Shown here: positions 1-64,000 of the stretch, piece by piece | How the letters are laid out: each line of letters begins with the position of its first letter | Numbering within the stretch: position 1 is the first letter of the stretch | Source of the DNA: Eledone cirrhosa | Lineage: Eukaryota | Assembly: GCA_964016885.1 (NCBI GenBank) | Contig: OZ024747.1 | Location: 31,000,001-31,064,000, forward strand | DNA length: 64,000 nucleotides | Reading direction: 5' to 3' | Translations under genes and position numbers: made by a program | The notes under the pieces: generated by a model | What the model was told of the DNA's origin: nothing | The model's input: only the letters and a program-made list of their open reading frames with translations | Databases searched by the model: none

Positions 1-117
1 GACTAGAATGTAGTCAGTTTTAGTGGCAGCTGACTGGAATTTAGTGATGACATTTTCACATATATCAGATATTACATTTCTACTGGTTTATGATATTAGA
101 CTCTGGCCATGCTGGGA

Positions 118-401
118 CAGGGACGGATTGAATGGGGGCAAAGTGGGCAATTGCCCTGGGCGCCCTGCAGTGGTGGGGGGCAATTTATTTGTGCCAACTG
201 CTAGGCTTTTTAGTTTTAGGATGGTTAAATTTTTTAAATTCAATACCTGTATGTTTAACATTTCAATTCCAATTACTTGCACCAAACTGACTTTGAAATG
301 GAAAATTCGGGGCTTGCTCTGTATTCTAATCTTTTTATAAACAATGGGGGCCCCCCAAACCTGAAGTGCCCCTGTCCTCCCAAGGTCTAAATCTGACCCT
401 G
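118..401. mobile_element. Non-autonomous hAT-like DNA transposon (MITE)
   Basis: Terminal inverted repeats CAGGGACGGATT (118) and AATCTGACCCTG (ends 401; reverse complement CAGGGTCAGATT). Subterminal GGGGC/GCCCC motifs. Partly matching 8-bp flanks TGCTGGGA / TGCTAGAG. Confidence 0.6.
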
Positions 402-3129
402 TGCTAGAGCAGGAATATATATTCAGAAACAACGTGTGATGGCATAGAGAATCCAACAGATTTAGTAGCTTATATCAAATGATATATTTTAGAACTATAA
501 GACAGTAACATTTTTGAAATTGTTTAATCTTAGGTCATATCCAATTAAGTGGACCTATAATCATTATCTAGTAGTTGGGTTACCAGGAGCAGTCATTGAG
601 TTTGATTTACCCCCATGACAAATACAAAACAGTGAGAATCTACCTAAAAAAAGTGCTACCCAGGGCAAACAGGGACTGTCTCTTTCATTTACCTTAGCTA
701 TAATTCTGCCTATGACACAAGACAATCCTGCTTTGTGTGTATCTATGACTACATTCTCTGTGTTGATTCAGGCATCAAGAACTTGGATTATTATGTAACA
801 TATTCTTCAGGAATATGTTGTTACTGTCGGTTTTTGTTGTGAGAAGCTATCATTTATGAGATTTGTAATATAAAAAAAAAAACTTGCGATATTTTGCTAT
901 CAAACTTCTTCAGTTATAGTATGAATTCTAGTAAGAATGGTATGTAATGAACATACTTTTATTTATAAGAGATAGAAGCATTATGGAAAAATCTTGAAAG
1001 TTCATAAAACTCAGTCAGTTTATATTCATATGAGAAATGATGAAAGGTTCAGCTCAGAAATATATACAACTAATTATATAATAGTGAACCATACTCCAGT
1101 GGTATGTTTGCTAAGAGAAACAAATAAAACATTTGTATGGTGGGCTGTTCTGAGACAAATACTACATTTGGTTTTTAATTTGTAGTAAAATACAACTCCT
1201 TGTAACTTCTATTAACTTTCATCTTATCTAAAAATAAAACTTAATAGTCTTAGTGGATGCATTAAAAACACTACCCAAAATGTTATGTCTACTACTTCTT
1301 ATGTCTAACTTCTCATAAACAATCATAAAATTATCTTTATAATTGATATCCTTCCACTGTAACTAAATTCTCAATAGAATGTTCAGTAAACCAACTTCCC
1401 TTTCAAAGCTAATAAATCTGTTAATCCATTTGGAATCAAGTATACAACCATCAAACATTATACCTCTGACCTATTCACAGCCATTTGCAATCTCTTTAAT
1501 TTTTCCTTATTCTGTTCACAAATATCACTACAGAAATATGGAAAAATAGAACTACATGACCTGTTTCTTTTCAGAAAAACATAGCCTTTCACCCGAACCC
1601 TGCTACCACACTTTGATTTAAATATTTCCAAGCAGATTGAAACTATTATTACACTCTGTGTACAATAATTTCCTTCTTTCCTTCCTGGCTACTTTCTAGT
1701 ACCCTATACTGATATATATCAATCACAAATAGTCTATGACCCTGAGATGTTTGAGAGGCTTATCATAGATTATATTTGTGTAGCCTCTAGCTTTCTTACC
1801 AAACCTCATATTGATCTATCTATCCCTCTATCTATCACACAATTTACTTTCTTAACAATTCACAAAGTTTCTGTCGATGTTAAATAGTATATCGTATATG
1901 ACCCTTAATATTAATTCTAAAGCTGCATCAGTCATAGAACTACTGCTATTCATATATTCTCTATCACATACACGTTATGGCAAGGATATAAAAGATTTTC
2001 AGCATATTTAAGTCATAATGGGGTCAGATGTAGCATTTATTACTTTAATAACTAATGAAAGTCAAATAGAACCAAACATGTCAATTCATAAATCAGCTAT
2101 TTTATGCGAGTTTGAAAATATATTTATCTAAAAAAAATAATAAAATTGAGTATACATTGAAATAAAAATAAAAATTACACATCAATTGCTATATAATTTT
2201 CAAACTTTGTTAGATTATCTTTGGTCATAAATTTGTAGCATTTCTTGTTTAATTTTCTAAAGCAGATATTTAAAAAAATTACATATGAATAGTAGAAAAA
2301 AGAAACACCAAAGAACAAAAAAACCTTGCACAACTATTTTGTTTATTCTAGCTAACACTATATTAAGCAAAACTAAAAGAATGCTTCTATTGATATTTTC
2401 TGACACCTCTACTTGATAACCTGTAATAAATATATTGATTTTATTACAAATAATCCCCATGGAATTGAAATTGCTAAATCTGATGTTTGCTTTTACTATA
2501 ATCACATATAAAGACACAAGCATAAACTTTATGATTCATTTATGGTTTCCTATCAAACATTATATATTGCCACAAACGGTTTAAGGTATTCAGTAAAATG
2601 GGCAATTTATATAAAAATGTTAACCAAGGATATACTTGGGGTTCTCTCAGCATTTAGAATATAAGAAATTTAATATAACAAAAATCAAAGAAAAATTAAT
2701 CTAGAAAATAAGAAACCATTCTGAGACATTCTGCTTCCAACAGTTCTACAGAGAAGAAATAGTATTTTTATGATTATCTCCGACAATGCCATGAATTGGC
2801 CTTTCTGCTGTTTCGGATTCCAAAATGTCATATCTGCTAATGACCTTCTTTTATATGTGACATACAACTGATTACAAACTTTAGAAAATCATGTCCAAAT
2901 GAAGAATTTTGTAATTTATATTGATTGACTTTCACTAAACACAAAACCAATGGTTGCAGCAAAGAAGCACAATCAACAAAACCAACCCTACAATTTAGTG
3001 GGGAATTGATCAACAAGATTGCAGACCTCTTTCACTTAATGAGTAGGGGAGAACTCATCAAATCAGACCAAAGTTTCCATTGGTCTTTCCATTCCTGATT
3101 CTATCTACTAGTTGCAACTCCTGGCAGAA

Positions 3130-3240
3130 AGAGTAATATGAAATACAGTGTCTTGTTCATGGACATAATGTATTGTCCTCAGTCCAGGAATCATAACCTC
3201 ATGATTCTGAATCCAATTCTCTAACCACTAAGCCACACAC
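3130..3240 (-). mobile_element. Decayed head of the CORE-like tRNA-derived SINE
   Basis: Similar to the SINE at 42418-42758 (GTGTCTTG...CTCTAACCACTAAGCCA). Confidence 0.55.
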
Positions 3241-3369
3241 CCTAACATACTACTCCTAGTTATTTTATGTACCCCATTACCACAACCCTTTGACTCTACC
3301 CATTGCAGTTTTCATAATTAGTTGTGGTCCCATGGTTGGGTGATTAGCTCTGGTCATCAATTGGGTTTG

Positions 3370-3612
3370 AATCACTAAGTAGAATCTGAACTAAGAACAT
3401 GAAATAACAGAATAAATACTTCAAGGGATCTTATATGACGTACTATCAATCACACCAATCCACTACCATGGACAAGTATGGTATTTTATTAACCCTGAGT
3501 GGATGAAAGGCCAAATTAGTCTCAACAGGATTTGAACTCAGATTGCAGAGGTCCAGAACAAATACCATAAGATGTTCTATTCAACACCCTAATGATTCTG
3601 CCATTTCACATC
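3370..3612 (-). mobile_element. Two decayed copies of SINE family 2
   Basis: GGTATTTTATTAACCCTGAGTGGATGAAAGGCCAAA...GGATTTGAACTCAGA matches the intact copies at 32076, 57590 and 61967. Confidence 0.55.
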
Positions 3613-4719
3613 CCACCCTACATTCTGCCTCTCCCCAGAGTAATAAAAACTCAAAATTTAGAGAAATGAAAACTCAATTTCAAAATGCAATAAACTACAG
3701 CTCATCTACCAAAATTATTTCCTTTGATCCTGTTGCAGAGATCTTGAGAAAGCATGGTGTACAAACTTATTGGTGAAGTACTACATAACACATTAAGCCT
3801 GAAACTAATCCAACGGATCAAAAGCGCTTTCTCCAATGGTATAATACATACACCCTCACTGATGATGAATCCCTGCTTATAATGAATTTTGCTTTTATTA
3901 AGCATCACTAATCTTGTTCATTTCTGTCATTTCTCTTGACACAAATCCACATTACTTTTCTTTCTTTAAAATTAACATATTCTCAACTGCTAAAAGTAAA
4001 AGCTGCTGCCAAATATTTAGTTGATATTAATGAGAAGTTTGCTGCACATTCCAATGGAAGTCTGACAATCTAATAATCCTATATATAATGGTGCTATGTG
4101 CAATCCTACCCCTTTCTCTCACTCATTCATTTCAGTGTTACAAATATAGATGGCTTTTGACCTTCCTCTATGGATTTGTAAAGATTTTCAACTTATCCCA
4201 GCCATCCATAGATTATTTTGTCTCTACAGGTATTTTTCTTCCACAATTTGAAAAAGTCCTGTATAGATTATTATTATTATTCACTTATTTTCCCCAACGT
4301 ATATTTCAACTTATTTTGGAAATAAACCTTGCTGGACATTCTCCTCCTCTCTCTCTCCAACTCTCTATGAACTCATCCCAATCAATCTATCATTTAGTCG
4401 GTGACCATCTTTGAAATTCTCGTGCATTCGCCTTGTCGAATATGCCAACTTGTAGCTGCTTATTCCCTCCGAATCTTCAGTGACGACATACGCCATGATG
4501 GCTACCTATGTCACAATTTCACCCCCCCACACACACACACACACTCCACCATATACTCTTCAACCAATCAAACCACAGCACCATATCCTCACCCATTACC
4601 TGTGGCAACAAATTCTGCCATTACTACTATCGTTCTTTCTATACCTGCACCAAAGAAATTCTTGTTTACCGTTATCTATGGATAAGCTGGGGATAAATGG
4701 AACAACCCCGAATTAATAA

Positions 4720-7293
4720 ATGAATATGAATCCACCAATTACCAAGTGTCCATTCGAAGCTTTAATTCAACGACAGAAAGCATACACACTACCCTGCAAA
4801 AATTCACCCCTTCCCACCAGTGATGGCAAAAGCCCAAAACTCAGAGTTGGCACCATCAATGTAAGCACAATGAAAGGAAGAGTAGGAGAAATCATAGAGA
4901 TGTTAGAGCAAAAGGAAATTGATGTATGCTGTGTGCAAGAGACTAGATGGAGAGGAGATCCGCTAGAGTCCTTGTAGGCAAAAAGTGAGTGATACTAATT
5001 TTTCTGGGTGAGAAATGACAATGAGATGGGTGGTGTAGGTATACTATTAGCTGACAAATGGGTAGATAAGGTAATCTCAGTGAACAGGGTGAATGCAAGA
5101 ATCATCAAACTCAGACTAGTCCTGAATAAAACAATAGTTACAAGTATATCCACTTTCGCACTCCAATCTGGGTTAACAGATGAACTTAAGGTTAGATTTT
5201 ACGAGTCCTTAATGCACACTACCACTCTAATAAATGACAAGGGGACTTTAACGGACACGTTGGGAAACATAGTGATGGACTCTATAGAGTCCATGGAGGC
5301 TACGGGTTTGGTGTAAGAAAGGAAGAAGGCTGCAAGCTTCTAGAATTCTGCGACGCCAATGACATGTCTATATGTAACAAAAACTTCAAAAAACCTGACA
5401 ACCATATAATCACCTATAGATGAGAGGAGCATTTTAGTCAGATAGATTTTAACCTTATCAGAGGGCGAGATAGATGGACGGTTGTAAACACAAAAGCTTT
5501 CCCGTGTGAGGAATGTACCTCCCAACATAACTTAGTTGTCAGCGTCTTCATTGTCAGAACTAGAGTTACTTGGAAAGAGAAGGCAACCTGGAGAAGACAG
5601 ATCTGGAAGCTAAAAGATCCCTCAGCCGGTAACAGGTTGAAAGATATCTTACGCAACGCCTATTACAGTAAAGAAGAACAGATAGTTACAGAAGAGCGCA
5701 GGGAGTTCCTAAAAAATAACATACTAAAGGGAACAGATGAGATTTGTGGCTGGGGTAAGACCACATGGAGGAGGAGAGTGACTTGGTGGTGGAACAATAA
5801 GGTAGATGAGGCAATTAAGGCTAAGAGACAGGCATGGAAAGAATGGAAGAACGGGGTAAGCAGAGTACATTACATTGAGATCAGGAGGGTAGCTAGATGA
5901 CAAGTATACTTTGCTAGAAGGGAAGCAGAGGATAGAAAATTATGTACATGGATGATCTTACACTTATAGCTGAATCTATGGTGGAACTAGAGAAGAAATT
6001 CCAAACACGTAAACAGGGACTAGAAAGAAGGGGTCTCAAAGTCAACCTGACAAAGTAGATGAGAAAACAGAACCCAGATCCCCTCAGGGATATTGCCTTG
6101 CTCAGTATGTAGGAAAAGTGTAGGTAGAAATTCCATCCTCTGCCCCAAATGCAAATTATGGGTGCACAAGAGATGTAGTGGGATCTCAGGAAGTTTAGTT
6201 AAGAATGTAGGCATTACATGTAGTAGTTCCACTGGGACAGTAAGCAGCAAACAGCCACAGGAAACAAGCACTACCAAATTCCGTGAGGGTTCTGTAGAAA
6301 CAGTAGACAGCTTCTGCTACCTAGGTGACCGAATTAACAGCAGAGGTGGGTGTTCGGAAAGTACAGTAACTAGAGTAAGAACGGGATGGAAGAAGTGCAG
6401 GGAGCTACTGCCACTACTAGCTGCAAAAGGCTTTTCCCTCAAAATGAAAGGCAGACTGTATGATGCGCGAATACGAACAGCAATGTTACATGGTAGTGAG
6501 ACCTGGGCGTTGTGTGTAGAAGACTTGGGTAGATTAGAAAGAAATGGAGCTTGCATGCTCCGATGGATGTGTAATAGGAATATAGGTGAACGGCAAAGCA
6601 TAAATGAATTGAGAGAGAGACTGAGCATAAGAGGAATCAAATGCTGTGTGCAGGAGAGGCGGTTGCATTGGTATGGACATGTGATGCATATGAAGGATGA
6701 CAGCTGCATACGAAGGTACAGAGCACTAAAAGTCGATGGAAGCCTTGCAGTGGGGGAGACCGAAGAAGACCTGGGATGAGGTGATAAAAGCTGACCTTGC
6801 CCAATTGCATCTCCCAAAGGCGATAACACACGACTGAGACCTCTGGTGATATGCAGTAATGCAGAAGACCCAACATCCCACAAGTACAAGCCGAAGCTGA
6901 AGCATAGAGACAATATGTCCCCATACCCCTATGGTGGAACAAGAGAAGAAATTCCAAACACGTAAACAGGGACTAGAAAGAAGGGGTCTCAAAGTCAACC
7001 TGACAAAAACCAAGGTCCTCGTAAAGTGGTCATGTAGATGTCATGACAAAAATCACACAGTCCACACTGTAAAGTGGTCATGTGGGCACCACGGTAAAGG
7101 AATCTCCACCCAACACTCACTGTAAATGAGGTTGAGATAGGAATGGCATCCAACAGTAGAAATCAAGCCAAAATCAGTTCCTGTATGAGCAAGACATGGT
7201 CACCTGACTTGGCATTGCCCACAACAGGGCAACCCATCTAACCCATGCTAGTGTGGAAGAATGGACGTAAAACGGTGATGATGATGATAATGA
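4720..7293 (+). mobile_element. RTE-clade LINE, family A, decayed, with most of the RT deleted
   Basis: AP-endonuclease motifs (LRVGTINVSTM, VCCVQETRW, GVGILL). Deletion junction near 5945 into the RT C-terminus. Cys/His finger, FCYLG, LHGSETW, RRLHWYGHV. 3' UTR and (GAT)n tail at about 7276-7293. Confidence 0.9.
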
Positions 7294-7329
7294 TATATAT
7301 GTCAGTCTCCTAACAGAGAAAATGAAAAA

Positions 7330-7812
<483 letters not shown>

Positions 7813-8689
7813 TCAGGTCACCAGTTGGTGCTACTGGTAACATGTATCCCAGTACAACCTGTCTCATGTCTCGTTGGCGACTAAACTGGCAACCCCACCA
7901 AGGTTTCTTGGTGAGGAGGGTGACTTTGGACATCCTGCAGGACTAAAAACAAAACCTGTCAAAGGGCAAAGGAGCTCTTAAGAGTCAATGGCCATCCAAA
8001 ATCACCGGGAGAGATGACCCCTTAGCCTTTGTCAAGGCAGAATTCTAGGACAAGGAAAACTCTGATATAACACCTGCAACTCTGATGGTATCCAATGATG
8101 TTGACTTGTTCTTCTTTTTGGTAAATATCATCTTGGTTAAGAGAGTGGGACTGGCTTTGTGCAGTGCCTTTGCTCACTATAAAAGCTTCATGGCACAGGC
8201 ATTGCTTTATATCTGGAGATCTCTCTGCACTTGTTGTCACATGGTACCATGGGCCCAGGACTATGTGTCAATAATTGTCACAAGTGTAGTGTTTGTACCA
8301 GAGTTTTCAAGTCGCTGGCTGGACTAAAAAGTCACACTCATTCAGCACATCGGTAGGAGTTCTCCTACATGGATATAAAGTAGTGGCCATACTCGAAAAC
8401 GAGTTGGCAGCCACCATATGTCTATATATATACACACACACAGACATATATCCTCTAAACCACTGACATTTCTGAATTCCCACTTCCTCATCCAATCATG
8501 CCAACATGGAAAGATGTGCAAATACCACTCACTCTCTTTAAGGTCACCTCCCCATCTTTTATGGGGCATGCAATATATTTTCTACTCCCCTCCCTGCTCT
8601 CATTCCCCAACTCCTTAACACTATCCTTCTAGGTTGACAAGTTGTAGAACTAGTGCTACAAAGAAATTCACTCAACCTACAGCCTAAAG

Positions 8690-8905
8690 TACACGTAGTC
8701 CACTTTGTAAAGTGGCAGATTTGGTGCTATAATAATTTGCATTCAGTTCACTCTGTAAAGTGGTAGTTCTGGTGCCATAATAAATTCCACTATTTTCACT
8801 CTGGAAAGTGTTAGAATTGGTGCCATGATAAATTCTACATATTTGACTCTGTAAAGTGGTAGCACTGGTACCATTATAAAATACATCTAGCCGACTATGT
8901 AAATT
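8690..8905 (+). repeat. Decayed tandem repeat of about 47 bp (CACTCTGTAAAGTGG...GGTGCCAT), related to the RTE 3' UTR repeats
   Basis: About 4-5 diverged units. A reverse-strand equivalent lies at about 55380-55600. The same CACACTGTAAAGTGG motif is in the RTE family A 3' UTR. Confidence 0.6.
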
Positions 8906-9116
8906 TGTAATGCTGATGCCGCAATAAAATACACTTGATACACGCTATGAAGTGTTTAACATTAGGAACTGCATCCATCCATAGAAACCGTACTTCAAAG
9001 GAATATATGCAAATGCAGGTTGCTGACCTGTTGATTCTCAGAATGCAACAAAGCATGTAAGGCAATGATGATGATGTTATATAAATAAATATCCTTATAC
9101 ACAAAAATACATATAT

Positions 9117-9205
<89 letters not shown>

Positions 9206-9224
9206 ATACACGTATATATAGAAG

Positions 9225-9275
9225 AGCTTCTACAGGACTAGAACTGTTTCATTCGTGAGAAATCATCAGGAAGCT
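9225..9275 (-). ncRNA. Type I hammerhead ribozyme
   Basis: Minus strand reads AGCTTC-CTGATGA-TTTC TCAC GAAT-GAAA-CAG TTCTAGTC CTG-TA-GAAGCT. Helix I is 6 bp, helix III CAG/CTG has a CTAG palindrome in its loop, and the cleavage triplet is GUA. Confidence 0.8.
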
Positions 9276-9292
9276 TCCTGATGATTTTGTTC

Positions 9293-10655
9293 CACTTGCG
9301 GCGGGATTGGTTGGAAGACCGTGTCTCACTCATACAGAACTGTCCCTGGCAGGTTTTCTACAGCTGGATGCCCTTCCTAACACCAACCACATTTACAGTG
9401 TGGACTGGGAGCCTTTTTACAGTGTCTCCTACATGACCACTTTATGGTGTGGTCTGTGTGCTTTTTGTTTTGTCACCGACACGACCACTTTACAGTGGAC
9501 AGAAATAGGAGGATGGAGTAGGGTGTGTGGCAGTGGGGGTGTATATTGGGTTAAGAGATGCCTACTGTCTGTAGGCTTAAATTTGTTTGCAAGGGAGGGC
9601 GGGGTCTTCTCTACAACTGCATAACATCAAAGATCTCGATCCAGTCACATTGTCTTAGAGAAGTGTAAGAGAGCAGGGTTTTTGGTCTACTCACTCTTAA
9701 GCTTCCATCAATTTTGATTGCTCTGCACTTTTTTATATAGCTGCTGATTTTGTCAGCCAGGTAATGGAAAGTGTCTTCTATTTCTATAGAACCATCTGGG
9801 CAGTTGAAGGAGATAGCATCAAGTGGGTCCTTGCTACTTACTGCTACTTACTGCATCAAGTGGGTCCTTGCTACTTACTAAAGTCTACATTCTTAGATAG
9901 CTTACCTGTGATCCCACTACATCTTTTATGTACTCATAGTTTGCATTTGGGGCATAGAATGGAATTTCTACCTACTCTCTTCTTACATACCAAACATGGC
10001 CATTTTCCAGAGGGCACCAGTGCCCTATTCTCCTTTCTACATACTAGAACTTTAGTCATAGCCAAGTTAACTCTAAGGCCTTTTGATTCTAGGCCATGTT
10101 TCCATGTTTGGAATTTCTTCTCTAGTTCAACCATAGATTCAGCTATGAAAGTTAGATCATCAGCGTATAGAAGTTCCCATGGCCAGCCAGTCTTAAACCC
10201 TTCTGTTATAGCCTGAAGGGCAATAATAAATAGGTGGGGGTTAAGGACGGAGCCCTGGTGAACACCTATTGTTACACTAAATTCTTCACTATTGTTAATT
10301 TATTAACCTTGCTGACTGTTCCTCTATACATGGCTTGTATATCTCTCACAAGCCACTCATCTACTCCTAGTTTTCTAAGAGCCCACCAGATTAGGGTGTA
10401 TGGGACTCTGTCAAAACTTTCTCCAAGCCAACAAAAGCTAAGTAGAGGGGTTTACTGTTAGCTAGGTACTTCTGTAATTGCCGTACAAGGAAAAATGTAT
10501 CCGTGGTGCTTTTACTTGGCACAAACCCGAACTGCATTTCATCTAGATCAATTTGGTCTCAGATGAGTTGAGTAATAACTCTTTCTGTGACTTTCATGAC
10601 CTGGTCAACTAACTTAATGCCCCTATTGTTTCCTCTATCTAGGATGTCTCTTTTG
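9293..10655 (-). mobile_element. RTE LINE family A, 5'-truncated and internally deleted
   Basis: RT motifs (ELLYADDL, VHQGS), finger WPCLVCKK...CPKC, and 3' UTR repeats at 9330-9500. Confidence 0.88.
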
Positions 10656-11019
10656 CCATCACTACAGTCTCACTATCCCATCACTGCCGCCACCACTCCA
10701 TCATTGCTACCACCACTACTCCCCCACAACCTTCTGTTAACTTAAGAAAGGGGAAGGTGGTGGTAACACTAGACAAGGGAGAGGCTAACAAAAGATATAA
10801 ATAAACTGACATAGTGACTCCGTCAAAAGTTAACTACTATGGCACTGAAGTTCCCCACCAACAATAGAAAAAGTCTCAGCACCACCGGCATAGCCAACAA
10901 CAACAGAGGCAACTTCAACAAAAAGTATATTATATTATTAATATTAATTTCTTTCTTAGCCACACAGGGCTCACATTAAGGAACCACTCATGATAATAAC
11001 AATTTAAAAAACAAAAAAA

Positions 11020-13455
11020 CCCTGTGACCAAGAAATACGGGGAATAGCCATGTCTCTAGGGGAGGACGATGCCTCTAGTCTTGGTTTACACTCCTCCTAG
11101 AAGTGGTAACTCAAAATGATTACCCCTTGGCGGTTAAGGATAAAACGCAACAAAATAAAGCCAATGTCAAATGATAAAATCTCATACCGGATCGGCCGTG
11201 ACCCGGGTCAAAAACGGCCGTGTCCCTCTGAGAGGAACCAGACTGGGGTCGAAAAATCAGCTAATGGTTCAAACCTTCTCATCAGTTTGGAGCTGGAGAC
11301 CTCCCATAACCGGAATACTCCTACTGTTGGCCCTCCATACTCACCACCAAGAAATCCAAAGAAAAAGAGAGAAACATGGTCAAGGGAAGACATAAAGAAG
11401 TCCTTGTGGCTTTCTACACTGCCATGTACTACCCATCAAATAGATCAAATACAGAACAGACATATCAACTGGAAAAAGAAACATCCCGAAAACAGAGAAT
11501 ATATTGACAGTAACAACTGAACACAGAGACTATATTGACAGTAACAACTGAACACAAAGACTATATTGACAGTAACAAACTAGCCAATATACAAAGAAAT
11601 ATTGTTAAGAAAACGTTACTAATTGATATAGAAATTGATCAGATCAAGCAATTAGCGCAAAGTCAGCGAAGGGAAAATGAAACATGTGTCAGTAAAAACG
11701 AGGTAAATTGTAACACTTCAAATCCCAGGGTTGGGGCGGAATCACTGACAGCAGAACAAATTAAAGAAAGGATCGAAAAAGTGGAAGGAGTGCATGCTCA
11801 AGATGAAACTCAAAATGAAAACAATGAGATCGTAAATGATAAAGAAATGAATATACTCGCCAACTTGAAAAATGAAATTATGATCAAATGGATGAAAATG
11901 AAAGAATCTGACATGGAGGAACGAGACACTCTCCCTAAGATCCAGAACTCCAAACAAAACCAAAGGATAATACACAAGAATAACATAACTCTCAAAAACA
12001 TTATCATCACAAACAAACTAAACATTACTGATCTAAATCATCTCTATTATGCATCGGCTAAAGTCACCACTCACTTATGTGGAGTCAAAATGAAAAAAAA
12101 CAAAGGAATTCCCATAGAAAACCTACTTGGCAAGAGAACATCAATCGCCAAATAAACCTTCTCCGATCTGACATAGAAATGTTAACAAACTACAAAGTAG
12201 GTGAATATGTTAAACAAACTAAACTTAGAAAATTGAAAAGAAAATACAGTATAAAATCAACAAGTGACATAGACATGCTGATAGAAACAATCAAGCAAAA
12301 GTGTCAGTCACAGCTGCTCGTATAAGGCGCTTTTAAAAACGATCTAGATTCTATAAGGACAATAATATGTTCAAAAACAACCAAAGAAACTTCTACCGAA
12401 AAATTGGCAAGTCAACAATAACTGCTAAATCAATACCACCCAGGGGGGAAGTGAAAGAATTCTGGGAAAAGATCTGGGCCTAAAAAAATATTCATAAAAT
12501 ATATGCCCCTTGGATAGACAGACAAATGAAAGATACAGCTCACCTTGAGGAGCAAACATGGGAAAATATAACAGTTGAACATCTGCGTTTGGCTCTTAGA
12601 AAACCCAGCAAATGAAAATCCCAAGGGAAAGACAAAATACCAAATCTTTGGATAAATGCCTTCACAGAGTCTCATGAGCTGTTAGCCCAACTTTACAATG
12701 AAATGGTTAAGGAGACAGAAAAGATACCATCATGGCTAGTTAACGGTATTACATTTCTACTTCCGAAGATGATGAGACAAACAATCCCAAAAATTACAGA
12801 CCGATAACTTGCTTGACCACAATGTGTAAAATTTTAACATCAGTCCTAACTGAATATACGTATGATCACGTTGATAACAAATGATCTACTTCCCAATGAG
12901 CAGAAAGGGTGTAAACGAGACTCATATGGCTGTAAAGATCAGCTTTTGGTTAACAAAATGATACTGGAAGATTGTCATAATAGACACAAAAATCTATCAA
13001 TTGCTTGGATAGATTACGAAAAAGCATTCGATAGTTTGCCACACAGTTGGATTGGAAAGTGTTTAGAGATTTTCAAAATATCTCCGATTGTCAGGAGGTT
13101 CCTGTCATTCAGTATGAACTCATGGAAAACGACACTCCTTTTGAATAGTGAAAAAACATCACTGGAAGCTGGAGAAGTTAATATTAATTGTGGAATTTTT
13201 CAGGGTGACTCGTTATCACTGCTTTTATTCTGCATCGCGCTTATACCATTAAGTAAAATGCTCAATGAAACAAAACATGGATATAAAGTCTATGACAAAA
13301 CCATTAACCACTCATTCTACATGGATGACCTGAAACTATTTGCAAAAAATGATGAGCAATTGCAAGGGCTATTATCCACTGTGAAGCAGTTCAGTGATGA
13401 TATTAAAATGGAGTTTGGCCTAGATAAATGCGCAAAAGCTACGTTCACCAGACGC
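11020..13455 (+). mobile_element. R4/Dong-like (RLE-group) non-LTR retrotransposon, decayed, 3' part missing
   Basis: RT motifs [59 protein letters not shown] and MEFGLDKCA, typical of R4/Dong RTs. N-terminal region carries frameshifts. Interrupted by a SINE at about 13455. Confidence 0.8.
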
Positions 13456-13722
13456 ATAACTCTATGCGCCAAAGCATGGCATCCTCACTCTACCAATACT
13501 GCCAATCCAATATTTTCCATATATAGACACAAGGCCAGTAATTTTGGGGGAGGGGAAAGTCGATTAAATTGACCCCAGTGCATTACTGGTATTTTATTTT
13601 ATCGACCCCATAAGGATGAAAGGCAAAGTTAACCGCGGCGGGATTTGAGCTCAGATCATAAAGGGCCGTAACTCTATGCTGCAAAGCATGGCATATGACC
13701 CTCTACCGATACTGCCAGTCCA
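13455..13722 (-). mobile_element. SINE family 2: one copy plus an extra head fragment
   Basis: A-box TGGCAGTATCGG, B-box-like GAGCTCAAATCC and central GCCTTTCATCCTTATGGGGTCGATAAAATAAAATACCAG. A second head fragment lies at 13455-13508. Confidence 0.85.
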
Positions 13723-13759
13723 TATGTGTATATATGTATAAATATATATATATATACAT

Positions 13760-14280
13760 TTGGATTAACTCTTTTCCTCCCTCCTCCACTTTTCTCCATT
13801 TCTCTCTCCCTCCCCTCACTCATTCCCCCCTCTCTCTCAGCCCCCTTACCACTCTCTTTACACTGTTCTCACTGAGAATAGACGTGTTTCTCTTAGCTCT
13901 CTCACTTTTAATATGGCCCCTGGGCCTAAACCCAACTGCCTTGTTTTAACTTTGTCCTCTCTCTCTCCCCTCGGTTACTTACTTATATGTGCTATTGTCC
14001 TGTGTTTCTCTCCTCTAACGATATGTTTTTTTGTCTTTTTTTGTCTTTTTTTCTATCTTTCTCTCTCTTCGCAATCGCCTCTTTTATGTCTTTTCTTTCC
14101 CTCATAACTTGTTGATTATAAGTTATGGGTGCCCTAGGGATAGATGTTTTGTCTATAATGCACTGAAACATCCGTGACTTGTAGTAGACAACTGATGATG
14201 GGAAAATGTCTATCTCTTGTTTGTGTTACCTTGACTTTCTAACACTCATTATCACTAACCACACAGCCACGTCCCTCTCA
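13760..14280 (+). repeat. Pyrimidine-rich interspersed repeat carrying the permuted hammerhead-like motif (copy 1)
   Basis: Shares the GATRT-H-TTGTCT...GAAAYATC...AGACAA-CTGATGA motif with 19200-19770 and 43690-44430. Confidence 0.6.
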
Positions 14281-14302
14281 ATCCATATTTATAAATATAC
14301 AT

Positions 14303-14345
<43 letters not shown>

Positions 14346-14348
<3 letters not shown>

Positions 14349-14603
14349 TGTTTCCTTGAGCAAGACACTTTATTTTACATTGCTCCAGTTTACTCAGCTG
14401 TATAAATGAGATGATAGGGACTAGTCCCTAGCATTCCACTGCAAAGTGATTGTGACGGTGCCTCAGCAAAAAAAAGCACCCAGCACTCACTGTAAATGAG
14501 GTTGGTGTTAGGAAGGGCATCCAGCTGTAGAAATCAAGCCAGAATCAGTTCCCGTCCCACCGTTGCAAGCAGGGAAAAGCGGACGTAAAATGATGATGAT
14601 GAT
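14346..14603 (+). mobile_element. CORE-like SINE, 5'-truncated
   Basis: CCTTGAGCAAGACACTT...CCAGTTTACTCAGCTGTATAAATGAG resembles the CORE domain. Ends in an RTE-derived tail with (GAT)n. Confidence 0.8.
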
Positions 14604-14854
14604 ATATATATATAAGTAGATGGTTGAAGCATACAGACGTGTTTTTTTATTTCTCTCTTCCAAAGTCAGTAGCAAGCTACACAGCTACAAGGCCTAACTG
14701 ATCACACACATATATATATATATATATATTGGAAATCACGTGTTTATCTACAAACTCGTTAGTATGTTTTTTGACTACAGATTATTATATACAGTCGTTT
14801 TTCTTTTAATATCTTCAAAGAAGCAAATAAACAAAAGTTCACATCCATAAAAGA

Positions 14855-14905
<51 letters not shown>

Positions 14906-14906
14906 T

Positions 14907-15030
14907 AAAATAACAGATTAAAGTTTAAGCAACGAATCGCTGCTTTCACCCTTAACGGGATCTGAAACTCAGAAGATCCTATTAAGGGTGAAAGTAGCAA
15001 TTCTTTGCTTAAACTTTAATCTGTTATTTT
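14907..15030. repeat. Foldback palindrome in (TA)n containing a hammerhead variant
   Basis: 14907-14963 is the reverse complement of 14974-15030. Motif CAGAAGA-TCCT ATTA AGGG-T-GAAA-GTAGC...TGC-TT. A homolog lies at 32611-32680. Confidence 0.75.
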
Positions 15031-15111
15031 GATAAATATTTGCTCTATATTTGCTCTATATTTATCCTTATCGAGCCCTCTTTGGATTTTAGTCTTCACA
15101 TTTATTATTAT

Positions 15112-15155
<44 letters not shown>

Positions 15156-15699
15156 CTTTAATATCTTCAGATAACCAATGGCTCATATATCTAAAGTCAA
15201 AACATGACTACGAACCAGCAGGTTTACTGAAATTGACTTCTTAATAACCACATGGTTTTCTCTCTCCCAAACAAAAAACAAATGCTTCATGTCTAATGAG
15301 ACTGCTGAAAAAACACCACAAACACTCAACACGCCGTCTGTTAAACAGATACACAACAAACTTAAACATATCAAATTTTCTTTCAAACTAATTCAGAGCC
15401 CTTTTGAAAAACTTTGATATATTTACTCTTCAAATATTGGTTAAACACAACAACAACAACAACAGCCAGAAAATCAAAACAGCCATAGCAACAACAAAAC
15501 AGGAAGAGCTACTCCTAAATTCCAGCATAATAGCTGATTTACTGAATGATAGTATCTCTTCACCATTCTCACAGCAACCACCACAATTATCATCATCATC
15601 ATCACGACTGCTGCCACCATCGTCTTCTACCACCTCAGCTACTAATAATAAACCACTGCTTTCTTCCCCCACATCGCCACCTCAATTCTACTGTAGTAT

Positions 15700-18230
15700 A
15701 AAAATCTTTAAAACTCTATGAAGCAGAATGCCCCTCCTCCTCCATGACACAAAGAAGAAAGCCCAAAACATGCCATTACACACTACATCAGAGGTTCTGC
15801 ACACGTAGCAACTGGATCTTCACACATCTACCTGGCACTAGACGCACAAACACTACCAGCCAACGCCAAATCATGCGTCCTACAATAACATTAACAGCAA
15901 CACCACCAAATAGTAAATTGAACACTAAAACAGGCATAAGTCGGAATCCCAAAATATTTCCAATGCAAGAGCCTATCTGCTGCATGACTGTCCCTTCACT
16001 CACCTTCCAGGGATTCAATGCACTAACAGAAATGGGGCTCCAAGCCAATACAGTAAAAACACCCTCTGCTACAGTAATGCTGGTCAAGTCTTTTCAAAAC
16101 AACAACAACAAAAATGGGAACTACAATCCTATCTAACAATGCAACCACAATTCCACTCAAAAACTGCTTCCTAAACAGGAAAATTCTTTTTTAGCCCTGT
16201 TGAACCTGGCAAAAGAGATACAAAAAAGCCTTTTAGCCATCACTCAACACCATCCTATGCTATTACCTCAGTGCACCAACCCCCCACATTGCTGACACTA
16301 ACACACAATCACAAAACCAGCCACCACACTAGCCTCCACATTCTTACTCAATACACAAGGTATCAGCCCATCCATCAATGCACAAAAATGGAAGATCCAA
16401 TTCATTGAGGATTGGGTTGGTAACCATCTACTCCACATCCCTTTCTTTATTCTTACTGAAACCCACCTTGACAACTCACCCCTAGAAGCTGAAGTAAGAG
16501 TGAGGAATTTCACAACGATCCGCGCGGATATTGTCGACAGAAGGAAGGGTGGAACTGGCATTTTTCTGCATGATTTCTTTACAGCAGATGGAAATATCAC
16601 ATTCTCCAATGGCTACTGTTAATCAGTCACCATGCGCAACAAAACCAATGATGTGATAGTAGTTGGGCTCTATATGCCACCCCGAACACCCATTATATGC
16701 TTTAAAGAATACCTCAACAGCATTAAGTGCTTTATTCAACAGTGCCATTCTAATAACATACTTATGATGGGAGACTTTAAACTACCCTGTGTTGATTGGT
16801 CTACAAACAGTTTGAAACCAGGCACTCCCACTTCAACAAAGAAGCAATTAAGTCACTTCTCGACTTTATAAATGAGTTTTTCTTGTCCCAACTTTTCCTT
16901 GCACCAACAAGATATCAGAGGAACATTTTGGATCTAGTGTTCAGTAACCACACTAACACTATACATAATATTACAGTTGAAAAAACCCTTCTTTCAGATC
17001 ATGACATAGATCTTTGTAACCTGAGATTCCACCAGCCAAAAGCTAATCCTAGTGACATTCTCTTCAGCTCACCCATTTGATAACATGGATATCTATAATG
17101 CCAAATGGGATGCAATCATGAACGAGCTATCACATCTTTTACAGATGCACACACTTCCCCCAACATCAAAGCATATTCGCAGATCTTTGTAGACACTGTC
17201 ACAAACATATGTGCAAAACACACCCCACCAATATCTGTGAACAAAACTAAGTACAGAATCCCCCAAAACAGGAAAACTATTATCAGAAAAATAAAAAGAG
17301 CATACAAAAAAATTAACTAACTAAAATACTGCCAACAGCAACACACACATTTGATGGCTATCACACTGTTTGAATAGCACCCTCCAAGATAATGCCAAAA
17401 CCATTGGCGAGATACTGCAGAAACAATACTGCTTTGTTTTCAGCAAACCTGATATGGCCGATCTGGGCTGTATCAGTGATGTTAATCTTCAACACACTAT
17501 ATCGGACATAAAATTTGGCGCCCCTGATGTCTTAGTGGCTATAAATAAAATTAAACACAATTCAGCAGTAGGCCCCAATAGGTTCCCTGCTCGTGTCAAC
17601 ACCAACTTGCTAATCTGTGGAGGAACTCACTGGACACTGGCTATATTCCTGAAAACTTTCTGTCCCAGTTTTCAAAAAGGGAAACAAGTCCCTTGCAGTG
17701 AACTACCGTCCGATCTCACTCACCTCTCATATCAAGGTATTTGAGAGGGTGGTGAGATCCCGAATAACCCCCTTTCTTGAAAGCAACAGACTGCTGAACT
17801 CCAACCAACATGGGTTCTGTAATGCAATGGACTGCCTAACGCAGCTCCTGCATCACTTTGATGATATTTTGGAAGCTTTGGTAGAGGTCTCCAAAACTGA
17901 TGTCATCTACCTTGACTTCAGCAAGGCTTTTGACAGGGTTGATCATAAGATTCTACTAAAAAAACCATCCAACATTGGTGTCACTGGAAAGTTACTAGAG
18001 TGGATCAAGTGTTTCCTGACAGACAGAGCCCAACATGTTGTAGTCGAAGGAGTAAAATCAAGCCCAGCCAAAGTCAGCAGTGGCATTCCGCAAGGCACTG
18101 TGTTGGGCCCACTTCTTTTCATCATCTACATTAATGATGTTACTGACATCATGAAGCACAGCAACATAAGAATCTTTGCAGATGCTTCAAAGCACCAGAA
18201 GGTCATCAATGAAGTGGGTGACTGGACTTA
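15700..18230 (+). mobile_element. CR1/L2-group LINE, decayed (ORF1 remnant, AP-endonuclease, RT)
   Basis: Endonuclease motifs LTETHLD, RRKGGTGIF, VVGLYMPP, MGDFKLPCVDW, PTR..NILDLVF and LSDH. RT motifs NYRPISLTS, NQHGF, IYLDFSKAFDRVDH, SGIPQGTVLGPLLF and IFADAS. Confidence 0.88.
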
Positions 18231-19199
18231 TAGTGGCATTTTTATACTATCTACACATAGCCGCATAATTTTGGTTCGAGATATGGTTTCCTAATGAAAG
18301 TTTAAATTAGTAAATAAGACTAAATAACCAAAATTAAAGGTTTTGAATTGTAGTAAATTGAAGAATATAATCTAAAAGGTATAGAATGCGATAACTTAAA
18401 CGAAAACTAGTAAATATCATCCTCCATCAGATGAATTAATACACATAGTGGGAGATAAAAAATATCGGTAAAGAGCATGGTAAGTACACATACATATAGA
18501 CACACACATACAGATAGTGCATGCATACACACATGCATATATATATATATATATATACATATATATACATGTGTATATATATATATATATATACATGCAC
18601 ATACACATATGTGTGTGTATATAAACACACACACCCATATACATAGCTGAGTATATTAAGATAGAAATAGGGTAGAATTGGTAAATATAGTGATTTTCAC
18701 TACATTCTCGAATTAGTGACATTTAATGGCTTAAAATTATACTTAGACAATAGAATTGTCCCTCCCTCGCAAACAGAATTATTTCATGTTCTAGATATTA
18801 TATTTTCGTATTGGAAATTAAAGTTATCACTACCAATGAAAAGTAGAAATTGAAAACTCTGTTTTAAGTAAGTAAGGAATATATCCTAAAATGTGGAGCG
18901 TGAAAATTTAAGAAAAAATGAAATTAGCAATGAAAAACGATGAAAAAATGAAAAGTATGAAAATAAATAAATAAAACAATGAAAATAACGAAGAAAACAA
19001 TGAAAATAACATAGTGATAGAGGAAAAAAATAATATATATGAAAATACATAAGGATAGGTTAAAAGTACTTATAGAGAGCTGAAAAGAAAATATGTAAGA
19101 ACCATGTATGCATGCTTATCAAGACAGAAAGGGTTGGTACTGTGAATTCTATAACATACACATTCCATTGAGAGAAATCAGGTAATTTAGTCTTTGTAG

Positions 19200-19770
19200 T
19201 GTGCTTACAACTACAGAGCCAATCCTATTCTCCTTATATCTTATCATGTCTCGCTGTGACCCGTCTTCTCTCTCCTTCTACCTACCTATTTTGTTGCTAT
19301 CTATTCTTCCCCCTCTTTCCTTCTCTGTATTTCTCCCTCTTTCTGGTAGCCACCTCATTGTTTCCATCGACTGAACCTCTAGCAGTTCTTTTCTCACTCC
19401 ACTCGGTAGGATCAGACGTGTCTTTTCGCTTGTCCGCACAATCTGGAACTTTTGTTCAGTAATCGGCGTGGACTTGAATTATCTTTCTTCAAATTGCTTG
19501 AACACTCTTTCATGTTTTTTAAATTTTTTTCCACTTTATTCGTTATTTTTTTCTTTTCTCCTTTTTTCTCTTTTGCCCTCTGTTATCCTATATTTTCTTT
19601 CCCTCCCTCCTTCGTTTTCCCAATAATGTACCTAGTTATTGAACGCACTCGGGGTAGATATCTTGCCTTTAATGCGTAGAAATATCCGAGACCCTCAGCA
19701 GACAACTGATGAGGAAAATTCCCATCCCCACCGTTCTTGCTTTCTTCTTATTCTTATTTTTAAGCATACA
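19200..19770 (+). repeat. Interspersed repeat with the permuted hammerhead-like motif (copy 2)
   Basis: Clearly homologous to the reverse complement of 43690-44205. Motif at 19657-19712. Confidence 0.8.
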
Positions 19771-19862
19771 TATATGTATGTATACACATATATACATATA
19801 TATATACATATACATATATATGCATGTACATATATATATATATACATATACATATATATATT

Positions 19863-22172
19863 TCATCCTCATCACCATTTTACGTTCGTTCTTCCAAGAT
19901 AGCATGGGTTAGACGGGTTGTCCTGTTGTGGGCAGTGTCCGGTCGGCTGACCTTGTCTTGCTCATACGGGAACTGATTCTGGCTTGATTTCTACAGCTGA
20001 ATGCCCTTCCTAACACCAACCTCATTTACAGTGAGTGCTGGGTGCTTTATTCCGTGGCGCCTACATGTGCACTTCACAGTGTGGGCTGGGTGCTTTTTTG
20101 CCGTGGCACCTCTACAACCACTCTGCAGTGGGAGGGTATGGGGGCATATTGTCTATATGCTTCAGCTTCGGCTTTTACCCATGGGGGGATCTTGTCATCT
20201 CTATTACTGCGTGACGCCAGAGGTCATGGTCGCGTGTCATCGCCTTTGAGAGGTGTAATTGGGTAAGGTCGGCTTTTATCACCTCATCCCAGGTCTTCTT
20301 GGGTCTCCCCACTCCGCGGTTTCCATCGACTTCTACTGCTCTACACCTTTTTATGCAGCTGTCATCCTTCATACACATCACATGTCCATGCCAACGCAAC
20401 TGCCTCTCCTGCACACAGCATTTGATTCCTCTTATGCTCAGTCTCTCTCTCAATTCATTTATGCTTTGCCGTTCGTGTATTACACATCCATTGGAGCATG
20501 CAGGCTTTGTTTCTTTCTAATCTACGCAAGTCTTCCACAGACAGCGCCCAGGTCTCACTACCATGTAAGATTGCTGTTTGTATACACACATCATACAGTC
20601 TGCTTTTCATTTTGAGGGAAAAGCCTTTTGCAGCTAGCAGTGGCAGTAGCTCCCTGAACTTCTTCCATCCCATTATTACCCTAGTTATTGTACTTTCCGA
20701 ACACCCACCTCCGCTGCTAATTCGGTCACCTAGGTAGCAGAAGCTGTCTACTGTTTATACAAAGCCCTCACAGACTTTGGTGGTACTTGTTTCTTGTGGC
20801 TGTTTCCTGCTTGCTGTCTCAGCACAGCTGTTACATGTGAAGCTTACATTCAAAGTTAAGCTTCCTGAGATCTCGCTATATCTCTTGTGTACCCATTGTT
20901 TGCATTTGGGGCAGAGAATGGAGTTCCTACCTACACCTTTCCTACATACTGAGCAAGGTCATTTCCCTGAGGGGATCTGGGTTCTGTTGTCTCGTCTACT
21001 TACAAGGACCTTAGTCTTTGTCAGGTTGACTTTGAGACCCTTTCTTTCTAGTCCCAGCTTCCAAGTTTGGAATTTCTTCTCTAGTTCTACCATAGATTCA
21101 GCTATAACTGCGAGGTCATCTGCATACAAGAGTTCCCATGGGCATCCGGTCTTAAACTCTTCCGTTATTGCCTGCAGGACTATGATGAACAGAGTCCTGG
21201 TGGACACCAACCTGTACGCTAAATTCCTTGCTATACTCATTGTTAATCCTATCTTTGCTGACTGCTCCCCTATACATGGTTTGAACAGCTTTCACAAGCC
21301 ATTCATCTACTCCTAGTTTTCTAAGAGCCCACCAGATTATAGCACAGGGAACTCTGTCAAAAGCTTTCTCGAGATCGACGAATGCCAAGTAGAGTGACTT
21401 ACTTTTAGCTAGGTACTTTTCCTGTAACTGCCTCACAAGAAGAGGCAATCAGTGGTACATCTTCCTGGCACAGACCCAAATACCATCTCATCTAGTTTCA
21501 CCCGGTCCCTAATCAAGTGTGCTATAACTCTTTCTGTTACTTTCCTGACCTGGTCCATCAGCTTTATACCTCTATCGTTTCCTCTATCTAGTGCATCACC
21601 TTTACCTTCGTAGCAGTTGACAATGATGCTACTGCACCAATCTTTTGGTATGACACCTTCTAGTATTACCTGTTTAACAATACGTGTGGTTATGGTGTGA
21701 CCTACCGACCCAGATGCCTTCAGCATCTCGGCAGCTATACCCGATGGACCGATTGCCTTTCCCGTCTTCATATCTTTGATTGCCTTACTTACTACACTGT
21801 TGCTGACTTGTACTACTGGCCCCTCTATAGGGTCTACTTGAGGTAGGGTCTCTTCTTCCCATGCATTCTCCTCATTTAGTAATCTTTCATAATGACTCTT
21901 CCACGCATCTTTCTCCTCAGCACTTGTGAAGGCAAGCTCACCTTTATCATTCTGGATACACTTCTCTCCAATGACATCACAATTCTCTCTGACACACTGC
22001 CTCGCAATCTCGAGCCCCTCCTGTTTCTGGTCCTCACGTTGCAAAACATGCTTGAATTTTCTATCCTCTGCTTCTCTCCTAGCTCAGTATACTTGTTGCC
22101 TGGTCTCTATGTAATGTACCCTGCTTCCCCCATTCTATTATTTCCATGCCTGCCTCTTGGCCTTAACTGCCT
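19863..22172 (-). mobile_element. RTE LINE family A, 5'-truncated
   Basis: ORF fragments GKAIGPSGI, RGIKLMDQ, AFVDLEKAFDRVP, ELLYADDL, LHGSETW and RQLRWHGHV. 3' UTR with a degenerate (GAT)n tail at 19863. The 5' end abuts (TA)n. Confidence 0.92.
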
Positions 22173-22254
22173 CATATATATACATACAAACATATATATT
22201 TATACATACATATATATATATACATACATATATATATATATAGGAACAAGTAGG

Positions 22255-22350
22255 ACACCGACGGCTGAGCTCAAGCCGTTTCGACGGCTAATTCTGGACT
22301 AAATGAACATTTTTATCCTGGTAAATGAATAGCCGAGCTTCTCAGGGGGT
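22255..22350 (-). ncRNA. Hammerhead ribozyme-like motif with an extended helix II (variant core)
   Basis: Minus strand reads ACCCC-CTGAGAA-GCTCGGCTA...TAGCCGTC-GAAA-CGGCT TGAGCTC AGCCG-TC-GGTGT. Helix III is 5 bp with a palindromic loop, and the triplet is GUC. The core deviates from CUGANGA. Confidence 0.6.
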
Positions 22351-23405
22351 ATATAAAAAATATATGGTAAAAATGATTGTCACAAGGATTGGTCAAAAGT
22401 TTGTTGTTGAGACACATAATTCTATCATGGCATTTTGTGGAAGGAAGGGGTAGCTAAACTTGCCAGTAGAAGAAAGAGGGAGAGGGAGTGGAGGAAACCC
22501 AGTCGTGTGTTGAAAGTTACGACTACAGCAGAATCCTAAGGATAAGAGGTCAAGAGGGAGAGGGAGGAGAAGTCGAAACAATAAGTAGATCTATATGGAG
22601 TAAATCTATATAGAAAAATAAGAATGTTAAAAATATAAAAAAAATATTTAAAAAAACACAATTTCTGGTTACTATTCCCCTACCACAATCATCAAATCTC
22701 TCACTAGACTATAGAAAAGTTTAATAGGTGGGGCGGGATATTAAATACGAGATTGTAGTGAGAGAATTTTATGAGTTAGTAGTACTCGGCCTAATTTATC
22801 TTACAATGACAAACCAACAAGCAGGGGGCCAAAATACTAAAAAAACCTAATACGAAATAATTATTCCGAGTCCCGAAACTAATACGAAATATTAATTCAG
22901 ATCCCGAAAATGAATACTAATACGATATATGAGTGCCGCTAAATACATAAATTCTAATGCAAACTACATAAATGCTTGTACGATATGTAAGAAAAATTAA
23001 TACAAAAAATTAATTCAGAATCCCCCCCCCCCACCCCAATAAAAAAAAATCAATAAATAAATAAATACAGATATACGAGAAATTAAAGCAGAGATACCAC
23101 TAAGAAATCTAGAAATCACGGAAATGGGGCAGCAATCAGATAAGAAAGCAAGTATCTGGGGTCTAGCACATCTGCTATAAAAAGCGGAGTCGACCAATTC
23201 TATCATAGAATGGGGGGTGGGGGTACTGAGGCTACGGAGGACCGAAGGGCTGCCTCGGGGTGGGCGAGAATGTGAAAAGAACGACAACAAAGAAGGAGAA
23301 TGTGGTGGAAGGACTAGGAAGGGATGGGGGGAAGGAGGAAATATAGCGGAAACGATAAAAAATATATAAGAAAATCTTACGTCTACCTTTGTAAGCAGGG
23401 GTTAC

Positions 23406-23471
<66 letters not shown>

Positions 23472-23922
23472 CACATATATATATATACATATATAAATAT
23501 AAATACACACATAAATATATACACATATATATATATATATATACACATATATATATATACATATATAAATATATATATATATATACACATACATAATATA
23601 TACATATATACATGTATGTATATATATATAAAAACAAATAACGAAACGAAATTAAATTTCGTTTCGTTTGTAACTCACTTTTGTATGACTGACGCTTAAA
23701 CAATTAAGTTAAAAATGTACATCTACATATGCATACTGAAATACTAGTATCCATATGAATACACACACGTATACATATGTAGATGTACCAAGTCTTTCAC
23801 TGGTTACTTTACTGTGAGTATCCAGCTATTCTGTATGTAAACACACAGACAAACCGGTTTTTAGAGTCATACTGGTTTTTGAGGAAACACCTTTCCTCTA
23901 TTCTCCAGAAAGCCAGACAAGG

Positions 23923-23967
23923 AATATTGAACTAGTTTCGTTGTTGTTACAACTCATCAGCAATATT
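23923..23967 (-). ncRNA. Minimal type I hammerhead ribozyme
   Basis: AATATTG-CTGATGA-GTTGT AACA ACAAC-GAAA-CTAG-TT-CAATATT on the minus strand. Confidence 0.88.
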
Positions 23968-24116
23968 TACCTATCTACCGGCCTTTCTGGAGAATCGTAA
24001 AAGCACATATCGTTATATGCTTTTTCTATGAAAATTAGTAGTGGGCAGACTAATTTGCATAGAGTGTGAGTACGTACCGGTTCAACGGAGACGATAAAAA
24101 GGCCGGTAGATAGGTA

Positions 24117-24161
24117 AATATTGCTGATGAGTTGTAACAACAACGAAACTAGTTCAATATT
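24117..24161 (+). ncRNA. Minimal type I hammerhead ribozyme
   Basis: Helix I 7 bp, CUGAUGA, helix II 5 bp, GAAA, palindromic ACTAGT in place of helix III, GUU triplet. Confidence 0.9.
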
Positions 24162-24582
24162 CCTTGTCTGGCTTTCTGGAGAATAGAGGAAAGGTGTTTC
24201 CTCAAAAACCAGTATGACTCTAAAAACCGGTTTGTCTGTGTGTTTACATACAGAATAGCTGGATACTCACAGTAAAGTAACCGGTGAAAGACTTGGTACA
24301 TCTACATATGTATACGTGTGTGTATTCATATGCATACTAGTATTTCAGTATGCATATGTAGATGTACATTTTTAACTTAATTGTTTAAGCGTCAGTCATA
24401 CAAAAGTGAGTTACAAACGAAACGAAATTTAATTTCGTTTCGTTATTTGTTTTTATCGTCTCCGTTGAACCGGTACGTACTCACACTCTATGCAAATTAG
24501 TCTGCCCACTACTAATTTTCATAGAAAAAGCATATAACGATATGTGCTTTTACGATTCTCCAGAAAGGCCGGTAGATAGGTA

Positions 24583-24627
24583 AATATTGCTGATGAGTTG
24601 TAACAACAACGAAACTAGTTCAATATT
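24583..24627 (+). ncRNA. Minimal type I hammerhead ribozyme (tandem copy)
   Basis: Identical to 24117-24161 and 466 nt downstream. Confidence 0.9.
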
Positions 24628-24848
24628 CCTTGTCTGGCTTTCTGGAGAATAGAGGAAAGGTGTTTCCTCAAAAACCAGTATGACTCTAAAAACCGGTTTG
24701 TCTGTGTGTTTACATACAGAATAGCTGGATACTCACAGTAAAGTAACCAGTGAAAGACTTGGTACATCTACATATGTATACGTGTGTGTATTCATACGCA
24801 TACTAGTATTTCAGTATGCATATGTAGATGTACATTTTTAACTTAATT

Positions 24849-24947
<99 letters not shown>

Positions 24948-25011
24948 CATACATATATATATACACACACATATACATATATATATATGCACACAGATAC
25001 ACACATATATA

Positions 25012-25140
25012 TATCATCATCATCATCATCATCGTTTAACGTCCATCTTCGACGCTTGCATGGGTTGGGACGGGAATTTTCCCACTTGAGGCAAGATTGG
25101 TTGTCTTGCCCGTATAGGACTGTCTGGCGGGTTTTGCCTG
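25012..25140 (-). mobile_element. RTE 3'-terminal fragment
   Basis: (CAT)n followed by CGTTTAACGTCCATCTTC, shared with the RTE ends at 33590, 51750 and 62290. Confidence 0.75.
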
Positions 25141-25199
25141 TCTCAATTTAGGAATAAATCAAGAAAATACATACAAACCGGAAATGTGGTAACTACCAA

Positions 25200-25279
25200 T
25201 CACCCAGACAGCTTGGTGCTGTTTCACAATACTAATTAATTGTGTATAGAAATACCAATTCTTGCTCATCAGAGGCTGA
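25200..25279 (-). ncRNA. Type I hammerhead ribozyme (homolog of 36369-36451)
   Basis: TCAGCCT-CTGATGA-GCAAG...ATTGT-GAAA-CAGC ACCAA GCTG-TC-TGGGTGA. Helix I is partly decayed. Confidence 0.72.
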
Positions 25280-25443
25280 CAAATTAGTATCCTAGACACT
25301 TCTAAGTATATTAAGAAACTGAATAGTGTGCTATATATAATAATGCACATGGTATCTTAGCGTGTTTCACAAACTTACACCACTAAAAATAGCAACCAGG
25401 TTTATTCTACATTTGAAATAGCTCAACAAATTAATGGAGCCGT

Positions 25444-25587
25444 ATATATCAAAGGTATATATTGAGTTAGGAACTCAAAATAGTCTCTTACAATAAAATA
25501 GCTCTAAGCATGGAAAAATCTCTTTCTTAGAGCTATTTTATTATAAGAGACTATTTTGAGTTCCTAACTTAATATATACCTTTGATA
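25444..25587. repeat. Foldback palindrome at the end of a hammerhead-bearing repeat (family also at about 36200-36715)
   Basis: 25444-25509 is the reverse complement of about 25526-25587. Confidence 0.85.
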
Positions 25588-25620
25588 AGTATACATATAT
25601 ATATATATATTTACATATAA

Positions 25621-25674
<54 letters not shown>

Positions 25675-25829
25675 TTACATATAGACATATATATATGTAT
25701 ATATATATGTGTGTGTGTATATATATGCATATATATATATATATGTGTGTGTGTGTGTAAATAGATATGCACATATATATATATAAAGATATGAGTATGC
25801 ATATATATATTATAAAAAATGATATGCAT

Positions 25830-26082
25830 ATGTCGCTTCCTTTCGACACCAGGAAAAAGGAAAACTATGGCGCAGGCAAATTGATAAAAGAGCGTAGAAT
25901 CCCATATGAAAGTGTTTGGTCTATTTTAGATCAATCAAAAGAATATCTGAAAGGCACAAGGTGTACCTTGAGTGTAACAGAAAAATACAGGATTCTACAA
26001 AATTTGAAATCTCCCGATACTTGTCTTTAATAAAATTTAGAATTTTTTAAAAGTTGCTCACATCTAGGCACTCATCTCCTTT
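25830..26082 (+). pseudogene. C-terminal GIY-YIG endonuclease remnant of a Penelope-like element
   Basis: [27 protein letters not shown]...NK..EFFKSCSH resembles the PLE C-terminus WSIL..A.PY....RC.LC..EK...LNK..E....C.H. Frameshifted. Confidence 0.6.
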
Positions 26083-26449
26083 CACGGTTGTGTAATCATA
26101 ACACAATTTTGGACACTCGCCCACCTTGAACGCTCTCTTTTATACTAATCACCCTAGATTCATATCCAACACAACTCATACTTTCATCACACCCACGATA
26201 CATATTCAACACTTATTTTGTCCTACACCTATATTATTCACTTCTTGACTTTTTTTTATACAATGCATCAAACACTTCTTTCTAAATATAACTGCACTCT
26301 TTAAACTTTTTAGCATTTTACTTTTAACTCTTAACCCACCCATATATATGTGGGTGACTATGTGTATGTCCGTGTGTGTATATATATATATATTAGAAAA
26401 GGGAAGTAAGGTTCTATACAAAACAGTGGTTATAGAGAAAAGGTGAAGT

Positions 26450-26959
<510 letters not shown>

Positions 26960-27283
26960 GGGTACAAGCTGAAGCATATAGACAATATGTCCCCACAGCC
27001 TCCCACTGCAAAGTGGTCATGGAGGTGCCACGGCAAAAAAGCACCCAGCCCACACTGTAATGTGGACGTGTAGGCGCCATGGAAAAAAGCACCCAGCACT
27101 CACTGTAAATGAGCTTGGTGTTAGGAAGGGCATCCAGCTGTAGAAACTAAGCCAAAATCAGTTCCTGTATGAGAAAGGCATGGTCAGCCGACCAGACATT
27201 GCCCACAATAGGACAACCCATCTAACCCATGCTAGCATGGAAGAACGGACGTAAAACGGTGATGATGATGATGATGATGATGA
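26960..27283 (+). mobile_element. RTE family A 3' UTR-only insertion
   Basis: Matches 39910-40238, has a (GAT)n tail and (TA)n on both sides. Confidence 0.85.
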
Positions 27284-27499
27284 TATATAACATATATATA
27301 TATATATATAAAACAGCGACAGCACCAACAACAACAGCAACAACACAATTGTCTGTGTTGAATGTGTGTGTATGTATGTATTTATATATATGCGACTACA
27401 ATAACAGCAACACCACCATTGTCTGCAGCAGCAGCATCAGTGAAATGAAGAACAACAACACCAGCAGGAGCAGCAACAACAACAACAGCAACGACAGCA

Positions 27500-27836
27500 A
27501 CAACAACTGCCACCACCATCACTGACATCATCCACCACCACCACCATCACCATATTGACACGATCCACCACCTTCACCACCACCACCACTATCACTGGCA
27601 CCATTCACCACCGCCGCTATCCACCACCTTCACCACCACCACCACCATCAATGGCACCATCCACCACCACCACCATCACTGGCACCATCCACCACCGCCA
27701 CCATCACCATCACTGACAACATCCACCACCTTCACTTCCACCGCTACCACCACCACCACCATCACTGACACCATTCACCACCATCACCATCACTGACACC
27801 ATCCACTACAACCATCACCATCACTGACACCATCCA
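27500..27836. repeat. Low-complexity (CAC/CAT)n array with a recurring CACCATCACTGACACCATC unit
   Basis: Directly visible. Confidence 0.9.
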
Positions 27837-30641
27837 TCCTGGCTGAGAGATGGATCAATAAGACAATAGAGGTAGTTCGAGTTAGTAATCGAATAATTAA
27901 GCTTAGATTAGTTGTAGGCAGGAGACTACTGTCAATCATCTCTGCCTATGCTCCCCAAGCAGGCCTAGGCAAAGATGAGAAAGACTGCTTTTATGAGCAA
28001 CTTTTACAAACAACCGCAATGACAGAGGACAGAGACATTGTTATGCTAGCAGGGGACTTCAATGGTCATGTTGGACAGCTCCAGGATGGTTACACTGGGG
28101 TACATGGAGGGCACGGTTACGGCTCAAGAAATGAAGAAGAGGTGAGACTTTTTCAATTTTGTGATGCAAGTACACTGACTATTTACAACACAAACTTCCA
28201 GAAACCTGCCAACCACCTAATTACCTACAAATCTGGCGAGCACATAAGCCAGATTGACTTCTTACTAGTTAGGCAGCGGGACAGGCAGATAGGTATCTAA
28301 TACCAAGGCATACCCTGGGGAAGAATGTACCCCACATCATAGGTTAGTCGTTAGTGATATCTCAGTAAGCCAGAGATGGAATGAAACATACAGGAAGATG
28401 TGGAGAAGAAAGGTCTGGAAGCTAAAAGACCTTTCACTAAAATACAAATTTAGGAAAGCCTATCAAGATGTGAATGACGAAAAAGAAGACGATTTAGAGA
28501 CGTATGACAGATAATAACTGGAATTTCTTACGTGACAACTTACTGCAGGCTACTGATGAAACTTGTGGCTGGAGCAGAGCTCCAACCAGACAGAGAGTGA
28601 CCTGGTGGTGGAACAGCACAGTAGATAAGGCCATTAGAGACAAAAGACTAGCATGGAAGGCTTGGAAAAAAAAGGTGGGAGTAGGGAAGAATATACAGCC
28701 GCTAAGAGAGAAGCTAAATGTCAGGTGTACTTAACACGCAGGGAGGCTGAGAGTAGGAGGTTTGCCAATGTTCTGTGATGGGAAGATCAGAGGCGTGCGG
28801 TGTTCCACATTGCAAGGCAGTGTGTCAATGCAAATCAGGATGTTGTTGGAGATAAATGTGTCCGGAATGATGCCAGTGTACTTAGTGTCATGAATGATCA
28901 GAAAAAGGAGGCCTGGAAATGTCATTATGAGAGACTGATGAATGTGGAGAACAAATGGGAGAGTGATAAATTACCCTCAGTAGATCCGACAGAGGGACCA
29001 GCTATTGAGATTGAAGAATATAGGGTCCAAAGGAAATGAAAAATGGTAAGGCTACTGGACCATTGGCAATAGTTGCTGAGATGCTGAAGGCATCATGGGA
29101 CATAGGCACTAAACTGGTTGCACGCATCATCAATCAGGCTACATATGGTGGTGTCATACCCAAAGACTGGTGCAGCAGTATTCTCATAAATTGCTACAAA
29201 GGTAAAGGGGATGCTCTTGAGAGGAGCAATTATAGGGGTATAAAATTGATAGATCAGGTTATGAAAGTGGCAGAAAGTATATTAGCACAACTAATTAGAG
29301 AAAGGGTCAAACTAGATGAGATGCAGTTTGGTTTTGTGCCTGGGAAGAGTACAACAGATGCCATCTTCTTGGTGAGACAATTGCAAGAGAGGTTCTTAGA
29401 GAAAAATAAGCCTCTATACTTAGCCTTTGTTGACCTAGAGAAGGCCTTTGATAGGGTACCCCGATCTTTCATCTGGTGGTTCCTAAGGAAACTAGGTGTT
29501 GAGGAATGGCTTGTGAGGACAGTGCAAACTTTGTACAGAGGTACTGTCAGTAAAGTCAGGGTAGGAATGCAGTTTAGTGAGGAATTCCAGATACAGGTAG
29601 GAGTACATCAAGGTTCAGTCCTCAGCCTGCTCTTGTTCATTATAGTCCTCCAAGCCATACGAGAGGAGTTTACGACTGGCTGTCCATGGGAACTGCTCTA
29701 TGCTGACGATCTGGTTCTTATAGCAGAATCAGTAGAGGAGCTAGAGAATAAAATCTGGCTATGGAAACAGCAGTTGGAAGCCTGAGGATTGAGAGTGAAT
29801 CTAGCTTAGACAAAACTCTGATTCCGTCAGGAAAATGGCCATGTTCGATATGCAGAAAAGGAACTGGCATAAATTCTATAAAATGCACACAATGCAGATC
29901 CTGGGTACACAAGAGATGTAGCGGGATAGCAGGAAAACTAACAGGTAGGGAGAAATATATATGCAGCAGATGTACAGTGAAATTAGACAGTAGAAGTCGC
30001 ATTGATAGACACATTTTTCAAATGCAGGTGGGTTCTATAGAAGTGGTTGATAGCTTACGGTACCCAGGAGATCAGATTAGCTAGGAGGGGGGGTGTTCCG
30101 ATGCCATAGTATCTAGAATAAGGACGGGTTGGAAGAAGTTTAGGGAGCTGCTTCCTCTGTTGACGAAGAAGGGTTTCTCCCTGCGTACGAAAGGGCGGTT
30201 GTATGAGGAGCGCAATGCTGCATGGTAGTGAGACATGGGCAGCGACTGCAGAGGATATGCAACGGCTGGAGGCAAGCATGCTACGTTGGATGTGCAGTGT
30301 CAATGTGCATGAATGACCCAGCATGTATGTGTTGTGAGAGATACTGTGTCTGAGAGGGATAGAATGTAGTGTACGGGAGAGGAGACTGAGGTGGTATGGA
30401 CATGTGATGCACATGGAGGATGACCGATGGGTGAAGAAGTGCCAGGAAATGCCAGTTGAAGGAAGACGTGGTAGAGGTAGACCACAAAAAACATGGGCGG
30501 AGGTGGTGAGAACAGACCTCAGATCGCTGAAGCTCACGGTGGAGATGATGAAGGACCGTGACAAGTGGAGAGATGCTGTGCTGAATAAGACCCGTCCCAC
30601 CCTTGCAAGTAGGGAAGAGCAGACGTAAAATGATGATGATG

Positions 30642-30643
<2 letters not shown>
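27836..30643 (+). mobile_element. RTE LINE family B, long decayed copy
   Basis: Endonuclease (SAYAPQ, GDFNGHVG, SQIDFLL), RT (NYRGIKL, QFGFVPG, DLEKAFDRVP, VHQGSVLS, LLYADDL), Cys/His finger, short 3' UTR and (GAT)n tail. Confidence 0.93.
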
Positions 30644-30682
<39 letters not shown>

Positions 30683-30967
30683 TGTACCTGTGTTTATACA
30701 TGCAGGTGTATATCTGTATATGTATGTCTGTACGTGTGTGTTATACGTGTGTGTACACATAAGCATATAAAGGTTTTTTCGTATATTTTGTGTGCATATG
30801 ATAATATAAGCATTTACTGTAATTTTTAATTATTGCCTTTTTATACAAATTTTTTTTGCATGCTTTTCCGTAATTGTGTATGTACATGTATATATATTGT
30901 GTATATATATGTATATATATATGTATGTGTAAATGTGTATATATATGTATATATGCATGTGTGTGTG

Positions 30968-31935
30968 TCCCTTTTCTAGATATCTCGATATCTATCAATC
31001 ACTCCCACCGCACCCTCTATATTTCCATCTTCTATAAACCAATAGACTCCCACTCTTACCTCAACTTTACCTCCTCCCATCCAACCAACACCAAACACTC
31101 CATACCCTATTCCCAATTCCTTCGTTTTTGTTGGCTCTGTAGCCAGGACAACGATTTCGAAACCCATTACCTTCACATGGCTTCCCGCTTCATCCAGTGT
31201 GGATATCCCCCACCCTGATCCAAGTTGCTCTCACCCGCACCCGTGAAACTGACTGCACCACAGCACTCTCATCTTACCCTTGCCCTCCCAACACCCGTGT
31301 TCCTTTCCCTCTCACCTACCACTCCGGCAACATATCCTCCGTTCCTTCCCCCTCTCTTCTGACACTGCCACTTCTAGCTATTTCCCATACCCACCCATTA
31401 CTGCATTTAAGCATGCCCATAACCTCCGCAACCTCCTGGTATGCAGTTCCTTCTCATCCTCTCCTATGACTCCACCCAGCTCTCATACTTGTTCTTGTCC
31501 CCGCTGCAACACTTGTCCCTTTATTTCCACCCTCACCACTCTTACAGGCCCTAACGGGTCATTCTGTATCCGCCATTCCTTCACCTGCACATCCACCCAC
31601 ATTGTCTACACCTTCCAGTGTTCACTTTGCGGGGTCTTTATACATGCTGGACCTTTTTGCTGAGCATTTGAGGGACATACGACTCGGTTTGGACACTCCT
31701 GTCGCCCGTCATTTCTGTTCTCCTGGTCACTCTTCTTTACATATCTCAGTCCTGGGTGTCCTTTTACATCACGGATCACAGGTTCATGTACCACCCACCC
31801 GTCCCCTCAATCTAGCTTATTTCTCATTCTTTCTTCTGATGAAAGACTAGCGTCCGAAACGTTAAGAATCTCTTCCTGCTATATCAAGCGTTAACCTAAT
31901 ATTCCACATACTGTACCGATTGTGTTGTTATTTCT
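30968..31935 (+). mobile_element. Penelope-like element 3' fragment (RT thumb, Cys linker, GIY-YIG, terminal hammerhead)
   Basis: PFLDISIS, FYKPIDSHSYLNFTSSHP, SIPYSQFLR, NLRNLLV, CSCPRCNTC, FTCTSTHIVYTFQCSLCG, FAEHLRDIR and PVARHF. A Cys-rich linker of this kind is typical of Neptune-type PLEs. Confidence 0.88.
31831..31868 (+). ncRNA. Minimal hammerhead ribozyme at the PLE 3' end
   Basis: TTCTT-CTGATGA-AAGAC TAGC GTCC-GAAA-CG-TT-AAGAA, with palindromic AACGTT. Confidence 0.8.
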
Positions 31936-31945
31936 GTTTACCTTT

Positions 31946-31978
<33 letters not shown>

Positions 31979-32075
31979 TACTAAAAAATAGAATGTCTGT
32001 GTGTCTGTCTGTCTGTCCAATCACTAAAACTCGAGAACCACCCAACTGAGTTTTTTCAAACTTTACACATATAAT

Positions 32076-32260
32076 TGTTTCTACTTTAGGCACAAGGCCA
32101 GCAATTATCCAGTTCATTACTGGTACTTTATTTTATCGACCCCGTAAGGATGAAAGGCAAAGTTAACCTCGGCGGGATTTGAACTCAGATCGTAAAGGGA
32201 CGTAACTATGCTGGAAAGCATGGCGTCCGACCCTCTACCGATACTGCCAATCCACCACCA
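32076..32260 (-). mobile_element. SINE family 2, full length with TSD
   Basis: A-box TGGCAGTATCGG and B-box GAGTTCAAATCC. 20-bp TSD TCAAACTTTACACATATAAT at 32056-32075 and 32261-32280. Confidence 0.92.
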
Positions 32261-32878
32261 TCAAACTTTACACATATAATACTTATGGTCCCGTGCGTGT
32301 TTTGAGCAAAAATTTCAAATTTCCAAAGCACTAGGCACTGCATTAGACGATTTAGTGATCTCTATCTATAATTCTTAGTCTTTCTAATTTTAGATAGAAA
32401 CATAGATATAACATCGCGCGCTTATAATATCTGTCTGATAGCCTGACTGTCTGCATTACGTCATCATGACGCAATCAGTGTGTGTGTATATATATATATT
32501 CTTTCGCCAGGGAAAATCTTCACGAACCAAAGTATCGTCTTCCTGTTTTCCTTCGACTGCAACGTTTTTCGAAATATTTGCATCTGCATTCACAGATTGA
32601 TTTTTTTATTTTACATTCAGAAGATCCTATTAAGGATGAAAGCAGCGATTCTTTGCTTAAACTTTAATCTGTTATTTTAATATATATATATATATTCGTG
32701 TACATATATTTGTGCATACACAATAACAAAATATAAACAAAAGTATTTATTTCACAATAAAGTATTGATTTTCTTCGAACGGAAAAAAACCCTGGTAATG
32801 TACGACAAATTTTTTTTATAAGCTCAAAATGTACACACCATCCCGAGGTCGAGGTACTCCATACTTCTCTGTACTGGT

Positions 32879-32917
<39 letters not shown>

Positions 32918-32918
<1 letters not shown>

Positions 32919-33590
32919 GGATGTGTAATAGTAATATACGTGAACGGCAAAGCATAAACAAACTAAGGGAGAAATTAGGAATAAGAGGGATCAGATGTTG
33001 TTTACTTGAGAGAAGACTACGTTGGTACGATCACGTGATGCACTTGAAAGACGACAGCTGTATAAAAAAGTGCAGGGCGATAAAAATAGACCATAGCCAC
33101 GGAGTAGGCAGACCCAGAAAAACCTGGGACGACTTAATAAATTCCAACCTCAAACACATCTCTCCAAGACAATGTCACTGGACCGAGATCTTTGGCGCTA
33201 CACAGTAACACAGAAGATCCGTCTTGCCTAAGTACAAAGCGAAACCTACAGTCAGTAGGCATCTCTAACAAAAATACCCCCCCCCCCCAATGTAAAGTTA
33301 TGTTGGTACCACAACATCCAATCCGAAATAAATGAGGTCATATAGGTGTCACGACAAAAAAACACAGTCCACGCTGTAATGTGGCCATGTAGGTAACACG
33401 GTAAAAACCTCCCAGTCCACACTGTAAACGTGGTTGGTGTTAGGAAGCGCATCCAGCTGTAGAAAACCTGCCAGACAATCCTATACAAACAAGAGAACCA
33501 CTCTTGCCTCAAGTGGGAACATTCCCGTCCAAACCCATGCAAGCGTGGAAGATGGACGTTAAACGATGATGATGATGATGATGATGAAGA
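32918..33590 (+). mobile_element. RTE family A 3' fragment
   Basis: RRLRWYDHV...GRPRKTW, 3' UTR and (GAT)n tail, inserted in (TA)n. Confidence 0.88.
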
Positions 33591-33930
33591 TATATATATA
33601 TATATATATTTATATATTCGTGTACAGCTATTTTTGCATACACAATAACAAAATATAAACAAATATATTTATTTCACGAGCCTCGATAAGGATAAATATA
33701 TATCATTTTTGCATACACAATAACAAAATATAAACAAAACTATTTATTTCGCAATAAATTATTGATTTTCTTCGCACAGAAAAAAACCCTGGTAATCTAT
33801 GACTAATTTTTCTTATAAGCACAAAATTTAGACACCATCCCGAGGCCAAGGTATTCCGTACTTCTCTGTACTGTTATATATATATATTAATTCAAAATAT
33901 TAACAAAATAGATATTCTTGTGATCAAGTA

Positions 33931-33997
33931 TATTTTATTATACATATTTCAGAGGTACTGAGTTAAGTTCAACAGTACGTCCACATCAGATAAAATA
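33931..33997 (-). ncRNA. Hammerhead ribozyme with an A9 substitution, in an inverted-repeat element (33886-34109)
   Basis: TATTTTAT-CTGATGT-GGACGTACTG...CAGTACCTCT-GAAA-TATGTA-TA-ATAAAATA on the minus strand. Arms 33886-33951 and 34047-34109 are reverse complements. Confidence 0.65.
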
Positions 33998-34539
33998 AGA
34001 TGATGCATGACATACCCTGACATAGTAGATGGTTAAGATTCAGTCATGAAATATGTATAATAAAATATACTTGATCACAAGAATATCTATTTTGTTAATA
34101 TTATGAATTCATATTAATAACTCTGGAAAACCATTTTTGTTGAGTGCTTCCAATCTATTGTAAAACTCATTCTTTGATGTATTCATTGAACCTTGTTTAA
34201 CTTTTAAATATATATATATATATATATAATTATATATTCGTGTACAGATATTTTTGCATACACAATAACAAAATATGAACAAACGTATTTATTTCATGAG
34301 GCTCGATAAGGATAAATATATATCAAATATATAAGAACCCTAGAGCAAATCGCGAGCAACGCCAGACCATTCTGCTAGTTTATATATATATATATTTAGT
34401 TAGGTTTGTTGGTTCACCACTGGATAGAACTGGTCATTCCATATGGTCAACTTCGATGTAATATTATGGAGAGCACTCAACGTAATGCAACTCACGCGTC
34501 TTCGTTTGTGTAGTTGGTGGTGCAAGTACGGATTTATTT

Positions 34540-34606
<67 letters not shown>

Positions 34607-34789
34607 GAGGTTATATTTAATTTGTTGGGATTCAACAAGCTTAAAAATGTTTATAACTGATATAAAGCACTCAACAAATTAGTGGAGTAAATATACAATA
34701 TATATCGTGACTATCCAGGAAGCTCCAACCATTAAGGTTGTCTTTTTTCAGGGTATGTCAATAATTATTTATAAAATTAATCTGTATTG

Positions 34790-34855
34790 TATTTTATCTG
34801 ATGAAAGCGCACCATAATTTGCCTTGGTGTCCCTTGAAATATGTATAATAAAATA
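34790..34855 (+). ncRNA. Type I hammerhead ribozyme
   Basis: TATTTTAT-CTGATGA-AAG..CACCA...TGGTG..CTT-GAAA-TATGTA-TA-ATAAAATA. Helix I is 8 bp and the triplet is AUA. Confidence 0.82.
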
Positions 34856-34964
34856 GATATGGTTTTATAAATATAGTTTCCATTTGTTAATATATTGTAT
34901 ATATATATATAAATTAATAAAAATAATGAATAAACAAAGAAACAGTACCTTATATTAAAAAATT

Positions 34965-35100
34965 CATCATTTTACGATCGTTTCTAGGATATATATGTTA
35001 GTGTTGGTATGCATATCCTATAGATCTATGTAAAGTTTTTACAAACTATCAGAAGGAATATACATACCTACACATATATATGCTGTCTTCAGAAATAATG
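34965..35100 (-). ncRNA. Hammerhead ribozyme with a helix II insert of about 100 nt
   Basis: CATTATTT-CTGAAGA-(about 100 nt)-GAAA-CGATCG-TA-AAATGATG on the minus strand, with palindromic ACGATCGT. 35077-35152 is repeated at 35311-35385. Confidence 0.62.
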
Positions 35101-35540
35101 ATATTTGTTTATTGAAAAAAACAACAAAGATTTAATACAATAGGTCTGTTTGGGAACAGGTTTTGAATTGACCAATAGAAAGATAGTGAAGGTCAACATG
35201 GTAAAATAGTAGTAAAAGAACCTTAATTTAGGAGTAGAGGAAGGTAGATTTCAGTTTTGGATGGAAAGAATATTATGAATGAAAGATTATTTTAGGGATG
35301 AAAATAGGTCATATGCTGTCTTCAGAAATAATTATATTTGTTCATTGAATAAAACCAACAAAGATTTAATATAATAGGTCTGTTTGATGATTTCTAAAGA
35401 ATGAAACAGTTCTAGTCCTGTAGAATCTCATCTATATTAAAACTTTTATACTCTGCAATGTATTGAGTACCTTACTTACTGTGGTTACCTCCGATTCAAC
35501 CCGGAATAACGTATATATATATATATATATATATATACCC

Positions 35541-36200
35541 TCATCATCATCGTTTAACATCCATCTTCCATGCTAGCATGGATTAGATGGGAATAGTCCC
35601 ACTTGAGGCAAGATTGGTCGAGTGACCGTGTCTTGCTCGTATAGGACTATCTGGCAGGATTTCTATGGCTGGATGCCCTACCTGACACCAACCACATTTA
35701 CAGTGTGGACTGGGAGCTTTTTACCGTGTTACCTACACGGTCACATTACAGCGTGGATTGTGTTTTTTTGTCGTGACACCTACATGACATCATTAGTTTG
35801 GACTGGATGTTGTGGTACCAACATAACTTTATGGAGAAAGGGTGGTGTTGGTGGGAGTGGAAGGATGGAGTTGGGGTAGTGGGTTGTGGTTTATATTTGG
35901 TTTGGAGGTGCCTACTGACTGTAGGTTAACTTTGCACGTAGGGAAGGCAGATCTTCTGTATTACTGCATGGTGCCAAAGATCTTGATCCAGTGGCATTGT
36001 CTTAGAGAGGTGTAATTGTGCACGGTCGGATTTGATCATGTCGTCCCAGGTTTTTTGGGGTCTACCTACTCAATAACTTCCATCAATTTCATTCGTCCTG
36101 CACTTTTTTTATACACCTCACATGCACATCACATGACCATACCAAACGTAATCTTCTCTCAAGTAAACAGCATCTGATCCCTCTTATTCCTAATTACTCA
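35541..36200 (-). mobile_element. RTE family A 3' fragment
   Basis: (CAT)n tail, 3' UTR repeats and a C-terminal ORF remnant. Confidence 0.85.
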
Positions 36201-36368
36201 AATATATATAATTTGTTGAGCTAATTTAAATGTTGAGTACACTTGGCTGCTATTTTTAGTGGTGTGAGTTTGTGAGACACGCTAGGTTCTGATACCACGT
36301 GCGTTATTGTATATACACACACTATTCAGTTTTCTGATATACTTAGTAGTGAGGAGTTTACTAATTTT

Positions 36369-36451
36369 TCACCCACTGACGAGCAATAGGTATTAGTAAT
36401 CCTCTTCACATTCGGATTGCGAAACAGCATCGCCAAACGCTGTCTGGATGA
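36369..36451 (+). ncRNA. Type I hammerhead ribozyme
   Basis: TCACCCA-CTGACGA-GCAAT...ATTGC-GAAA-CAGC ATCGCCAAAC GCTG-TC-TGGATGA. All three helices form and the triplet is GUC. Confidence 0.88.
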
Positions 36452-36762
36452 TTGGTAGTTACCACAATTCCGGTTTGTATTTCTTTTCTTGATTTATTCT
36501 TAAATTGAGTCTGGCAAACCTTATTGTCCATAGTTAGTATCTTTTTCACCTTAGCGTAACTAGTCCCTTACGATTTGAACACAAATATGTATATATCTGT
36601 GTTTATCTCTCTTTTATATTTAATTATAATATACGGCTCGGAAAAATCTCTTTCTTTGAGCTATTTAATTGTAAGAGACTATTTTGAGTTTCTAACTCAA
36701 TATATACCTTTGATATATATGTGTGCGTGTGTATATATATATGTATATATATATATATATAT

Positions 36763-38537
36763 GTGTCCGGGATGATGCCGGTGTACTTAGTGTCACGAAT
36801 GATCAGAAAAAGGAGGCCTGGAAATGTCATTATGAAAGACTGATGAATGTGGAGAACGAATGGGAGAGAGAGAAATTACCCTTAGTAGATCCGACAGAGG
36901 GACCAGCTATTGAGATTGATGAATATAGGGTCCAAGAGGCGATTAGGGAAATGAAGAATGGTAAGGCTGCTGGACCATCGGGAATAGTTGCTGAGATGCT
37001 GAAGGCATCATGGGACGTAGGCACTAAACTGGTTGCACGCATCATCAATCAGGTTATATATGGTGGTGTCATACCCAAAGACTGGTGCAGCAGTATTCTC
37101 ATAAATTGCTACAAAGGTAAAGGGGATGCTCTTGAGAGGAGCAATTATAGGGGTATAAAACTGATAGATCAGGTTATGAAAGTGGCAGAAAGGATATTAG
37201 CAAAACTAATTAGAGAAAGGGTCAAACTAGATGAGATGCAGTTTGATTTTGTGCCTGGGAAGAGTACAACAGATGCCTTCTTCTTGGTGAGACAATTGCA
37301 AGAGAGGTTCTTAGAGAAAAATAAGCCTCTATACTTAGCCTTTGTTGACCTAGAGAAGGCCTTTGATAGGGTACCCTGATCTGTCATCTGGTGGTCCCTA
37401 AGGAAGCTAGGTGTTGAGGAATGGCTTGTGAGGACAGTGCAAACTCTGTACAGAGGTACTCTCAGTAAAGTCAGGGTAGGAGTGGAGTTTAGTGAGGAAT
37501 TCCATATACAAGTAGGAGTACATCAAGGTTCGGTCCTCAGCCCGCTCTTGTTCATTATAGTCCTCCAAGCCATAACAGAGGAGTTTAAGACTGGCTGTCC
37601 ATGGGAACTTCTCTATGCTGATGATCTGGTTCTTATAGCAGAATCAGTAGAGGAGCTAGAGAATAAATTCTGGCTATGGAAACAGCAGTTGGAAGCAAGA
37701 GGACTGAGAGTGAACCTAGCTAAGACAAAGGTGTTGATGAGTAGAAAAGAGGACAAAACTCTGATTCCGCCAGGGAAATGGCCATGATCGATATGCAGAA
37801 AAGGAACTGGCATAAATTCTATAAAATGCACACAATGCAGATCCTGGGTACACAAAAGATGTAGCGGGATAGCAGGCAAACTAACAGGTAGGGAGAAATA
37901 TGTATGCAGTAGATGTACAGGCAAATTAGACAGTAGAAGTCGCATTGATAGACACATTTTTCAAATGCAGGAGGGCGCTATAGAAGCAGTGGATAGCTTC
38001 CGGTACCTAGGAGATCAGATTCGCATGGGAGGAGGGTGTTCCGAGGCCATAGTATTTAGAATAAGGACGGGTTGGAAGAAGTTTAGGGAGCTGCTTCCTC
38101 TGTTGACGAAGAAGGGTTTCTCCCTGCGTACGAAAGGCCAGTTGTATGAGGAGCGCGATGCTGCATGGTAGTGAGACATGGGCAACAACTGCAGAGGATA
38201 TGCGACAGCTGGAGAGAAATGAGGCAAGCATGCTCTGTTGGATGTGCAGTGTAAATGTGCGTGTACGACCCAGCATAAATGTGTTGAGAGAGAAACTGTG
38301 TCTGAGAGGTATAGAATGTAGTGTACGGGAGAGGAGACTGAGGTGGTATGGACATGTGATGTGCATGGAGGATGACCGATGGGTGAAGAAGTGCCAGGAA
38401 ATGCTAGTTGAAGGAAGACGTGGTAGAGGTAGACCACGAAAAACATGGGCGGAGGTGGTGAGAACAGACCTCAGATCATTGAAAATCACGGTGGAGATGA
38501 CGAAGGACCGTGACGAGTGGAGAGATGCTGTGCTGAA
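36763..38537 (+). mobile_element. RTE LINE family B, 5'-truncated
   Basis: RT ORF fragments highly similar to 28855-30590. Starts at (TA)n. Confidence 0.93.
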
Positions 38538-38550
38538 TATATATATATAT

Positions 38551-38668
38551 ATCATCATCATCATCATCATCATTTTACATCCGCTTTTCCCTGCTTGCAA
38601 GAGTGGGACAGGTCTTATTCAGCACAGCATCTCTCCACTCGTCACGGTCCTTCGTCATCTCCACCATG
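38551..38668 (-). mobile_element. RTE family B 3' end, inverted
   Basis: (CAT)n tail plus the reverse complement of about 38487-38537. Confidence 0.85.
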
Positions 38669-38724
38669 TATATATATATATGTGTATATATAAAAGTTAG
38701 CCGCTCTGCCTGGTATTTCTCAAT

Positions 38725-40238
38725 CTCGAGAAACCCTCTGACAGAATTCCCCATGCTATAATGGCTCTTAGAAAACTAGGAGTAGATGAATGCCTTGTGA
38801 AAGCTGTACAAACCATGTATAGGGGAGCAGTCAGTAAAGTTAGGATTAGCAATTATATAGCGAGGAATTTAGTATACAGGTCGGTGTCCACTAGGGCTCT
38901 GTTCTTAGCCCTCTCCTGTACATCATAGTTTTGCAGGCAATAACGAAGGAGTTTAAGACCGGATGCCCATGGCAACTCCTGTATGCAGATGACCTCACAC
39001 TTATAGCTGAATCTATGGTAGAATTAGAGAAGAAATTCCAAACTTTGAAGCAGCAACTAGAAATAAAGGGTCTCAAAGTCAACCTTACAAATACTAAGGT
39101 CCTTGTAAGTAGATGAGAAAACAGAACCCAGATCCCCTCACAGAATTGGCCTTGCTCAGTATGTAGGAAAGATGTAGGTAGGAACTTCATTCTTTGCCTC
39201 AAATGCAAACAATGGGTACACAAGAGATGTAGTGGTATCTCAGAAAGCTTAACTAAGAATGTAGGCTTCACATGTAGCAGCTGTACTGGGACAGCAAGCA
39301 GCAAACAGCTACAGGAAACAAGTACCTCCAAACTCTGGGGGCTCTGTAGAAACGGTAGACAGCTTCTGCTACCTAGGTGACCGAATTAGCAGCGGAGGTG
39401 GGTGTTCGGAAAGTACAATAACTAGGGTAAGACGGGGAGCTACTGTCACTGCTAGCTGCAAAAGGCTTTTCCCTCAAAATGAAAGGCAGACTGTATGATG
39501 CGTGTATACGAACAGCAATGTTACATGGTAGTGAGACCTGGGTGTTGTCTGTGGAAGAATTGTGTAGATTAGAAAGAAACGAAGCCTGCATGCTCCGATG
39601 GATGTGTAATACACGAATGGCAAACGATAAATGAATTGAGAGAGAGAGACTGAGCATAAGAGGAATCAAATGCTGTGTGCAGGAGAGGCGGTTGTGTTGG
39701 TACGGACATGTGATGTGTATGAAGGATGACAGCTGCATAAAAAGGTGCAGGGCACACAAAGTCAATGGAAACCGTGGAGTGGGGAGACCCAAGAAGACCT
39801 GGGATGAGGTGATAAAAGCCGACTTTACCCAATTACACCTCTCAAGGGTGATGACACATGACTGCGACCTCTGGCGTCACACAGTAATACAGAAAACCCG
39901 ACTCCCCACGGGTACAAGCCGAAGCTGAAGCATATAGACAATATGCCCCCCACACCCTCCCACTGAAAAGTGGTCGTGGAGGTGCCACGGAAGAAAAGCA
40001 CACCACCCACACTGTAAAGCAGACGTGTAGGTGCCACGGAAAGAAAGCACCCAGCACTCACTGTAAATGAGGTTGGTGTGAGGAAGGGCATCCAGCTGTA
40101 GAAATTAAGCCAGAATCAGTTCCTGTATGAGCAAGGCAAGGTCAGCCGACCGGTTACTGCCCACAACAGGACAACCTGTCTAACCCATGCTAGCGTGGAA
40201 GAACGGACGTAAAACGACGGTGATGATGATGATGATGA
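38725..40238 (+). mobile_element. RTE LINE family A, 5'-truncated
   Basis: CPWQLLYADDL, finger, RRLCWYGHV, full 3' UTR and (GAT)n tail. Confidence 0.9.
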
Positions 40239-40419
40239 TATATATATATATATATCACGATAAATTAACGGAGGCATAGGCTGTCGTTATTCCCTGTAAA
40301 TAATGTGCTCAAAGGGGAAGAGATCCTGAGCCCTTTAAAATATAATATGTTGAGAAGGTAACACACCAGAGAGAGATATATAGTGCGTTATCAATAATAC
40401 AGAGAAAAAACCACCATAT

Positions 40420-40658
40420 ATCATCATCATCATCATTATCATTTTACATCCGCTTTTCCCTGCTTGCAAGGGTGGGACGGGTCTTATTCAGCACAGCATC
40501 TCTCCACTCGTCACGGTCCTTTGTCATCTTCACCGTGAGCCTCAATGATCTGAGGTCTGTTCTCACCACCTCCGCCCATGTTTTTCGTGGTCTACCTCTA
40601 CCACGTCTTCCTTCAACTGGCATTTCCTGGCACTTCTTCACCCATCGGTCATCCTCCT
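40420..40658 (-). mobile_element. RTE family B 3' fragment
   Basis: KKCQEMPVEGRRGRGRPRKTW plus tail. Confidence 0.88.
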
Positions 40659-40668
40659 ATAAATATAT

Positions 40669-42360
40669 ATATGGCCGATCTGGGCTGTATCGGTGATGTC
40701 AATCCCCAACATACTATATCGGTTATAACGTTTGGCACGCCTGATGTCCTAGCGGCAATAAATGAAATTAAACACAATTCAGCAGTAAGCCCAGATTGGT
40801 TCCCTGCTTGTGTTCTGAAGGTGTGTCGACACCAACTTCCATCTCCTCTTGCTAATCTGTGGAGGAACTCACTGGACACTGGCTATATTCCTGAAAACTT
40901 TCTGTCCCAGTCTGTTGTCCCAGTCTTCAAAAAGGGAAAGTCTGTTGCAGTAAACTACCATATACTCTCACTCACCTCCCATAACATCAAGGTATTTGAG
41001 AGGGTGGTGAGATCAGGAATAACCCACTTTCTCGAAAGCAACAGACTACTGAATTCCAACCAACATGAGTTCCGTAAAGCAATGGACTGCCTAACACAGC
41101 TCCTGCATCACTTTGATGATATTTTGAGAGCTTTGGGAGAGGGCTCCAACACTGATGTCATCTACCTTGATTTCAGACAGGGTTGATCATAATATTCTAT
41201 TGAAAAAAACTATCCAAAATTGGTGTCTCTGGAAAGTTACTACAGTGGATCAATTGTTTCCTGACAAACAGAACTCAACATGTTCAAGCCCAAGTAAAAT
41301 CAAGCACAACCAAAGTCAGCAGTGGCATTCCGCAAGGCACTGTGCTGGGCAAACTTCTTTTCATCATCTACATTAATAACATTACTGACATCATCAAGCA
41401 CTGTAACATAAGAATCTTTGCAGATGATTCCAAGCTCCAGAAGGTCATCAATGAAGTGGGTGACCGGACATGCCTTCAATCAGACCACTGTCTGTCATCC
41501 AATGGGTGGAAAACAACAATATGCTGCTAAATGAGGATAACTTTGAATTAATCCACTTTCAAAAAGAGGATACCCTGAAACTCCCATAATCTTTTCCTTC
41601 AGGTGAAACTCTCATGGCATCCAACAACATCAGAGACTTGGGAGTAATTGTGGACAATAACATAAGCTGGGCCACTCATATAAAAAGCAGTTGTTGAAAT
41701 GGCCCACAGGATGTGTTCCTGGATTCTCAGAACCTTCCAGACGAGAGATATCCACACTGTTATCCTGTTCTTCTCCACTTTTGCCTGACTGCACCTTGAA
41801 TACTGTTGTCTACTGTGGTCTCCCCAAATGAAACAAAATATCATGAAAGTTGAAGCACCCCAAAGGTCAATTACAAAAAAGATAGATGGCATGACAGACC
41901 TTGACTATTTGAGTCAATTAGAAAAGCCCAACCTTTATTCTCTCCAACGTTGCTGTTAGCGCTATATTATCTGCACGATGGGTAAAATAGTCCGTCAGCA
42001 TTGCCCAAATAATGTTGGTATCACTGTTAAGTTACACCCAAAGTTGGGCCCCGTGCTATACGCCCACAACAAAAATCTCACTCGCATCTCATAACAACAA
42101 TACGGCACAATTATTTCACCTCAATTGGCTCCGCTCTCTTTAACATTACACCAAAACACATTAAAACAGAAACAGACTCCATAAAGTTCAAGAAGTCTTT
42201 GGACAAATTCCGGATAAACCTCCTACACCCGGATATGTCTCCACAAACATTAACTCTCTATTTGAGTGGGCCATGGAGTCCTGATTTTAAAGACTTCGGC
42301 AGGTGGTGCTATTAAGTTAGACATGGTCTAGGCCAATACTGGCCGAAAGTTATCAAAGTC
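40669..42360 (+). mobile_element. CR1/L2-group LINE 3' portion (same family as 15700-18230)
   Basis: Aligns with 17452 onward. Motifs VVPVFKKG, IYLDF, IFADDSKL, RDLGVIVD and LEYCCLLWSP. 3' UTR ends in AAAGTTATCAAAGT. Confidence 0.88.
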
Positions 42361-42417
42361 ATATATGTAAATATATATAAATGTATACATATATAAATAT
42401 ATACATATATGTATATA

Positions 42418-42758
42418 TATCATCATCATCATTTCATTTTACGTCTGCTTTTTCCCTGCTTGCAAGGGTGGGACAGGAACTGATTCTGGCTCGATTTCTA
42501 CAGCTGGATGCCCTTCCTAACACCAACCTCATTTACAGTGAGTGCTGGGTGCTTTTTTGCCATGGCACTTACACGACCACTTTGCAGTGGAATGATTTGG
42601 ACCTCAGTCCTATCATCTCATTTCTACAGCTGAGTAAACTGGAGCAATGTGAAATAAAGTGTCTTGCTCAAGGAAACAACACATCACCCGGTCTGAGAAT
42701 TGAACTCACAACCTTTCGATTGCAAGACCAATGCTCTAACCACTAAGCCATGTGCCTC
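42418..42758 (-). mobile_element. CORE-like tRNA-derived SINE, full length
   Basis: A-box TGGCTTAGTGG, B-box GAGTTCAATTC, CORE-like middle and RTE-derived tail. Confidence 0.9.
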
Positions 42759-42770
42759 TATATATGTATA

Positions 42771-43118
42771 GAGGCACATGGAGGCACATGGCTTAGTGGT
42801 TAGAGCATTGGCCTTGCAATCGAAAGGTTGTGAGTTCAATTCTGAGACCGGGTGATGTGTTGTTTCCTTGAGCAAGACACTTTATTTCCACATTGCTCCA
42901 GTTTACTCAGCTGTAGAAATGAGATGATAGGGACTGGGGTCCATATCATTCCACTGCAAAGTGGTCGTGAAGGTGCCACGGCAAAAAAGCACCCAGCACT
43001 CACTGTAAATGAGGTTGGTGTTAGGAAGGGCATCCAGCTGTAGAAATCAAGCCAGAATCAGTTCCCATCCCACCCTTGCAAGCAGGGAAAAAGCGGACGT
43101 AAAATGATATGATGATGA
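42771..43118 (+). mobile_element. CORE-like tRNA-derived SINE, full length, head-to-head with the previous copy
   Basis: Same features as the previous copy, with a duplicated GAGGCACATG at the 5' end. Confidence 0.9.
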
Positions 43119-43133
43119 ACTGATGTATATATG

Positions 43134-43403
<270 letters not shown>

Positions 43404-43433
43404 ATGGAAAACGAAAAGTGAGTGATGCATCGG

Positions 43434-43687
43434 GACTCAATTTATTGCGTATTACAATTTTATCCCCGGTGAACAGTTCGAGGTGCGATCTATGTGTGGA
43501 TCGACCTGACTCTGGGTTCACAGGTTCCTCAGACACGTCTATTGATTTCGGAGCAGAAAAAGGATCTGGTCCGAAATCAATAGACATGTCTGAGGAACCT
43601 GTGAATCCAGAGTCAGGTCGATCCACACATAGATCGCACCTCGAGTTGTTCGCCGGGGAAACAATTGTAATATGCAATAAATTGAGT
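43434..43687. repeat. Foldback palindrome of about 250 bp containing a hammerhead
   Basis: 43434-43552 is the reverse complement of 43570-43687. Confidence 0.92.
43585..43674 (+). ncRNA. Hammerhead ribozyme with an extended, branched helix II
   Basis: CATGT-CTGAGGA-ACCTGTGAA...TTCGCCGGG-GAAA-CAATTG-TA-ATATG, with palindromic ACAATTGT and a GUA triplet. The mirror copy has a mutated GAAA. Confidence 0.72.
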
Positions 43688-43689
43688 AT

Positions 43690-44430
43690 TGGGAAAATGG
43701 AGGAGGAAGGGAAGGAAAATAAAAGGTAAAAAGGAAAAAAGGGAAGAAAAGAGAAAAACAGCGAAAAAAACAACAAACCGGAGAATGTGCGAGAAAATCC
43801 AAGTCCACATCGGTAACTGAACTTAAGTTCGAGAGTGTGTGGGTGAACGAAAAGACACGTCTGACCCCAGAGAGTGTAAGTGAGAAAAGGACTGCTAGAG
43901 GGTCAGGCAAGGGAAACAATGAGGTGGCTTGCAGAGGGAGAGTGTGTGAATGTGTGAGGGTAAAGGGGAGACAAAGAAAGAAGAGTAGATAGTAAAGAAA
44001 TAGGTAGGTAGAAGGAGAGAGAAAACGGGTCACAGCGAGACATGATAAGATATAAGGAGAATGGGATTGGCTGTGTAGTTGCTAGTTAAGGTAGGCTTAA
44101 AAACGAATGAGAATAAGAAAGCAACAACGGGGGCGGGGAGTTTTCCTCATCAGTTGTCTACTGTGGTCTTGGATATTTCAATGCTTTAAAGACAAAATAT
44201 CTACCTCCATAGCATGCAATAACTGGGTAAGTTATTGGGAAAACGGAGGAGGGAGGGAAGGAAAATAGAAGAGAAAAGGGAAAAAAGGGAAGAAAAGAGA
44301 AAAACAGTGAAAAAAACAACAAACCGGAGAATGTGCGAGCAACTTAAGGTAAGAAAATCCAAATCCACATCGGTAACTGAACTTAAGTTCAAGACTGTGT
44401 GGGTGAAAGAAAAGACACGTCTGACCCCGG
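43690..44430 (-). repeat. Partial tandem repeat (period about 560 bp) with the permuted hammerhead-like motif (copy 3)
   Basis: 44230-44428 duplicates 43686-43868. Motif at 44147-44201. Confidence 0.8.
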
Positions 44431-44775
44431 CGTGTGTGTCTCTGATCAAATCATCGGAATACTGTGTTTAAGGTCGAGTGATGCAATTTCGAGTGATTAG
44501 GGGCATTTAGATTCACCTGATCAATGAAACAATTGTTAATACTGTGAATAAAACCTTTTTTGTACAGCCGACCATGTTATTCTTCACTCTTTCACTATTA
44601 TTACTCCAAGAATAATCTGCATAAGTATTCTAGTAAACTCGCTACCTAACTAAGGAAACTTTATGTTGAGTCAAAAAATGCCATACGTTAAAACTATCCA
44701 TAGTACAGAGTACTGACAACCTCTAACTGGATTACCTAAAATGATAACATGTTATCCCATATATATATTTATATT

Positions 44776-44816
<41 letters not shown>

Positions 44817-44820
<4 letters not shown>

Positions 44821-45243
44821 TCATCATCACCTTTTTATGCCTGCTTTTTCCTGCTTTTTGTTGGATGGGTCCTATTCAGCACAGCATCTCTCCACTTGTC
44901 ACAGTCCTTCGTCATCTCCTCTGTGAGTCTCAGCGATCAGAGGTCTGCTCTCACCACCTCATCCTATATTTTTCGTGGTCTACCTCTACTGCTTCTTCCT
45001 TCTACTAGGATTTCTTGACACTTCTTTACCCAGCGTTCATCCTCCATGTGCATCACATGTCAATACCATCTCAGCCTGCTCTCCTGCACGCCACAACTTA
45101 ACTCTCTTATACCCAGTTTCTGTCTTAACTCTTCTATGCTTGGTCGTTCACGCACATTGGCATTGCACATTCAACGGAGCATACATGCTTCATTTCTCTC
45201 CAGCCGTCGCATATCTGCCGCAGTTGCTGCCCATGTCTCACTA
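44817..45243 (-). mobile_element. RTE family B-like 3' fragment
   Basis: (CAT)n tail and a minus-strand ETWAATAADMRRLERNE remnant. Confidence 0.82.
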
Positions 45244-46662
45244 TGCTTCTGTGTCTTTTATATCGGTAATCTAATTTATTCAGTCCTCAATGTTGTCATT
45301 GACTGACCAACGGTCAAAAATACAGATACAATATAGACACAAACACATATATATAGTTTATCAAAGTTCTTTCATTGCACATCTGCAATATCGTCAGTGG
45401 TGCTATTGTTTCCTCCCGTTGCATTGTATTTTCTACGCCATCTTCATTTAGTCTGTTTATATATTTATTTATTTGTTTATTGTATTTTGTCTGCTTTGCA
45501 CATGCGTTTGCGTGTGTGTATAGTGTTTTGTTTGATGTGTGTTCATGATTGGGTGACTGTGTATTGGTTAATGTATTCTAGCTTTACTAGTGTGTGTTTA
45601 TATGTGTTTGTTGTTATTGTGCTTGTGTATGTATATATTTATTTATTTATCTATTTATTTATTTATTTATTTATACTTCTCTTAGGTCAGTGTTGTTTGT
45701 TTGGGTGTTGTTGTTATTCCATTTATTTTTTCTGTTTAGTCTTGGCCTTCTTAGTTCTATTTCACTGGCCTCTCTGATTTGCCTATTTGCTGGGTCATTT
45801 CTATGTTTAGATATTATTCTAATTTCTATGTTGTCTATGTTACCGTCATGTTGTTGTCTGGCATGTTCGTATAGTACTGAACCGTTTTTTCGTCCTTTTA
45901 GTTTGCCCCCAGTGTTGGTCTATCCTTTCACCTATGCTATGAGCTGTCTCGCTTATGTATCTTGTTGTCATGTTTCTGCAAGTACCCTCTGTACATCTTA
46001 TGCTATAGACTACGTTTCTAGTTTTACAGTTTATCCGGGGGTTTACCTTACATATGATACATTTCCTATTAGTACAGTGGGTTTTCTTAAAAGGGTAGGT
46101 TTTGCTGATCAGGGATTTTATGGTGGTTCCTGGCTTTTCTACCACCTTAATCTTTAAGTGGGTCTTTCTCAGGGCCTTTCTACACTGGTTAGCTAATTTC
46201 CCTCCACGGGTAGCGTCCACAAACATGACACTCTGGTATCTCTGGTTGTCGTACCATGAGGTGGCTTTCCCTATCTTATGTCTAGCCCTATCTAAGCTAT
46301 TCCATAATTTGCTCCTGTATAATGGGCAAATTCCTTTCATGTCCAGTTCTATGAGGGTCTTATACTTCTCCGTGGCTCCTTTGTATACTCTGATTCTGTC
46401 TCTTTGGTTGTAGCCAGAGAACTGCATGCGGTTGATGAAGTGTTGGATGTGTCTTTCCATTTCTGTTGGGTCGCACATGCGGGACACATTCATCATCACT
46501 CGTACCAAGTCTGCGATCAGAATATTAAACTTAGCACTACTGGACATTGCTGAGTTTTTGAGTATCAGGTATTTGGAGGCCATGGGTTTAGCATAGTGTG
46601 AGTGGAGAATTTGGGCTCTCTCGTCTATAGTGTTAATCCAGAGTTCCGTGTCTAATATAGGT

Positions 46663-48427
46663 CTAAGATGTATGTGACAGTACAGAGGACCTCCTCAGCA
46701 GAATCAGTGAGTGCAACAAAAACAGGAACCTATCCAACTGCATAATAGGCAGCATGGATGTGGTATCACTGTACCTATCCATTAACATTGATTTTGCTGT
46801 GGAAATATGTGTGGATATGATCATTGAGAGTGAGGTGGAGTTCTGCAACGCCGACACAGATGAACTGGGCCTCCTACTTAGACTTACTTACGACACTGAC
46901 TACCTAGACAGCCATGACCTTAGACTTTTCTGCCCCTGTAGACCCATAAGAGGTAGACCCACCACCATAACATCAATGGCTAAAAAGGCTTCCATGGGAA
47001 GGTGGATTGGGTGGACCAAAGCTATACGGACCCCCCAAAACAATGATCAGGTAAGAAAAATGGTCGCACATGCAATAGGGGCTAGTATCAAAACTACCCT
47101 AAAGAGCCACATATTCAAGTTCAACGAGAAGATCTACACCCAAAATGAGGGAGCAGCCATTGGTGTCAGCATAGCTAGTGACGTCGCCAACCTTTTTATA
47201 GTATGGTGGGAAAGGAGACTTAAAGATCTCTTTAATGAGAGCTCCATAGGCCTCATCATGTACTCTCGTTACGTAGACGATATCAATATAGTTATAAGGA
47301 CATCCCCACAAGAGAGCACTAACAAGTTTGATTTAGAATGTAGCACAATGGAAAGCATCCAGCAGATAGCTAATTCCATACACCAGAGTATAACTGTAAC
47401 TATCGACTACCCTTCCAAACACCCTAACAATAGACTAACTGTATTAGACACGGAACTCTGGATTAACACTATAGATGAGAGAGCCCAAATTCTCCACTCA
47501 CACTATGCTAAACCCATGGCCTCCAAATACCTGATACTCAAAAACTCAACAATGTCCAGTAGTGCTAAGTTTAATATTCTGATCGCAGACTTGGTACGAG
47601 TGATGATGAACATGTCCCACATGTGCGACCCAACAGAAATGGAAAGACACATCAAACACTTCATCAACCGCATGCAGTTCTCTGGCTACAACCAAAGAGA
47701 CAGAATCAGAGTATACAAAGGAGCCACGGAGAAGTATAAGACCCTCATAGAACTGGACATGAAAGGAATTTGCCCATTATACAGGAGCAAATCATGGAAT
47801 AGCTTAGATAGGGCTAGACATAAGATAGGGAAAGCCACCTCATGGTACGACAACCAGAGATACCAGAGTGTCATATTTGTGGATGCTACCCCTGGAGGGA
47901 AATTAGCTAACCAGTGTAGAAAGGCCCTGAGAAAGACCCACTTAAAGATTAAGGTGGTAGAAAAGCCAGGAACCACCATAAAATCCCTGATCAGCAAAAC
48001 CTACCCTTTTAAGAAAACCGACTGTACCAATAGGAAATGTATCATATGTAAGGTAAACCCCCGGATAAACTGTAAAACTAGAAACGTAGTCTATAGCATA
48101 AGATGTACAGAGGGTACTTGCAGAAGCATGACAACAAGATACATAGGCGAGACAGCTCGTAGCATAGGTGAAAGGATAGACCAACACTGGGGGGAACTAA
48201 AAGGATGAAAAAACGGTTCAGTACTATACGAACATGCCAGACAACAACATGACGGTAACATAGACAACATAGAAATTAGAATAATATCTAAACATAGAAA
48301 TGACCCAGCAGATAGGCAAATCAGAGAGGCCAGTGAAATAGAACTAAGAAGGCCAAGACTAAACAGAAAAAATAAATGGAATAACAACAACACCCAAACA
48401 AACAACACTGACCTAAGAAGAGTATAA
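46663..48427 (+). pseudogene. PLE reverse transcriptase-GIY-YIG ORF, 5'-truncated, with one premature stop
   Basis: SMDVVSLY, QNEGAAIG, YSRYVDDI, LTVLDTELW, CTNRKCIIC and VVYSIRC...RYIGETARSIGERIDQH. Past the TGA at 48206 the same frame reads SVLYEHARQQH...DRQIREASEIELRRPRLNRK to TAA at 48425. Confidence 0.9.
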
Positions 48428-48689
48428 ATAAATAAATAAATAGATAAATAGATAAATATATACATACACAAGCACAATAACAACAAACACATATAAACAC
48501 ACACTAGTAAAGCTAGAATACATTAACCAATACACAGTCACCCAATCACGAACACACATCAAACAAAACACTATACACACACGCAAACGCATGTGCAAAG
48601 CAGACAAAATACAATAAACAAATAAATAAATATATAAACAGACTAAATAAAGATGGCGTAGAAAATACAATGCAACGGGAGGACACAAT

Positions 48690-48735
48690 AGCACCACTGA
48701 CGATGTTGCAGATGTGCAACGAAAGAACTTTGATA
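48690..48735 (+). ncRNA. Minimal hammerhead-like motif in the PLE 3' UTR (mirror copy at about 45357-45402)
   Basis: CTGACGA-TGTTGCA GATG TGCAAC-GAAA-GAAC-TT. Helix I pairing is weak. Confidence 0.55.
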
Positions 48736-48999
48736 AACTATATATATGTGTTTGTGTCTATATTGTATCTGTATTTTTGACCGTTGGTCAGTCATTGGCA
48801 ACATTGATTACATAAATTAGATTACCGATATAAAAGACACAGAAGCGAAAAGAGAAAACCAACCAAACAGTGAGTGTGTTCTGTTATTAATTCTGGCAAT
48901 ATTACACAAATATGACCCTCCTCAATTATAACTATATATATATCAAATGTAGAAAAGTAACACACGAGTTGATATATATAAAAACACATAGTAGAAAGT

Positions 49000-49380
49000 A
49001 AAAAGATTTTTTCAGTAGAAAATGTTGAAGAGAATTTTTCAGTGAAATATCAAAACATTAATTTATTTACAATACCAGATTCAGCATTATATGCATTGCA
49101 ATTGCAGATATGCAGAATATTGTTAAGTTGCATATTTGTACAAATAGTGATAATAATTATAATAAAAATAAAAATGAAAATAAAAAGTGGAAGAAAAATT
49201 AATTTTCACATACATGTTATCATTATTATCACTATTTGTACAAATATGCAACTTAATAATATTCTGCATATCTGCAATTGACAATGCCTATAATGCTGAA
49301 TCTGGTATTGTAAATAAATTAATGTTTTGATATTTCACTGAAAAATTCTCTTCAACATTTTCTACTGAAAAAATCTTTTT
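49000..49380. repeat. Foldback inverted repeat with arms of about 157 bp
   Basis: 49000-49157 is the reverse complement of 49223-49380. Contains a decayed TTGAAGA...GAAA-TA-TC motif. Confidence 0.92.
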
Positions 49381-49544
49381 CCTTATTGGGATACTCAATA
49401 AATTAGTAGAGTGTAAACATCATTATTTAATAAGGAAATGGCTTCTACAGGACTAGAATTGTTTCATTTGTATGAAATCTTATGGAATGAAACAGTTCTA
49501 ATCCCTTGGAAGATATTTCTATATTAAACAATTTTATATATATT

Positions 49545-49769
49545 ATCATCATCATCATTTCATTTTACGTCCGCTTTTTCCCTGCTTGCAAGGGTGGGAC
49601 GGGAACTGATTTTTGGCTTGATTTCTACAGCTGGATGCCCTTCCTAACACCAACCTCATTTACAGTGAGTGCTGGGTGCTTTTTTGCCGTGTCACCTGCA
49701 CGACCACTTTGCAGTGGAATGATATGGACCCCAGTCCCTATCATCTCATTTCTACAGCTGAGTAAACTG

Positions 49770-49770
<1 letters not shown>
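49545..49770 (-). mobile_element. CORE-like SINE, 5'-truncated
   Basis: Matches 42418-42640. Confidence 0.85.
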
Positions 49771-49818
<48 letters not shown>

Positions 49819-51749
49819 ATTGCGGCATATAAGTAAATAAGTACATTAAGCTATAATTATAATTCATAGAGCAATTTGGAAAAATAAAAATAATATATAG
49901 TATATGAAGCATAGCCCTCAGTAAAAACTCCCTTGAGAAAGTGGGGTATGTTTCTCCTATCGTTTAATAATAGAAAAGACAAACATGGTTTATTGTAATT
50001 CTGCTCACCATGCTAACATTTGACATACATATTCATAAATTAGAATCTTTTTGAAATGTTTTCTTCATCTCCTTCATGTACGTCAACCCATGTACTATCA
50101 AGACTTTAATTTTAATGTAAGCTATAACTTTTGTGCCAAGAGTTGCAACCGAAAGATAGTATCAGACCTATAGAAATATTGTTTCCTTGGTTTGATTTGC
50201 CAAGTTCCACTCGACTCGGTAAGCAAATGAGGTCTGGAATCTAGTCACTCGATTGATAAAAAAAAAAAAAACCTTTACAGATATGTATTTTATTTCTTAC
50301 ATATATTACATAGTTTATTAACTTGTCATCTCTCTCAGAACATCTCAATAACATACAGAACAAAATATAAAATAGATGCAAATGCAAAAAGAAATTGTGT
50401 TATGCAATGATCAGCTTGCAGAAATCTTATATTCCAGATAGTTAAGATAATGTAACAGAAGTTGAGCTTAGAAATAACTGTAATTGGAAATGTAGATGAA
50501 TATATCAATCTTGCTAGATAATTTCAAAGTTGACAAAAGAAGTGTCAAACCACTTTTGAAGTTAATCAGTGTATTATAAGGGAACTTTTAATTAACTCAA
50601 ATGTGGAAGATGATTACTTCGGAGGGTTTTTATGCTTATTGTTAATGCTGTGGTATCATTCAAAGTACATAGAATGGAAAAATTCTAAGTTGAAAATGTA
50701 TATTGAATGACATGTGAAAGAAAGCTAAATCTATTCAGGTTTCGTACAATGCCTACTCAATTAATAAATATAGTTAATGAATTCTCCTCAAAGAGGAACA
50801 GTTCTCAGCAGAAAATCCTACCACAATAAAATATGAAATTTGGTTTAAGAAAAAAAAAAAATTCTTACAATGTAAACCTTAAACTATCATTGATTTTGGA
50901 AAAATAAAAGATACAGAATTGATGTCAGAAAGAGATTCTTATAGAATAATCCATAGAAAATACAAGAGAAAGAATCAAGTGGAAATTATTCTCAATTTAT
51001 CAATAGAAACAGTTTATAATGCAGTAGTATTACTTACTACATTATAATGAAAAACACATAAAATCTTAAAACAATAGACAAATGATTGAAGAGGATTCAA
51101 CAAAATAAACTAATCTTAAATGAATATCCATAAGATAAAGGAGATTTCAAAATATATTGATCCCTTATGGCTTCAAATATAAAGGTGATTTCAAAATAAT
51201 ATTGATCCCTTATTTATGTTGGCTGCAAATGGGCTATATTCACTTAAACTCTATTTTATCAAGTATAGAACCTATAGAATTCCCTTTATGTTCTTGTGGA
51301 GACTATTCAGGAATATTATGGTATTATTTGTTCCAATATAAAAACTTCCCATCTGAGAGAGAGGACATCTTAACGTTAGACTTTTAAAAACTATCAAGAT
51401 TGTAGGTACAGTATATTGTCAAATATCTACCAACCATATACAAGTTCTTTCAGTACATAGAGGCTATAAAAAGTTTGAATGGAAACATTTAGGAGTTTTA
51501 GAGCTGTCTTTGTTTTTCATCTTTTTCCTTACCTTAGCTTCTTTCACCTTCTTTTTCTCCTCTCTTTTCTTTTACCTCTGTTTCTCTCTTGGTTTGTGTC
51601 CTAATTATACGAGGTATAATTTGATGACTCTCTTATTCTTTCATGGCTCTATCAATCAACAAGAACCCAGACCTCATTTGCTTACTGAGTGGGATGGAGC
51701 TTGTAAAATTGGAACTAAAGAAATAATGTTTCCATTAATCTATCCACTC

Positions 51750-53810
51750 ATCATCATCATCATCATCATCATCATCGTTTAACGTCCATATTCCATGCTT
51801 GCATGGGTTTGGACGGGGGTTTTCCCACTTGAGGCAATAGTGGTTGTCTTGCTCGCATAGGACTGTGTGGCGGGTTTTCTACAGCTGAATGCCCTTCCTA
51901 ACACCAACCACATTTACAGTGTGGAACTGGGAGGTTTTTTACCATGTTGCCTACACGACCACATTACAGCGTGGACTGTGTGTTTTTTTTTGTCGTGACA
52001 CCTACACGACCTCATTTGTTTCGGGCTGGATGTTGTGACACCAACATAACTTTACATTGAAGAGGTGGTGTGGATGGGGTGGGGGTAGTGGGATGTGGTG
52101 TATTTTGTTAGAGGTGCCTACTGACTGTAGTAGGTTTCCTTTGTACTTAGGTAAGGCGGGTCTTCTCTATTACTGCGTAGCACCAAAGCTCTCGGTCCAG
52201 TGACATTGTCTTGGAGAGGTGTAAGTATGTGAGGTTGGAATTTATCAAGTCGTCCCAGGTTTTTCTGGGTCTGCCTACTCCGTGGCTACCGTCTATTTTT
52301 ATTGCCCTGCACTTTTTTATACAGCTGTCGTCTTTCATGCGCATCACGTGACCATACCAACGTAGTCTTCTCTCGAGTAAACAACATCTGATCCCTCTTA
52401 TTTCTAATTTCTCCCTTAGTACATTTATGCTTTGCCGTTCACGTATGTTACTATTACACATCTAGCGGAGCATGCAAGCTTCGTTTCTCTCCAGTCTGCA
52501 TATATCCTCTGCACACAATGCCCAGGTCTCACTGCCATGTAACATTGCTGTTCGTATGCAGGCATCATACAGCCTGCCTTTCATTTTTAGAGAGAACCCT
52601 TTAGCGGCCAATAGTGGTATAAGCTCTCTGAACTTTTTCCATCCCATTCTGACCCTAGCTACTGTACTTTCAGAGCACCCTCCCCCACTGCTGATTTTAT
52701 CCAGGTAACGGAAGCTGTCCACTATTTCTATAGAACCATCTGTGCAATGGAACAAGTTAGTATTCTGTGGCAACTTGCTGCTACTTATTGCACCAGAGCA
52801 CCAGCCACATATAAAATCTATATTCTTAGATAGTTTACCTGTGATCCCACTACATCTTTTATGTACCCATACTTTGCATTTGGGACATAAAATGGAGTTT
52901 CTACCTACTCCTTTCCTACACACTGAGCATGGCCATTTCCCAGATGGGACCGGTGCCCTATTTTCCTTCCTACAAACTAGAACTTTAGTCTTAGACAAGT
53001 TAACTTTAAGGCCTTTTGATTCTAGGTCATGCTTCCATGTTTGGAATTTCTTCTCTAGTTCAGCCATTGATTCAGCTATGAGGGTTAGATCATCTGCATA
53101 TAGGAGTTCCCATGGGCAGCTGGTCTTGAACTCCTCTGTTATAGCCTGAAGGGCAATAATAAATAGTAGGGGGCTAAGGACGGAGCCCTGATGAACACCA
53201 AATTTTACGCTAAACTCTTCACTATATTCGTTGTTAATTCTAACCTTGCTGGCTGTTTCTTTATACATGGCTTGTATAGCTCTCACAAACCATTCATCAA
53301 CACCTAGTTTTCTAAGGGCCCACGAGATAATCGAGCGGGGTACTCTGTCAAAGGCTTTCTCCAAGTCAACAAAATCTAAGTATAGGGGTTTACTTTTAGC
53401 TAGGTACTTCTCCTGTAGTTGTCGTACAATGAAAAGAGCGTCTGTTGTACTTTTACCTGACACAAACCCGAACTGCATTTCGTCTAGATCAATTCGCTCT
53501 CTGATTAGTTGCGCTATTACTTTTTCTGTGACCTTCATGACCTGGTCAATTAATTTAATGCCTCTATAGTTTCCCCTATCTAGGGCATCACCTTTACCCT
53601 TGTAGCAGTTAATGATGATGATGCTGTGCCAGTCCTTTGGAACGACCCCATTCTGTATGACTTGGGTTACTATCCGAGTGACCATAATGTGTCCCACCGT
53701 TCCAGATGCTTTCAGCATTTCGGCCACTATTTCCGAAGGCCCGGCCGCCTTGCCCGTCTTCATGTCTTTGATCGCCTTACTTATTATACTGCTGATACTA
53801 TCTACTGGTT
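51750..53810 (-). mobile_element. RTE LINE family A, 5'-truncated, best-preserved RT (433-aa ORF 52462-53763)
   Basis: GKAAGPS, NYRGIKL, QFGFVSG, DLEKAFDRVP, VHQGSVLSPLLF, LLYADDL, PHD-type finger and LHGSETW. Stop at W>TAG. 3' UTR and (CAT)n tail at 51750. Confidence 0.95.
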
Positions 53811-56800
53811 GAAACTCCTGGCAGTTCTATAAGGACTTTTGAATTGATTAATTAAATAGAAAATAAATATCCATTGATTTGAAAAGAGAAACGAATATTA
53901 TATGATTAGCATGTTTTTCATGACAGTTTTATTAGCCTGAATGAAGGGAATTAGCTTGAATCAAAAATTTATTCCACCATGCAGTGGAACAAGACTGAAG
54001 ACTAACTCATTACAAAGTGAAACACTAAACCGGTCAACCATGTGTATTCTTTGCTGTAAATCCACTAGCAAGGAAGAATTGTTTAAAGAACTACTGAGGA
54101 GACGCATAATAAAATATATTTTGGTGATAGGAAGGGCATCCAGCCATAGAAAAGTTGCCAAAAGAAGACATGACAACTTCCCTTATGATGATGCCTCGAT
54201 AAAATGCACTCAGTGTCAATGACCCAGTCCACCTGGAGGTCAGAAGTTTTGCTTTAGTTTTGCTAAGAGTGGTTAGTGAAAACATGTCCAACCCTTATTA
54301 GCAAAGAAGCAGACATTAAAAGATGATGATGATATTTTGTAGTGAAATTTCTTAGTAATTCTTTTAATTAGATAATGAACCTCACATATGAGAAACCACA
54401 GTCTAAAACAATCATTCTAAATAAGGAGTGCATGACACATAGAAGAGCAACTTGAATAATTTAGAGGTGAATGTTTCTAAATTTTAAATTATATCCTTTT
54501 AGCAACTAATATGTTTTTATATTGTAGATGAGGAACACAAAATTTAAAGTGTGATGGTGAGGTATTGAGGAAATACGGTTAAGAAACATTGTTCTAAAAT
54601 TGTTACCTAGTGGTTTTAATCTTCAAACAAATGACAAAGAAATTCACTTTATTTATTCTGAAAGAAGGATATAAAGAAGATGTATTTCAGTAATTCGTGT
54701 TCAGTAACATAGCATTTACATTTTCATTTTAGTTTAATGGTAATTTTCTGTTATTTACACACACACATTGCTACAGAAGTATACTACAAGATAAAACTAA
54801 CGATAAAAAAAATATAAGGGATAGTGTTGGGATTGTATAGAAGTAGTTGAAAAACACTATGATTTTAGAAATTGAAAAAAAAATACAAAGGTAATATAAA
54901 TTATCAAATAAAATTGTACATGGCACAACCATTAAATGTTGTGCATTCTATGTGTATAGAACATCAACTAAACAATACAATACAAAGTTATTGTTGTCTT
55001 TAAGCACTCAGATAAATCTAACTTGATGTCTAAAGACGAAAATGCCTATGATAACCTACACCATCATTATGTAAAATTTATAATGTCTGGGTTATTATAT
55101 ATATTTCCATTACACACAAAAGAAGTTTGATTGATTTGTTGTCAGATATTGCCATGAATAGAGATGAACTTCGATTCAGTAAAACTGAAGAGACTTGATG
55201 CTTGCATGGCCTAAAGACAAAGGAGTGTGACAGGAGACACAGCCTTTACCAAAAGATGATGTTATCAACTATATATTCATCCTTCAGATATTCATGCAGA
55301 TCAGGATAAGATTAAATGATTTAGAAAAGCACATCTTGCTTAGATGTTCCATTTTTGGCATGGTTTCTATTGCGGGGTAGCAGAGTGTACTGGGTGCATT
55401 TTAGTGTGGTGCTAATACTACCACTTTACAGAATGTACTAGGTACATGTTGTCATGGTACTAGCAATATCACTTTACAGTGTATATCGCGTATTTTATCA
55501 TGGCACTATCACTATTGCTTTACAGTGCATACCATGTGTATTTTATCATGGTATTAGCACTATCACTTCTTAGAATGTACTGGGTGCATTTATTATGGCA
55601 CAGATAACAGACCTGGTATGGTCGGGTCAGTATTAACTCAATACAATTTGAAAAATGAACCACAAAATTATATTAAAGCCAAACAGTGTTATATTACAAC
55701 AGAATATTATTTTTTGGAATGAACAATCTCTATATTTTTAGAATGTGTAAATAAATTCTAAGATGTGCATACATCAAATCATTGAAGTAGAAAACGAAAA
55801 GATCTCAAAATATGAACATCAAAGACATATCATGCATATCCTGTGCATCACAATTTAGCGTTTGTAACAAAGTTATTGATTTTTAGAATAGATTCACCCT
55901 ATCTCTGCATGTTGTAAGAGGCAACTAAAAGGTTTAGCATCAGTCTTATGCTATCCTGGGAAAAGTTGATGTAAAAACATTGCCAATATGTATGAGTAGT
56001 AAATAAGAAACTACAAATTAGCAACTACAGAAAATAAGAGACAACTAATTAAAAAGAAGCTAATTAGCTTAAATATTATTCAAGTTGGATTTATGCCAGG
56101 ACAAGATATCACTAAAATTCTCTTCCTTGTGATGCAACTGCAGGAATATCAACATTTTTGAAAGCCAATGAAGAAAGCATTGATACAGTTGTTTAACTTT
56201 CTAGAAATACTAGCCAATCTCATTCAGATCATACACTTCTATCTTTCAAACAAGAAAGATTCACTTGGTAAGGAAGAAAGTATTGATGCAGTTGTTTAAC
56301 TGCCTAGAAATACCAGCCAAATCTTCTTCAGACCAAACCTGACTATCTTTCAAATAAAAAAGGCTTCAAGGAGCAATGAAGACAGACTGGTCAAGTCCAA
56401 ATCAACTTTGATTATAAATCTGCTCAACCAGCCTAAACAACACCAACCAACACATTTTCATTAAGATTTTGGTATATGATAGCAAAATGTATTTACGCAA
56501 ATAACCATCTGATTTGCAGAATCCTTGCCAAAACTATTCCATTATTTGTATAGAAAGATGGATTGAGCAGCACAAAATATCTCTATGTAATCTTTAATTA
56601 GGATAACTTCTAACATAAGGTAACTCTGCTACTACTCACACAAAAATCTTGAATCACATCCAAGAAAGGCTGCAAGACTGATTGACATTGATTGGCTTGA
56701 GTTGCTCATCGACAATCTCCAATATTCAGCTTCTGTTCTCTGCCTTTTCAATTGCTATAAGAACGGCCTCAGCTTCTTGGTTCTGGCTGACTGTTTCCTC

Positions 56801-57589
56801 TGCCATTCAGAGATCCTGACTCATCCCTTCTTCCCTCAACACTCATATTGTGTCTCTATGCATGGCCTCTACTTCTTGGAATTGATTGACTCTTGCCTCT
56901 GCTATTCAGAGATCATGACTCATCTTTTCTTCTCTTGATACTCATATTGTTTCCCTTTGCCCCAAGGCTCCACATTAACCCTGTAAACCCCCATCCCACC
57001 CCACCACGATTATCAGCCCTCTATCTATGTTTTATGAGCAACTGCCAATTTGTAACTATTCAAGAGAAACATTAGTATACATTCTTACACTCTGCCAATT
57101 GTATAAATGATCTGGGGGCCTGCATCTCACATATGTTCTTATGCTCTACTATTATTTCTAGTTTACATTTTCAAATGAACATACATTACTTCAAGCCAAA
57201 AAGGTAACCTTTATGGAGTCACTCGAGCTCCTAGAAATAACAGTCAAATCTCCTTCTCCATTATCTAAAAGGGAGAGGAGACATGTATCTTGAATAATGT
57301 AGTACTGAACACACTATGTCTCAAAATATCATATGAGATGATCAGGACTACAATGCTTCTGATAAAAGGTTAAATAATTATAGTAGCATTGGCCATGGAG
57401 TTGTTCCTTTGTTCTGAAACTTCTTGCCTTATGACACTTCAATCTCATTTGTTCTTGCAATACAATAATTTCAAGTTACATACACATCAATAAAACTATT
57501 CTTCCATAAATTTGATACCTTCTTGATGTGTGTACACACCCTTTACCTAGGAAAATACACTGCCTCTATAACCATTCTCATATAATAAT

Positions 57590-57778
57590 TATTTCTACTT
57601 CTGGCACAAGGCCAGCAATTATCCCAGTGCATTACTGGTACTTTATTTTATCGACCCCGTAAGGATGAAAGGCAAAGTTAACCTCGGCGGGATTTGAACT
57701 CAGATCATAAAGGGCCGTAACTCTTTGCTGCAAAGCATGGCGTCCGACCCTCTACCGATACTGCCAATCCATCGCCGT
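57590..57778 (-). mobile_element. SINE family 2 with TSD
   Basis: 17-bp TSD CATTCTCATATAATAAT at 57573-57589 and 57779-57795. Confidence 0.92.
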
Positions 57779-58114
57779 CATTCTCATATAATAATGGGAT
57801 GTGTGCTTTTGTTCAATGTCACACTAATAAGATAGTGTAGAAAGTAGAAGGCTGTCAAATGACAAATAGAAACAGAGTGACAGAAAGAAAAGTAAAATGT
57901 AGGTAATTAAAAAGATGAGGTGTTTATCTGACTGACCATAGTGGCAAACAGATATACTGAGGCCCTAAGCTATATGAAATTTGAGACTCTTCTCTAACAT
58001 GTGTATGTATATATATATATGTTCGGAAAAGATTGTTTTGGTAAAAACAGGAGTAAGCAGGAGAAAGCTCTCAACATTCGTTGTTTTAGTTACGATGGAG
58101 AATTTTATAAAAAT

Positions 58115-58190
58115 AATAAAATAAGATGCTGAGGTTACATATATCGTTTAATCATAAATGATATATGTAACCTCAGTATCTTATTTTATA
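58115..58190. repeat. Short near-perfect hairpin palindrome next to (TA)n
   Basis: ATAAAATAAGATGCTGAGGTTACATATATCGTTTA-ATCA-TAAATGATATATGTAACCTCAGTATCTTATTTTAT. Confidence 0.9.
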
Positions 58191-58248
58191 TATATATATA
58201 TATATATATGGCTCTGTCTAGTTTATGTATATGTAAATTTCTCTCTCG

Positions 58249-58279
<31 letters not shown>

Positions 58280-59572
58280 ATTTGATAATTTAGAGTTAAA
58301 GAATAAAAACTAATAAAATAAAAAGAAATATTTTAAAAAATGAGTCCCCCAAGGGTATGTAGCCCTAGGCTATAGCTTATAGGTAAGTCCAGCTCTGCAA
58401 ACAGAGAGTGTGTGGAAGGAAATTGAGAAGAGACTATGTTGGAATAAGAAGTTAGCTTTATGTTGCTTTAAATTGGTAAAAAAATAGAACTAATCTTCAT
58501 ATACTGAAATTGATGGAAAACTTGAAATTTTAATAGAATTCTCAGTTTCACTATGAATATTGTTGTAATAAATGCTTCTGGAACCAAGATAATTACATGT
58601 AAACCTTTCAAAATTTGTAAACATTTTGTAAACACAGCATCATCATTTCTAATTTGATTTTTATAATCATAATTAAACAGTTAGTGAAGAAGTAAAAGAT
58701 GTTTTTAAGTAAAGAAAGCTGTCAGTTTTTATGGCAGCAATGATGTGTTTATACATTGTTTTGACCCACCATTCTCAGCGAGAGGTATGCCTTGTTGCAT
58801 TTATCACTTATTGGTCTTTAACTTTTGATTAAGATCAAAAAGTGATATTTTACTATTAAATAAAGTGTGAAGATTTTGGGTAAGAAATATAGGAATGGTT
58901 TCACACGTTGATTTAAAATAATGCACCATTCTCTAAAACTAATAAATCTGCCATTATTCTTAATACAATAATATAAAACGTAATTTGTAATTCTACTACA
59001 ACCCTATATAACAACGACATCATCATATCTCCATGAAACAAAGGTTTCATAACCCATGTAAATTGAGAAAACATTTATCTTCTTGTCCCATGTCTCTTTA
59101 ACTATTTCAAATTAACACTTTCATTTGCCATGTATTTAGTGACAGACACTGCTTATTAATCTTGAAACAATTTGATATGATTTTCAAGAATTTTAAGGAA
59201 TTCAGGTACATCACTGACTTTCACATTATTAAGCTGGTGTTTGGACCACGAGTTAACAAAGGTTCTTACATTAAAGTATGATGGAAGGTATTTAGATAAA
59301 TATAGACACTTTAAAACAAATAAATTTGTATCACAGAATCCAGTGCAGTTTCTTATAAAAAGGTTAACATGCTTTCTGGCTCATGACTTCACAGTCCTTT
59401 AACACCAACTGCCCAATTACATAACTTGCTATATTAAGAAGTATATTTATAACAACAGTTTTGTATTTCTATGTTAATATTATATAACACCAGTATCTCC
59501 ACAATTTTATTCATACTAGAATTTTTTCACCATGCTGATGCATGTATGAGTATATTATTATAAATGCACAAC

Positions 59573-59758
59573 ATTGGTGGATTGGCAGTATTGGTAGAGG
59601 GTTAGATGCCATGCTTTGCAGCAAAGAGTTACGGCCCTTGCCATTCTGAATTCAAATCCTGTCGAGGTTAACTTTGCCTTTCATCTTTACGAGGTCGATA
59701 AAATAAAATACCAGTAATGCACTGGGTAATTGCTGGCCGTGTGCCAAAAGTAGAAACA
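59573..59758 (+). mobile_element. SINE family 2 with TSD
   Basis: 19-bp TSD ATTATTATAAATGCACAAC at 59554-59572 and 59759-59777. Confidence 0.9.
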
Positions 59759-59876
59759 ATTATTATAAATGCACAACTTGCATTCATACCTTCACGCAAA
59801 CACATACATTTACACAAACACACACATACACACACACACAAGTGTAGTGAATGTTAGACGATGTTTTCTGTAATTT

Positions 59877-60081
59877 GTCATCACTCCTTCCTTCCTCAAT
59901 CATCTCTAGTGTGTGATGCCATCACCCCTTCCTTCCTCAATCATATCTAGTGTGTGATGTCATCACCCCTTCCTTCCTCAATCATCTCTAGTGTGTGATG
60001 TCATCACCCCTTCCTTCCTCAATCATCTCTAGTGTGTGATGTCATCACCCCTTCCTTCCTCCGTCATCTCTAGTGTGTGAT
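59877..60081. repeat. Minisatellite, 5 x 41 bp
   Basis: Unit GTCATCACCCCTTCCTTCCTCAATCATCTCTAGTGTGTGAT, with no spacers. Confidence 0.95.
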
Positions 60082-61006
60082 GGAAGGACGGAAGTTGCTC
60101 AAATTTATATATAGATTTATCCTGCACTGTGTGAGAAGAGAGAGGTGTTTCATAGAAATATTTTCATCAACCCTTCTATTACTGCTTTTCTGTACCAATA
60201 AAATATGAACATAGTTTGAAGAAATAACTTCTGAGGGCTGATATGATTCATTAAATCCCCTGAAAGCAGTGGCCCAGCATGGCCAAAGTCATATATATGA
60301 ATAAAGTAAAAGAATAAATGAGAATATCTGTATCACATCAGATAAGGTGGGCAATATTGTTTTAGCCAACAATACATTGAAATAGCTATAATTAATCATT
60401 GTTATACACTGTTATGCCCATCCAGGCAACTTTTGTTTATCTATAAATAAATAACTAAAGAAAAACACTGTAGTTAAGGGAGAAAGATTTAAAAAAAGAA
60501 GAAAAACAGAAGCAGAAAGGGAACATTGTAACAATGGAAGTTTTCCAGTATTAAACAATCTACTTAATATTTATATCATCTGGATAAAACTCAATTCAGA
60601 TAAATATATATATATATATAAATAAAAATACATACAAACACACATGCATACATACATAACAAACACACATACAAACATATATACACACACATATATACAT
60701 ACATATGTTGTTGCACTTATTTACTTTTTAAATTTCTATATGATTTTTAATCATATCATAATTATCAACAATGACAATTGTTGCCAAGTAAAGCAATCAT
60801 CATATGTATGTACATAAAACATGACAAGCATTTCCACCTTTATCAACAAACAAATTCCATTTACAAAGCATTGGTTAACCCAAGCTACAATACCACCAGA
60901 TGCAATATTATAAGATAATATTTTAGCTTATGATTTTTTTTTAAATGAAAAAACCCCAAAAAACAATGAATGAAAGAATAACAAATAAAAAATTGTATTT
61001 ACTTAC

Positions 61007-61254
61007 TTAGATTTACGAAACGTTTACTAAATTCATATGTGATATTGAAACCTCTTCGCTCAAACTTAAAATCAGCATTTGCATCAAATGCATGGTGGTC
61101 AAAACTGACTCGCCCACTTCTAGTTTTAAATTCAATATAAAGTGCTTCCTTTGAAGAGAATAATGTCAAATTATTGTAATGTCCACAGAATACTCCAATG
61201 ACAGGATCCTCTTTACTGTATCCATCGTATATTTTGACATAATCAAACGGACAA
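61007..61254 (-). CDS. Internal exon of a CUB-domain protein, SOL-1 (suppressor of lurcher 1)-like
   Basis: Acceptor TTTTCTGTTTCAG and donor GTAAGT flank an open 248-bp exon: CPFDYVKIYDGYSKEDPVIGVFCGHYNNLTLFSSKEALYIEFKTRSGR...RRGFNITYEFSKRFVNL. CUB motifs C..DYV.IYDG, G.FCG and GF...Y are present. The SOL-1 resemblance is from memory only. Confidence 0.9.
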
Positions 61255-61891
61255 CTGAAACAGAAAAGATTGAAATAAAACTGTTAGTTACAAAGCTTCA
61301 TTAAATCTATTTTAATAAGCTTTCTTATGGTGGTGAACTATATAATTCCTTCAAAATATAGAAATAAATAAATCTAAAACTCTCTGAAATATATTCTAAA
61401 AAAAAAAAAATGCCTAATCATACATTAGGATGTGTGCATGCATGTGTTTGTATGTATAAAGATATCTGTATGTAGTAGACAGCTGAGAGAAAAGAGTACT
61501 CAATACCGAAGTTGAGATTTAATATTCATTTTATTAAGGCTAAATAGTGAGTCTAACTCTGGAGTTTCACCTGATAACTCTGATAAAGAAATGAAACAAG
61601 AATTATTATTTTGCCTTAATGAAATGAATATATATATATACAAAAAGTAAACAGAGACAAAAAAAGCAAATGACACAGTAAAATGAAGAAATATATTAGT
61701 TTAACACAGTAGGGAATTGTCCTTCATCGGAAGATAGAATCAGAATAAAAGATGAAATAGAAAGATAGAGAATGAGAAGAAAAAGGAATGGCAAAAAAGT
61801 GTTTTTGATAAAAATACTTATGTATTTAGTCAGCCATATTGGAGAAAACAAATATACATATAAATGTGTGTGTGTGTGTTTGCCCGTGTGC

Positions 61892-61923
<32 letters not shown>

Positions 61924-61966
61924 TTCTTGTGTATACATATATATAATATAATTTTTCTCTAATAAT

Positions 61967-62152
61967 TGTTTCTACTTTAGGCACAAGGCCAGCAATTAAC
62001 CAGTACATTACTGTTACTTTATTTTATCGACCCCGTAAGGATGAAAGGCAAAGTCAACCTCAGTGGGATTTGAACTCAGATCGTAAAGGGACGTAACTAT
62101 GCTGGAAAGCATGGCATCCGACCCTCCACCGATACTGCCAATCCACCGCCCT
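61967..62152 (-). mobile_element. SINE family 2 with TSD
   Basis: 18-bp TSD TAATTTTTCTCTAATAAT at 61949-61966 and 62153-62170. Confidence 0.92.
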
Positions 62153-62289
62153 TAATTTTTCTCTAATAATACTCAACAACAAAGTTCAACAAGCCAAAAT
62201 ATACTAAACAAGATACAATTACTTATTTAGTATAATAAAATTAAAGCCACAACAGAAAAACCCCTTTGTAATATATATATATATTTTTT

Positions 62290-63568
62290 TCATCGTTTAA
62301 CGTCTATCTTCCATGCTAGCATGGGTTTAGACAGGAATTGTCCCACTTGAGGCAAGATAGGTCGTCTCGCTCGTATAGGACTGCCTGGTAGGTTTTCTAG
62401 AGCTGGATGCCCTTCCTAACACCAACCACATTTACAGTGTGGACTGGGAGCTTTTTACCGTGTTACCTACACAACAACATTATAGTGTGGACTGTGTGTT
62501 TTTTCGTCGTGACACCTACATGACCTCATTTATTTAGGACTGGATGTTGTGGTACCAACATAACTTTACAGAGAAAGGGGTGGTGTTGATGGCGGTGGGG
62601 GGGGGGGGGGGTATATTTGGTTATGAGGTGCCTACTGACTGTAGGTTACGCTTTGTACATAGGCAAGGCAGGTCTTCTGTATTACTGCGTAGTGCCAAAG
62701 ATCTCGGTCCAGTGACATTGTCTTGGAGAGGTAAAAATGTGTAAGGTCAGAATTTATCAAATTGTCCCAGGTTTTTCTGGGTCTGCCTACTCTGTAACTT
62801 CCATCAATTTTGATCACCCTGCACTTTTTTATACAGTTGTCGTCTTTCATGCGCATCACGTGACCATACCAACGTAGTCTTCTCTGAAGTAAACAGCATC
62901 TGATCCCTCTTATTCCTAATTTCTCACTTAGTTCATTTATGCTTTGCCATTCACATATATTACTATTACACATCCAACGGAACATGCAAGCTTCGTTCCT
63001 CTCCAATCTGCACAGATCCTCTGCACACAATGCCCATGTTTCACTGCCATGTAACATCGCTGTTTGTATGCAGGCATCATACAATCTGCCTTTCATTTTT
63101 AGAGAGAAACCTTTAGCGGCCAATAGTGGTATAAGCTCTCTGAACTTTTTCCATCCAGTTCTACTGTACTTTCAGAGCACCCTCCTCCACTGCTGATTTT
63201 GTCACCCAGGTAACGGAAGCTCTTTACTATTTCTGTAGACCCATCTGGGCAGTTGAAGGAGATAGCTTCCAGTCGGTCCTTGCTACTTATTGCACCTGAA
63301 CACCGGCCACATATAAAATCTACATTCTTAGATAGCTTACCTGTGATCCCACTACATCTTTTATGTACCCATAATTTGCATTTGGGATATAGAATGGAAT
63401 TTCTACCTACTCCTTTCTTACATACTGAGCATGGCCATTTCCCAGAGGGTATCTGTACCCTATTTTTCTTTCTACATACTAGAACTTTAGTCTTAGACAA
63501 GTTGATTCTAAGGACTAGGCCATGCTTCCATGTTTGGAACTTCATCTCTAGTTCAGCCATGGATTCAG

Positions 63569-63572
<4 letters not shown>
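62290..63572 (-). mobile_element. RTE family A 3' portion
   Basis: IAESMAELE, PHD-type finger, FRYLG, LHGSETW, RRLRWYGHV and 3' UTR. Confidence 0.92.
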
Positions 63573-63599
<27 letters not shown>

Positions 63600-63604
<5 letters not shown>

Positions 63605-64000
63605 TCACGTTGGACAACATTGTGATGGCTACGACGAAATCCATGGAGGCTATGGGTTTGGTACTAGAAATGTGGAAGGCTCCAGAACCCTGGAATTCTG
63701 TGATGCAAATAACCTAACTATCTGTAACACTAACTTCAAAAAACGTGACAATCACCTGATCACCTATAGATCCGGGGAACACACAAGCCAGGTAGATTAT
63801 ATCCTTACCAGAAGACGTGACAGAGTGTCTGTTGTAAACACCAAATCCCTCCCCCATGAAGAATGCACCTCCCAACATAGACTGATAATTAGCGACCTCA
63901 TAGTCAGGACGAGACGTACTCAACAGCAGAAGAGGACTATCCTCAGGAGAAAAATATGGAAGCTAAAGGACCCCACAGCCAGGAATAAATTTCAAAGCAT
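63600..64000 (+). mobile_element. RTE AP-endonuclease segment (runs off the window)
   Basis: Open frame GHVGQHCDGYDEIHGGYGFGTRNVEG...ICNTNFKK..HLITYRSG...QVDYIL...SQHRLIISD. Confidence 0.88.

What the first reader, a model, noticed from the sequence alone, without database searches (positions are those of the whole stretch)
44147..44201. Permuted hammerhead-like motif, copy 3, inside a partial tandem like a PLE terminal repeat
The minus strand reads GATAT-T-TTGTCT, a 10-nt linker, GAAATATC, a 12-nt linker, then AGACAA-CTGATGA-G. Both helices are perfect and a single G-U pair is possible at the helix II position. It lies near the unit end of a partial tandem (period about 560 bp), where PLE pLTRs carry ribozymes, and I found no conventional hammerhead in the unit. 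Helix I and II ends lie side by side in the hammerhead fold, so a 10-nt crossover linker is plausible (inference). This is the best copy for testing.
Basis: partly seen in the sequence, partly recalled or inferred. Interest (0 to 1): 0.8.

Follow-up and report, generated by a model that had tools for sequence, protein, structure and literature searches.

The report
Split, scrambled hammerhead in Naiad repeats
Over a thousand copies of short mobile repeats in this animal genome carry a hammerhead ribozyme motif whose parts lie in a scrambled and split order held together by compensating base changes; it likely cuts the repeat's RNA, probably when two copies dock, which would explain why Naiad retroelements were thought to lack hammerheads.

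Summary
The motif is real and larger than reported: about 105 nt (44244-44140, minus strand) with six helices. The block order is S-G-C, the non-circular type of Eckert et al. 2023, who found it only in metatranscriptomes. It differs in one defining way: the stem II partner of the strand before GAAA lies upstream, not after CUGAUGA. Patterns give about 2,300 genomic matches against 7 in reversed controls. Naiad ORF remnants here end in an S-G-C motif whose C3-G8 pair covaries with U3-A8. Published Naiad consensus sequences, described as lacking canonical hammerheads, show this form in 8 entries and the CSG form in 7 (read by eye). Cleavage is untested, no RNA run was listed, and no intact partner element was found. 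Helix geometry favours a core built from two units. Copy 3 is a decayed copy, not the best test substrate. The scan earlier noted CSG and rearranged hammerheads in other genomes; my look-ups showed no note of this split form.

The parts
44238..44244 (-). P0 5' strand; pairs with the strand right after CUGAUGA and closes the whole motif
   Evidence: 7 bp in this copy; 83% of cells paired, 3 of 4 pairs double-changed in A2
44217..44237 (-). Ph hairpin (8 bp, 5-nt loop); with P0, stem II and the core it would form a four-way junction at A9/N10.1
   Evidence: 82% paired, 4 of 7 pairs double-changed
44211..44215 (-). a5: the displaced 5' strand of stem II
   Evidence: pairs with 44185-44181; helix 79% paired, 4 of 6 pairs double-changed; commonest first pair is G-C at N11.1 in subfamilies C1, C3, C4 and E
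44203..44210 (-). b5: 5' strand of Pb, the helix that caps stems I and II; decayed in this copy (2 bp left)
   Evidence: across copies 90% paired, 5 of 6 pairs double-changed
44190..44201 (-). Block S: stem III 3' strand (44201-44197), H17 (44196, predicted cleavage 3' of it), stem I 3' strand (44195-44190)
   Evidence: stem III 97% and stem I 96% paired
44172..44185 (-). Block G: stem II 3' strand (44185-44181), N11.1 (44180), GAA core, stem III 5' strand (44176-44172)
   Evidence: GAAA invariant in A1 and A2, partly by selection
44161..44166 (-). b3: 3' strand of Pb (decayed in this copy)
44147..44159 (-). Shortened block C: stem I 5' strand plus CUGAUGA, without a stem II strand
44140..44146 (-). 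P0 3' strand
43672..44437 (-). Non-coding partial tandem of the family A unit (period about 560; unit end near 44092), retrozyme-like
   Evidence: self-BLAST; matches to 29 other loci
19208..19769 (+). Copy 2: one family A unit ending in (TA)n; motif at 19608-19724, stem I broken by one change
14089..14210 (+). Copy 1: subfamily D motif with all six helices and compensatory changes in stem III and stem II

Best explanation
This is a six-helix hammerhead-type RNA motif in S-G-C block order with its stem II split, sitting at the 3' end of short non-coding repeats likely derived from Naiad Penelope-like elements, and it is predicted to cut the repeat's RNA after H17, most likely when the apical loop of one unit docks on the basal junction of another. 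Shown: block order, six covarying helices, core letters, C3-G8/U3-A8 covariation in a Naiad-linked family, position 50-100 nt from a 3' end that abuts (TA)n, tandem arrays. Inferred: each unit first folds without pseudoknots. P0 closes a junction holding Ph, the free a5 strand, the long Pb+III hairpin and the free stem I strand with CUGAUGA. The 20-nt hairpin loop carries the cleavage site, the stem I 3' strand, the stem II 3' strand and GAA. Two 5-7 bp helices (I and II) join loop to junction and build the core, and Pb caps stems I and II as the 'I' helix does in type SGC. Because III and Pb are nearly one continuous helix, loop and junction of one unit probably cannot meet, so a neighbouring unit would supply the other half. 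Cleavage would then turn tandem transcripts into unit-length RNAs that can be circularised and copied back as tandem arrays, as proposed for retrozymes. Copy 3 itself is probably a weak or dead copy.
For: Covariation in all six helices: 87.7% of cells paired against 28-48% when slid; 121 double-change cells against 39 in shuffles (A2, 27 rows); 79.8% and 166 against 59 in A1 (55 rows). At subfamily level 50 of 50 stem III and 58 of 60 stem I commonest pairs are standard, with several pair types. Families A, B and D share only the motif by BLAST, and E matches none. In family G, positions 3 and 8 are C-G in 14, U-A in 72 and mismatched in 14 of 100 listed matches; U3-A8 is a described hammerhead core covariation (PMC4209133 passage). 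Family G lies downstream of Naiad RT remnants: 11 of 39 and 5 of 20 remnant loci show it. The same six helices appear in 8 published Naiad consensus sequences from a ctenophore, three corals, an acanthocephalan, a clam shrimp and two octopuses (supplement passages). Nested folds with P0, Ph, Pb and III are the predicted minimum for L006 and L086 and for L033. III-to-Pb links are 0/3 nt in L086 and L112, 1/4 in L006 and 1/0 in Naiad_EuTe. Dimer-dependent hammerheads are described in PLEs.
Against: No cleavage data. No intact Naiad ORF was found in this genome, and none joined to a family A-E unit, so the Naiad origin of family A rests on shared architecture, position and (TA)n ends. The helices outside stems I and III are not resolved in family G. 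N11.1 is unpaired with a5 in 16 of 23 A2 rows. The two-unit step rests on helix-length reasoning, not a 3D model; published CSG RNAs with a 1-nt link cleaved during transcription and were treated as cis. Several copies fold into competing minimum-energy structures (copy 1, copy 3, L118, and L033 with slightly different ends). For an anole PLE, hammerhead cleavage was not needed for insertion in vitro and no RNA reads ended at the site (PMC11167929 passage). Copies were collected with patterns that fix the core, so core invariance is partly built in.
Confidence: 0.6

Rival explanations
1. Same ribozyme, but one unit folds on itself: the III/Pb internal loop makes a sharp turn, or part of Pb or III opens, and the motif cleaves in cis as a double pseudoknot.
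For: Covariation cannot tell cis from trans. Published SGC and CSG RNAs cleaved during transcription. Links are longer in some members: 3/6 nt in L064; about 5/55 nt with a 15-bp Pb in Naiad_Bfor.
Against: Links of 0-1 nt on one strand in L086, L112 and Naiad_EuTe leave little room for a reversal. Eckert et al. flagged the same geometric difficulty for some SGC RNAs.
Confidence: 0.25
2. The fold is conserved as a protein-binding or priming signal at the element's 3' end and cleaves poorly or not at all in vivo; the hammerhead core is retained but regulatory or vestigial.
For: PLE minimal hammerheads show low activity in vitro. Cleavage was dispensable for an anole PLE in vitro. Genomic copies keep the whole motif at their 3' end, and array 5' ends are scattered. 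An open junction at A9/N10.1 could weaken the core.
Against: C3-G8/U3-A8 covariation and H17 almost never G (1 of 98 copies) are the constraints expected of catalysis.
Confidence: 0.11
3. A conventional (circularly permuted) hammerhead misread, with its true G and S blocks elsewhere in the unit or in the next unit.
For: Family F matched one loose S-G-C pattern 1,313 times, largely through a canonical type I hammerhead, so loose patterns can mislead.
Against: For 8 of 9 family A-E representatives S-G-C was the best order within 130 nt; the ninth (copy 2) fitted none. Tandem repetition does not change the cyclic order.
Confidence: 0.02
4. Chance complementarity inherited by a repeat family.
For: Copies are related, so cell counts overstate independent events; the measure 'further pair types' did not exceed shuffles.
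Against: Different pair types in families that share nothing else, and the same architecture across several animal phyla.
Confidence: 0.02

Closest known systems
Type-SGC non-circularly permuted hammerhead ribozymes (Eckert et al. 2023, PMC10085705; main text read, supplement passages seen)
   Same: Block order S-G-C; a short link from the stem I 3' strand to the stem II 3' strand (typically 3 nt there, 4 nt here); a helix capping the other sides of stems I and II; same core letters and predicted site.
   Different: There the stem II 5' strand follows CUGAnGA, and block C is assumed unbreakable. Here that strand is at the 5' end, two extra helices (P0, Ph) enter at A9/N10.1, and stem III is tied to the capping helix on both strands. 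Theirs came from metatranscriptomes, none from genomes of known organisms; these are in animal chromosomes.
Type-CSG hammerheads (same paper; two soil-metagenome sequences)
   Same: Non-circular order with an I/II capping helix joined to stem III by a very short link; the same architecture is visible in seven nematode Naiad consensus sequences.
   Different: Different block order and an intact block C; not the form in this window.
[quoted passage not shown]
   Same: Position near the PLE 3' end; U3-A8 core variant; activity proposed to need two copies.
   Different: Circular (type I) order; dimerisation through a palindromic helix III, not through loop-to-junction docking by helices I and II.
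Non-LTR retrozymes (PMC7229834, passages; bioRxiv 10.64898/2026.07.22.740005, parts 1-2 and passages)
   Same: Non-coding tandem units of a few hundred bases, one ribozyme per unit, proposed PLE origin.
   Different: Defined by type I hammerheads; units here are about 500-560 nt and carry the scrambled form; expression and circles are not shown here.
Naiad clade of Penelope-like elements (Craig et al. 2021, PMC8557442; passages and supplement parts)
   Same: (TA)n target bias, partial tandems with inverted copies, optional tail; motif in the 3' UTR of published Naiad consensus sequences and of Naiad remnants in this genome.
   Different: The window copies encode no protein. The paper reports no canonical hammerhead in Naiads, only 'HHR_core' or 'HHR_half_core' flags.

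Membership tests
Hammerhead ribozyme class | Core CUGANGA, GAAA and UH | tested here: met
   partly fixed by the search patterns; U3-A8 variant in family G
Hammerhead ribozyme class | Stems I and III flanking the cleavage site, with covariation | tested here: met
Hammerhead ribozyme class | Stem II stacked on the core, formed by N10.x with N11.x | tested here: not met
   10.x:11.x at shuffle level; an upstream strand pairs with 11.x instead
Hammerhead ribozyme class | C3-G8 tertiary pair | tested here: met
   86 of 100 listed family G matches are C-G or U-A, Fisher p 1e-7, copies not independent; not variable in families A-E, where the patterns fixed it
Hammerhead ribozyme class | Site-specific self-cleavage after H17 | not testable with these tools
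   needs an in vitro assay
Type I, II, III (circular permutations) | Cyclic block order C-G-S | tested here: not met
Type SGC (Eckert et al. 2023) | Block order S-G-C | tested here: met
Type SGC (Eckert et al. 2023) | Helix joining the other sides of stems I and II | tested here: met
   Pb 90% paired, 5 of 6 pairs double-changed; decayed in copy 3
Type SGC (Eckert et al. 2023) | Uninterrupted block C (stem I strand, CUGAnGA, stem II strand) | tested here: not met
   so not filed as a plain SGC member
Naiad PLE clade | ORF with N-terminal GIY-YIG, CxC, DKA motif and RT in the same element | tested here: not met
   no coding frame seen in the window unit; only old remnants with the DKA motif elsewhere
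Naiad PLE clade | (TA)n insertion bias and pLTR-like partial tandems | tested here: met
   (TA)4 within 150 nt of the last motif: A 23 of 34, B 24 of 26, C 19 of 24, D 3 of 4, E 0 of 15; background 301 of 2000. Not unique to Naiads.
Naiad PLE clade | 3' end homologous to a Naiad | tested here: inconclusive
   architecture and the Ph loop match Naiad_Ovul by eye; family G is linked to RT remnants; no direct link for families A-E
Non-LTR retrozymes | Non-coding tandem units with one ribozyme motif per unit | tested here: met
   family B arrays of up to 3 motifs, period about 496
Non-LTR retrozymes | Type I hammerhead | tested here: not met
Non-LTR retrozymes | Expressed as linear and circular monomers | not testable with these tools
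   no run on record as RNA was listed

The most novel reading that the evidence does not exclude
Naiad retroelements and their non-coding derivatives across animals carry non-circularly permuted hammerheads, including a four-segment form that breaks the supposedly unbreakable block C. These work as obligate two-unit ribozymes: one copy supplies the cleavage loop and another the catalytic strand, so the RNA is cut only when it is tandem or paired. The same may hold for the published SGC and CSG RNAs.
Probability: 0.45. Interest if true: 0.92.

Novelty: new variant of a known kind. Interest (0 to 1): 0.83.

Why it matters
[quoted passage not shown] Here they appear in over a thousand chromosomal copies and, by eye, in 15 published Naiad consensus sequences. 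This answers a stated puzzle, that Naiads lack canonical hammerheads and only show unexplained half cores. It adds a topology outside the six-order scheme, which standard descriptors and Rfam miss, so ribozyme counts in animal genomes may be too low. It gives many natural sequences for a cheap test of whether a ribozyme can be built as a copy-number sensor, and a natural trans-acting design for RNA engineering.

Tried and rejected
Rfam scan of the window: no match at the motif; HH9-like hits lie elsewhere. A 5.2-kb repeat holding an RT-GIY ORF near a motif was not the partner: the ORF has a C-terminal nuclease, its own canonical hammerhead and microsatellites in between. Window 44461-44760 is a separate repeat. 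PF01541 search: of 150 scored hits, the 20 top loci and 20 further stretches examined showed only C-terminal-nuclease elements where an ORF could be read. An exact DKA-motif pattern gave 0 matches; a second motif pattern gave 4, of which 1 was a Naiad remnant. Family F was rejected as a canonical type I hammerhead. One search used a mis-registered structure and is discarded; replace it. Sequencing runs: no RNA holder listed. Contigs of four runs of unknown kind hold family B-like sequence and list substitutions that form three complementary pairs in Pb and III, unphased and matching subfamilies already seen, so I give them little weight. The covariance model could be run only on the window (3 known copies, one weak extra hit at E 0.13), so no genome-wide model count exists. 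Rows dropped: of 112 candidates, 7 with microsatellite intrusions and 30 near-duplicates were removed, then 20 of 75 as truncated or chance matches, leaving 55 for A1. A2 holds 27 hand-picked rows with equal block spacing (families A, A2, B, B2, D). In A1 the C-family rows are shifted by 2 columns at block S.

Full report
Observation. The copy lies in a partial tandem with a period of about 560. Two more copies are in the window, at 14089-14210 and 19608-19724. The window is part of a 3.0-Gb genome. The order of parts is cleavage-site block, GAAA block, CUGAUGA block. That reverses the cyclic order of types I-III and is the type SGC of Eckert et al. 2023 (PMC10085705, parts 1-6 read). They validated SGC RNAs in vitro and state that none was found in genomes of known organisms.

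It is not chance. A pattern fixing stem III and the core but leaving stem I free gave 1,542 matches against 1 for the reversed control, and showed a second family with three double changes in stem I. Further patterns gave 478 against 4, 79 against 2 and 243 against 0. One loose pattern gave 1,313 against 47; most listed rows were a family with a canonical type I hammerhead, which I rejected. With the core fixed and the rest shuffled, none of 150 shuffles reached the six-helix score of copy 3 or of five other copies.

From 5' to 3' it reads: P0 strand, Ph hairpin, a5, b5, stem III strand, H17, stem I strand, 4 nt, a3, GAA, stem III strand, 4 nt, b3, 1 nt, stem I strand, CUGAUGA, P0 strand. In alignment A2 (27 hand-picked rows) 87.7% of cells pair, against 28-48% when slid. 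21 of 34 pairs change on both sides, and every helix has such pairs. A1 (55 rows, C families misaligned at block S) gives 79.8%. The helix that a normal hammerhead would form between N10.x and N11.x pairs in 43% of cells, the shuffle level. At the level of ten subfamilies, the commonest letters pair at 50 of 50 stem III and 58 of 60 stem I positions. An upstream partner for a3 of 5-7 bp was found in 8 of 10 subfamilies and of 3 bp in 2; for B2 the script picked another register. In C1, C3, C4 and E the first pair is G with C11.1, the usual first pair of stem II. So stem II exists, but its 5' strand has moved to the front of the molecule. Families A, B and D share only the motif by BLAST and E matches none; the C families and D also share flanks. 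Related copies inflate cell counts, and the 'further pair types' measure did not beat shuffles.

Link to Naiad elements. Craig et al. 2021 (PMC8557442, passages) report that Naiads lack canonical hammerheads, prefer (TA)n and sometimes show an unexplained core or half core. The last motif of an array is followed by (TA)4 within 150 nt in 69 of 88 family A-D cases and 0 of 15 family E cases, against a background of 301 of 2000. I read passages of their consensus file by eye: the last 280-350 nt of 48 of 54 Naiad entries, hits for core words, and part 24 in full. The six-helix split form is present in Bfor, Amil, Aacu, Anas, Plae, EuTe, Obim and Ovul; stem I is only 2 bp in Bfor. A clean type-CSG form with its capping helix is present in Nbra 1-3, Hcon, Hpol, Asuum and one Pristionchus entry. 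This is no census: other entries may hold a motif outside the passages. In this genome, Naiad remnants with the DKA motif are old and broken. 11 of 39 and 5 of 20 remnant loci carry an S-G-C motif in the 3' UTR (family G); L344 has the standard core 1,062 nt past the RT hit. In family G positions 3 and 8 read C-G in 14, U-A in 72, C-A in 9 and U-G in 5 of 100 listed matches, counted by eye; the script count on 30 loci was 7, 20, 2 and 1. U3-A8 is a described core covariation in PLE hammerheads. I found no coding element joined to a family A-E unit, although family B is young (about 96-99% identity), so its partner is unknown.

How it likely works. Intact copies can fold without pseudoknots into P0, Ph and a long Pb+III hairpin (L006 and L086; L033 but not with the ends used). 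That fold leaves the S and G blocks in the apical loop and a5 plus the C block in the basal junction. Helices I and II then join the two. From A-form dimensions (my knowledge, not a model), the far end of stem III lies about 40 angstroms from the far ends of stems I and II. Pb is 6-9 bp and is tied to III by 0-3 nt on its shorter side (1 and 0 nt in EuTe). A cis fold would need a full reversal at a small bulge. Docking of one unit's loop on another unit's junction needs none, and tandem transcripts supply the neighbour. The nematode and published CSG forms pose the same geometry, Eckert et al. noted the difficulty, and two-copy hammerheads are described in PLEs. The likely role is to cut tandem transcripts to unit length for circularisation and re-insertion, as proposed for retrozymes. 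Against this, cleavage was dispensable for an anole PLE in vitro. I put cleavage in some format at about 0.85, and the two-unit mode at about 0.6 overall.

Copy 3. It keeps P0, Ph, stems I, II (5 bp) and III, but only 2 bp of Pb. It has U17, a minority state in its family though found in 6 of 6 C1 copies, and a competing minimum-energy fold. Family B arrays, L086 or L006 are better substrates.

Literature and novelty. Nine searches of the held library showed no paper that places non-circular hammerheads in Naiads, PLEs or animal genomes, or that describes a split block C. The Perreault 2011 passages on core variants show no such form. The library lacks most subscription journals, and I saw only passages of the Eckert supplement; its SGC descriptor and alignments were not displayed and could bear on this. 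Earlier notes of this scan record a CSG hammerhead, a rearranged hammerhead near a PLE tail and a twister in a clam Naiad, all in other genomes. Verdict: a new variant of a known kind, of high interest because it settles a stated gap in Naiad biology and is cheap to test.

Noticed in passing
window 23907-23978 (-), 24106-24177 (+), 24572-24643 (+): Three HH9-like canonical type I hammerheads (38.6 bits each) in a near-perfect inverted and tandem repeat; the copy at 24124 fits C-G-S order.
   Followed up: partly
window 31836 (+), 25272 (-), 36376 (+): Further CUGANGA sites that look like PLE minimal hammerheads; 31836 fits C-G-S order with a palindromic stem III, 25272 fitted nothing in my descriptor.
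   Followed up: partly
window 45287-48807: Element with long inverted repeats (96-98%), a 513-aa frame with a weak RVT_1 match (E 5e-5) and a CTGACGA in each terminal arm; probably a PLE with inverted pLTRs.
   Followed up: partly
window 43435-43687 and 44432-44760: The family A copy is flanked by two other repeats: a 253-nt palindrome with CTGAGGA in both arms, and an abundant 300-nt repeat (3,370 first-look candidates) that often carries a 30-nt inverted tail.
   Followed up: partly
L141-L170; G000:C1:170798069-170802287: Family F: abundant tandem repeat (period about 520, arrays up to 9 units seen) with a canonical type I hammerhead, long stem II insert and palindromic stem III; an ordinary retrozyme-like family.
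   Followed up: partly
L316 (G000:C1:432075382-432078415): A 75-nt satellite built from the G and C blocks of the family G motif, without block S, repeated about 40 times across the locus.
   Followed up: no
PMC8557442 supplement S5, 3' ends of bivalve and hemichordate Naiads: A different conserved 3' motif without CUGAnGA recurs in several entries; an earlier scan note calls a clam-type Naiad motif twister-like.
   Followed up: no
PMC10085705 supplement, CSG-1 and CSG-2: The two soil-DNA CSG ribozymes have the same architecture as the nematode Naiad motifs, so they may come from Naiads of soil animals.
   Followed up: no
L066:4190-4400 laid on run X1: One 489-nt contig wraps round the family B unit; a collapsed tandem or a circle, run kind unknown, depth 2.2.
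   Followed up: no
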